Of a stretch of 64,000 nt of DNA, positions 1 through 64,000 are shown in pieces. Within the stretch, counting starts at the first letter, position 1. Every line of letters starts with the position of its first letter. The notes beneath the pieces were generated by a model. That model made no database searches and had not been told where the DNA came from. It was given only the letters and a program-made list of their open reading frames with translations. Both the position numbers and the translations under genes were made by a program. Source of the DNA: Raillietiella orientalis (lineage: Eukaryota); NCBI GenBank assembly GCA_036172245.1, contig JAYWIR010000012.1, positions 2,914,001-2,978,000 of the forward strand, given 5' to 3'.

Positions 1-308
1 CTTGTCGTTCTCCTCAAACTTTCCGATGGCACATCCGCTGCTCTGGCCTCTTTCGCCGTAGATTCCAGTTCTCCACGATTTCACGGAGGCAGCACAAGGC
101 TGCGGCTGCTGCCACAGGCTACATTTCGCCGCGCGTGAAGCGGCGTTACTAGACGTCTTTGGGGTTGTCCCTTGGGGAATGACGCGCCGTAAAGGGACGT
201 TCTAACACAGTTCTCAGGGCCGAATCGCGCTCAGGTGGGAGAAGCGGGATGGTGCCAGGTACAGTGTGAGGCCAACCCCCTCTTCTGGTCCAGTGGTGAA
301 TGCACGCT

Positions 309-1712
309 GTACGAGGCGAGGCGTAGGACGTGGACCTCCTGCATAAAATGCTGTGGGGCTCTTCACGGCCGAAGGCGCACCTCAAAGACCCAGTCGCACC
401 ACGAGGACGTGCAGAACACGGCGGCATCCTGACGTCAAGCAAGATGGCGCCGCAGCATCAGATCAGGATAAGGTCCTAGATGGTCGAAAAGCGGATGCGG
501 AGCTGGTGCCAGTCCGCGCGCGCAATCCCGAGACACGTGGTCGAGGGTTGCCGGGGAACGGCTCCCGTTGCTAACTCGCAACCGAGATCACGTGAAGGCG
601 CTCGAGTACCCAGAGAGGCAGATCTCTGTCCAGTGGGAACGGCGTCTCCTGCATCCCCGCAAACTACAACGCTCGGCACCTGGATTTCCATGCCGGGACC
701 GGCGCCACCGCATGATACGCCCCATCCGCATAACGGGAGCGGTCTCCCCGGAGGAGGTGGAAAGGGACCAACCGAGCCACCGCCACCCCACTAGCTGCAG
801 CACCGCCCTCCCACGGGAGAGAAGCGGCGTTTGCCAGCTGACTGGGTGTGAGTGACCTCGCAGCAGAGTCGGCGGGCTTGGTGGGCTGGTGGTGCCGGCT
901 AACGCGGCCACACCCAGCGCACGCGCTAAACACAGAGCAGCTGCTGCGCTAGGCAGAACAGCCGGACGTTTCGCTCTCGCAGACTGCGACCCCTTCCATC
1001 TGTTTGGAGTGCATCTCTGGCCACCCCTCAGGTGGCAGCTGCTCGAGGAGGCTCTGCCGTTGTCTGAGCTGCGGTTCCCAGTGCAACCAGCGGGATCACC
1101 GCCCGGAAAGACGCCGCCCTTCTTCCGGCGATGGCGCCACTGCACCACCTGCAGGAATGGGGACGCACCCTCTGCCGGACCGCAGTGACCTTCGGGGCGT
1201 GCGGGAACGCCCCGCGGCCTTCCCGCTTACACCCGAAGGCACCCCAGAGTAGCCGCTGAGGCGCCGCCTCGCACGGGACTGGCTTTCGTCTGCTCCCCTC
1301 GATTGTTCCATTCCGTGTCGCTCCAGGAGGATCGTGTCGTCCCGAGACATGCGCGGGAGGCTCTCCAGCAAGGAAAAAAAGAAAGGTCACGATCCCCAAC
1401 GCCGCAGGGATGGAGCACGTGGCAAGGTGGTCCCTGAAGGGCATCAGGATGAAGGAAGCCTCCTCATGCCGCCTGCATCGCACGCAGGTTGCAGAAGACG
1501 CGCATGGTGCGACCGGTGACTCCCGTCCCATCCTCCTTTTTATCTATTGATTTCCTGTCTCCTACCCTACACCCTCCCTGTCCTCCTGCGCAGCCGAACT
1601 GCGCGTCGGTAGTTCTCTTTCCTTTTTCCCCCTCCTCCTGGAAAGTTTGGAACACTCTAATGGATCCGCATGGCCTGATCATCTGCTTGTTTTTTTTTTG
1701 TGTGTTTTTTTG
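309..1712 (+). mobile_element. Degenerate L1/Tx1 LINE, ORF2 C-terminal half plus pyrimidine/T-rich 3' UTR
   Basis: PETRGRGLPG resembles PxxxGGLGLP (~525-555). A CCHC remnant (HL..EC) lies at ~985-1015. In copy B this segment continues directly from RT motifs. Confidence 0.6.
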
Positions 1713-1904
1713 AGGAAAAGGAAGGCCGCATCGTAACTCGATGGAAACGGCGTCAGCGGGAGTTGCGAGGAGAGTTCCAATGCAGAAGGAAAAACCCGCA
1801 ATGGCGGCCACCTGAAAAGGAGCTTCGTGCTTTTCAAGCACATCGGAGGGACCCCTACACCTGCTAATGGGATGGTAAGAAGGCCTACAAATCCTAAGGA
1901 GTGA

Positions 1905-2240
1905 GGTTGTGGGGTCACTCGTCTGTGCGCTGACGTGCGTAAACGTCAGGACCGGCTGCCCAGGAGTTTCATGCTTCCTGAAGTCTCGCAGGTGGGCTGC
2001 AGCCTCACTGTCTCACGGATCACTTCCACAACATGGCAGGGTGTTCTGTTGCTTGCGCATGCGCCATTTGCTCGAGGCGCGCGAGCTGCGGGATACTTCG
2101 TGCTACGGCATCCGTTTCTTCAGCGGACGGAGCTTCCTTTTGGTGTCGTCCACGTTTTGCTGCCTCGACCCATGTCGGGAAAAGGGGTGCGCGCAAGTGA
2201 AGGGAGGGATGTGTGCCGTCTTCTGAGAGTATCCTCGTGA
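1905..2240 (+). mobile_element. LINE APE-endonuclease N-terminal remnant
   Basis: LTCVNVR resembles SWNVRG; CCLRMRHL resembles xLQETHL; YGIRFFSG resembles W.G..FFS.G. Confidence 0.4.
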
Positions 2241-3299
2241 ACTCACGCTCAGCACGAGATCACCCATCCAACTTTTCCATCCTGCATCGAGGGAATGGTG
2301 GCACGCCGTTTTCTTCTTGTTGACATCTCCGTGTCTTTTTGCATCACTTGGTTGGTCGTCCGATCTGGAGATTGCACGATGAAGATTTCCACCTTCCTTG
2401 AATTCTTGTAGTGCGGTTGCTGGGCAATGGAGGGGGCGAGAGACGTCACCAGTACGAACGGTTTCCCTTCTTGCTGGAGCATCAGATCTAGACTTCGTGC
2501 TCGTTTGAGAAAGAGGTTGGTTGGTAGACGTGAACTCCGGATGTTCCAGGGTGTTCCTGTGCTGCCAATCTGCAAAGTCTTTGCTTTGCCAGTGTTGCTA
2601 CTTGCTTGATGAAATGCTCTCTTCTCTGGTCTTGCTGGCCGTCTCGTCGCTGTTGGTTCTCTGTCTCTTGAGAGCAACAGTAGTCGACGTCATTTTAGGG
2701 AGCTGTTTGGATCTTCCATCGCCTACACGTGGAGGGCACTAAAGTAATCTCGGATGGCAGGTACAAAGGAACCTTCGGACGGCAGCCTGCCCTCAATGAT
2801 CACGAGCTTGTTGCAGACGGGGGGAAGGAAGAAGTGAGCTACCTGGAGTTCTCATTACTGGATACAGCTCACGTCACAGCACGTTTGCCGCACGTGCGAT
2901 CGGTGCTGCTCCTGGCGGGTGATACCTGAACGAGAAGTGCATTCGGCTGCTCCGCATGATGAATTCGCGCTCTCAAGCTGAAGGTGTGGCGCTCCGAAGC
3001 GCACGAAACATGGTCTTCTTTACTCGACGCAGGTGTTTCTCAGTGGGAAGAGTGGAGCAGAACGACACTCTTTCGATCGGTAGCCTGCGACTCTTTCCAC
3101 CTTTGCAAAAGAGCACGGAGAGCACATCCTCCCGTTGGAATCGCGTGCCAGAGATGCATGTCCAGCTCGCATCGGCAGAGACGAATGTTCCTTTCTAGCG
3201 AGCTGCTTGAGCTCTGAAACTTGGATTGCAGCTGCTTTTTAAATCTTAAGTGGAGAGGGACTTTCGCGTTCCATCACCCTCTCAGAAACCATTCCCGGG

Positions 3300-3800
3300 C
3301 TCGTAGCGGAGCTGGGGAGAGATGCTACAAAGTCCTCTGGAGGAGATACAGTGCCCTCCAGGGCGCTGGATTAGTGCAACCCTTCCCCTAAAGTGGCGGG
3401 AGTCGGCGATCCTGCTATTGCATTGGGGCCTCCCGTGCAGCGCCCGTCGACATCATTGGACCCAGGGGAGTGCGAGCCCTAACTGCAGCGGGTGTGGCAA
3501 AAAAAAAGTCCCTCCCGCACCTGCTCCTACATTGTTTTGCCCTCATTTCCCTTTGGGAACGCCTTGCCTCGTCCTTGCGGAGCCCCGAGGGCAACCCCAG
3601 ATACGTTTTGAAGCGCATCTTCCTGCACGACGCCCTCACGCCGGCAGGACGCATCCCCAGCAGCACTGCGCTGCTTACGCGGCGGAATCCTGGTTGCATG
3701 GAGCAACGCCAGAGGAGGCCAAAACAATAGGGATGCCATCTGTTTTGCTGTCCTCTTCATGAGGATAACGTCAAGATGGCCCCGTCTGGGAACCTAGAAA
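3300..3800 (-). mobile_element. LINE reverse-transcriptase fragment
   Basis: HLDVIL resembles YADDVIL and KTYLGLP resembles KYLGLP, in the expected order on the minus strand. Confidence 0.4.
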
Positions 3801-4224
3801 CAGGAAATTGCCGGCATCCTTACAAGGATTCAAAAGACGCCCTCCGGCACCCGTTGATCTCTTCCCGAACCCCTCAATTTTTTTGAGAATGTTTTCTGTT
3901 TTATTTTCTTCTTTTTCTATGTCTCCCCTTCTGTGCTGCCTAGACGAACTTCGCCGGCCTGCGAGCCGGTCCTCGACAGGTTCCCATGGTTACATTTGTA
4001 AGCTGACAGGACCAAGCGTCCTGCCACCCACTTCTGTGTTCATTTTTCATGAATAAACGCCCTGGAGCTACCGGATGTCAGTCCCAGGGATGAGTGGGTG
4101 GATTTCGGAACACCGAGTGCTCGTGAGTGCAGTCTGTCCACCCTGCGCAGGAGAGACGTCGAAACCTGAGAGGGACTGGGATGGGTCTGGTTCAAAGTCC
4201 AGAACACCGAAATCCCATACAATC

Positions 4225-4490
4225 TTAAAAGTAAATAAATATCTTCATTATATTCATTAAATATATATCAATGCATGCTATCATATATAGATTAATGTAT
4301 ACACTACAAAGATTATCAAAAAACAGATATAGACTATATAAATTAATATATATGTATACACATATGTGATAAGCATGACATATGTAGTCATGCTTATCAA
4401 CATGCGTATTATTAATGTAATCTATAATGTGTCTATCGTATATTAAGATCCATATATTTGTATATAGACTGTACAAATTATTGAAAGCAT
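4225..4490. other. AT-rich island with a perfect 13-bp hairpin (4367-4399)
   Basis: Abrupt composition shift; TGATAAGCATGAC-atatgta-GTCATGCTTATCA. Confidence 0.85.
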
Positions 4491-5354
4491 TTTGATCGGC
4501 ATCAGCCTGGTATTAGCAAGTCAGCTGCAATCTGGGTCTACTACAGTGGCTGCAGATCTCAAAATCCTTGAAAATTGACGGAACTACCTCTCCCCTGAGA
4601 TGCATCATTTCATGCACCCTTCACCCGAATCTCTATTGGTGCCTGGAGATCTGCATCGCTGGTTCCACGTACGCCCAGCTGTTTGAATTTCTTTCGTGAA
4701 GAGATGCATTCCCAATCTGTGTTCTGTCACATTCTATCAATGCACAAGGGAAATAATAGGATCGACTGTGCACTTGTGGGTAGCTCCGAGAAAACAGCGA
4801 GCGTTACTTCCCCGTTTTCACCCTCCTCTTTTATTGGTTCCCTCCCCCCCCCCCCCGTTCTTCCGGGAGTGTAGATTGGTGAGCCTTTCGCCAAGCGGTT
4901 CGAATGCTCCGTTCTTCCGTTGCTGCCGCGATCTGACTCGCCTCGAGACAGGAGGTTCTTGTCCTCGCGAACTCGGACAAACTAGGCGCCCGCGACCACT
5001 CCCGCGCAGATGGTAAAGCCTGGCACGAAGATCCACGCTCCATTCCCGCCCTCCCATCCCGAGGTGCGGCCAGTGCTAGGAATCGATGCGAAGGCGGAAG
5101 CCTTGAAAACTGAGTTGGAGAGGTGCCGCATGTCCATGCCATTCGGGAGCGCTTGGGGGAAGCCTACGGGAAAATGTCCTTCGAGAAAATCAGCTCTCCG
5201 CACCTGCAAAGAATTTCTCATGAGGGTGTCTCACGCGGCGGGTCTCCGCCGTCTGAGACACCCTCATGAGGGATCCTTGCGTGGACTCAGGATGATGTCT
5301 CCGCGGAGACTGCAGCATCGGCGTCTGCTGTAGTCTTCGCTCCTACTGCAGACT

Positions 5355-5660
5355 GCAGCGGCGGCCGCGCGGATGAGGCGACCCCCACTCGTAGTACCGA
5401 ACGTCTTGGGTTCGAATCCCACCCGGAGACGGACGGGGCGTGCGCCGTTGTGGGCTCGAGTTCCCCGTAAGATGACTCTGGTTGGCCTGCAGACTTCGGG
5501 TTTGGAAGCCGGGGACCCCGCATGCCCCCGTTGACTGGCCAGGAAGAAGTCGACATTCCAGGAACCAGGTTCCCTTCGGGGTTCCTGTCCGGCTGTAAAA
5601 ATAGAGCCTTCCCTCTTTTCAGGGGGGGGACCCCCAGTCACGTAGCATGGAGCTAGTTTA
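5355..5660 (+). mobile_element. tRNA-derived SINE, copy 1
   Basis: B box GGTTCGAATCCC at ~5409-5420. Core GATGACTCTGGTTGGCCTGCAGACTTCG...CCCCGTTGACTGGCC is shared with 24962-25255 and, more diverged, with 63520-63810. Tail is CATGGAGCTAGTT. Confidence 0.75.
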
Positions 5661-5684
5661 TATACCCCTGGGGGTTTGCCTCCC

Positions 5685-5835
5685 TAGAGTGTTAAGGAGA
5701 AGCGCGCTGCTCCCTTCGAAGAGCATCCTTCAGGGACACTGAAAAGCGTCCCTTCGGTGTTCTCTTCAGAAGAGGAAACCAGGAGCTGTCCCTTTCCGGG
5801 GGGTCCTTCGATAGAAGAAACTCGAGGAGCGGATT
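5685..5835 (-). repeat. Dispersed repeat 'R', abutting the SINE tail
   Basis: Reverse complement (GAAGGGACGCTTTT...GAAGGGAGCAGCGCGCTTCT) matches 24880-24940, 58088-58145 and 63840-64000. Confidence 0.75.
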
Positions 5836-5839
5836 CTTT

Positions 5840-6950
5840 ATGCTCCTGAATTCCTTAGTACAAAAAAAAAGTCACGAGGGTGGAGCTCCTGCGTGCCGTG
5901 GGCGAACAGAGGGGAGCGCCCATCGTTCGCGAAAATCCACTCTATCGGGAACAGGGCAGGCAGAAGGGAGATCTCGGAGACCCAGAGATGTCCAGGGTCC
6001 TGGAAAGGTTCGGGAAAACCAGCGAAATGCTTTCCGACGGTCCAGTGCTCGATGATGAAAAGGTGCTCTCTTCGGCAGCAGTCTGCATCCCTGCAGATGC
6101 AGGAGGAAAGCAGCAAGGCATCCGTCTGTGCTCGTCTTGCCAGGGCGGCGCACTCTGCTGTCCACTTCGCGCCCTATGCACAATTCCGATGAATGGAAAG
6201 TCCCGGAGATGCCCCCGGGATCAATTGACAGCCTCCCTCCCTTTTTCTGCCTCGACACGACCCCCGCTTCCACGTTTGAATAGCCATGCGATGGCCGAAC
6301 CGGAACACGCGCTTCTGCAACCGACCCAGGAGCTACCTCGAGCCAAGGATGGTGGAGGGGAGGGGATCCGGGGGATAGATGGGGAGGTCCCTCATCCTGG
6401 AGAGGGGCAGGAGGAAGAAATTCTCCCGGTACTTGTTCCCGGACTCCCGCGTAAGCCCACTCTGGCAGAGTCCACGCGGAGCGGGTGCTCCAACGTTCGG
6501 TTGCAAGGCATAGTGAGGGACACCGCAGTGGCGTCACCTCACTGAGGACAGCGGAGCACGCAGGCTTCGGGTATTGCGATTTCGTGGAATGTCCGCGGCA
6601 TCAAGGCAGCGTTACCTTTCCTCTGGGTGTCTGTAGGCACGGAGGCGCCCACCTTGATGGATGCGCACCTTTCCCGTGAGCAGCGACAAAGTCGGACCAC
6701 CCGGGAAATGGAGTGGGAAGAGGGAAATCCGCATCGCCCGACAGTGGCAGCATAGGTTCAGTAGCCCCCCTCTCTTTCTCTATCCATAGGGAACTAGCTC
6801 CCCTTCTCCCTTCAGGGAACAACAACGAAGACGGCCAGCCAGCTAGTCGGAGGCGTCCTTCGAGAACGCAGGAAGCAAAAAAGACTTGCTGGGATGCTGG
6901 ACGCCGCTCTTGCTGGGAGCCGATCGATGCTTCTATCCCCGCCACGTTCT
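5840..6950 (+). mobile_element. Degenerate L1/Tx1 5' half: ORF1 plus start of ORF2 endonuclease
   Basis: ORF 5880-6545 has RRM-like VLERFGK and a knuckle-like CSSCQGGALCCP. ATTTCGTGGAATGTCCGCGGCATC at ~6579 encodes ISWNVRGI, the APE motif I. Confidence 0.7.
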
Positions 6951-7149
6951 CGTTATAGGACTCCTACACTGGGGGGGGGGGGATCTCCTTAGAATCCCGC
7001 TGAAGGTAGTGAAGATCCAGCTGCGTTCCTCAATAGCTACATGCTTCCCTTGAAGTGGAGACGCCGTGGCAACTGATGCGTGGAGCTGTCCCAAGCAGCA
7101 TACATGCATCCAGCATTTCCACCAAGTGACGCTGAGGTTTCCTCTTTCC

Positions 7150-8284
7150 CCCAAAAAACAAAAAACAGATGATCAGGCCATGCGGATCCATTAGAGTGTT
7201 CCAAACTTTCCAGGAGGAGGGGGAAAAAGGAAAGAGAACTACCGATGCGCAGTCCGGCTGCGCAGGAGGACAGGGAGGGTGTAGGGTAGGAGACAGGAAA
7301 TCAATAGATAAAAAGGAGGATGGGACGGGAGTCACCGGTCGCACCATGCTCGTCTTCTGCAACCTGCGTGCGATGCAGGCGGCATAAGGAGGCTCCTTCA
7401 TCCTGATGCCCTTCAGGGACCAGCTTGCCACGTGCTCCATCCCTGCGGCGTTGGGGATCGTGACCTTTCTTTTTTCCTTGCTGGAGAGCCTCCCGCGCGT
7501 GTCTCGGGACGACACGATCCTCCTGGCGCGACACGGAATGGAACAATCGAGGGGAGCAGACGAAAGCCAGTCCCGTGCGAGGCGGCGCCTCAGCGGCTAC
7601 TCCGGGGTGCCTTCGGGTGTAAGCGGGAAGGCCGCGGGGAGTTCCCGCACGCCCCGAAGGTCACTGCGGTCCGGCAGAGGGTGCGTCCCCATTCCTGCAG
7701 GTGGTGCAGTGGCGCCATCGCCGGAAGAAGGGCGGCGTCTTTCCGGGCGGTGATCCCGCTGGTTGCACTGGGAACCGCAGCTCAGACAACGGCAGAGCCT
7801 CCTCGAGCAGCTGCCACCTGAGGGGTGGCCAGAGATGCCCTCCAAACAGATGGAAGGGGTCGCAGTCTGCGAGAGCGAAACGTCCGGCTGTTCTGCCCAG
7901 CGCAGCAGCTGCGCTGTGTTTAGCGCGTGCGCTGGGTGTGGCCGCGTTAGCCGGCACCACCAGCCCGCCAAGCCCGCCGACTCTGCTGCGAGGTCACTCA
8001 CACCCAGCCAGCTGGCAAACGCCGCTTCTCTCCCGTGGGAGGGCGGTGCTGCAGCTAGTGGGGTGGCGGTGGCTCGGTTGGTCCCTTTCCACCTCCTCCG
8101 GGGAGACCGCTCCCGTTATGCGGATGGGGCGTATCATGCGGTGGCGCCGGTCCCGGCATGGAAATCCAGGTGCCGAGCGTTGTAGTTTGCGGGGATGCAG
8201 GAGACGTCGTTCCCAGTGGACAGAGATTTGCCTCGCTGGGTACCGGACCATATTCATCAGTCTCGGTTGCGAGGTAGCAACGGG
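7150..8284 (-). repeat. Inverted copy of 565-1700 (and of 14330-15465)
   Basis: Highly similar reverse complement; the same ORF translations appear on the opposite strand. Confidence 0.95.
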
Positions 8285-8699
8285 CGCCATCACTTCAGTG
8301 GTACTCAGCAAATCACACATGGGACTTGATTTTCTCTTCACTTCATCATGAGATGAAGATCATAGGTCGAACTCTCACGAGATGTGGTGTCACACCAGAC
8401 TGAATCTAGAAATCCATGAGTCAGAACTACTGATGTTTTCTGTGATGGGAGAGCTGGAATGCAAAAGGACTGGTCTGAAGAGAGCTGAAGAGTGGCTCAT
8501 TGCGACAGAATCCGCAGAGTTTTTCCGGTGCTGTTAGCACTGACGTGTGGAGGTGGTCAGGAAGGAGCATGATGTGACCCGCGGATCTTCCTGGCCACCT
8601 GCAAGTGGGGAAGCTTCAGACTTTCATCTCTGGTCTGCATGCAGGAATGGAGAAGCGGCCACTGAAACTTGACCGATCGAGACTCGGCGAATCACTCTG

Positions 8700-9950
8700 C
8701 GCCAATGAAAGCGCTGTACTTTCAGGAGCGAGCGTGTTCCTCCACGTTGCGCACAGTGGGAACAGCCCATAGCATCTCTCCTTGGCTCGCAGGATAAACC
8801 AGTGATTTCTGACTCGTACTTATGGAATGACCAAGGGCCTTGCTGAGCAGGGAGACGCTAGACAACACTCATACACTTCCACGTGCTTTTCAAGAAAAAA
8901 TGCTTCTGGTCTCCTCAGTATCAAATGATCGTCTTTACCAAAGGAATGTCTTCCTGAGGTCCGTTGAAGCATCCATTTCTCCGTTCCTCCGAGAACCATT
9001 CCAAAGACCGAACGAAACCTGCGGAGGAACTGGAAGCGAAATCCTCGAACCTCCTTTCCTCCCAGACAAAGTGAGCAGAAACCAGAAGCGCAACCTCAAA
9101 CTCTGTAGTCTCATAGACTTCGGTTGTTGCACTGCCGCCATGCCTTTCCCAATCCCCTCCCGGATCTTTGAAACTTTTGCTTCTCACACGGCGGTGGAGG
9201 ATTCTCCTTCGAACAGACCCTTCGGTGGAAATTTCGCCATGGAAACCTAAGGTTTTTTGTAGCGTCGAGGAGCGGGATATTCTGTAAGTCTCATTGCACC
9301 GAGATCAACACGAAACTGACGGAAATGGCTATAATTTTCCCTTTTGTTCCTGAAATTACATGGGAATTGTGCAGCAAGGAGCCAAGTGTTCTAATAAAAG
9401 GTGACTCAGAAACAGACCTTTTGTTTGGTCATCAAATCCCGGGCTATTCACAAACACCTGCTTGCCATTCCCGCAACAGATTCTCGGTCATCCATCATCC
9501 TATCGCAGTTGATCGATGGCTGCACGCATGAAGAATGCTGGGGCTCCCCGGCACACGGATTCGAGGATGGAGCTGGATGCAATGGATAGCGACCCAGCTT
9601 CCTCACGAAAGATTTAAGAACGGTCGCAACCCGACTGGCCCATGACGGAAAATAGCCGATTTCCTGCAAGAAAGCCTTGTTGAAAGTGGCAGTTTCTTCC
9701 TTGTGACCGGATAACTGCTCGGTATGTGATCCATGTCTTCAGGATGAATACGGCTTGATCTGTGATGTGCGTCTTTAGTCATGCCAAAGAGGAAAGGAAT
9801 TCACTTGTTTTTCATCCTGACCCTGTTTGAAACGTCTCAATTAGAACACGGAGGTAGCTGTGGTGGCGAAGATTGTTACCAAGTGAGACAACTGGATTCC
9901 CCAGTCGGTTCTGATGGAGGGTGCAAAAACAGGTGATGGAGAAATTCTCA
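8700..9950 (-). mobile_element. MULE/Mutator transposase remnant
   Basis: SWIM-like CEKQKFQRSGGDWERHGGSA (~9130-9190), LFSVMG and KQVF segments upstream, and a knuckle-like remnant near 8740-8780. Confidence 0.4.
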
Positions 9951-10224
9951 CTATCCTCGCAGTGTGACCTTCCTCTGCTTGGAATCCTTATATAGGTTTG
10001 GGATGATGCTCTCCCTACGTCCTCTCGGAGTCTACAGCGAGACGGCTGCTGAGTTTGACAGTGACTGGATTCAACTTTCAGGGAACAGCCAGCGACCACC
10101 ATACCTTCCCTTCACGGTACCAAGTCCCGTTTCATTGCAAGGCAACGAAAGAGAATGGATTGTCGGCGGATTTGTTTCAACTTTTCTCCGAAGAATTGTT
10201 CCCCTGATGTATGACCTCATGGTG

Positions 10225-11190
10225 CTGATCCGGGAGAAGGGCAAGGCGCCCGCCTCCTCCCGATCAGCACGGGCTCATCCTGAAAGGAGGAGACGCTCCC
10301 AACACCAGCAGCTGGAGTCCGATCACTGTGATAGACGAGGCCGCCAACTTGCTGACGAAGAAATGGACTAAACGCCTGGGGCGGTTATGAGCCGACTTGC
10401 ACTGTTGCCGGGAGGAGCGTAGAAGCCAACGTGTCCCGGCCAGCTCCTGGCTCCGTTTGCAACGAGGAGTTGCGCCACGGTTCGATGGTTCAGTCCTATT
10501 CCTGTCCGATCTTGGTCCATCCATAGCGAAATTTTCTCCGAAGAATCTGTCTGAAGAGGAAACTGCCCCCCCCCCCTCCACCGTGTGGGCAGCAAAAGGT
10601 TTCCAAGATCCGGGAAGAGATTAGGAAAAGCATGATGACCGCGCAGCGACCGGAGCCTACGAGACTACAGAGCTTGGGGTTGCGTTCCCGGGCTTTGATC
10701 GTGTAGCCTGGGAGCTTGGCGGAAAGAATCAGTCCGAAAGGCGAAGGCCAAAGGCTCTCCGTTCAACGAGAAACGAAGTAGGAATGGGATCCCCACGGTT
10801 CGATGCTTTGAGTCCCTCGGTGCACCGTTGGGGAATTTCTCCCCGGCGGAGGCGCTGTCCAGCTGTCTTTAGGACACAGAGTTTGCTTTCTTGGTCCCTT
10901 CCAGGATGGCGGGTTCATCTCGCCGAAACGGACCGTAGTGTGGCACAATTCATGACCCCGGTCCTCCTCTTCCTGCTTTTCTCTTGTCTCCCCGTCCTAC
11001 AGTATTAGGAAGCGGACCGGGAGCTTCCTCAGAGGGTATTCCGGGGCACCCAGGAATTCCGGGTCCTCTTGAAGGATTTGTGCGCTCCGCGTCGGGACTG
11101 CGGTCTTGGCCTCTCTTACGGTGGAGAGGTTGGAACTCCGGCTGCAGTTCAGAAGGTTAGTGCTGGAAGGAAAATGTTGGATCACTCACT
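10225..11190 (+). mobile_element. L1/Tx1 RT fragment, same family as the 38.5-43.9 kb element
   Basis: SWSPITVIDEAANLLTKKWTKRL resembles NWRPITL.N.DYK.LAK.LA.RL. LKDLCAPRRDCGLGLS compares with LKDLCAPRRDGGLGLS at ~39.7 kb. Confidence 0.75.
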
Positions 11191-11539
11191 GGTGAGTCCC
11201 CACAAGATTCCTGGTCAAGCAGGCAACTTCCCCAAAGAGACTCACTTCGTTCTTCGCGTGTTTTCACCCGAACACTCCGGGACGTTTGCTGTAAAAAAAA
11301 ATACAGATTTCTTCCACAAATCGTTCTCACTTTTTTCCTTCGCAGATGGTGACCCTTCCCCTCTGTTTAGAAGGTATCTCTGCACCCTTCCTTAGGTAGC
11401 AGTACGAGGAGCCTCGTAGTAGCATTGTAGGGTCACCACTTCCGCATCCTCCGAAGGAGTCCTCTGCTAGGAGCAGCCACCCGAAGGGATCCTCACAGGG
11501 GAATTAGGGGGAAGGGGAGCAAAAAAAAAAGTTTCTAAG

Positions 11540-12600
11540 ATGTTTGGGGGAGGAGGGAGAGAAGGGGTCGCAGGTTGCTCCTTGGTGGTCTCTGCAGCCT
11601 CCCAAGGATGTCCGCAAGTTCTTCCTAGTTATGCCTCGAGTGCTGCCATCTTGCCGCGATCCTTAGGAACGAGAAGACACAGGAGACGACTCCTCTGCCA
11701 TTGCGGCCACTGTCGCCGATGCTTTCAGCCATCACGATCCCGCGGACGCAGAACGAAGCTGCGATCATCGCGGCAGGCGATATCCCGCCATGCATAAAGA
11801 GAAGTCCGAAAATGGCCCTGAGGTGGTCTTCTGGGAAGTTTAGGAAACGTCCCCACACACGCCGGAGGAGGGAAGCGCATTTGAAAAGCAGGTGCAGAAA
11901 GGTTTCTTTCGCACCGCACCTGGCACCACTGTGCAGGAGTCGCGCATCCCCTGGTCCAGTGGCGGAGGCGCGCGCCACATGGGACGGCGGAATGCAGCAG
12001 CCGCAACTCCGAGTCCTGCAGCTTCATGAGGAGGAGGAGCTGTCAAGTACAGCAGGGATTTCCACTTCTACCAACGGGGTTCCATGGAGATCCGACGCCC
12101 ATCGGAGAAGTCCTTTGGGGAGGGCGGTGGGGGTGGAAGCCTCAGTCAGATGTCGCTCTGTACGGCATCCCAACTCTCTTCTTTCTTCCTGCGACCTCGC
12201 AGTTTATTTACCACCTTGCAGACTATCCAGGCCATCCCTCAGGGACGACAGCGCCGCGGCAAAAGAGGTTTGCTAGGCCGGCAAGTCCATTATCTCCTTT
12301 GCGAGTAGCGAGCGTGTCCGGAGTGCCGCAGACATTGCCTTTCTTGCAAGATCGTGCCGCTGATCTTCGCCTGCGTTTGATCTGCTTCCCGTTTCCAGGT
12401 ACAGGAACTCGTCTGCAAGCGCGGTCCTGCGCCGAGGCAACCTTCTGCCGGGATTGCAGCCGCATCCCAGCGATTCCTGTGGCTGCAGGCGAGGGTGACT
12501 CCCTCTGAGCTGTCAGCCTGCTCTTCCTGCGACCTAGAATCTTTACTTTCTCCAAAAAAGTCGATAGATAAATACTTGGAAAAGATTCTGAACGAAATTA
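11540..12600 (-). mobile_element. L1/Tx1 ORF2 C-terminus (CCHC zinc finger)
   Basis: ARCGAKETFLHLLFKCASLLRRVW resembles C..CG..ET..HLLF.C....VW. Confidence 0.75.
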
Positions 12601-13129
12601 TTCGGGAAGAGTGATGTCTTGTGGGCCGGCTGCCATCGAGGTCCTCTCGTAAGGATGGCAGCGCTTACTCAAGTGGTGGAAGTAGACGCGCCTTCGTGGC
12701 GGTAGGCAGGCTCGGCGTGGGTCTCGTTCCTGCCCGCCAGTCGTGAGCGGGGTGGTCGGAATTCGGAGGTCCCTGCGGGCAGCACCGTGAAATACCATAG
12801 TGCTGTGTTCTTAGAAGACTTCCGCCTTGCAGAAGTTTGATCCGGTTGCTTTTCTCTCCGTCATGCCGGGTCCTTTATTTATAAAAACACAACACACACA
12901 GAAACAGAAAACTTCGTTCCCTGAGTTACGAAAACAACAACTCATTTAGGAGGGTTTACCGACTCGCAGTTCATTAAGGAATTTGTTTGGAGCACTAGTA
13001 AAGACAAGAGGCTGTACAAATAAATAAACAATTGGGACATTGAGGGTTCGTGCTCCTTTTCTAAAGCTCCTGCAAGATGTTGCCGACTTCTATTTTCAGA
13101 TAAAGCCTTTCGCAAGCCTTCCTCACGAA

Positions 13130-15477
13130 AGAGACGGCGACACAGGTAATTCCCGTCGCCGTTGGTGGAGCTTCCAGTGGGCAGCGTGTCTTTAGGGACG
13201 CCTCGGACGCAATTCGACGTCGCGTTTGCTGCTACAGGCGAGAGACTCTCTCGCGAGAAGAACCGGAGCAGCGCTTCAGCGGGCGTACTCTCCTCCGGAT
13301 GCTGTAATGCTGAGACCAGCCAGCCTCCCTTTCTACAATAGATCGTGGACGCACGCAGCTCATCAGCAGGTGGGAGGGAAATTTCATCTCCAAGCACATG
13401 CCACACTCTCCTCCATGTAACGCGGAGCAGACCCTAGTGCAAGTGGTCGCGTTTCCATAGGAGGAAGAGCACGGAAGTGTCGAGGCACAGGGAAGGGACG
13501 AACAGTTCTCCCGGAAGCGCACTAACTCGAAATTCTGCTCATCTGACGAGTCCCTTTGCGTGAGTTCATAGCGCAGCCGTGTTGGCCGACACGCGAGGTG
13601 CATCCTCCTGGGAGTTTCTTCACTCCTGCTGTTCTGCAGGACAGCTTCCACCTTGGCGGCTGGCAACTGCCGCTCCTTTCCCACGGGGAAGGCAGCACCG
13701 CATCCAAAGGTGTGCTTAATTCACTTGCTCGGCTTCTCAACGATCCTCTGCAGGGACCTAACAAATAGTTGGACCTGGACGAGACCCTCAGGGCTGGTGT
13801 TGGTCAAGAGCGCCCGGATATCCACGAGTTCCTGCCGCCAAACTCGAAAGTTCAAAGGGCGATAGGAGATTCACTCGTTGGTCTCCAGCACGAAATCAGA
13901 TGCATAAGGGTAAAACTCCAAGAGCCTCATGCATCCTCCAGAAGACAGAAATGGTGCCGAAAGTGTTCCTAGACAGCAAATCCTGCCTGCAGAAACGCGC
14001 GACTCCATTCGGAGTCGCACGTTCCAGCGTCTTCGATATCTTCGATAATCTCCCTTTTTGCTTTGCTCCATTCGTACGAGGCGAGGCGTAGGACGTAGAC
14101 CTCCTGCATAAAATGCTGTGGGGCTCTTCACGGCCGAAGGCGCACCTCAAAGACCCAGTCGCACCACGAGGACGTGCAGAACACGGCGGCATCCTGACGT
14201 CAAGCAAGATGGCGCCGCAGCATCAGATCAGGATAAGGTCCTAGATGGTCGAAAAGCGGATGCGGAGCTGGTGCCAGTCCGCGCGCGCAATCCCGAGACA
14301 CGTGGTCGAGGGTTGCCGGGGAACGGCTCCCGTTGCTAACTCGCAACCGAGATCACGTGAAGGCGCTCGAGTACCCAGAGAGGCAGATCTCTGTCCAGTG
14401 GGAACGGCGTCTCCTGCATCCCCGCAAACTACAACGCTCGGCACCTGGATTTCCATGCCGGGACCGGCGCCACCGCATGATACGCCCCATCCGCATAACG
14501 GGAGCGGTCTCCCCGGAGGAGGTGGAAAGGGACCAACCGAGCCACCGCCACCCCACTAGCTGCAGCACCGCCCTCCCACGGGAGAGAAGCGGCGTTTGCC
14601 AGCTGACTGGGTGTGAGTGACCTCGCAGCAGAGTCGGCGGGCTTGGTGGGCTGGTGGTGCCGGCTAACGCGGCCACACCCAGCGCACGCGCTAAACACAG
14701 AGCAGCTGCTGCGCTAGGCAGAACAGCCGGACGTTTCGCTCTCGCAGACTGCGACCCCTTCCATCTGTTTGGAGTGCATCTCTGGCCACCCCTCAGGTGG
14801 CAGCTGCTCGAGGAGGCTCTGCCGTTGTCTGAGCTGCGGTTCCCAGTGCAACCAGCGGGATCACCGCCCGGAAAGACGCCGCCCTTCTTCCGGCGATGGC
14901 GCCACTGCACCACCTGCAGGAATGGGGACGCACCCTCTGCCGGACCGCAGTGACCTTCGGGGCGTGCGGGAACGCCCCGCGGCCTTCCCGCTTACACCCG
15001 AAGGCACCCCAGAGTAGCCGCTGAGGCGCCGCCTCGCACGGGACTGGCTTTCGTCTGCTCCCCTCGATTGTTCCATTCCGTGTCGCTCCAGGAGGATCGT
15101 GTCGTCCCGAGACATGCGCGGGAGGCTCTCCAGCAAGGAAAAAAAGAAAGGTCACGATCCCCAACGCCGCAGGGATGGAGCACGTGGCAAGGTGGTCCCT
15201 GAAGGGCATCAGGATGAAGGAAGCCTCCTCATGCCGCCTGCATCGCACGCAGGTTGCAGAAGACGCGCATGGTGCGACCGGTGACTCCCGTCCCATCCTC
15301 CTTTTTATCTATTGATTTCCTGTCTCCTACCCTACACCCTCCCTGTCCTCCTGCGCAGCCGAACTGCGCGTCGGTAGTTCTCTTTCCTTTTTCCCCCTCC
15401 TCCTGGAAAGTTTGGAACACTCTAATGGATCCGCATGGCCTGATCATCTGCTTGTTTTTTTTTTGTGTGTTTTTTTG
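13130..15477 (+). mobile_element. Degenerate L1/Tx1 ORF2 (RT through 3' UTR)
   Basis: Degenerate RT motifs in order: RPASL (RPISL), AEQT (EQT..V.GR), HLTSPFA*VHS (LD..KAFDRV.H), SKGVLNSLARLL.DPL (QGCPLSP.LF...EPL), followed by GGLGL-like and CCHC remnants. Confidence 0.6.
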
Positions 15478-16257
15478 AGGAAAAGGAAGGCCGCATCGTA
15501 ACTCGATGGAAACGGCGTCAGCGGGAGTTGCGAGGAGAGTTCCAATGCAGAAGGAAAAACCCGCAATGGCGGCCACCTGAAAAGGAGCTTCGTGCTTTTC
15601 AAGCACATCGGAGGGACCCCTACACCTGCTAATGGGATGGTAAGAAGGCCTACAAATCCTAAGGAGTGAGGTTGTGGGGTCACTCGTCTGTGCGCTGACG
15701 TGCGTAAACGTCAGGACCGGCTGCCCAGGAGTTTCATGCTTCCTGAAGTCTCGCAGGTGGGCTGCAGCCTCACTGTCTCACGGATCACTTCCACAACATG
15801 GCAGGGTGTTCTGTTGCTTGCGCATGCGCCATTTGCTCGAGGCGCGCGAGCTGCGGGATACTTCGTGCTACGGCATCCGTTTCTTCAGCGGACGGAGCTT
15901 CCTTTTGGTGTCGTCCACGTTTTGCTGCCTCGACCCATGTCGGGAAAAGGGGTGCGCGCAAGTGAAGGGAGGGATGTGTGCCGTCTTCTGAGAGTATCCT
16001 CGTGAACTCACGCTCAGCACGAGATCACCCATCCAACTTTTCCATCCTGCATCGAGGGAATGGTGGCACGCCGTTTTCTTCTTGTTGACATCTCCGTGTC
16101 TTTTTGCATCACTTGGTTAGTCGTCCGATCTGGAGATTGCACGATGAAGATTTCCACCTTCCTTGAATTCTTGTAGTGCGGTTGCTGGGCAATGGAGGGG
16201 GCGAGAGACGTCATCGGTACGATCTGTTTCCCTTCTTGCTGGAGCATCAGATCTAGA
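14074..16257 (+). repeat. Segmental direct duplication, copy B
   Basis: Near-identical to 309-2492. Confidence 0.97.
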
Positions 16258-16499
16258 TGAGAAAGAGGTTGACTGGAAGACATCAACTCTTCGTGTTCCA
16301 GGGTCTGGGCTACTAGTTCGCGATGTCTGGCAGCGGTTATGGTTGTACTGTTGATGCATCAATTGGGAATGTGCTAAGGCTTTTAATTAAAACATGCTAT
16401 GGATGGGATCTCTGGCAGCCAGGCTGCAATGTTTTATGTTCAGACCTTTGGTTTCTTTGTTACCCCTCTTGGGTTAGCAGATTGTAAACAAGAGAATGC

Positions 16500-17240
16500 G
16501 ACTGAAAATTTTTTTATAGAATTCGGACCCTTCTAACAGAGAAAATCGGATTACATCGCGTTGCTCACAAATAGCTCTGTAATTTAATAAGCATCTGAGG
16601 CTGATCACAAATTCCCTCAAGGGCTCTCAAGGGACAATGGCTTCGATCTCGGGTGAACATCCACTTGGCAACCTCGTCATGCTCTGCCATTTATTCGAAG
16701 CTTTTTCCATGGGACGCGACGTGCGATAGTCGGAAGTCTCTCGAGTGGTGGCTCTTCTTTTTGGTGATGCTACGAATATCATGCGCAAATCTGCTAAGGT
16801 TTCTGCGCATCCTCGTCCGGGGAATGCCTTGCCTTGCTCGACCCATGTGGGACATCTGTGAGTGTCGCGTGTGGTAGAGCAAGCAGCTATATAAGGCGGC
16901 CTGTATATGGGTCCCACCTTTGGCAAAAGGCAGGAGCTCGACTGTACTTGCTTCCCCGAAACAGGGCTCATTGACTTGATCGATGACATCCGCTGTTTCG
17001 GAGGCTGAACGCTCTTCGCCAGCCACACTCCCTTCTGTCACTTCTAAATGCTGCCTTGCAGTTTCGCTCAACTCCCGCAACTTCCTTCACTCCGTGTAGA
17101 TGTCTTTCCACGAATCCAAGAGCATTCGGACCCTTCAAACAGCAAAAATTAGATTACAGCTCGTTGCTCACAAATAGCTCTGTAATTTGATAAGCATCTG
17201 AGGCTAATCACAGATTGTGACGCAAGACAAGCTGAAGGCC
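16500..17240 (-). mobile_element. mariner transposase N-terminal pseudogene; start segment present twice
   Basis: EQRAVI*FL resembles EQRAVIKFL; EGSVAGEERS...DVIDQVNE resembles G..SV.DEERSGRP. Direct repeat at ~16520-16612 and ~17125-17216. Confidence 0.6.
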
Positions 17241-18989
17241 TAGGATACACCGAGATGTTGGTCCAAAGAGCTTTCTCCCTATAGAGAATGCGCAACCCTT
17301 CGACAATACTTATCTGCTGGGGATTCATTCTGGCTTGCATGAATTTCTTGTCTTCAAGGCAGGTGGTTTCGATGAGTCATCCAACCTGACTTGTTATTTT
17401 TGGAGGACGATCCTTGTAAAGTCTCATCCTAAACTTTCAATAAATAAAATTGAGGATGCAATGATGCTTGGAAAAAATAAAAACTCTTATGATGAAGGCC
17501 ATCTTTTCAACATCAAATCTGTTCTCATCGAAGATCGTTCCATCGTGTATCCCTGTATGGAATTCCCATCTCTTCTGCTAAAACTGACTCAGTTAAAAGA
17601 GCATCCAAGACGGTGCATCAAGGGCGCTGAATGCTCGTTGTCGGTACGTCCTATCGCAGCTGCAACGATTGCCTTCCCGTTTTGGCTCCATCCCAGCGAT
17701 CGGAGGCATAGAGGATGCGTCCTTCGGTACGCCACCCGTTGAGAACTCGTCCAGGCACCTTAAGGAACGATCGCAAGGATGAGAAGAATTTTTCGGCTTT
17801 GGATGGGCTGCCTGGGAAGGATTTAGCGTCCGAGATTCCTTGAGACATACCCCTTCCTCAAGAGCATTCGCTTTTTGTCTGTTTCGCAGGACAGCAGAGG
17901 GGAGAAAGGAGGAAGAAGAAGGCAGAAAGGGGGGGAGGTTCTGAAGGCAAGAATTCATCACTTGAGACAGAGATGCTGTCGCGATGAGGTCCATCACTCT
18001 GATGGAAGAAAATGAGTCAACCATGAAGCGGGGTCCCATAGGAATCCACGGAAGAGGGAGGCTGACAAACTGGAGCTGCTTCCAGCTTCCAGCTTTCCAG
18101 TGTTTGGAAGGCAACCCTTATTTCAGTAGGAACTGAATTGCTACTGAGACGGGAAGGGCGCCGTCCTCAGAATCCTCTGGAGTGCAATCAAAATCCAGGA
18201 AGGCAGCTTCTCTGAGAACGCATCTTTCAGATGCGAGCAGTCGTTCGTCTACCCTCAGCAAATGTATCGCACCATCGTCACTACAACCGAGATCAGGGAT
18301 CGGGGAAATTTGAGTAGTCTTCCAAGGAGGTGGTTCCAAGCAGGTTCAGAAAGATGAGGTCACGGAATCCTCTCGAGCTAATGGAGGCTCATTGGATCAG
18401 CGAGGTGTTTTGTCGTCGCCTGCAGGTGCTTCTAGCAGACTCGCTGGAGGAAGCTTTGGTCCCTGGTGGAACGGAATCCGTGCTTTCTCTGGCTTGGGCT
18501 CGGTAGCAGCTGGAGGACTGCCTCGTCTCTTGAATAGCTCACCTCTCTTTCTCTTCAGATGGTTTCTCAGACACTTCCATCCAGACAGCCCTTATTTTTC
18601 CATGCAGACTCCTTGGACTGGTGATCTCTCCAGACGGCTGATATCTGGAAAGGATCCCACGACTCGACTGCACTCGGTGCTCCAGGGATGGAGGATGTGT
18701 GCCTGCAGTAGAGAGCGCTGATGCCCACGAGAGCTCAGTAGCGAAGAAGAGAAAGCGCCGAGGGCCTATTCTCCACTGCGGGCTCCTTATAACATGAGAT
18801 TAGGCAAGCGACCAGACGACAGAAGAACTGAAGATCTCTAGGAGACAGGAAGGAGGCATCAGTTCAAGAAAGAAAGCTCTCGAATGGCGTGTCTTCTGAT
18901 AGATTCGTTGGACCACCTTCCTTGCTAATGGTGAGAGACGAAAGATCAAGAATTACGTGGGCGCCAACTCACACATGGTTGATGAGAAG

Positions 18990-19275
18990 ATGTCTCTATT
19001 TGTCGAGAACTACCTGAAGGCAGAGAGGACAGGTTGATTGCCAAGATGGCGGAAGCACGAATTAGGAAGCTGGAGAGCACCATGACTCCTATGCACTTCT
19101 TGGACTTCAGTAGTATGGCCTCAATGGACACATCCCTTCCTTCATGAGTCTTGCAGAGCACAACATCAGTTGCCAAGAGGTCCCATGCAAAGCACGACTT
19201 CATCCCTGGATGAGAAGGAATGTGGATCCAAACTATGCCAGGACAAGGAAAAATGCGATCTTTTCCGGAGTGTTG
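18990..19275 (+). repeat. Unclassified diverged repeat, paralogue at ~22130-22420
   Basis: Shared ACCTGAAGG.AGAGA...GATGGCGGAAGCA.GAAT..GGAAGCTGG..AGCACCATGACTCC.ATGCACTTC. Confidence 0.85.
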
Positions 19276-19419
19276 AGAATGACGCTGTTCCCTTCGGGGT
19301 TAGAACCCTTCTTATCACTCGGGAAAGGCAATTCCCAAGGAAACATCAACCAGCTCCATGATACGCATCAACCAACAGGCACATGGCCGCCAACGCGGAC
19401 CATGTGAATCTCGCACTTG

Positions 19420-19710
19420 TTTCTTGATTCTGTTGTCTTTCGACCCCTATGGGAACGTCCATCGATGGCCTTTTAGTTCTCGTTGGGCAGCCCCAAAAGC
19501 ACTGCAAAACGCCTCTTCGTGCGTGATGCGCTGCCGCTAGCCGCGCGAAGCCTAGCAGCTCTTTGATGCCCGCGGGGGCTAATGGCAGCCTGGAAGGCCA
19601 CAGAAAGAACACAAAATGGAAGAGGCGCCATCCACTGGGCAAAAATCCTCATAAGGATAGCCACGAGATGGCCCCACCTGTCAGACAAACGCCCTAAACT
19701 TGCCAGCATC
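19420..19710 (+). repeat. Unclassified diverged repeat, inverted paralogue at ~23475-23760
   Basis: AGGCGCCATCCACTGGGC core and flanks shared in reverse complement (GAIHWAK.L.RIA..WP). Confidence 0.8.
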
Positions 19711-21249
19711 CTTGGATGGGACGCTGAGGACGCCGAGCAGCGAACAGTGATCCCTTCTCTAATCTACCCTCGCTCTCTCCACTTCAAAAAACCTGCCCGT
19801 CCTTTTTTTGTTTATCTTTCGTTTTTGTCTCGATTTATCCCTTTCCCGTTGCTGCCGAAGCAGACCCCTCCGATCTGCGTACCGGCAACTGGGCAGGATC
19901 CATGATTTTTTTTGGTTTTTGTTTTTCAAGGACGTGATGGGACCAAGAGCTCTACTGCAAAAAATGCAATTTCACCGTCTTTATAATGAAGTTCGGCAAA
20001 TCTGGGTGAAAAAAGCCAGCCGCCAAATAGCAGTGGGGTTTTGCTTGGTCCATGGGCTTCTTCACAGGAAAGAACTCTCCTACAGATGCCCTTTTCAAGG
20101 CGTTTGATGCAGCCAGGGAAAAATTGGATTCGAGACAATTCTACTTCATGGGCGGTCAATGCAGCTGCCGCATTCTTGAACAGTGACCTTTGGAGTCGGA
20201 AGATGGATGTTGAGCGACAAGCGGACAAAAGTCTTTCCAAACCGTTCAAAAAGAGAATTTTTTCCCCCTTTTTACTGGACCATCTGATCCTCGAGCTAGC
20301 TTCCGTGATGTTCTGGAAGACATGCCTAGGATGAGCCAACAGGTAGAATCCGAGCTGAGTCGTCCACCCCTCATTCGATGAGATTTAATGGAATTTTAGC
20401 CGTGATGAAAAGTCTTATTGAATTTTAGACAATCGCAGCAACCAGGTATTTTGGTTGGGACCTCACTCGGGGATTGGATTCGCGGCGAAGCTTGCACCAT
20501 CTTCAATGAAATTTGCCTCTGGGTGCGGAACCCCTCAAGGACCTCGTGTGGATAGAAGGATGAGTGGGAGTCACTACGGAAGAAGGTCTTTGGATCGGAA
20601 TCCCGAGGAAGATCGCCAGGGAAGACAGCTCTTTCGATAGAATGCTCTTCTACACGCTTGCCGTCAGCAATGCCGGTCTCTCATGGTTCGAGGCCTCACC
20701 ATCTCGAGTCGGACTTTGGCAAGAATTCTGTTGTCCTCTTCGAAGCTGAGATTGGAATCGCCACAATCGCGCCCCATTCTCCGTCATCCTACATGGGATG
20801 CTGGGAACGTCTTCTGCTTTTCTCCCGTTCGTCCTAAAGCTTCTTCTAAAAACCACACACACACACGCACATCCAAAAATGAGGTATGTACCGTGGAGAG
20901 CAGAAGAGTGCGCGCTCCATCTCCCTCACATCTGAGCTTTCCTCATGTCGATTTCCCTTGTTCTGCATTTTCTGTACCTCTGCTTTTTTCTTTTTTCCTG
21001 GAGTGTGACGAAAGAGATGTTTACGGAAACTGCAAGGGAAGCCGGGGACGTGAAAAACAGAGTCCAGAAAAGCAGGGAACTTTCCCGGAGTTTTTTTATA
21101 AGAGGGATCCAATCCACATGAAATGGTGCGAAGGGCTGGTCCAGGGAACGAGGAAAAATTCATGACCAAATTTGCGCTCGGAAGAAAGTTGGCAAATTTC
21201 CACCATTGCTAGTCCCGTCCGGATCCTAGCAGCACGGCGTTCCTAAGTT

Positions 21250-22100
21250 CTCGTGTCTGACCGAATTACTCGCAAGCGAATTTCTCCCGGTTTCCGTCGG
21301 GAGTTCGTTCTTCCACCAGAAAAAACCTCAGGAGATTCAACACCGATTCAGAAGCGAAATTTTTGTGTGTGTTACTCGCATTCCTGCATCATCTTGATAA
21401 CGCAAGAGTCACGCGGTTCATCGATCATCCTCTTTCTCATCACTTCCCCATTCCTCCTCCGTCACAAGAAGAAGACATGGGGACGCCCATTTTCCCGAGC
21501 AACCTGCCAACTGGCGAAATCACACGTGCTCGCCATTTCCAGAACTTCCTTGACCTCCCAGGATTTAGACATTCCCTTTTTTCGCGCGCCTGTGGATCCC
21601 TTCAGCGGGTGCCGTTCATTGTGAGTCAAATGGGAGCACTTCGGTTTCTTTGCAGTAGCCAGGCAACATCGGAGACGCTGGGAGAGTAGGCATGCACGAG
21701 ACCGAAACGGAAAGGTCACGTTTTCCCGCTACGCCGACGCGCCGGTCGTAGGGCAGCATCGCACGAACGAGAGAATCCGGATGGCCGTGGCCAGGGCTTT
21801 CCGGGATGCCTCCCAGTCGGTTGTTCTTTCTCGGGAGGAGTTTTTCCATTGCCCCTCACTCCACAAGAGTGCAGTTTCGATTCGCGCGTTGCTCAGGAAG
21901 CGAGCGTCGGATGGCAACGCGTCTGCACGGTACTGCACGGGCTCAGCTTCCAAGCCAGTTGGATCGAGGTTTCGGTGGCATTTCCGGAATCACGAAGGTG
22001 AGAAGCTGTAAAGCGATTTCGTCATCAGCCCGTTACTTCTCACCGACCACAACAATCAAAGACGAAGCCACCGGATAGTTGCAATGGCGGGAGCCGGAAG
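21250..22100 (+). mobile_element. LINE endonuclease C-terminal remnant
   Basis: TRFIDHPL resembles SRIDH.L, followed by an SDH-like segment. Confidence 0.4.
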
Positions 22101-22419
22101 TCGAAGCATCCGATTTCCGGATCCATTCGTCGAGGACCACCTGAAGGGAGAGAAAGCAGATTGATTGCGGAGATGGCGGAAGCATGAATCGGGAAGCTGG
22201 CAGCACCATGACTCCCATGCACTTCTCCTTGAACTTCAGTTCGATTGCCTCAAAGGACACGTCCCTTTCCTCATGCATCTTGCAGACAGTACAGCATCAG
22301 TTGCAAGAATTCCCCTACATAGCACACCTTCATCCCTAAACGAAAGGGAATGTGGGCCTCAACTATTCCAGGTGCGGGACAAGAAAAAATGCGATCTTCG
22401 CCAGGATGCTGAGAAGGGC

Positions 22420-23050
22420 GTTGCCCGGAGGGAGGATCATCATCCTGTCGAAATTCCAATCCAAATGAAGAGACCCGTGATGGGAATTCCCTTACCCCCA
22501 CTTGTCTCCACTTTGTGCTTTCTCGGCTGTATATGCACAGTTCTCCGCTTCCTTTCCGTGGTGGCTTCTTGCAGCGGGGAAACCCCGGAAAATCGTCAGA
22601 GACTTTGCTGTGGCGCTATCCTAAACGCACACACCGAATTAAGTCCTAACTTCTCGCTGAGAGAACAGAATGGATCATGGGTTTCCCTGCATCGACCATT
22701 CTTCTTCGGAACGAAGAGGCCCGTTTTCTGATCGTCTCTCGATGCGAAGAGCTCTCCCGGCTCGGCGAAGCACTCACCTGCGGATTTTGTGAAATTTGCC
22801 GCTACCACTGTGGGTCCACTTCGGCCCCGCTTGGCTCGGATGAAATCTGAGCTTCACGAACTCATAGGCTAATAGGTTAACAGGACGGCGACGCCTTTTG
22901 TCGAGGTGAGGCATCCTTCGTAATGGGTCGAGGGCCGTTTTCATGGTCTTCCTACACCCTTGAGGAAGGCAGTTCAAGTTTTCGAATGAAGATGAGCGAC
23001 TGACACCTGAAATCTCCATCTTGGGGCACCTCTGTGCCTTTACTATCCCA
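22420..23050 (-). mobile_element. Tc1-like transposase remnant
   Basis: EFRQDDDPP resembles FQQDNDPKH; the remainder is very degenerate. Confidence 0.35.
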
Positions 23051-23230
23051 CTTCGCAGATGGCATCTTGGAAGCCCCGACGCGTATCGAGCAAGGAATCC
23101 AGCGAAATCAACATAGCAACCTGCATCTACATTCACAATGACATCGATACCCCTGACCTCTTCGATATAGGCATCCGCATCTGCGCGTATGTGTGGATAC
23201 ATAGATATGGGTCGAGTTATAGATACTAGC

Positions 23231-23470
23231 TACGAGGCGCATCTCAAAAGTAAGGCCTATCGGATATAAAGAACGGATGAAACAGATATATCCGTGGTTC
23301 CAAACACAAGCATCTCCACGTCATTTTTCTACATAGTTGCCATTTTTTTTCCAAACACTTTGGATACCGCGGAATGAGGTCTTTTAAAGCCTTTGCATCA
23401 AATTCCGCCGTCTGGGAGTTCAGCCAGTTCTGCAGCATTGCAGTTTTCAGCTCCTCCCTTTTTCCGGTAT
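23231..23470 (-). mobile_element. mariner 3' end with terminal inverted repeat and TA target
   Basis: TA-CGAGGCGCATCTCAAAAGTAAGG terminus. EELKTAMLQNWLNSQTAEFDAKALKDLIPRYPKCLEK(fs)NGNYVEK* is a typical mariner C-terminus. Confidence 0.85.
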
Positions 23471-24239
23471 CCAAAGTGTTTGGTAGACTGTTCGGTTGGG
23501 GTCATTTCTTGGCGATCCTCGTGAGGAGTTTCGCCCAGTGGATGGCGCCTTTTTCATCCTGGCTTCTTCCTACCACGTTCCAGACCTCCGCCACTGTCCC
23601 GCGAAAGCAGCCAGCAGCTGCTGGGATGCATCTGAAGGCAATTTAGCACGCGTGAAGAGACGTTTCTTGGAGTCCCTGGGGATGCCGGCCGGAATCTGTA
23701 GGGCCGTCGATAAACGTTCCTACAAAAGGGCCAAAGGGCAACACAGTCTTCACGTGCAGGTGAGGGATGCTTTCCCTTTCCCCGCCACCTGGATCTTCGT
23801 GCGGTAGATGGGCGCACTCTCGCTGCCCTTGCCAGAAGAGACGGGCACCTTTTGACAGGTTGCACGACCCTGGTGACCCAGACAAGGGCAGCTTAAGAGC
23901 GCTCCCTGGAAGGGAAGGCCGGCTATAGCTGCTGCTGACGAATCCTTCAATACTATGAGGGGACCGCAGGAAAGGTCGGGATAGCTTTAGGCTATGTATC
24001 CAAGCTTGCCACGCTGCCCATGCTGTGCCGTCGGAAGGTCCCTCCCTCCAGGGCACTTTCACTTGCACCCTCTGCTAACCTGATTCCAGAGCCGCTACCT
24101 GTGGAACACGCCTTTGTTCCGAACTTGGTCCGGTTTCCCCGTTACGCCGATGATGCGTCTAGTAGGTGTTCTGGTAAATGACCCATTCCCCGAGTAAAAC
24201 TCTAGATACGTAAGGAACGAGTTCCTGAAGCGCAGAGTC

Positions 24240-24620
24240 ATGAACCCTTAGGCATTCCTGTCGCTCTCGAGTCGAAAGGACAAGCCGAGCTCTTTCCGCC
24301 TTGCGAAAAATTTGATTGCTTCTTCCCCGGAGTCACGTTCAGTAGCAACAGGAAGAAGCGGACTTCCAGGATTCCCGCAAAAGAAAGGGGAAAGTGAAAA
24401 GATGGCGGGCTGGAAAATCCTTCAGAGAGTTGACATCCTCGAAACTTGAACTGCTCGCTCCACGGAACGGATGGAACGGAAAGGATGGAGCACACTCTCA
24501 ATATGAGGGCATTTTCAGCAGTCCCCAAACGCATACGTTTAAGGAATCCCGCGGAACATCCCTTTTTCATTTGGTTCCCTAAGAACTGTTTTTTCCACGA
24601 GCTCACGAAGCTCTTTAACA
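24240..24620 (-). mobile_element. Possible hAT dimerisation-domain remnant
   Basis: ILSVPSVPWSEQF resembles LSIP.SS..SER.FS. Confidence 0.3.
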
Positions 24621-24639
24621 CCGTCCGCGCAATACGAGG

Positions 24640-24950
24640 GTGCGTGTTGGCTCTTCAAGCTAGGGGGTACCCCGGGAAGAGGCCACCCTATGAATCCAAG
24701 AAGAATCTGGAGGAAGGCGTCCGTTTCCCTTACGCTTGGGAGGGAACCCCGAAGGGAACCACCTCTTCCCTATTTCTCCGGATGGATTCCAGAGAAGAGG
24801 GGCCGCTTGTTGTTACTTTTCCGAAGGAAACCCACAAGGGAACTGTTCCTTCTTTGTTTACTCCTCTAAAGAGAATCCCTAAGGGACGCTTTCCAATTTC
24901 TCTGAAGGGTCCTCCCCGAAGGGAGCAGCGCGCTTCTTTCACTCTGAAGA
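24640..24950 (+). repeat. Dispersed repeat 'R', long copy
   Basis: GTGCGTGTT..CTCTTCAAGCTA..GGGGG...CCACCCTATGAATCCA is shared with 57811-58150. Confidence 0.85.
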
Positions 24951-24961
24951 AACAGCTTTGC

Positions 24962-25255
24962 AGCTCCATGGCATGCGATGGAAGATCATTCCCGGAGGGA
25001 AGGACAGCTCCCTTTTCACAAGCGGAGGGCCAACTTCCAATCCCGGCCGGTCAACGGGGGCGTGAGGGGGGTTTCCGGATTCCACCAATGCCACACTCGA
25101 AGTCCGCAGACCGACCAGAGTCATCCTAAGGAGTGGGAGACCGGAAATTCTCGACGTACTCTCCATTTCTGGGCGTCATTCCTTCCCCAGGCGGGATTCG
25201 AACCCGCAACGTTTGGTTTCCCGCGCGGAGACCGCAGTTACACTGCCGCCAACGC
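24962..25255 (-). mobile_element. tRNA-derived SINE, copy 2
   Basis: On the minus strand: A-box-like TGGCGGCAGTG, B box GGTTCGAATCCC, shared core, and CCATGGAGCT tail. Confidence 0.8.
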
Positions 25256-26379
25256 TGGAAAACATTCCTTCTGAAGATGCGCAGTTCGCTTCAGAAATCA
25301 ATCTGAGTGGAGTGCCATTTCATTCTTAGTGAAGAAAGAAAGAGGCGCAGTTTTTCTTTCGTACTAAAGGAAAGGGCTGGGCCCAAATGAGGCGAGGGAT
25401 TTGTGTTGTCTTCGCTGGCCGCGAGCGGGGAAAGAAGCTTGAACGGTGGAAGAGAAACCTGATCCCTACATGATGGGCTCCCAATATGGCTACCGCTTTT
25501 TATTTCTAATGCATGTGGCTATTTGGTAAATGGAATACTGGAACAAAGGGTTAATGAATGACTTCCGGAACCATGACAGCGAGCAGTCCCCGTTCCAGAA
25601 GTTCATTCAGGAGAAATCGAAGCAGACGATGATGCGCACTCTGGAAGGGCTGCACTTCGTCTTTCTGGTATGAATTATTCACGAGTGATAATCATCAGAC
25701 AAGTTTGACAGGGGGACAGAGACATGAACGGACACAGAGCAAGCTTTCGCTCGAACATCCGAAACAACAACAGCAGCGAAGAAAATAATCGACGATGCTC
25801 TGATGACATCGGCGGCTGGAAGTCATTAAACTTCCGATGGGAAAACAAAAAAAAAACAAAAAAGGAAGAAGAAACTCATTGAGCGGAAAGATGAAGTGCT
25901 TGAGATATACGCATCGATGTCTTCCATGCATAATTGAGTGTTTTTGCTCAGTTTCATTCTGCGTCGGAGGAAGATAACTCTGGACATTTTGTTGTTGCTG
26001 TTGTTCCTCAAACGCAACTGTGAAAGCTGTGCGGCCGCAGTGATGGAAACCACAGGATGCTGAGGGAGTTTGAGGGATCTCCGAATCCTATGAGGCACCC
26101 TTCGTACTGTGCGGCTTTTGATCGAAGGTTTTTCACTGGTTTGTCCTTGTGCAACTCATCGGTTCCGGAGTGAAGCCACGCGGAGGATGCGACTCTGGAT
26201 CTCTCTCTTACGCTCATGCCAGCAAAGCGCCTGCTATCCAGGATTCCGACGAAGATTAAGAACTAGGTGGAATTTGGTAGCGCATTGCGGAAGAGTTGAA
26301 AGACTTACAGCTCGATTGTAATTCCGGGGATACAGGAGCCTTCAAGCATGCCTCTTGCATCATGCAGTAACCGATCAGC

Positions 26380-27475
26380 TAGGAGGAATTTGACAACTTC
26401 GCATCGAATCCTGAATGTAAATCCTGCTGAAGTGTCTTGTTCTCCTCTTCAAGCTTCACGTGGCGTCTCTTCGATTCCGTCACGATCTGTATCATGCATC
26501 TCGGATGCATCTTTTTCAACCATGCTTGTCAGCAATCCGTCTCTCTCTTCCGAGGAGACACCATCCCACTTTCACAACTGAAACAAGCGCAGTTTTGCCG
26601 TTGACTACAAGGTCGGAACGTGTTGCTCCTGCTCTGAACCAGCAACGAAATCTGCACTGGCACGTCCGCCGCCTCTTTCAGAGTATTCTGTGCTTCCACG
26701 CTGCGTGCAATCAAGGGTGCCACGCTTTACAGAAAATGAAAGCTCACCTCCACTCTCTGCCCATCACTTATGTGTCTCTCCAGCAGCCGTTCCACAACTG
26801 TCACTTTTCGCTTTAAGGAATGTTCCAATTCCTCCATTTTATGTGAGATGCGATCTTGAACAGATCTCGGATCAAGTCATGTGGAGGTAACTCATCTTTT
26901 GTAACAGTGGGAGCATCTTTCGAGAAACATTTATTCGTGTACTGCTACGCTCAGACACCCTTCCACCCTTGGAAACAAAATCTTTCTCCTTAATCTCATC
27001 CAATCTTGAGAATGGCATCCCGAAGAGGCGTTTGCGTTCTGCGAAGCTCCTTCCTGCATCAGGATTGGGATCGGTGAGGATACGCATGTGATCAAACACC
27101 CCGGTTGAATGCGTATCTCTTGAAAGCAGAACACGGTCCGACAGATCGCCATCCACATCTCCGATCCCAGCGACAGTTGCATTTGGGCACACGCCCTCAT
27201 TCGTTTTCCGAAAATGCCTCCGTGCAGCAATCCGCGCACCTCTTGCAGCGATGCCCACTTTCCCGTGGTCGCAACCTACTGATACAGCAGATGCGATCGC
27301 ATCGCCGAGCCAAAAAATGTATTCAGGGGCCATTTGCTTGGCACAATCAGGGAACAAAGCAACGTCCTTATCTGCCGCACCTACTAAGTATGGATCATCT
27401 TCATCATATCTAATTACTCTCCCTGGTGGAATTATCTTACCACCAGTTACATCACCAGTAATATCAAGCAGACAG
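26380..27475 (-). pseudogene. gdhB: Bacterial large NAD-specific glutamate dehydrogenase fragment, Wolbachia/Anaplasmataceae-like horizontal transfer
   Basis: LLDIT..V..GKIIPP..VIRYDEDDPYLV.AADK, FWLGDA.AS..SVG.DH, GIGD..GD and DPNPDA.RSFAERKRLF. After frameshifts: NGGIGTFLKAKS (~26803-26838), LDCTQRG..EY, SDLVVN.K (~26595-26618) and GVSSEERDGLLTSMV. Confidence 0.93.
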
Positions 27476-27524
27476 GGGTCTCGTTCGAAACCGGGAACGC
27501 CGGAATCCCGAAAGATCATAGGAA

Positions 27525-27815
27525 AAAAAAATAACATATATGCTTTATTCTATGTGGATTCCTATACAAATTTATTTTAATGTACCGAGTTTTCCTATTT
27601 ATTAACACATGTTATTAGCAGACATATTCGTTGGGATTCAGCGCTACATGCATTTTATTAATATAATTCATAAGCTGATTGATTATGTTGTTGATATATA
27701 CATTAAAGATGATAACAAATGTACATTCTTATTGCACAGATTCATGTAAAGATTGATACATGGATTAACATACATCATGAAGATTATAAAAAATAAATTT
27801 ATGCAAGGGCATGCA
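27525..27815. other. AT-rich island
   Basis: Sharp composition shift adjoining the GDH fragment. Confidence 0.8.
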
Positions 27816-27849
27816 ATGTGTTCCTGTTTATTCCAGCTCTGTGATCAGA

Positions 27850-29350
27850 TGGAGGTCTTAATGGAGAAAAAATCTTGGATTTGTGGGATAACACTGAAAG
27901 CTCATGAGCAGCTCCATCGATAGCCACAGTTCCTTTCGAAAGGATGAAAGCAAATCCAGAAACGGTTCAGCTGTTCTTATCCACTCTCTTGTGGAGAGGG
28001 ATCGCGCCGACGTAGCGAGGTGGTCAAACACTCTCAGGTCAGAAGCAGCAATTATAAAATAACAAATCAAACCATATCAACAGAGGGGGCATACAGACGA
28101 AGATTACTTTACCGTCACGTATCCGAAACGGTTGCAGAAGGACCTCGGAAGACTAAAGGAAACTTGAGAAGCTTTTCAGCTGGGACCTGGGAAGCTGACA
28201 AGGAAGAGCTGAGACGCCTGACAGATAAAGAAAGAAAGAACTAATGCAAGGAGTTGAGCAGTCGGCGAACTTCCGGTCAGAGAGAGAGAGAGAGAAAAGA
28301 ATTTTTTTTTTCTTCCTGGCAATCACTGCGGCCCGAGAAACTCCGTCGGATGTCGCCGACAAAACGATGCTTCAGCACTTAGCGACGCCACGATAATCTT
28401 CGTTAAGGAATGGATGGCGGGTCCGCCTAGACGCTCTGTCCTGAGCGGTGATTCTTCTATGAAAATCAGGAAATTAAGGAATCTCAGCGATGCTTCCGAG
28501 CTTGGTCAGATGATTTTCCTGGAAGCGAGGATCTGCGATCCGTAATTCCGGCGTTGTTCGGCCTAAAGCGTCGACCATCCATCTGTAGGTTGGGCTGTCA
28601 AGCAGGAAAACCTCGGTTTTAGTCCACGTCCTGAACCCCTCTGGTGCTGCGAGATGCGCTCAGATGAATGAAGATAAATTTCGTTCAGGGTGTGAATACC
28701 CTCACTGTGGAACTGTCACACGCCATTTCTATCATTCTCCGAGAGGGCTTGGATTTGACTTGACTTTTGAAGTGCCTCATTCCCCACGCTCGCCCACTGC
28801 CGTTTTTCGAGGGACACGAAAACCATTCCTGTAATCACAAGTCCCTTCTGGATTGCATCGTGATAATTAGAAAAGCCATTGCGAAAAACGGAAAAGGAGA
28901 TTGTCTTCAGTCAAGACGACGAGCAGTTCATCCCATCATTTCGCTGTAATTTCCATCCCGCAGCTTGAATTTCTCTTCTCTACTGCGCACTTCCCCTTTG
29001 GAAGCCATGCTAACCGCCATCCTGTTCAAGGTTGTCCCTTCCTGGAAAGTAAAATTCAGTCTCCCGGAGAGAAAAACTCAATAAGGACCACTCATACATT
29101 GTGATGTGTGGCATGGAAGAAAGGTAAAAACGGCCCATGCCGGAGAGTGGCACGATCTACCATCTGGTTCCCAGGGTCATAGCCCAGAAGGAAATGTCTC
29201 AGGAGATCAAGGAAAGCAGTGTAGAAATTCTTTATAAATTTGCAACAGAATGACGAATGACGAGATATCCTATCGGGGGGGGAGGCGAAAAATTTGCTGA
29301 GGGCAACTGTTGCAACCTTCGTTCTGTGCTCTCTTTTGGAACCTTGGCTG
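27850..29350 (+). mobile_element. hAT (ZMYM1/P52rIPK-like) transposase remnant
   Basis: AITAARETPSDVADKTMLQHL resembles SI..DET.D....QL; GQ.YDG.S.M.G-like and HC.AH.LNL-like segments follow in order. Confidence 0.4.
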
Positions 29351-29599
29351 CTTTCTGACAAAGACTTTCGAGCTCCCTGGTTCAGGATATGCGGCGGCCG
29401 CCAGCTACAGCTAGAAGAGCATCTGGAATTACTGTAGGCCGGATGAGAGGGTGTCCGGAGAGTCCCTCCAATAGTGCGTCTGCAAGGTCAGACCATTCTT
29501 TCCCCACTTTACCTTCCTGGGTTTTCTTCTCTCTCTCCTCTTTTCTGGGATTTTTTGGGATTTCATGGGATGGATGATGCTCTACGCGTCTCCGAGAGA

Positions 29600-30330
29600 G
29601 AGTTCGTCTTCCGAATCTGGATGCAACATCTGCATTGTCTGCTGCCAGTAGGAAAAGCAAAGTTCCCACGAAAATGTGGAAAGTTTCAACAGTTTCAACC
29701 CCCATGGAGGCTGAGGAATTGTCTGATTCTCTTCATTCCGAGCACTTCGTTTTCCGTTGCTTCCCAGCTCCAGGAGTTGGTCAACTTCCAATAGATCTCG
29801 GATGCTGCCAGCCAATTCTTGTCTTGCAATTTCTCGAAAGTCTCGCAGACCCTACTGAGTGCTACTTAATAATTCCGAAATCCTATTGGCGATCAGAACC
29901 TCATCCTCGTCCAGGGAGCGACCTTGCTAAGATTGCAAGACTTTCTTTCCATCTCCCTTAAACCGATCACTTCCCTTGTGCCATACCTCGACGTGGCAGC
30001 AAGCGAAGCATTTTACTCTCTCAGTTTGTGCCACCACAAGGTGTCTCCGGGACCTTAGGTGACCTTGAGAAACGTCAGAGAGCGTTCAGAAATGCGTGCA
30101 CTTCCCGAAATTGCCCTCTCCCCCCTCCAGTTCTGACCTCCGAGTTCGCTTATGTTCCAGGAGAAGAAAAGAGCATCAAGGGGGATTAAGGCAGAGCACG
30201 AATCCCGGAAGTCCCTGGATCTCCCGAACATGCTCAGGTAGTTGCTGGGAGAGCAACCTGCGAGGATGCTAACCCAGTGGAAACGAGGTTAGGGAGCGGT
30301 GCGAAAATTACCAGGGCACCTTCTAGGAAG
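29600..30330 (+). mobile_element. LINE endonuclease remnant
   Basis: YWRSEPHP resembles D.WR..HP; TDH resembles SDH. Confidence 0.35.
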
Positions 30331-33139
30331 CACCATTTCCGGAGGTATTAGCAGCCGGGGTGAGGGGTGAGGTGAGGAAAGAAGGGTGAGGGGACGGAAA
30401 ACGAGCCGACGGCACCGTTTGATTTCCACTTTTTGGGTGGGGGTTGAGGTTGGGTTGGGGGGAGTGAAAGCGTAGGAAGGGAGTGGGGACCATGTCTTGA
30501 GAAGGTACGGAAGACGCGTGCCTTCGCGGAGTGAGGCTCGGTTCCAACGGGAGCTCTTGCAGCAGTGGGGCTTGCGATTCTTCGCTTTTCCTCCGGAAGG
30601 TTGTCTCTATCTTCTGAAGTCACTCCCTCCCCGACAAGAAGGATGAGCGACCCTTCCGCCGGCGCTCCTTTGGGGAGAGAACAGTCGCTCATTTCCTACT
30701 CGCTCACCTCCGGAGTGTAGATTCTCCCTCCCACCTTCCTCATCCCGACTTTTGACTGCCGAGATGGCGGCCACCGTCCCTCTCCCGGGACACTTGCCCT
30801 GTTCCTTCCCGGAGGAAGACAAAGGAGGAATTCTGTATGCAGGCATGGTCAAGGAGCTTCCCTTTTTCCCGTTTTCAGCAGAGAGCGCTCCTTAAGCTCC
30901 TCGGAAGGATTCCACGGGAGAAAGGGAGGAAGGGGGCCCCGTTTCGGAGAGAGGTTACATGGGCTGCACTGACGAGAACCTCCAGAGCCTCCCTGCCTTT
31001 CCTGCCTTCCTTCTTCCCAGAGTGCCGCCTGGATCGATGAGGCGGCGATGAGCAGGCGGACCGAATCCCCGCAGATGCGGAGGAAACGAGGGGCGCCGCT
31101 CTCCCCTCTCCTTCCGAGAATTCAGGCTGGCCGGGATTCCGGGAAACCCTCGGATCCGTCTGGGACTGCTTCTGAGACGTATCCCGTCTCCCGAATGCTC
31201 CCCCTTCCCTTTACTCCGTCCCCTTTTGCTTCCCATGAACCTGCCCAGTGCCTTCCCGGCATGGAAACTAGACACGATTTTCCTTGCTAGGTAGAGGCGA
31301 GCCACGCATGAGGCAATCGAAGGGAAAAAGGAGGGAGGAAGGGGGGGCGCTCGCGGTCCCGTTCTCCTTTGCTTTCCATCTTCATCCTCCCCCTTCCTTC
31401 CTTCCTACTCCTCCCCTTCCTTTCCTCCTTCTCCTCACTACTTCCTCTCCCACCTTTCATCTCCTGTTCTTCCTTTTCGTTCCTTGAACGTCGATCCTGA
31501 GGTCACGAGAGGAAGTCTGGGGTCAGGGTTGGGTCGAGGAAGCTTCGAGTCCTTTTGGCTCTCCTTCCAGACCGTTCTGCGCTGCTCCACAGGGGAAAGC
31601 GTGGACATAGCAACCGTTCGCCACCTCCTTTTCTCGGGAAGCTTCCTGCTCCGAAAGGGACAGGGAAGAAAGGAGTTCTCCCTCCCTCCCTCCCTCCTAC
31701 CCTTCCTCCTCCCTGTTCCTGCTTTCTGCGTGTCGAGGCACAGAGCCTGCTGAAAGTGATCCGATGCAAACTACTGGAAAGAATACGGGGGGTCGTCGGC
31801 ATGAGGCCACCGAAGACAAGGAGCGAGCTGGACGCGCCCTTCCCCTGGCAGGTTGCCGTCATCTTCCTCACAAGCGATGTCGCCCGCTGGAGTGGGAGGT
31901 AGCACGGACGCACTGAGAGATCTCCTGCAGGAGGACGCTGCCCGGGTGCTGCACAGGACGCAGCGGTTCCGGACTGGCGGCCCTCCACCAGCTTGGATAC
32001 GGGTCCAGGCGTCGGCTGCCTTCCTGCTGCCATGCGCCGCTGCCGGTGATGTGGAGGAAGTTCCATTTGCCTCTGGAAGGGAAGCCCGGAGGCCCCATCT
32101 TGTCTGACCTGCCGGTTCTTGCGCTCGGAGAAAGATGGCGCGCGCAGAGGAGGCATCGGTATTGCGCCACAGCGGTGTTGATAGCCCGACTTTTGACTGC
32201 CGTCATGGCGGCCACCGTCCGTCTCCTGTGGCTGATGAAGTTCTGCGTGCAGTCCGGGTTCCGCACGGGAACACTGAAGTCTGGGGAAGAAAGGGGGAGG
32301 AGAATGCTCCCGAGTAGTAAAAAAGGAGCCTGACATCAGCATCTGGCAAGCGGGGAAGCGGTTGTGAGGTTCATCGAGCTCCTCGGCCTGCGAAGTGCTC
32401 TCTGGTGGTACACCGCCACCCTTTCTTAGTGGGCGACCCGCGTTCTCTCGAAGGTGCACTCGGAGATCGCCTGCTCTCCCCTCAAGGAGGGGTGGAGAGG
32501 GGATGGAGGAAGCAAAATGTGACAGAAAGGTCATCGTCATCCTGATCGCTCCCGGAATGAGACGACGGTGGAACACGGGAAGGCACCCCAGCTGATGAAC
32601 GGGAACTACGTCGGAACCAGTGCATTCAGGGAGCAGGACCGGCGGGCGAACCGGGAGTGAGGAGGAATTCTCGAACCCGGCCGTCTACTGGCTCCCATTC
32701 GCGCCGCTCCCTTCAGGGCTCGTAGAAGGAGCGCAGCTGCAGGAAGAGGAGGGACGGGAGGTGGGTGTGCGGCGGCTCGTGACCCACCAGCCGGACCTCG
32801 AAGCCCGTGGCTTTCCAGTGGAGCTCGCGAGGACGGAAGAGTTCTGGAGACCGCAGGTGCAGGTTCGTAGGCGGAGGGCCATTCCAGAGAGCCGATCGCG
32901 CGCCAAGGAGGCGGGAGGCGGGGAAGGGAGCAGAGGCAACGCTGGAACCTGCATCTAGGAGCGTCCGGAGCGAGTGGACAATAGGGGAGGCAACGGGGCG
33001 AGGCATCCAGCAACAGGGCGAGGAGTCGCTTTGAAAGCTGCTCCCACGAGAGAAGAACGTGCAACGGATGCTGAGCATCCCAGCGGGTCTTCAGCCTCAC
33101 TCCGGGGGCGCCGCTTCCCGCGTTCTCCGAAGAGCAGCA

Positions 33140-33239
33140 GGGAAGCGGCGAGCCTCCATCGCCGGAGCGACTTGCTGGAGCGTGGGAAGCGGCGAGCCTC
33201 CATCGCCGGAGCGACTTGCTGGAGCGTGGGAAGCGGCGA
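33140..33239 (+). repeat. Perfect 44-bp tandem duplication (2.3 units)
   Basis: GGGAAGCGGCGAGCCTCCATCGCCGGAGCGACTTGCTGGAGCGT twice, plus 12 nt. Confidence 0.97.
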
Positions 33240-34899
33240 TGCATGGCTGCGCACGAGCACCCGTCTGCGTGGGCGGGGCGAGGGAGAGGAGAAGGAGGAG
33301 GAAAGAACAGTTCCATCCCTTCGTCTTATAGGAGGGTCCTCAGGTTCGCTTCCGGCGCTCCTCTGAGCCTCTAAGAACGCCGAGCTACTGGACGACTGGC
33401 TTCCTGCAAGGGGTGCGGGAGTCTCCCATTCCCGGTGTAGGAACGTCCTGGTGGCGGGAGAGCACCTCCGGGGCTGGCCCCGTACGCAGAGGGCAGGTTG
33501 GGTGACTGACGCGCTGCTCCATCCTTCCTCCCTGTGGCGCACGCTACCGGAGAGGGTAATTGCATCCCGGAAGTGCCAGGAAGCTCGCTTCCTCCCTCTC
33601 CCCTTCCTCTCCCTGTTTCATATTCCGGGAATGCAAACAGGAATCGCAGAGGCTTTCAAGGATTTTTCGAAGATCGATATGCCTGTCATGCAACTGCCTC
33701 CTCTGGTTTCCTCTAGACACAGCGTGGGACGCTGGAGTCCCAAGGCAGGAACAGAGGACCGAGTCTCCTACTGGCGCATTCCAGGGGGGCAGTACTCCTT
33801 TCTCGTCCACCCCTCTTCTAAAGGGGGACCGGAAGAAGATCCCCAGGCTCCTCCAGGAATGCAGATGTCGGACGGAGCCACGGCTGATAATCGAAGCTTG
33901 GAGCTCCTGTCCGGTTCGCCCAACCCATGGAAGGGGTACTCGGGGATGAACGCGTGGAGACGAGACCTCAGGGGCGAGCAGCTCACACAGCCGGAAGCGC
34001 ACCAGCAGCAGCGAGCCCCCCTTCCCCAGATTCGCCTCTTTCCTGGATTCTCTGGATGCCCCGTGTCCTCATCCGCTCGGCTCCTCCATTCTTGGCAGCC
34101 GTCGCGCCGATGGCCATCCATCTCTCCATCCGTCCTCCCTATCTTCTCCCTCCCCCTACTCCCCTCCTTCTCCCTCTGCTAGCCCAAGGGAACCCGAGCA
34201 GCCTGCTCCGAGCTACGGCAGTCCCGTTTTCCTCCCTCCCACTTCGGTTCGCCGGAGCCACCGCGACTCTCCGGCAGCCTCCTCAGGTAGCTCACAGGAT
34301 TCAAGTGCCTCGCGTCTCGTGAGGAAGGTGCACTTGGCTGTCGAAGCCTGCCCCATCCTTTCACCCTGTGAGGAATCCGTGCAAGTTTGCAAACAGCAGG
34401 GAACTGCCGGGAACGAAATGCCCTCCCTGGATGGAGCATCTTCCCACCTTCTCCGGAGGAGCATGGAAACCCTTCCTCCCTTCCTTTCTCCTCCTCCTTT
34501 TCTCCTCTCCACTTCCTCTCCCTCCCATCTTACTTCTCTTCCCTTTCTCCTTCCCCTTCCATCAAGCTATCGATTTCTCGTGGAGGCAAGGAAGAGGCAC
34601 GGTGAATCTCAAGGAGTAAAAGCCTCTCGTTGGTTTCCGCGTAAGGACGGGGGAGGGGAACATATTTTCTTCGTTGGAAATGAAGAGAAGGAGAAGACAA
34701 AAAAAGAAGGATTTTTTCATTTGTCTTCTTTCTCTTTCTGGGTTGTTCCCTGATGGTGCCACCTGTTGAACTTTGGTGCGTCATTCCCAAATGTTCGTTT
34801 TCCCATCCTGTGCAAAAGGATGCCAAGTTTCTAAGGGATTAATCACACTGCTTCCCCCTTTGCTCCCCATCCCCAAATAATGCTCTCAGAGAAATGATC

Positions 34900-35900
34900 A
34901 GGACTCCCTATGGTTCTATGGAAAATTCCAATCCAATGAAATCACTTCATTCTCTGCCATTTATCACGGGACGGACGGATCCTTCGTTCGAATCGAAAAG
35001 GAGTGAAGGATCGTCTTCCCGCCTGAAAACGAGGAGAAGGGGACTGAGAAAGGCAGAGGGAAGGGCAAAAGAGGACTTCAAGGTGCGTCCCATCTGATCT
35101 TCCTGTGTAATTACCTAGGTTAATCCTTAATGCTGTCACGGGCTCCTGGGCTCTTAGCAACCAGACCAACAAAGAGTGGCAGCAGGAGTCTCTTTTCCGA
35201 AGAAGGGTCGGGATGTGAGCAGCCGCTGCTCAAGATCGTGCCCACGCCCCCTTTCCTCCGGCATCTCTTGCGAGGAAAGAATCGGAAGCAACTAAGGGCA
35301 ATAAGTGGGGTCGCGGAGGAACACATCTGGCGGATTCCCCGAGCGGCGACCGGCGACGTGGCGCGCAATCTCGGGGTGGCGAAGGGAAGGGGGGGGGGGA
35401 GTAAGAGAAATCCTGAATCCTGGAAGGCAATTTCTATGCGAAGCGGGAGTTCCAAGCGAAAGGAAGCCGTCAGGGAACGTCTCCGACTTCCGGGACTGAA
35501 ATGGACTCTCGCCGATGGGACAGCTTGGAAGAATCCGAGTCGCTCCTCTCTAGACCAAGACGAAGCGGGGCGGAACCGTCCGTGCGGTCTCCATGAAAGC
35601 GATCACGCCGCTTCCGTCTTCTGAGACTGCCATTCTTCTGCAGAGTTGAAAGGAAGAGTGGTCTCCCACCCTCGGAGCTCCGCCCTCGTCTCTCACCCGC
35701 GTCACCCATCCCCTCCTCATCTGAGAGAACGCGACCCTACCGCCGGCTGCCGGAGATGTGGAGAAGAAGACTGTGTAGGGCGGGTAGTTCCGCACGATGA
35801 TCAGCAGAGAACCGCTTCGAGTCCCGGAAGGAGAAGAGCCGAGAAGGTCCAGACGCGAGAGAGGCTCCTGGGTCCTCTACGCGAAGGTGTAGGTGGGAGT
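34900..35900 (+). mobile_element. L1/Tx1 ORF2 3' remnant
   Basis: RRRGLRK resembles GGLGL; WKAI......KRKE; PCGLHESDHAASVF*DC resembles the CCHC finger. Confidence 0.5.
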
Positions 35901-37039
35901 GGCTCCACTTCACACTCTCGATGACTCACGGGAGAGCAAAGAGCGAGGCCGCGGAGGAAACTTTGCGAGAAAAAGAGGAGAGATGCTGGGAACGACTTCC
36001 GGGAAACGGGAGAGGCACTCGCAGCTTCCGAAAGCGGGGAGATCGAGAGCCTGCCTCTCCCTTGGAGACCGTCCTCCGGAATGTCTCGTTCCCCTTGCTT
36101 TCCCGGCCATGCGGGAGGGTTCGTTCGGCCTGCCCCACAGGAACGCCAGGCGCTGGAGTCGTCGGAACATCCTTCTGCCTGTGAGGGATCTTCCAGGGGC
36201 CCTGGTCGCTCAGGCCCGGTGGGAGAGGATCTTCCGGGTGGAATCTCCTCACAGTTGCACTTTTTCGTCCTTCTTTCCCTTCCGTCCTCCCCCTTACTCT
36301 TATGTCCAAATGGACGTCCTCCTTCCCTTGGGGAGGAAACGGTCCATGGGGGATCCCCTGGAGGAGAAATCCCCATTCGAATAAGCAATCCATGAATCTG
36401 CACGGTGAAGCAAGAGCGTCCCTGGAAGGAACCGGGAGAGTCAAGCAAGCGGGTCCATGGGAAGCCTTGGGTCCGGTTCCCCTCTTCAGCTTTGCCTGAC
36501 CGGAGAGCGCTTGCGGGAATCCCCGAATCCGCGTTCCTCTGCATCCCTTTCCGCCATCTCGGATCCACGCTGACCCCATGCACTGGCCACGCTAATCCAG
36601 TTCGCAGGAAAGAGGTTCTGCGGAGGAAAAGGTGGAGGGAAATCATCTCTCGGGGCCGACCAGGGTCGCTCCCTCAGCACGCCGAAAGTACAAAGGTTGC
36701 TTTGGGAGTCCTGCAGAAGAAAACGAGTAAGAGCCTCCGGGAATGTGGCTCCCACTTCAGGAGAGCTGGAGACATCCGAAGCAGAGGACGCGTTCTCACA
36801 GCTGACTCATCGGAAGCAGTGGAGAGGGAGCAGATGATGAAGTAGAGGCTTGTTGTCAACCCAGGTTCGCTTCCAATGGATGCTTTCTGCCTCGTGTCCA
36901 AAGGTCCCTGGACATCAAGCCTCGAAGAAAGAGAGGAAAGAGATTTCACGCGGAGACATTTAGAGGGGTGATAAAAGGGTCGCTGAAACATAACAGAAAT
37001 CCAGGATCCCCTTTGAAAGCGTACCTGATTGTGGGTACT

Positions 37040-37265
37040 CCTCATCTTACTGCTTTTTGTTTTTTTTGAACAGTAGAAAAGGTAGTAGGGGCAGGAAGTA
37101 GTGGACGAGGGGGAAGAGGTGAAGGCGGAGGAGGAAAGGATGAGGAAGGTAAGGAGGAAAGGAAGGAGGAAAGGAAGGGAGGAGAGAAGGAAGAGAGAAC
37201 GAAGAGGAAGGGAGAAAGAATGATAAAAAAGAGGAATATGGGAAAAGGGAGGGAGAGGAAAGTGC
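37040..37265. repeat. Purine-rich low-complexity tract (GGA/GAA)
   Basis: Directly visible; similar pyrimidine tracts at 31360-31485, 34470-34560 and 50570-50670. Confidence 0.85.
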
Positions 37266-37799
37266 GTGATTAAGCACACTCGCGACAGTCAGTTTCCTGT
37301 AGAAAAAGGACCTGGATATCTTCCAGAGAGGAAAGATGACCATCCGGCTCCTTTTCCCTTGATCTCCAGAAGGAGAAAGGAAATGGCGCAGAAGACAAAC
37401 ATAGAAGCACATCCGCGAATGTGACGGCGGGGGTGAAGCACTTGAAAGACGCCAAGGTGCCGGGGAGGCCTGGCGGTGGTCTCAGGGAAGCATTCGCGTC
37501 GACCTGCGGACGGTTTCGAAAAAACGAAAGAGAAAAGAGGGGGGGGGGAGAGAGCTGAGGAAGACGTGGATGTGTCGCCTCATATAGCAGAGGGAAAGTA
37601 AAGCGCTCCTTCTGCAAGAGAAAGGAAGAGGAGACTCATCGTAAGTCCAGCGCCCGCAGAGGTGGGAACAATTGAGGAAAGAAAGAGAAGGAGCAAGTTC
37701 CTTCTTTCGGTCAGTTAGAGAGGAAGTCCTGAACTCATCGGCAGAGAAAGCGTGGAAAGCAACTCTTCCTGCCTGTAGCTGTCCATTCTTTTCATAGAG

Positions 37800-38230
37800 C
37801 CCTTAGGGATTTTGTGAACTCGGATCGAATGCAGAGAGGTCCAGAGGATCTTAAGCCCTCCTTTAGGACAGTCTTCTCCAGAAACCATACAAGCAGCTTT
37901 CTCTGCAAGTTCACCTCCCCCCCTCGGCTGGTTTAACGGACTCTGCCACCTGAGTGACGACTTTGCCTTCCCTTACTTTTCTACTGATCAACGGCAAAAC
38001 GAAGAAGCATTCCCGATGTTTTCCCATTTCTTTCTGGAGAGTTATGATCCTCCACTTTTGCCCACCTACTCTCAAAGGGAGGTCTTCTTTCCTGCCAGAT
38101 TCAGAAACTTTCAGCCGGTGCGCGAGGCCGTTTCCGCTCCTCGTTATGAGGGCAACAAAGTTACAGAAATCTCTGCCCGACGGAGGGGTCTGTCCGACAG
38201 AGGAGACCGTCGATTTCAAATCACGATGAA
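37800..38230 (-). mobile_element. Possible Tc1-like transposase N-terminal remnant
   Basis: SESGRKEDLPLRVGGQK..IIT resembles ETG...D.PRSGR..K.T. Confidence 0.3.
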
Positions 38231-38499
38231 CAGGCTTGCGGCTTCCTCACGTGACTGGCGTCTTCGCATACCTGAGGATCGAACCACAAGAGATGGAACC
38301 CCAGGAATTGTTTACTTTTTATATTCACTTTTCACAGTAGTGTTCGAATGGGATTCTCCACAATTCCCATTAACTTGTAATTCCTCATGAAACGTTCTGG
38401 CAGCTTCTACTCCTTGTCACCGACAGACACGTCCCCAGTAGAGACCCGGCGGCGCTGGAGAAAGGCGCACACCATCATCCTCATTTTCATGCTTCCTGC

Positions 38500-41400
38500 C
38501 TGCTCTAAAGAAGTAAAAGGTGGGAAAACTCATGACAGAGGGAGGAAAGAAAACAAAAATAAAAAATTAAAACAAAGAGTACATCAAAAAATGAAAAAAA
38601 ATCTTTGGGAGAGTCGGGAAGGGACAATTGTTCGCTGCAAAGAGGCTGTCTGGCATCCTTGCTAGGATGCCAGACAGGTCCGTTCGAATAACTTCCAGGT
38701 CTGGTCTCTATCCCCAGAAAGCAACACGCAAAGTTGGATGGCGTCGTTTCTTCCACTGTCGGCTTCGCTTCAAGGCGCCACGATCAGCAAAGGACGCAGC
38801 AAAGCTATGCCAGGACTGACGCTGGATAGTGGGAATCCCGCAAAAAGAGGAGCTCTCCCATGCCGCCGACGGTGCCAACAGTGATCCCGAGGGTCGTTAC
38901 CAAACGTTCCCATAGGGGCCGAAGGCCAACACAGATCACTAGCAGGAGCGGGAGAGATTCCCGCGATTGCCCGCCCCGCGATAATCCGGGCTCACCCTCT
39001 TCTAAGTCCAGCGGTGTTCGCGTGCGTTGACGGGCAAACCCCAGTGCCGACTTCACCGACTTTAGAAGGAGAAGCTGCTATCCTTGAGCGTTGAGGTACA
39101 GCCCAGGCATTCAATAAGGATACCGAACAGCTCGCGCCTGCGTTGCAGTCCTAGCAGGAGGACACATGGGGTCTCAGCATCCGTCGGCTGTCCGAAGGTC
39201 CGTCCGCGCTCATCAACATCCGCCTCCCTGCAATCTCGCAGGAGACCTCCCACCTCGGCGTTCGGCTGCTGCCAAGTGCCCTCCTCAGGAAGGGCACATC
39301 GTTGTCTCGAGGGGGTGTGCTCTGCCCGCGCGCTCATGCTAGGATTCTGGGGGGAGCTTGCGCAGTGAGCGGCGGGCGTGGATGCCGAGTCGCAGGCGGT
39401 TCCCTCCTTCGGAGCTCGGCTCGTTACTCTTCGCCCACGTGCCAGCAGTTTCATCTACCCAGGCGCTGTAGTTGGCGGGGCAACAGACCATCCAGAAGTT
39501 CTCCTTCGCCAAGGTGGCCAAGCGTGCGAGAAGGAGACCGCATCTTCGCACCTTTCGTACGGAGCAGAACAAACAGGAGGACAACAAGTCCATCCGTACG
39601 GGATGCACGGAGATGGCAAGGTGTGCGCAAGAACGCCCCAAGAAGTGCTCCAATACTTCGCGGAGATGGCCATCGCAGCTGAATTTCCATCCGCTCCAGA
39701 GTCGAAAGGCCGAGGCCGCCGTCGCGGCGTGGAGCACACAAGTCCTTCAGCTGCAGTTCAGACATCCCGTTATCCCACAGGGAGAATCTCAGGACGTTCT
39801 TCGTATGTTCTACAGCTAGTTCTCGGGGGACGGGAACAAACAAAAAGCGGGAGACGGAGGAGAGGAGCGGCGAACGCGTTCCGGAACGCGTCGCGTTGCG
39901 GCAAGCAAACCTTGCACTCCAGAAACGGACCAAACGCCATCTCTGCTCTCTGGAGACGGCCAGGTAAGACTTCTGCAAGGAAAACGTCCATCAGTGGAAC
40001 GCCAAGGTACTTCAAGTACCTGCTTGTGGGGATCCCTAAGCAAATTCAGTTCGGTCGCCCAGACTACGTCGCAATACGCTGCCGCCGCTGATGATCTGGC
40101 CCTCTTCATCCTCAAGGCCGTCCCGAGGCTCAGTAACTCGAAAAAGCCTTCGAATGCTGAATCCGCGGTAACCATGGGGAGCCATAGAGGAAGAGGGTCG
40201 GCATACGCAGACACCGCAGGCGTTAAGAAGTGTCCAGAGTCGCCCTGTATGCCCTCAGCATCAACTGAAAGAGCAGGCAACTCAGGCTGTGTGCCTGCCT
40301 CATACTCGAAGAACTGACACTCCTACGAAAAGCATTCGACTGTTGGAGGAAATGCTTAGCAGCGCGTCGCGCAGGCGGAAGCGCAGGTAGGCGGTTCCTA
40401 CTGCCGGGAAGCCCATGCGATCCAGAAGCTCCAGAGTGCGAGCTGTCGAGTGCTTTTCGCAGGTCGACTGCGACCTCCAGGGCTCCTATTCCCGCTTGGC
40501 ATTCCCTTCCCTGCCCGGCATACGCTCCGAGATTCGGGTTGCCGACAATTCCTTTTTTTCTTTCGTCTCCTCTTTGTTCCCGAAACCATACGCTGGCGAA
40601 GAACAGGCTGGCATCCATGCTTCGTCCGGGAACAGCGTACGGCTGCTCCGGGCTAACTAAAACGCATTGAGGCACCCGTCCCAGTGGCTCAGTTCACAGT
40701 TTCCGCCAGCAGCGTGGCGCCCGCGCTCAACACGGCGATCTGATTAATCTCAGGTCTCCTCCCTAAGGGAGGAGACGCACCCTTGCTCATCGAGACGAGG
40801 AGGGAACGTCACCTGCATCCCGAATCAGCGAGGTCGACTTCTGCGTCAGCGGAGTCAGCTCTGCCGCGAAACACTCGCAAAACTCGGCAGCTGGCCGTCC
40901 CCTCCCATGGCGTCTTCCGCCACGTGAGCTTCCGCACGGCGGTCATTACTTCACCGATCGTGAAAGGCGCGTCGAGGCTTTCCCTCTCCTCCTCCCCGAT
41001 CGCGGGGGCATCACCCAGCATCAAAAGCCGAGAGAAATCTCGCTCCGGAGGTGCCCACGATTATCGGGAGGAATAGAACCTAACTTTTAAAGTTCCTAGC
41101 TGCGGGGGTGCCGAGTGCTTCTGGCCCTGGTCGTCCGGCAATCTGGCCGACACGGACACTGCCCGGCTTGGCGCTCGGACCCGGCTCTGCACTCCGCCAG
41201 ACGATGCACGTTGGGGGTGCAGGTTCGCGCTCTTTCCTTACGGACCCTTTCTCCCAATTCTGCGTGCGGATGGTCCAGAGGAAACCGCTCGCAGAACCCG
41301 AACCGGACCGAGCGTTTCAGTCCGAAAGATTCTGCAGGATGAAGGCTCTGAGGGTTTATTTGCGGAGATGTTAGGCTGCTGCCGGGAGGTACAGCCAGCC

Positions 41401-43895
41401 GTCCTGGAGATGCGACGCTTTGGACGGAGGTCGCTTGTCGCGTGGGCAAATCGGAAATTCGATGCGGGAATCGTCGGGGAGGGTCGATCTCACTCTGCCT
41501 GGCACGCCAACCTCGCCGTGGACGCAGCTGTTGGTCGAGGAAGACGTGGTCGACGCTGCTCTCCATCCCCGGTTGTCCCTCCAACAAGTTGCGCGTGCGC
41601 CCAGCTCGTTGGCTGCATGCTCTTGTGCACTCTGCGGCGCATCCGCAAGCAGGTGGAGGAGGTGGAAATCTCCGCCCACGAGGTGGGCTTCCCGCACATC
41701 GGCCAACCATTCGCGCTAGTGGTCGTCGAAGAACGCGGTTCTCTTCGCATACCCGTTTTCGCCTCTGGGAGCGCACACGTTGGTTAGGACGTGGTCGATC
41801 GAGTCGGTGCAGCTGACAAGCAGCTGCCCCATCCGACCTTCCCCTTCGAAGTGCACGGCTCCAGAAAGTAGGCCATCCCACAGGATTTGCGGAAGCCGCA
41901 ACGCCACAGTAGCCTTTCTTCCGTTCGCGTTTGAACCCCGACTTGCGTGTCGGGGTTCCCTGGCTTCGTTTTGCTGTACCCTTTTTCCGGGACTTTTGTT
42001 CCTGGACAGTTTAGTGATAAACGCGCCGGCGCACCCGGGTGAGAAGTAGCCTTTCCTCCGCGCTGCTGAGGATTTCCTGGGCTTCTTCTACGGAGATCAC
42101 GTGGGTGTCCTGCGGGTGCAGCGCGTGGCGGCAAAACTCGACCCGTCTTCCGCCGTCGTGGCGCAGCCGTTGCCGTTCCAGCAGGACGCGCGCCTTCTGC
42201 GGCAGGAGGAGAGCCCACTTCTTGTGGCTGGGACGTTGGGCTCCCGCCTCCTTCTCGGGCGGGACGCGAGCGGAGAGATCGAGTACCTGAGGCACCAGAG
42301 AGCACTCCTTCTCGCTGGTTCCCCGCACGGCGTCGGAGCGCGGGACGTTTTCACCCCGGGTGTCCCGCGTTTCCATGCTGCCGGCTTCCCCTTCGCGTGC
42401 CAGCTTTTGCCCTTCGCGAGGGGGGATGTACCGCCGCGGCGCGTCTTGGACTTGCGTCCCGATTTCCAAGGGAGTGCCTCGACGGGGAATGTGCTTCCGG
42501 CCTCGGCGTCGGAGTCTCAGATCTGCGCTCCCTGCGGGACCGCGAGCCGCCCCTCCAGGCCTTTTTCGCTGGCTCGGCATGGCTGCCACCACCTACGCCG
42601 CTTGCACGAAGGCAGGGCGGCGTCCTGGCTGTCAGCCGACGCGTCGCGCAGTTCACTCGCGGCGTTCGCGATTGCCGTCGGCAGCAGCGGTTTCTCCCAC
42701 GGTGACGCCTCCGAGTGCCGGGACGCGCTCGAGGACCACCACCTTGCTTTTCCGGATTTTCTCCTATCGCGGACTTCTTTTTCGCGGATAGCGAAGTGGT
42801 CCGTTTTTTCCGCTATTGTTTTGGGGACTCCACCGGCCGCCATTCCTCTTCTGTGTCAGCTGCTTCGAAGATTTGCGTTTCCGATTTCTGCTACTCGCCT
42901 TCCAACTTGGGCTGCTGACGTCGTCCGTCCTTCTTTTGCTTTCTTATTCACGATTCGTCCGCGATCTTTCCTTCCCCGATTTCTGAGGCCTTGGGGACCG
43001 GGGATACACTTTTCGAGCACACTTGTCGTTTCCTGAAAGCTGGATGGATGCTGAAGCCTCACCGGATGTTCGGGCACCTCTTCTTTCGATGTCTCGTGAC
43101 ATTACAGCGGCCACTGTACTTGGACTTCCCCTCACCTATCGAAGATCGACGCGCTCTCTGTTGATCTCCAGCCTGTGGCAAAGCTCGCCGTTCACGCGCT
43201 CCGTGACGCGCGCTGCGACCAGCCCACTGAAAAGTTTCACAAAACCCTCGTAGGGGCCGGGCTTGGCCCATAGCGCGTGCACGGTGCCATGTTTTCCGAT
43301 CACCGCGTGCACCGCGTTCTTGGGAATGGGGAGAGTGACGATCGCGAGGTGGACCGCTACGCAGGGGCCCTCCGTCACGGGGAAGATCTTGCAGCCTTCC
43401 ACCGGAGTTGAGGTGCTTAGCAAGCGTCGTGCTAGCCGCGCACCCTTGCAGGTCAGCTCAACGTTGCCCCGCTTCGTATGGAAAGGCCTTCAAATTCTTT
43501 CTGGACAATTGAATCGCGCAACTCTTTCGGAAAGGAGCACGCACTTCTTCCCACAAGCAGGCCACTCACCTCGTAGGTCAGGGAGAGCTTGTCGTCCTGG
43601 ACCAGGTAAGCATTGGTTTCGAGAATGGCTGCTGCTGATGGTGCTGCGGTCGCATCACTCCACTTCCTCTCTCCTGGAGAGCATGATTCCTTGGGGGGTG
43701 CACGCCGCCACTTCTTGCGCCCCACTTGTTTCGGGTGAGCAAGTGGCCTTCGCTCTCCCACCATCTATCGTGATATCCTCAGACATGGCTGCCATGTGGG
43801 CACCGTGGATGCACCATTGCGCAAACACCAAGGGAAAAAAAAGGCCCTGACTTTAGGCCCTGGACGGAGCACCGAAAGAGCACGTCCACAGCTCT
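38500..43895 (-). mobile_element. Near full-length degenerate L1/Tx1-clade LINE (ORF1, endonuclease, RT, CCHC)
   Basis: Motifs occur in collinear order. ORF1: RRM (VHLAIVTLPI...VIGKHGTV...YEGF...SG) and knuckle (GRCNVTRHRKKRCP). Endonuclease: WNGNG, PQDTHV, TNVCAP...R.AFF, VGGDFH, SSVDHVFL. RT: LDAPFTIGEV..A..KL..RKTP, EQ.YAVPGRSM, VDLRKALD, AYCDVV, KYLGVP, PRRDGGLGL. A CCHC remnant and a U-rich 3' UTR follow; 5' end is GAGCTGTGGACGTG. Confidence 0.9.
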
Positions 43896-43949
43896 TCCTT
43901 ATTTCCGTGGAGGGACATTCAGGAGGTGACCTTTGTCATGACTTCTCCA

Positions 43950-44060
43950 AAGGAAACCCGAGAAGGATCCGCTCCTGGAATTTCTTCTCTTCTCCGTGGG
44001 GAACGCGTAAGGGAAACCGTTTCTTGTTTCCTTCCCTAGAGAGTATCCTGAAGAGACGTA
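43950..44060 (+). repeat. Repeat 'R' fragment, nearly identical to the reverse complement of 63910-64000
   Basis: GAAACCCGAGAAGGATCCGCTCCTGGAATTTC...CCCTAGAGAG exact match over ~90 bp. Confidence 0.95.
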
Positions 44061-44329
44061 CTCAGGACCACGAAATCTTCAGCTGAGCCTTCTTGATCTG
44101 TTGGATTTAAGTCATGAAGAGGTGGCCTTTTAAATTGCATACCTTATGTGAATAGGTAGCAAAGGTTGCGAAGACAATTGGATCTTTGCTGGAAAAGCAT
44201 ATGAAGGGTGTGTATATGTATACTCGCACGCAAAGAGAGAGAGAGAGAGAGAGAGAGAGGTTGACTGTTTAGCTCTCCTTCAGCAATGTTCAGTAAGGAC
44301 TGATGCAATGTGCACGGGACTGACACCGC

Positions 44330-44660
44330 TTTAGCAGCTCTGCATGCATGCAAACTTGGGAAGTCGTTGTTCAGGAGTCTAAGAATTGGAAAAGGGAGGA
44401 GGACCACTGCAGAGTTTTCCTCTTAGGTTGAAATGATACACGGAAATACGCATCCACTCTCCTATTCTGATTTATTTGCTGCCTCATTCTCACACGTTCA
44501 CAATGGACCGTTCCTGGAACCTCGTCACCTCTGAACAATATGGGAACTGATACGGAAGGAAGGGAAAACTATGGATTTGGAAGCGGCGGAAATTCCTGAG
44601 CTCATCTCTGAGTGACTAGATAAGTGCTATAACTGGAACTATTTTGCCGTCTTTCTCCTA
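44330..44660 (+). mobile_element. Possible mariner C-terminal remnant
   Basis: HPLSYSDL resembles HPPYSPDL; DKC..W/GNYF resembles KC...G.Y.E. Confidence 0.3.
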
Positions 44661-45129
44661 GACCAGATAACGCTTATCTTCGATTTTTGATCAAGATGAG
44701 TCTTCCGCATTCCCCACGTGATCACCCCGCATACTTCTCGCATTCCTTTTTGCGGATTCAGCGGACTTTTTCTACGAGGTCAGCCGAGGTATCTACGGAT
44801 TGCACTTTCTTCCCCTTATCACAGGTCAACTTAGGTTCAGGGGAAACTCATTAGAGTTCGAAATTTTTTCCGCTTGAGCTTCAAACCGAACTGGGAAGAG
44901 GATCGCCTGGTTTGGGGTCGCGCTTTCGTTGAATCTGTCCATGCTTCGTTAGCATCTATTTCCTGTTTCATGACTATCGTCATCATTGTAAGGCATTTCA
45001 AGGGATTTCATGAATAAAAGTTTTCCAAAGGATTCGGAATTCCATAAAGAAACAAGAGGGGAGATTTAAAGCAACTTCCACCTTTTGGTCCACCATACAC
45101 TTGGGCTAGCGGAAGACGAGCAAGCTGGT

Positions 45130-45600
45130 GGACGGCGTCATGCCTCGTTTCCGGAAGAAAAGGCTGTTTTTGTGGAGGGATCGGTTGGGTGCTCTCCCTG
45201 AAGCTCCAGCGCCCACTTTCGTGCTTTCTGGAAGGACGAGATGCTACACTGGTTGCGCTGGGGTTTCCGGTGTAACCGGCTGTGGGAACATGGTCGCCGG
45301 GGAGTTGCGTCCTCCCAACTGCTTGAGGTGCGTGCAATCGACGGCCCGCACCTGCTTTGGGGATGCGGTGCCCTCCAGGAACTGCGGGGAAGATTGGCTT
45401 CAGCGCTGGGAGGCACCTGGAGAGCACAGCCAAGGGCTTGCTGCGGCGAGTCTTCGCGAACGGAGGACTCCCGACAGGCGCCGCAATTGCAGCGAGATGC
45501 TACATCCGCGCCATGGTCGCAGCCCGTCGGATGCTGAAGTCTCGGATGCGGAGAAGGGAGGTAACCCACAGTATGGCAGCGCCTACATGAGGATGCCAGT
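45130..45600 (+). mobile_element. L1/Tx1 ORF2 C-terminal (CCHC) remnant
   Basis: LWRDRLGALP resembles WR...GALPT; NCLRC...HLLWGC. Confidence 0.55.
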
Positions 45601-45860
45601 GAGGTGTCCTCATCTGGAAGAAGTCGTCAGGAAGGTGACCACCATTTAGTGCTGGTTTTAGAGGTGTCTCATACCAAAGGCCCTTGTTCCCGTCATCTTT
45701 TATTGATTGATTGGCTGTCCCTTCCTCCTCACTCCAGACTTTTTTAGCATCCGAGCTGCTTGATGGTGAGCTCTCCCCTTGAACTTTCTGTAGCTTTGGA
45801 GAATCGCATTCCCAATTTGTTTGTCTATTATTCTGGAGTTCACGCCCAGGAGTGAACTTA

Positions 45861-46445
45861 TCACCCAGGATAGCACTGGGTATTTTACTTCAGATAAACC
45901 AATCAAAACGGAACAGTCAGAGACGGACACGAGTCTGTCCTAACCCACAGAGACTGCCCTCTCACAGAACTGGGGAGGAGAGAGGACAGTGAATAAATAA
46001 ATCAGTAGGCAAAGGGATGGACCGGAATTCCGCTTGATTTCCGAGGGTTTGCATCGGCCATGGAAGGAGTGGAAGGTGGAGGGGGAAGGGTCTGCTGTCA
46101 CCTATTTGGTCTGCCCACAAGAGCTCGACGGTTCCCTTACGCCCCGCATCTCAGACTGGGCAATTCCATCTCCCTTCGCATGTAGGCGATTTCCAAGGGT
46201 TCTCCGGGATTTGACCGCTACCCTTCTTCCTTCGGTTTGGCGGAGTCACCGTCCCCCGCACGCGGCAGAGCATCTCCAGCGACCGGCAAGCCCGGAGACC
46301 TGACCGTGTCTCGAAGGAGGTCTTCCGAAGCAGCATCGGGGAACTGGGCTGCTCTGCAGCGATGCGCTCCCGTCCCTGGCGCAGCCTCCCTCATGCCGGC
46401 AGTACGTGCGGGGGTGTCTCCGCGATCCTACGGTGGGGACATTTC
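45861..46445 (+). repeat. Duplicated LINE inter-ORF/endonuclease segment; empty-site paralogue of 52756-53705
   Basis: Near-identical to 52756-52919 plus 53287-53705. LVCPQE resembles VCLQE and YGGDI resembles GGDFN. Confidence 0.95.
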
Positions 46446-46749
46446 TTCGGTTCTCTTCCTGCTATGGGTAGTGTTTTCGTTTTGGATGAGCGCCCAGTGC
46501 AGTAAGATAGCAGTCTCCTGGGAGTGCCCGCAGGGCAAGTCGTCAAGAAAGGAAAGAGGGGGACATTAGGGGCGGAGGATATCAAGTGGGATATGCAAAA
46601 ACAAAAATATAAATAAACGGAAGAAACAAAACATAGGTGTGTTCATCAGGGAAATGCACTTAAATTCATTTGGAATTATGAGTGCGAGGGAGGGCATGTG
46701 TTCTGAGTCCTTCTTACAGCCCTCCTGAGATGGTAAGCAGCGTTTTCCT

Positions 46750-48120
46750 TGATTCTAAATGGGAGGTGAGGCTAGCTAACCCAACTCTTCATTATTAGAG
46801 GAGTAATCGAGTGTTGCGTCATCCTCCGGTCTTTACTGCCGTTCCGTCGCGGGACGAGAAGCTGCAGATGCTCGTCACGTAGGCAAAAATGGACCACTAG
46901 CCATTCATTGTGCATCCAAAGAAAGGAGAGAGGTCTGGAGTTCCGCCTTCTTGTTCTTCGGCGCTGGGAAAGATTTGAAGGTTGGGGTATCCTGGATGTG
47001 TTGGATGCCTAACGATGTCATTTTACTGGGTTGGAGCACCCACGTTCTTGGAGTTTCCAGTACTTGTGAAGCATCGTCGTTCTTGACCCTCCAGGATTTT
47101 AACAGCATAGAGGTATTCGGAGAATGCAAACAACGCATGCACTACGCACATTCGTTTCCGTGTGTTATTTCTGAAGAAAGAACAGGAATGTTAATAAGCT
47201 ACTGATCACAGAGCATGGAGCTGTACCATACTTTGTGATCCCTCTGCCTTGAGCTTTGTAAAGCAAGATGTTTTCCGAAGGTCTTCGATTAGAATCGCCG
47301 CCCAAGAAGGTGACAACAGAAATAAGACTGCATAGTGAACGCAAAAAATTATCAAAGACGATGACTGAAGAAGAAAAAGGAGGGTGGATCAGAGTTGTAA
47401 GTGTCTTAGGGAAATATCCAGGGTCGAGGGTAGACATCCGTCATGAGGAAATTGATACGAGATGAATACAGCAAAAAGCACATAGACTCTCCACCTCCTT
47501 CGTCCCCAAGGTATTAGAAAACTGACAGGTGTTTCTGCAGAAGAGGGAACTTGCAACTCGATGATGGTATTCTAACCAGGAACTGATGAGTAGCTCACCT
47601 GCTGGCAGACGCTTGACAGTCGGAACCCCTGTTTGGGGTGAGAAAGGAAAAGATTTGCAATCAGCATTCGAAATACCTCTAGGAGAGAAGGAATAGACTT
47701 GCATCCATCTTACTAACATCGTCTGAGATGAAAAACTTCCCTCGTGCCATCAATTTTACGTACAAGTAATTCGTTACCATGGAAACGATGGCGTGCTCCC
47801 AAAGCTCTGAATCTCACGTGGCTGCTTTTCTTGCACGTAGTCTTCCAGCTGCCAAAGCATGCGTATGGCTATCAGAGGAGCTAAGAATCGACACCTCAAC
47901 GGAACAGTCTGCTCACAATAAATTGCAGGGTAGAGCCCGTCTTCCACAACCCTGGAACAAGGGACATGACCTACATGAGCAGTCCCTACCGTTTCCAAGT
48001 TACGGCTGCGTGCTGATTAGGATCTCCTTTCGGTTTCGCATTACGGATTGGTTTCTCATAAATTTATCCTGAAGACCAATACCACTCCAGAATTAGAATC
48101 ATGTATTCAGGAACATTCCA
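46750..48120 (+). mobile_element. hAT (Buster/ZBED/SCAND3-like) transposase remnant
   Basis: HYAH resembles HC..H; LYHT resembles LLYHT.VRW; SLPFPSYGC resembles LLPF.STYLCE.GFS; TPELE resembles the terminal P.I..L. Confidence 0.5.
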
Positions 48121-48299
48121 GGGAGGCAAACAGGCGCGCTCTCATGTATGACGTCTTTCGTCCTTCATTCGAGTTCCAGAAGCTACGAATTTCCCAGCGC
48201 ATGAGACGTTTTGTTGAGTTGTTATCCGTTTCGGAATTTTTGTCTTCTCTGATTATGGTGATGCCAACAAAATGGTACGCTGCCCAGCCGATAGGCTCG

Positions 48300-49300
48300 A
48301 AATATTCTTGAATTTGCGGATTTCAGTCCCGTTACAGGCAACAACAACCTCGCAGTCTCCTCCGACCCACTGAAGGAAACCTTGTATGTCTTCTTCAACC
48401 AGAAGATACGAGAGCGGACTTTGTGAAGAGCGTCGTCGTAGTAACCAGGGGCTTTCCGCAGGGAGGTGGCAGAAAGAGCCGGTGGGTTTTTCGATGCTCT
48501 TTTGGAGCTCTCCAAAAGCCCGCACGATCTCGGATTCCCCTTCAAAATGAGCGAGCGTGCATCCGGGGGTTTCCTAGCAGAGCCGTCGCTGTGACGTCGA
48601 CGAGTACGTGAAGGTCACCGCCTCTCGACGAGGTGGACAGAGTTTCTTCCAACACCCTGTCCGTGGGCGGGTTCCTCAATGACCTCGTGGCACACGTGGG
48701 TTCGCTCTCTTCGAGGGAGGTCCGGTCTGCTTGCTTAGAAGAGACGCAACGTGCCCTTTCACGACAGCGAACTTTCGCTCTTCGAGAGGGCATCAGCGAG
48801 AGACGTCCCTGTCGTCCCCGTTTCCAGATCTCTTTTTCTCGCTTCCCCCTGAGACTGTTGGGGTGTGCCGTCGAGTCACCGGTTCTGACTCCCTGCTCCT
48901 GCAAGTCTCTGCCAAGCCCGAGGCGTGGCTCCTCGCCAGCACGTGGGTCTGGACCCGTCCTCCTCCGAGTGCAGGTGCGAGCATCGTTGTGGAAGCTGGC
49001 CATCGTGGCCGAGTTCGTGGAACACTCACTGGTTCCCCCCTTCGAGATTTCTCCTGAAGAACGCGGAGCGCTGCAGACGGCTCGCCTGGACCCTCTCGCT
49101 GGCCTACAGGTGAGGGCGAGGTCAGCGCCACCCGTCCCGCCCGATTGCGCTGCTGCTGAAGGATCGCGAATGGACATCCTGCCGGCAGCTCGATAGGAGC
49201 TCAGGCGGCAAGAATCACTGGAAGTGCGGAGGTAGCTGGAAATAGCAGCGCCGCCAGCCTCCTGGGGGAACTCTTTCTCGAGAGAGATGGTCGACGCGGG
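48300..49300 (-). mobile_element. L1/Tx1 ORF1 remnant
   Basis: YKVSFSGSEETARLLLPVTGLKSANS resembles V.Y.GQ..TC..C...GH...C, preceded by an RRM-like segment. Confidence 0.4.
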
Positions 49301-50719
49301 GTCATTCAGGATGCTGTGAGTCCGCTTCTGAATCGGTGGGATGAAGAAAAAGAGAGGATGCCCCTGCAGCGTGGGAGGTGTCTCATCGGAAGGTGGGGCT
49401 AACCAAACCCGTTTCTCGGCATTCCCGATGGGAACTTCGATATCCCGGACCTCCTGGTCGGCTCCTTCGTTTTCCCTCTACGCTTCCAGCAGGGCTCTCT
49501 CTTTGGAATGAGGAAGGTCGTCACGTTTCAGTGAGGGAAGAGTGACCAAGGAGTGCACCCACTGAGACAGGGTAGGGACCCTGCCTGACGTGCTCCTCGA
49601 AAGCGAAAGGCTGGATTAGGGAAGGAAGCGCACCGAGGATGCGCCCTGGAAGGGTCTGTTTGAGGGGAAATGGTCGCTTCTCCGGTCTGCTCACCCACTG
49701 CCCCTCGAGGGCGATTCCGTGCCACGTACGAGCAGCGGTGACCGCCAAAACGGAGGAAGCATGGGGCCACCGTCATTCTGGGTGGCCATTCGCACCAGCC
49801 ATCTGCGTGAGAAAGGCAATGAAACGGTCCAGTCCGGGATGTGAGGCACAGGGAACCTTTGGAGGATCGAGGTCAGACCATTCGGATATAGACAGTCGCA
49901 GCCCTTTCCCCTCATCCCTTCTCTGCCCGACGTGAGTTCTCAAGAACTGGACTGTGTCAGCTGTAAGGTCAGCTCATCCCCCTATTCCCTATTTATTTAT
50001 TGTCCGTTCCACCTCTCTTTCCTGGTTCTGTTCCCAGGGAGGTCATTACTTTCCCTTCCTTCCATGTCGGTCCATCTCTAACTTGAGAATTTTCATGTCC
50101 TTACATTGAATGAATGGCCCGCCAGCTGGGGAAGAGGAGGTCGCTTATCAGGTCTGCTCCAGGAGGGGAAGCTGTTCTTACCAAATGGGCAGTCATGACA
50201 GTAAGAATCCTTAGGGCTGTTCCTTTGCATCCTCGCTTGTCACGACCCATTCACTGATTCCAGGGAATCTTCGATCCGAAATCAGCAAAGCCACTTACGA
50301 TAATTAACGCTATACGCTGCCCTCTGTCCCGAGGAGCACTGAAGTCTCCACCAGGGAAAAAAAACAGGTCTTTCCTTCCTGGTTCGAGAATGAAAATGCG
50401 ATCACCAACTTTCGAGATTTCAGTAATAGTTAGTTTGGTTTATTTTTTGCATATTTTCGCACGAAAAAGACAATGGAAGAAGTCAGAGGATTCCTTGATG
50501 TCAGGAAGGAGTGCGGTCGATCCCCCTGCGCAATAGTTGCGCTTTCTTTGTTTAGTTCGTCCACGAGTTCTTTCACCTTCCCTTCCTCCTCTTCTTTTCT
50601 CCCTCCTCCTCCCTTCTTTCTCTTCCTCATTTTCTCCTCTTTACTTCTTCTCCTCCTTCTCTTCTCCTTTTCAGAGAGCAGCTTCAGTTACTTCCTGAGG
50701 AAATAGTTAGTAAAGCATG

Positions 50720-52250
50720 GCCTGGAATCATTTCGCGTGGACAGATAAGAGTAATAGTCAGATAACTCTCTCCAGTAGACTTCTGACAAGCCGCTCGAGG
50801 AGCCTCAGTACGACAAAGGAGCTGCAGCATCCTATGGCTCTGTCTTGCCTGCCTGTAAAAAGTCCCTGCCTCATGCGTTTCGCTTCACGAAAGACAATTG
50901 AGCGAAACTGCTAGGAAAAATTTTCATCCTCGGATACAATTCAGAGAGTGAATCTCGAATCCTCAACTTTTTGAGGAACTTGGACGCAGCCGGTTTGAGG
51001 GAGGCATTCCGGAAGAGGCACCGGAAGTGGGGGAATAAGACCTGCAAGAACATCTCCCTATAAAGGGGTGAAGATAGCTCAGGCTCCGACAGTCTGGGAA
51101 GACGGAACCAGGCAACCTACTTCTGAGCAAACGGAAGCCAGAGGAAGAGTGGGATGCTCAGTACAAGTTGTTTGAATGTGAAGACGGTTCACTTTAAGAT
51201 TCGAGGCAAGATGTGTTCAGCTAACGACCGACATTCCATCTTGATATCCTCTTTGTGTGTAATTACCTCAAGCTGCGAAACGAGATGGATGCTTGCAAGG
51301 ATTCATCATTCCTCGTTCCCGTTCTTTGTTGCTCGCTCTTTGATCATTTATTTTTGGAGTTCTCAGAAATGATTCAGCAGGACAGAGTCTCGAAAGAAAC
51401 CCTTGGAACGACAGCGCTCAGCCAATGACTCCATGCAGAATCCTCACATCTGGCACTCGAGACGTACCTTGGGGTTGTGATGCCGCCAAGATTTCCTTCG
51501 CTCTCTCGTCCAATCGCAAGCTTTCTGGCAGCCTCTCGGACGGGAAGGCTGAGCTGGATTCTGGCACACATCACTATTCCCTTTTTCATGCGTCCAATTG
51601 AGCCCACGAAGGAGTACGAGTTCAACGAGCGCCTCGTCCTTTCCCGTACCCCAGGGATCCCAGAAATCCTACCACCAGAGCTCTCACCACAACCTCTGTA
51701 GACGTGCCAGAAAGACACCTTTCTGCACGTGGACTCTTTTCTTCAACGTTCTTCTGGTGCTGCTGCCTCGTTCTCAAGCGATCAAGCGACGTCGGGATAC
51801 ATATCCAAGAGTTCGGAAGCACCAGGTCCGGAACAGTCTCCAGTTGTCCCCCTGGATAGGCCGGTTTGAGGTCACCAGTCTCCTGCTCTCCTTGGGCTGC
51901 TCCATATGGTGAGATGAATCGCCTTGCTTCTCGTTTCCTCCGTCACCTCAGCCTCCTCAGGGTGACCTCGCATAGTTCCTCGCCCTCATCAGAGGATCTT
52001 CGCTTATTCGTATGTCTTTTTTCCTGGTCTTTCTTGAAAGAAGGCCGTCTGACAAGCACGGAAGGTGCGTTCTATTATGCTGCTGCGAGCTGGTCCTCCA
52101 GGATTTTGTCTCGTTAAGGTGGAGGAAGCATTCTGCCTTCGGACAAAATGCTTCCTCTATCTTAACTAGGTTGAGACGAGGTATCGGTGGTCTCCATCAG
52201 GTGGCAGTACGCGGCAGCACTCGTCTTGCACTGCTGCAGCACCACTAAAG
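50720..52250 (-). mobile_element. L1/Tx1 RT-to-C-terminus remnant; 51810-52170 has an inverted paralogue at 63135-63500
   Basis: Clear nucleotide paralogy (GAAGGCCGTCTGACAAGCACGGAAGGTGCGTTCTATTATGCTGCTGCGAGC), plus IQG (RQG), GFLG (KYLG) and PVREAA (P..EGGL) remnants. Confidence 0.6.
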
Positions 52251-53008
52251 CGGCCGACGGAAGAAGCACTTCCTGGAAGCTGCGCATCAGTTACATTCCC
52301 TCACGTGATTGAGGGATATCGCGTCTCCTTCGGGCCGATGTCAGCGGACAAGGATCCAAGAAGTCTTTTCCATTCTCTCTTCATTAGCGATGGACGCTGT
52401 GGGCTGTGCCAAGTAACTTCAACCCAAGCAGCACGGCGATGGGACCTCTTGCGCAACATGAAACTACTCTCATCTTAGCGTCTCAACTTCGGAGTGAGAA
52501 GGATGTGTAAGTGAAGTAGGAAGCCCCTTGAGTCTTAAGCAGCCTTCCGGAGATGCAGTCCACTGATCGGCGATCACTAATCAACGTCTTTCCCATTTTT
52601 TCATCCACTTTATTGTTCTTTCTATTTTCATGGGCACTATCTGCAAGTCGGCATTTCTATCCCGAGCCAACTGTAGCACCGGAGATGAGTTCAATACTCC
52701 AGCTATTCCCGGTCCGTCTCTTTCCGACTGAGGATGCAGTCGTCGCCTCGGCGTGTCATCCAGGATAGCACCGGGTATTTTACTTCAGATAAACCAATCA
52801 AAACGGAACAGTCAGAGACGGACACGAGTCTGTCCTAACCCACAGAGACTGCCCTCTCACAGAACTGGGGAGGAGAGAGGACAGTGAATAAATAAATCAG
52901 TAGGCAAAGGGATGGACCGGGAATAGCTGGAGTATTGAACTCATCTCCGGCATCTCTCTGAAATTTTACCTTTTTGAATTTTACATCAAAAAGGTAAAAT
53001 TTCTTTAT

Positions 53009-53076
53009 GCTAATATGACAGAAATATATGTATTAAATTTAGGATTTAATTATGCTTCATTATAAGGCTATTAGCA
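53009..53076 (+). tRNA. trnL1: Mitochondrial tRNA-Leu(TAG) copy within the NUMT
   Basis: Acceptor stem GCTAATA/TATTAGC plus A; D arm TGACAGAAATATATGTA; anticodon arm TTAAA-TTTAGGA-TTTAA; short T arm. Confidence 0.85.
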
Positions 53077-53286
53077 ATGATTTTTGCATGAGGTTTAATG
53101 TTAATTGAAATAATAAGGTATATATAAATTTTAGAAGTAAATGTATAGTATTTAATTTTAATTATAAAAAAGATTTGAATTAGTAATTATTTTAGGCTTT
53201 ATAAATACGCGTGCCAGCAATAGCGGTTAAACGTGAAAGTTAAATTAACATTGATGTCTTATTAATTTAATATAAGAATTTTTGGT
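53077..53286 (+). rRNA. rrnS: Mitochondrial 12S rRNA 5' fragment within the NUMT (pseudogene)
   Basis: GTGCCAGCAATAGCGGTTAAAC at 53211-53232 is the SSU 530-loop motif in invertebrate mitochondrial form, in an extremely AT-rich context. Confidence 0.9.
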
Positions 53287-55294
53287 GAATTCCGCTTGAT
53301 TTCCGAGGGTTTGCATCGGCCATGGAAGGAGTGGAAGGTGGAGGGGGAAGGGTCTGCTGTCACCTATTTGGTCTGCCCACAAGAGCTCGACGGTTCCCTT
53401 ACGCCCCGCATCTCAGACTGGGCAATTCCATCTCCCTTCGCATGTAGGCGATTTCCAAGGGTTCTCCGGGGTTTGACCGCTACCCTTCTTCCTTCGGTTT
53501 GGCGGAGTCACTGTCCCCCGCACGCGGCAGAGCATCTCCAGCGACCGGCAAGCCCGGAGACCTGACCGTGTCTCGAAGGAGGTCTTCCGAAGCAGCATCG
53601 GGGAACTGGGCTGCTCTGCAGCGATGCGCTCCCGTCCCTGGCGCAGCCTCCCTCATGCCGGCAGTACGTGCGGGGGTGTCTCCGCTGTCCTACGGTGGGG
53701 ACATTCCTTGGGCTCTCTTCCCGCTGTGGGAAGAGATTCGTTTCGGGCGATCGTCCAGTGCACCAGCAAGGTGGTGGTGCACTGGTCGATACTATGGTCT
53801 GCTGGCACTGGAGAGGGAGGACGAAAGCGTCCACCCGAAAGCACGGGATCTCCAAGTTCCCCCTGGGAACGTCTAGGGATTCCATCCTTCTATGCGGGCC
53901 TTTGGCCAGGTTTTTTGTTCCCAGGCTTTTTGTGTAGCTTCGTTCATCTTCGTTCATCGGGAGATATTTTCCACCTCCCGATGGACTAGGTGACCCTGGG
54001 GATACGGAAAGTCACCTTCCACGTTGAAGGAGCATTTTCTTCCACCTCTTCCTGGACCTGACTGGGCAAGAAACCATTTCTCTCCCATACTTTTAGAAGA
54101 AGCAACTACCCTTTTTTTTTTTCATGCATAACAGCGCTGGTCCATCCGTGAAAGCAGGAGTGACTCCATCGCACGCATCCTGAAGTTTCATTTTTCTCAT
54201 CGTTTGCTTAGCTGCAGAAACTGGTTTCCACAATGAAACGGTGGCATGTCAGGTGTTGGCTTTCAGTCGGCAAGGGCACCTTTGCTAGAAGAACGGGAGG
54301 GGACACCTCCTTCGTGCTCCTCCTCTAGCAAAAGGATGCAAACGAGTACGTATGTGTGTCTCCTGCCAAAGTTCAGTTTTGCCGTCTTTCCTTTGTCTTC
54401 CCTCGAGGAATTCAAGATGAGTCGTTTCCTCCTTTTCTCCAGGTCCACGAAAGACTCCATCCCTTCCTCGTTCTCTTTCAAGGTGCTCCAGGGAAACCAA
54501 CGAACCCGGTCAGAGGAGGAGTGCAAGCGGCGTGAAGACCTCTTAGGCGCAGGTGTGTCTGAGAGCTGAGAGGTTGACAAGAGACGTTGGGTGCGATCGG
54601 GAGATTCACATTTTGGAATGCTTCAACTCACGACGAGCAGGATAAGGGATGCTCACGAGAAGTTGCAGATCGTTGCATCCGTGGTAGTGAAGGGATAATG
54701 TGATGGGTTGATTGCGAAACGTGCCGTTTCTTCGCGTGCGATTTTCTTTCGGATGTTTGTTTTGCGTGCCACTTGCTGAGTACCGTGATCATCATGAAGG
54801 AGGAAAGAGAACATTGCCATGCCTACCGATCCAGGTGACGTATCCTTCCTTCCCATAGTCAGAAGGAGCTGACGGCTTTGCAATCGGCAGCCATGTCAAA
54901 CCGAAACTTGTCCGAATCCAGACCATACAAGAGCTTTCCCAAAGAGCACTGCGTTCGGCGGTAGGAAAAGAAAAGGGATGAAGGCGAAGGAGATTCCAGG
55001 TACCATCTGCGAAACAAGAGCTGAGGGGATCTGCTCCAGGGGCAAATTGGGAGGAAATTTTGCTCAGCCATAAGGATTGTGTGAGGCGAAGGGCAAGCAA
55101 GTGTCCTGCCGGAAGATGGTAACGTAATTGTTCGAACGCGACGAACTGAGGATCAGCCTGGGTGTTTTCACGTCCCACCTAAGTGTGAAAGGAAAGTCTC
55201 CTGCGTACACGCCCTCTAACGCAAGAAAAAGGGTTGTTTTCCGTAGAGCAACACCCACACCAAAGAGAGGCACTATCCCTTCCTTGTGAAGCGA

Positions 55295-55719
55295 CGATCC
55301 CTTCCCAGGCGCACCTGAAGACAGAGGAGACGGTGGACAAGGCGATCGCCGCGCTCAAGGAGCAAGGCGGCAGTACCGTGCAAGTGATCAAGAAGTACAT
55401 GGCTCCTTCAAGATGAGGAAGGGCGCTTATTCAGTCGGAAGAAAGCGAGCAGCAAGGCGCTGTCGCGCTCCTCCTCGGCGGCGAAGAAGTATCAGCAGTA
55501 GTAAAAGAAGAACAGCAAGCCTCCGGGAGAAGCGGGCAAGAGCGGCCGCGCCAAGGCAGCAGCTCCCGCCCCAGCGTCCCTGAAAGAAGAAGAAGGCGCT
55601 GACAGCAAAGTGTCGCCTACGAAAGCGCGATCTTCGTTTACCAAAAACAAGACGAAGGTGCTGAGCAAGTGGGAGGCGAAGGAGGCGCCTCCGAAGAAGA
55701 AGCAGCAATATTGAAGTAA
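55295..55719 (+). pseudogene. Histone H1 pseudogene with internal deletion
   Basis: AHLKTEETVDKAIAALKEQGGSTVQVIKKYMA resembles HP...MV..AI.ALKERGGSS.QAIKKYI. It is joined out of frame to GSFKM, the end of the globular domain, followed by a K/A/P-rich tail (KVSPTKA, PPKKK). Confidence 0.85.
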
Positions 55720-56949
55720 CGCAAGCGTGCACGACGATGACGAGGCCGTCGTCAAGGTAGTGACCTCGCACGGTCGGCTCGAAGAAGCGAGGGCTGTTCC
55801 CATTCAGTAGAGGGCACTCAGTGTCGGCTGACTAGCTGACTACTAATCCGTCCGCGGCTTCATGTGCTGCTTACGCTAACGCGACACACCAGGAATGATG
55901 CGGATCGGTGATTCGAGAGATGTGTGGTGTCAGATCAGTCACGACCTACTGCACGACCACTGCACGACCACAGCCACTTCATCAGCAACTTCAACTCATC
56001 ATCTTCAGATGCGACGACCTACTAGCTCAGGCACAAAAACATCGACGTCCAGCTAGCTGATGCCTGGAATCGTTCTGAAACTCCGCCCCGAACTGCTGCT
56101 CCAGGTAGAGGAACAAGCGTTGGATGTCCCCTGTACCTTCCAGAAAGCCTTAACAAATTCGAATAATCCCACACGACACATGAGAGCGGTTGCTGAGGAC
56201 TGGCTCTCCACCGCTCCTACGAAAAAAGGAGAGCAAGAATTAATAGGAGCACGACCTTGGCAACCTGAGACCCAAGGAGTAAAAAGTTGCTGAAAGAGAT
56301 GAAGATTTCTCTGCTTGAAGAGGAGAATCTGGGAAAAGAGGTGGTGTGCTCTGAGATCTGGCACTCCCAACGCATATACGGAAAAGAGCAATTGAGCCTC
56401 TGGCCGTGATTAGCAGTCCTTTGAGAACCGTCGTGTCTTCCTGATGACCGCTCCGAAGTCCACACTCCGAAGATGCTGAAAAATCCCTGCTCCCTTCGCT
56501 TGTTCGTAATCTCCTCCCCTAACGTTCATAGCAAAAAAAACGAAAACACTTCGTGAATAAAACTGCATGGTGTTCTGGACTCTGTTCTTGGGAGCAGCTG
56601 GACTATGAGGTCCAGTTCGGAGAGGCTAATGGCTGTTCGGATTAAGGTTCATCACGATCATGGAACAGCGATTCATGCACTTTCGAAAACGTGCCAGGCA
56701 ACGAGAAGTTAGACAATAACTGAGCGGACCTGAGACCTACCGATTAGTGCACTCGGGTCCCCGCTGTGGCAGCTTGTGACCACGAGTGGGCATCCCGCCT
56801 TTCCGTACCGAGAGCGACTCTCGATACCGGGGATTTTGCTCGCGCCTCTCCTCGACATATCCCTCCTCTCTGCCCTTGCTTGAGGAGCTCTGCGCAGGAG
56901 CCAGCAAGGCGCCATCTCCCTCTGTAAGCCTCCATATGTTTCCGATGAA

Positions 56950-57330
56950 TTATGCTGCATACGTGGATGCTAACATGATGAGGATCGTCGATAATGCACG
57001 AGATGAAAAAAAAGAAAACTTATTGAAAAAGGGAGCGACTCCTCGATTGCGAGAGGCTGATCAGCTTTTGCTTCCTGCGAAACGCCAGGCACATTGCAAT
57101 ACATTCGAGGATCTCCATTCTCGGAAGCTGGGAAGCGGGTGTAGGCTCGCAGTGTGGAAGAAAGACGTTTCCTACAAATTGCAGTTGCTCTGGCAGCACG
57201 GCGCCAGTGAGAGAAGAGAAGCAGCGAGGGAGATTTTTCGGATAGTCTTGGGCAGACAGAGTTCTCGAAGCATGAGATTTCTTCCAGGAATGATTTCCTT
57301 GTAGGGACGTCATTCAGACTGCAGTGAGGA
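56950..57330 (+). mobile_element. mariner transposase remnant
   Basis: EDLHSRKL resembles .DL..RK..ARWVP; IFRIVLG resembles FL..IVTGDE. Confidence 0.35.
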
Positions 57331-57810
57331 AAAAAGACATGCAAAACTCGGGGTCTAGACGATGATAGCACCGCCGACTTCTTCCCCTTTTGTTTTCCTC
57401 TTCCTTCTACTGCTTAAGGCATTTTCAGTGGTCACGCTCCCTCCATAACTTTGGGCAGGACACTGGTAGGTGGAATTTCCATAACCAACCAACAACACTT
57501 CCACAAGAGGGACGTTCAGCATCGGAAGCGTTTTCGCACAGCGTCCACGAGCAGCAATCTGTGGTCCCCTCCTTACCGCTCTCGCTCACCCACTGCAATC
57601 CAGTGGAGGAGGATAAAGAAGCTAGTGGAACAGGATAGTGTATATAGAATAGGAATAGGATAGAGAAAGATAGAGAAGAGCCTGAAAGGATGAGTCTCGA
57701 TCTCCTTCACGATGCTACTTGTTTGGAGATCGAAGGTCGTTCCAGGAGTCCCGAGCTGGAAATCTGATTTTGATGGAGCCGACTTCTTCTGGGAGGACCC
57801 CTTTCTCTTA

Positions 57811-58150
57811 GTGCGTGTTACTCTTCAAGCTATAGGGGGCGACTACGGGAGATGACCACCCTATGAATCCAGGAAAGCTCCGTAAGAAGGAGAGTCCATT
57901 CCTCTTACACTTGAGAGGGAAACCTCGAAAGGAACTCTCGCCCTGATTGTCTCCGAAGGAAATCCCTTAGAGAACCTCTTCTTCATTCTCTCTGAATGGG
58001 TCCCTCAGAGGGGAGCACTCCTCATTTCTTCTCCGGAGGGAACCCGCAAGGGAACCGCGCCTCGTTTCCTCCTCTGAAGAGAAGCACAAAGGGACGCTTC
58101 CCAGTTTCTCTGAAAGGCGCTCCCCGAAAGAAGCAGAGCGTTTTTTAACT
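57811..58150 (+). repeat. Dispersed repeat 'R' copy without an evident SINE
   Basis: Homologous to 24640-24950. Confidence 0.8.
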
Positions 58151-58849
58151 CGAGAATCTCGAATGGCTCCTTGATTCCTAGAAGGATACCGAAAGGTCAG
58201 CTTCCATTAATCTTGGGAGCCCGAGGTAGCTCCTGCGCAGTCTCCCTTGACAAAGCTACGGAGCGGATGGGCTTTCCCTTTCGCGTCCCTTACATCGGTG
58301 AAGACCCCAGTTACGCCATCTTGTCCCTATCTTCACTGCATGGAAAGTTCCGACCGGGGCTTCCCGCTTGATTTATGGCTCCCGGAAAGCAGCTCAAGTA
58401 ATTCGTCTCAATAGAGAGAGGAGATACCGGTCCATAATGGCTCCATGGATCAGCAAATCATCAACTTTCGCGCTCACAGCTCATCGTGTATGTGTGTAGG
58501 GGAGTCTTCTGAGAGAAGATAAACGACGCGGCAGGCCTGACGCAGCTTCTCTCTAGTACAGCAGACTGGAACAGTCAGGTCAAAGCTCCCACACTCCTTT
58601 CTCCTCCTTCCATTCCTTTTCGGATGAGGAGCAGGAAGCCAGAGCTGCCAGCAAGTATCGGCGCGAGTACTCAGTCGAACTCACCCGAGGCTGCTCTCAA
58701 CCGAAGCTGAAGATGCAGCTCAGGAGTCTGAGATTCCTGAGCCAGCATAAGGAGCAGCTGTCAGACATCCCGGTTGTCTTCCTCAGCCTCAATCGATCAG
58801 GGCAATCCCCGTCGCAACCTTGATCTGACCTCGTGCTTAAGGTCTTCCG

Positions 58850-60800
58850 AGTCTTCAGCGAGGCACGCCTCTCGCTCTCTCGGATTTTTCACGTGATTTA
58901 TTTCGAAAGAAGCTGCTCCGAGCAAGCGGGGCTCTGGATGTCGAAGAGCCTTCCACCTGCACAGTCTCGCTCTTGCACAATTGATGCTGTACTGGAAAAG
59001 GCGGTGCGCCCCTCATCCGGTAAGGAGGTAAGGGAGGTAGGAACTCGATAACAGCAAGGAAGCTTCGCCCACCCTCGACTCTGCCTCGGTCCGTCAGGAT
59101 TCTTCAGAACGCAGCATTGCAGCCGGGTGATATCCTCCCAAGTGAAGGAGAGCATCTTGCAGAAAGGACTGCGTTCTTTTACTCCTGTCAGACCACCGCA
59201 GCGGCTAACTGTCGACTCTGCGCGAGCGATTCTCCAGGTCTCGAGAGACCATCGAGATCCTGTGAGTCTCGAGAGATCCGCAGACGCGCGGTTCTCATCG
59301 CAGAGCCTGGTCCGCCCGCTTTGGGCTCCCCAGCCAAACTTCGGAAGACGGTGGCCGTGGCACTCCGGCTGAAGTCCCATTTATGGATTAATCAGCTTCC
59401 TGGGTGCTCCAAGACATTTCGGATCTACAACGATCCCCGGTAACTCCCCGGGTCTCTTATGCGTCAGTTCCGGTGTGAACACGCTCGTGACCAAGCCAGA
59501 CCAATCAGATGTGATGACTCCATAGGACTTTCCCGTTTGCAGGTGACTCCTCCGCTGAGCATGCCGGAAGATTCCTTGCTCCTTCCGTCCTGTTTTACCC
59601 ACCTCCAGGTGGCTCCTCACAAAATCCCAACTGTGAGCTTCGATGACATCACGGAACGAGGGAAGCTTTCCTTCCATCGATAGTCCTTGGCGGGTCTCTA
59701 TCCTCTAAAGCATCCCTTCTTCCCCCTTCCTCGTTTGTCTTCATGTCCCACGAGCTTCTCTCTGCCCTCCCCTTTCGTAGGTGCTCTATCTAGTTTCAAA
59801 GGATCCAGTGGGGACGACCCTTTCCCCTCCTCCCTCTCCGCTCCGTGATTTCTGATCAGTTACCTCCCATTCCGCAAGGTCCGAAGAATTCCAGCCCCAA
59901 ACGAAGGAACACCCCCTAACCACCATGTAGCCCGTGGAATAGCAGCAGGACTCCATCGGGTTGTCCTTTTTTCTTCCAGTTCAGGAATCGCCTCTGTGTC
60001 ACCCTTCCCTCAAGAAACATGGGTGAGGAAGCAGGCATCTCCCTGCTCATTTGCTTGGGCTACGGGAGACCTGCCTCTCGGCCTTCTCCTTCAAGGAATT
60101 GTTGGTGCACAGCGTGCTGGCAATTCTTGCGCTCCGGAGGAGTGCGTGCAACTCGCCACTGTCCTGAAACCTTTAGTTCTTCCCAATTGCTGCGTATCCC
60201 TCCTCTCCCGGAGCGACTATGGATTATTTCTCCATGGCTCGACTTGGGACGCTTCAGTGCTTCAGAAACCTCCATTTCTGCCGAAACAGAGAAGGAAGCG
60301 ACATCTGGATTATGGGTTGGTCTTCCAGACCGAGATCCGGCGCGAATTAAAAGCACAGCTGACCTCTGACTGGCAAATCGGAGTGGACAAGCAGATGGAG
60401 TCGGGGAGCTTTCCCCGGTACACAAGGAGTTCCTCAGACGTCCAGGGCCAGGGCACACTCGGAAGAAGAAGAATTGTGACGGATGAGGAACGCTGGATCG
60501 AAGCGCTCGTGGTCCGGCGCCCAGCTGAGGTAGCAACACCGCTGCGGAGAGAGAAGTCACCATAGTTTGCTCGCTTGAGCACACGAGCAGTCCTGCTCAA
60601 TACTTGAAGGGAATTCTCGGGAATGCAGCCGGCTCGTTAAGCTCCGAGATCGCGGCTGGGAACGCACGGAACGCAGTCTGGCGAAACGCTGCGGGAGAAG
60701 AGCTGCACGCGTGTTGTTTTCCCTTTGGCAAATATTTGGATCAACAGGGGACGGAAGGAAGGATGGGAGCATTGCTAGGGGACGGAGTTTCCCGATGAAT
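58850..60800 (+). mobile_element. L1/Tx1 RT and C-terminal remnant
   Basis: PLIR (LIPK), LRSFTPVR (Q.GF.PGR), RLQVTPPLS (RQG.PLS) and VSFDDIT (YADDIT) occur in order. Confidence 0.55.
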
Positions 60801-61599
60801 CAACGGCTTTGTGCCTACGGTACGGTCGCGGATCCCGGAATCCCTCAGCTGAAATTCCAAAAAGACCTGATGTATCAAATTAGGCGGCTTGGATGATGAT
60901 GATGGCCTTCGACTGCTTGCAAGAATTTTTCCAGAAGGCCACCTCTTCCGGACGATGGGTTTTCGAGACACGAAAATGATTCGGATTTCGCGAAAGATAG
61001 CACCACAAAAAAAAACTCGAGTCTGGATAGTTCCAGATAGAAGGGTTGTAAGAATGGCAGACAAGAAACCGAAGCGTTGGGAGTTTTCTACCTCAAAAGA
61101 GACCCGGTAGGAACAAAGAGAAAAAAAAAAGAAAAAGCGGAATGGATGATTGATGATGGTGCAAGAACTTCTGGAAAGGATTTCATTGTTTTGGTTTCCA
61201 TGAGCTGCGAGATGGCACAAAAAACATGGCTGCCTCTGGGATTTCCTTTAGAGGAATTGGCAGCTTGTTGCAGAAGTAAATAAGGGAAAGCTAAGACTTT
61301 TATGCAATCACAGTTGAGTGATTGAGCAGCAGCTAAGCAACCAGCTCAATTCCCTACTATCCACCGGGAACAGGGACGAGAAAGGTTTTTAAAGAGGCTC
61401 CTCATGAATGTTTCTTGTTTCATGCATCGTAACAAAAGGGGAAAAGCATGAGAAGGATCCTTTCCTCCTATATTCCTGTAGAAAAGGAGCGAAATCACAT
61501 CCAAGAACTTCCGATGCTATAAAGCTGCCGGACAGGCTTGCCAGCTCAGCCAGTGAAAGATGAAAAAAACAGCCGCGAACCCGCGAAAATCGTTGGTGA

Positions 61600-63100
61600 A
61601 TGATTCCTGCGAAGGAGTTTTCTGAAACTTGAAGCACCTGTTAAACACAGCAACTGGATTTAGAGCCTTCTTAGATCCCAGCATCATTTCGGTTATCCGA
61701 CAAACTAGATCAGAATTTTCTGCAAGAGCAAAAGCCGTGGAAGAAACCATTGAGGGCAGCAGTGGAGGCAGACGATTTGCTTTGAAAGAAGCCCTTCGCA
61801 CCTATCGCGGGTACGCGATCGAAGGCAGCAGCTGCATTCAAAGAAAAGTAGCGAATCTTTCGGAACTGACTGAGCTCTATAATGCACCAATAAGAATCCA
61901 CGAAGGACAGATGTCTCCTTTTTTTTTTTTTTTATTGAAAAATTCGGTTGCTTTGCAGTGGTACCGGCTAAAAACAACTGAAGTAGCAGTGGGTAAAATC
62001 TTGCTAGAAATCAATATTCTCCGACACTGATGCCGAAGAAAATCCTCTCAAAATAAATGGCAAGGAAGATAGGGAGGAAATTCCAAGACAGCAAAACCAT
62101 ACGCTGCTATCTCGTGAGCTACTACTATTGCTTGTTTTTTTTTTTTTGGTTTTCGGGTGTTTGCAGTCCCTGAAATCTCTCGAATCACGTAGCAACTACA
62201 GTCGTTTGCATCGCAGAGCCTGGAAAGTTCACAGACGTTCGTTCGTGCACTTGTAATAACTGTGCCGATAAATTCTCTCATCACCATAGAGCTAGTTTAA
62301 ACTCCATCCACTTAATGAGGTTATAAAACACTGCCTTTCAAAATAACCGGTGACGAAATGTCATGGCCACCAGATCGTTCAAATCGACGGGGTGCATCAG
62401 CTAAGGAAAATCATAATTGCACTTTCGAACTTCATTTTTATGGATTTTATTGCCAGACTCATGGAATCTTGGCCCCAGGGGCTCCTAAATGGCTCCAGTT
62501 TCTTACTAGATGAAGCTGTATGTGAATCTTAATGCTTTTTATAGTTTTATTGATTCCAAGTTTATGATTCTAGAAGTCAAACAAACCAGAGCTTGGCAGA
62601 AACCCACTCACTGGTGCGAAGACAACGGGTACTTCCAGGAAGCTATCGGATCGCAACTGCTTGCCGCTCATTCTACAGCTCTTCCAGCTGGATTCCTGTT
62701 TCAAAATCGGGATGGAAAGCGATTGGTTCTATGGAGAAAGAGGTGCAACACTTGAAACTTTCCGAGTACCGGAACTTTTTCGATGTCTCAGTAGATGAAT
62801 ATCAAGGAACGCGGCTTCTTCCCTGAACTGATCTGTTCCCGGGTAAACTCACCCCATCGGCTACTTTTCAGCTATTGGCGACCAAGGCTGAAAGCTTCAT
62901 CTTGCAGTCGAAGTCACCATGGAATCATGGAAGATTATGACTTGATCGTGAAGCCATGGTGAACTTCATAAAGGGATAATGCATAGGAAACCTTTATGCT
63001 GTTCAGATATTTTAACTCTGGTAGGAGGGTGCATCCTGAGTGAAGAGCATTTTCATGTGCTGCCATCTGATAAAGAAGACGGAATTCGGTAGTCCAAGAG
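61600..63100 (+). mobile_element. hAT transposase remnant
   Basis: EDNG (TDNA/G), C..(AH).LQL and VEVT.WN (TRWN) occur in order; very degenerate. Confidence 0.35.
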
Positions 63101-63519
63101 GGACTCATCCCTTCTCTACCACCAACACCTTGATCTAACCTCGTTTAGGTAGAGAAGCATTCCATTTCCAGGCAAAACTATTCCTCCATTTTAACAAGGC
63201 AGAATACAGGAGGACCTGCTCGCAGCAGCATAATAGAACGCACCTTCCGTGCTTGTCAGACGGCCTTCTTTCTCGAAAGACCAGGAAAAAAGACATGCGA
63301 ATAAGCAAAGACCCTCCGATGAGGGCGAGGAACGATGCGAGGTCACCCTGAGGAGGCTCAGGTGACGGAGGAAACGAGCAGCAAGGCGATTCATCCCACC
63401 ATATGGAGCAGCTCAAGGAGAACAGGCGACTGGTGACCTCAAACCAACCGATCCAGGGAGTCAACAGCACACACTTCCTGACCTGTTGCTCTCGAACGCT
63501 GCAGTCTCCGCGCGTGGCA

Positions 63520-64000
63520 CCAAGGTAGCTTCTCAGTCTTTTGGCTAAGATCAAACTGTAGATCCAAATCTCTACGTGGTGGATCGATGCCGAGGAACGG
63601 GTGCGTCGAGAATTTCGAGTCACCCCCTCAGGATGATGTTGGTCGATCTGAAGACATTGGATGCCTCCCTCGTAAAAGCCGAAAAACAAATGACCCATTG
63701 ACAGCACTGGATTGCAAACTGACTCTCCGGACCCTTTCCAGGAATAAAGGAATCACATCCCTTAGAGCTGCACCTTCGCATCTGGAAACGCAGTCGTCGA
63801 GTACCATGGAAAAGCAGGACGATTGATACCTCTCCAGAGTGTCGAGAAGTGCACTGTTAACTTCGGGAGGAGACCCTTCAAAGAAATTTGGAAGCGTCCA
63901 TTCGGGATTCTCTCTAGGGAAGGAAACAAGAAACGGTTTCCCTTACGCGTTCCCCACGGAGAAGAGAAGAAATTCCAGGAGCGGATCCTTCTCGGGTTTC
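63520..64000 (+). mobile_element. SINE plus repeat 'R' composite, copy 3 (runs off the window)
   Basis: GTGCGTCGAGAATTTC...AGGATGATGTTGGTCGATCTG matches the core of copy 2; CCATGG tail at ~63805, then repeat R in the same arrangement as copies 1 and 2. Confidence 0.7.

Follow-up and report, generated by a model that had tools for sequence, protein, structure and literature searches.

A decayed Wolbachia gdhB fragment in a GC-rich chromosomal block of a host that is most likely a pentastomid

Pieces of Wolbachia DNA in host nuclear genomes (NUWTs) are well described and are regarded as neutral fossils of past infection (PMC12693587; PMC5541319). One account gives average sizes of 434-2038 bp, cites F-type fossils in Dictyocaulus viviparus, and covers filarial and arthropod hosts, some without a live infection (PMC12693587). 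The locus described here is like those NUWTs in being short, scattered, nonfunctional, and neutrally decaying, and its size overlaps with theirs. It is unlike them in its host, a pentastomid according to mitochondrial evidence, and in the strong shift of its GC content. In the isopod Armadillidium vulgare, the f element is likewise Wolbachia DNA in a crustacean nucleus, but with its more than 3000 genes and its role as sex determinant (PMC5541319), it contrasts with the single dead kilobase found here. The large bacterial NAD-glutamate dehydrogenase (GdhB, ∼1570-1610 aa, PF05088) is the protein with whose catalytic part the fossil is collinear. Unlike GdhB, the fossil lacks the front of the catalytic domain as well as all ACT and C-terminal domains, and what is left is frameshifted, so that it cannot be an enzyme. 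One study places Wolbachia in snake mites and not in pentastomids (PMC10911609), and our search of mainly openly available full-text literature found no report of Wolbachia in pentastomids. What is new is the mitochondrial placement of the host among pentastomids, and the interest of the fossil lies in that host lineage and, more tentatively, in a regional drift from AT to GC.

The window, meaning the whole 64,000-nucleotide stretch of DNA that was analyzed, covers positions 2914001-2978000 of contig C12, a 4.5-Mb contig in an assembly of 210 Mb and 491 contigs. By sequence comparison, its positions 27470 to ∼26370 on the minus strand are confirmed to be a dead, ∼1.1-kb fragment of Wolbachia gdhB, the gene for the large NAD-glutamate dehydrogenase, with a DNA identity of 68-71% to crown Wolbachia. 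As a sequence, the fossil is an ordinary nuclear Wolbachia transfer (nuwt) without function. It and its surroundings comprise the following features:

27476..27805, no strand assigned: one arm of an AT-rich, MITE-like dispersed repeat of the host, with 59 genome matches
26872..27549, minus strand: listed open reading frame (ORF) of 225 aa, stop to stop, from the ORF list; chimeric and not a gene
26470..27470, minus strand: core of the gdhB fossil, GdhB residues ∼845-1180, defined by blastn, tblastn, Pfam PF05088, and a list of indels
26370..26469, minus strand: degraded 3′ tail of the fossil, from the multiple alignment, with deletions of ∼5 and 22 bases
25300..26369, no strand assigned: downstream flank without a recognized repeat or Wolbachia match in the genome search, blastn, and tblastx
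24592..25288, no strand assigned: host repeat that carries a B-box motif like that of tRNA genes and matches other host loci

The core of the fossil corresponds to the second part of the catalytic domain, including its NAD-binding motifs, and is interrupted by frameshifts and stops. In blastn it is 70.5% identical to a Wolbachia locus (L011) over 1023 columns (E 1e-155), and in tblastn it forms a single continuous alignment to residues ∼845-1172 of a 1571-aa Wolbachia GdhB (E 3e-67) that runs beyond the stop of the ORF to ∼26497. The tail retains a residual match near 26400-26370, less strong than that of the core and not included in the BLAST alignment. Altogether the fossil amounts to about one-fifth of the 4.7-kb gdhB gene. 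The ORF at 27549-26872 matches positions 153-345 of the 497 in the Pfam model Bac_GDH_CD (PF05088; E 2e-55) and is collinear with residues 870-1057 of a solved large NAD-GDH (7a1d_A; E 9e-42). Positions 1-152 of the model, the front of the catalytic domain, are missing from the fossil, and the domain is not complete in one reading frame, with frameshifts from ∼26920 on. The remainder of gdhB was found neither by tblastn of the 64-kb window nor when 164 kb were compared by blastn with 1.2 Mb of a Wolbachia genome (G001), and a genome-wide search with the full GdhB query returned only a separate 165-base scrap on contig C13 and no intact gdhB in the assembly.

The ORF is a composite of ∼26 codons from the host repeat, ∼178 in-frame codons of the fossil, and then out-of-frame sequence, such that homology to gdhB begins inside it, at 27470. 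The first-pass annotation had recognized the dehydrogenase from a series of collinear motifs, and these are all present on the minus strand: RHFRKTNEGVCPNATVAGIGD, MPFS, and INVSRKM are inside the ORF, NGGIGTFLKAKS lies past its stop in the same frame, regained after deletions of 7 and 5 bases, and SDLVVNGK is in another frame near 26620. Its further claims, that homology continues beyond the listed ORF through frameshifts and that introns are absent, also hold. Homology extends to 26470 in blastn and to ∼26370 in the tail, and the fossil contains no intron-sized insertion, the largest being 3 bases.

The fossil decays neutrally and was never under selection as a protein. Nine Wolbachia share 644 invariant sites, and the fossil differs from them at 161 of these (Jukes-Cantor distance ∼0.30). 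At such sites, the frequencies of A/T-to-G/C change are 0.269, 0.276, and 0.268 for codon positions 1, 2, and 3, respectively, as compared with differences of 0.078, 0.033, and 0.234 between two living Wolbachia (L011 vs L014). AT-to-GC transitions affect synonymous sites (20 of 92) and nonsynonymous sites (77 of 315) alike (p=0.68). Of 79 near-invariant residues, 22 differ in the fossil, and six of the 11 indels cause frameshifts. It is very improbable that the 5′ part nonetheless served the host temporarily as an exon or a protein. That reading could draw on the 178 stop-free codons, on the first two indels being in frame, on the lower divergence near the 5′ end (85% identity in the first 88 bases), and on one version of a test of conserved codons in the open 5′ part, in which 36 of 114 had changed relative to a neutral mean of 48.8 when whole-fossil rates were used (P=0.007). 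But with the local rates of the 5′ part itself, the same test yields P=0.12, and we read the shortage of changes as a lower local rate and not as selection. The open frame needs no selection either, because 178 codons stay free of stops in 14-23% of runs of a neutral model, and AT-to-GC drift would have helped to keep the frame long by sparing some stop codons. Transitions in the open 5′ part are as frequent at synonymous (14/58) as at nonsynonymous (39/166) sites, core motifs are broken, and the start of the frame comes from the repeat.

As assembled, the fossil is embedded in host chromosomal sequence, in a 4.5-Mb contig and with a host repeat at its junction. The MITE-like repeat starts within ∼6 bases of the 5′ break of the fossil, truncates the fossil there, and contributes the initial 26 codons of the ORF. 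The ends of its copies line up at 27475-27506, and many copies have inverted arms, often in inverted pairs. The repeat probably arrived after the fossil, an order that we infer from the lower divergence of the repeat copy; A/T-to-G/C changes are fewer in it (31/197) than in the fossil (96/394; p=0.02), in a comparison for which the two consensus sequences are of different kinds. On the other side, the downstream 1.17 kb (25300-26470) has one genome match, itself, in a search that can miss very common words. The repeat at 24592..25288, which we infer to be SINE-like, is ∼1.1 kb beyond the fossil and has inverted partners at 5396-5784. The fossil is single copy, and no other Wolbachia match is present within 164 kb in a comparison with 1.2 of the 1.39 Mb of genome G001. 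A scan of 162 of the 269 ORFs of at least 95 aa in the window yielded no Pfam match in the 161 others. The idea that repeats flank the fragment on both sides therefore stands for the upstream side, with its 59 matches, and fails for the downstream 1.17 kb, which matched only itself, and the description of the surroundings as a graveyard of transposable elements is only partly borne out.

The conclusion that the fragment is an old nuclear transfer and not contamination, which was drawn before these analyses, is supported by the neutral decay, by the abutting host repeat, and by an AT-to-GC drift like that of the neighboring repeat copy. If the fragment were a contaminant, or a bacterial read joined chimerically to host sequence, its source would be a gdhB that has six frameshifts and has changed equally at every codon position, which no living bacterium would carry, and it would still have to be explained why its composition has drifted in the same way as that of the host repeat copy next to it. 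We regard this possibility as scarcely credible.

The donor was Wolbachia. Among the best 120 of 1857 homologues, all hits named Wolbachia are within ranks 1-47, and identity is 53-60% at ranks 1-48 versus 46-52% at ranks 49-120. DNA comparisons used 11 named loci, 28 of 30 further loci, and 20 more distant family members; the fossil has an identity of 0.65-0.71 with crown Wolbachia, as against 0.58-0.60 with the Anaplasmataceae sister clade and 0.55-0.56 with outgroup rows. In a tree of 45 rows, after 15 near-duplicates of 60 rows were dropped, the fossil is inside a crown Wolbachia clade of 31 rows (support 95/95), and its placement outside Wolbachia is rejected (p-AU 0.0038). The homologue search and tree thus support the earlier assignment to Wolbachia or Anaplasmataceae and, together with the identities, narrow it to crown Wolbachia. 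Within the crown, the fossil joins at the polytomy and with no particular supergroup, on a long branch (0.85) and with a base composition unlike that of other rows.

The composition of the fossil has changed from 0.38 to 0.49 GC. At invariant sites, A/T-to-G/C changes (96/394) and G/C-to-A/T changes (22/218) predict an equilibrium GC of 0.71. The reverse tendency is found in a Wolbachia patch on contig C34, in DNA of 37% GC, where the corresponding counts of 227/2661 and 148/1117 predict an equilibrium of 0.39. The two differ in bias (Fisher p 2e-5), with ratios of AT-to-GC over GC-to-AT rates of 2.4 and 0.64, respectively, a difference of about fourfold. The adjacent repeat copy (27476..27805) agrees with the fossil, having 31/197 A/T-to-G/C and 1/26 G/C-to-A/T changes relative to its family consensus. 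Three small pieces, too short to judge, have equilibria of 0.48, 0.70, and 0.35 (the last on C41, with a flank of 0.45). Pooled copies of the repeat have an equilibrium of 0.50, a weaker shift than that of the fossil, and across 19 copies, nearly all with GC-rich flanks, GC content of the copy is not correlated with that of the flank (rho 0.06). NUMTs were left out because they cannot be polarized; their values are 0.33-0.54 for longer pieces.

The fossil is in a sharply bounded, ∼150-kb block (C12, ∼2874000-3020000) that is mostly 47-62% GC, between DNA of 32-39% GC. Observed over expected CpG is 0.79-0.93 in the block versus 0.45-0.72 outside. One fossil, one neighbor, and one contrasting patch, all compared at the level of sequence, tentatively suggest that the bias is regional. 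Its cause may be GC-biased gene conversion or mutation bias. The former is the usual cause of such patterns (PMC12405890; in the case treated there, TE-rich regions are GC-poor, the opposite arrangement). A targeted editing enzyme was considered and is unsupported, in that the context of A-to-G changes has no strong motif (rates of 0.17-0.35).

The first-pass annotation had proposed scanning the assembly for other Wolbachia-like fragments, and dozens were found, with identities of 63-97%. A 12.7-kb Wolbachia query has four matches, namely the gdhB fossil, the C13 scrap, and pieces on C1 and C41, which from their translations are presumably ClpB-like and PleD-like, respectively. One 20-kb Wolbachia query has 49 putative matches, spread over 28 contigs, and another has 35, spread over 21; the two lists overlap, and a few of their 84 matches could be host genes. 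Many of the 84 pile up on IS-like segments that are repeated more than 100 times in Wolbachia. By extrapolation, there may be hundreds of pieces genome-wide. The contrasting patch on C34 (2035001-2042160) is a Wolbachia patchwork of more than 7 kb with ∼80% identity and includes a coxA-like stretch. The C1 piece (L041:1273-1745) consists of three Wolbachia scraps, joined end to end, whose three sources lie far apart in the Wolbachia genome, and the C41 piece (L043:939-2334) is a mosaic of four.

The C13 scrap (2085293-2085455) is a younger piece of gdhB, with 84% amino-acid identity to the full GdhB query. Its DNA is 91-95% identical to seven loci of an F-like clade, 92% to wStur, and at most 88% to the rest of those listed. 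The F-like clade includes a locus whose translation is identical to P0047, from the Wolbachia of Meromenopon meropis, a supergroup F strain (PMC9903615), and wStur is reported as supergroup P (PMC10652925). The evidence leans toward the supergroup-F-like clade as the closest to the scrap. A second Wolbachia scrap, of 89 bases, is ∼100 bases from the first, and the C13 scrap adjoins a host gene with short introns in DNA of 35% GC.

The widely spread identities of these fragments point to a long or repeated infection. Such DNA might instead derive from Wolbachia in an insect that served as intermediate host, or in food, with the germ line of the parasite itself never infected. Invertebrates are the first intermediate hosts of Raillietiella orientalis (PMC10355681), and the assembly contains neither an intact gdhB nor, in a strict search, a bacterial 16S that would signal live Wolbachia, although such contigs were possibly removed before release. 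However, dozens of fragments of very different identities on dozens of contigs would require repeated access to the germ line by this route, and according to PMC12693587, such fossils are records of past infection and other routes are unlikely, a statement made for nematodes. We judge transfer from food or an intermediate host to be distinctly unlikely and favor past infection of the germ line.

Two mitochondrial proteins with long branches indicate that the host is most probably a pentastomid crustacean, placed outside the clade of Linguatula and Armillifer. In searches with COX1 of the assembly (contig C282), Armillifer is hits 1 and 2 (77% and 76%) and Linguatula hit 4 (75%). In the COX1 tree, which includes no branchiuran or ostracod and carries a long-branch warning, the host is sister to Linguatula + Armillifer (100/99). 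Pentastomids are also the best four hits of NAD5, for which Argulus americanus has rank 12; a quick tree search again places the host as sister to Linguatula + Armillifer, with Argulus outside (SH-aLRT 96). In the host mitochondrion, nad6 is directly followed by cytb, an order that is also ancestral and therefore argues only against Argulus. The same order is reported for Armillifer moniliformis (PMC12202648), and nad6 is not followed by cytb in Argulus japonicus (PMC10999652). The order of tRNA genes before cox1, assessed by eye, is unlike those of both Armillifer and Argulus. Membership in the order Cephalobaenida (PMC10355681) would be consistent with a placement outside the two sampled porocephalid genera.

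The nuwt could be correctly identified and the host nevertheless be another, fast-evolving arthropod drawn to pentastomids by long-branch attraction, or the mitochondrial contigs could derive from a second organism. Besides the warning on the COX1 tree, the margins of identity are thin, with 75-77% for pentastomids versus 71-74% for insects in COX1, and 53-56% versus up to 54% for others in NAD5. Yet COX1 and NAD5 agree under a site-heterogeneous model, and NUMTs that are 66-94% identical to the host mitochondrion are present in large nuclear contigs, and those at up to 93.5% tie the mitochondrion to the nuclear contigs. A host other than a pentastomid is in our view rather unlikely. A COX1-like match with an internal TGA on C12, the contig of the fossil, is probably a NUMT. 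In all, there are 54 COX1 matches in the assembly, nearly all NUMT-like and several of multiple kilobases, and the genome thus takes up cytoplasmic DNA readily. On C282, the tRNA-Leu region after cox1 occurs twice, ∼510 bases apart (L021:1737-2313), only ∼200 bases separate nad3 and nad5, and by eye a trnW-like gene is just before cox1.

We hold with considerable confidence that the locus as a whole is a nonfunctional nuwt in a pentastomid host that was later hit by a MITE-like element and has drifted with its GC-rich block. In the history that we propose, a germ-line Wolbachia in an ancestor of the host would have shed DNA, and a piece with part of gdhB would have been captured in a chromosome, presumably by double-strand-break repair. 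The captured piece would then have gained ∼0.3 substitutions per site and 11 indels. Later, a host MITE-like element may have landed at the 5′ end of the fossil, or deleted it, and AT-to-GC substitution in the ∼150-kb block would have raised GC content from 38% to 49%.

Pentastomida are crustaceans and obligate endoparasites of vertebrates, with zoonotic and invasive parasites among them. If the host placement is true, the historical host range of Wolbachia extends to them. We think it likely that the pentastomid germ line was infected by Wolbachia for long or repeatedly, including at least one recent F-like strain, that the fossil is an older trace among what are probably hundreds, and that Wolbachia may persist in some pentastomids, as it does in filarial worms. 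At the same level of confidence, nuwts would secondarily report AT-to-GC drift in GC-rich, gene-poor blocks and none in AT-rich blocks of genes. The question this opens, and one that can be tested directly, is whether extant tongue worms harbor Wolbachia or even depend on it. Nuwts also measure regional substitution bias, because the ancestral sequence of a nuwt is nearly known. The value of the fragment is as a record; the fragment itself does nothing.

Two minor observations concern other sequences of the assembly. Three matches of the 16S search are the host 18S (L044) or its copies, and C23 (L045) and C19 (L046) carry mutated, dispersed copies of that rRNA gene. Within the window, a recent 2.2-kb direct duplication (309-2552 and 14074-16304), whose copies are 98.8% identical, is accompanied by an inverted, 1.1-kb third copy (7153-8288; 96.9%), and the ORFs tested in these copies have no Pfam match.
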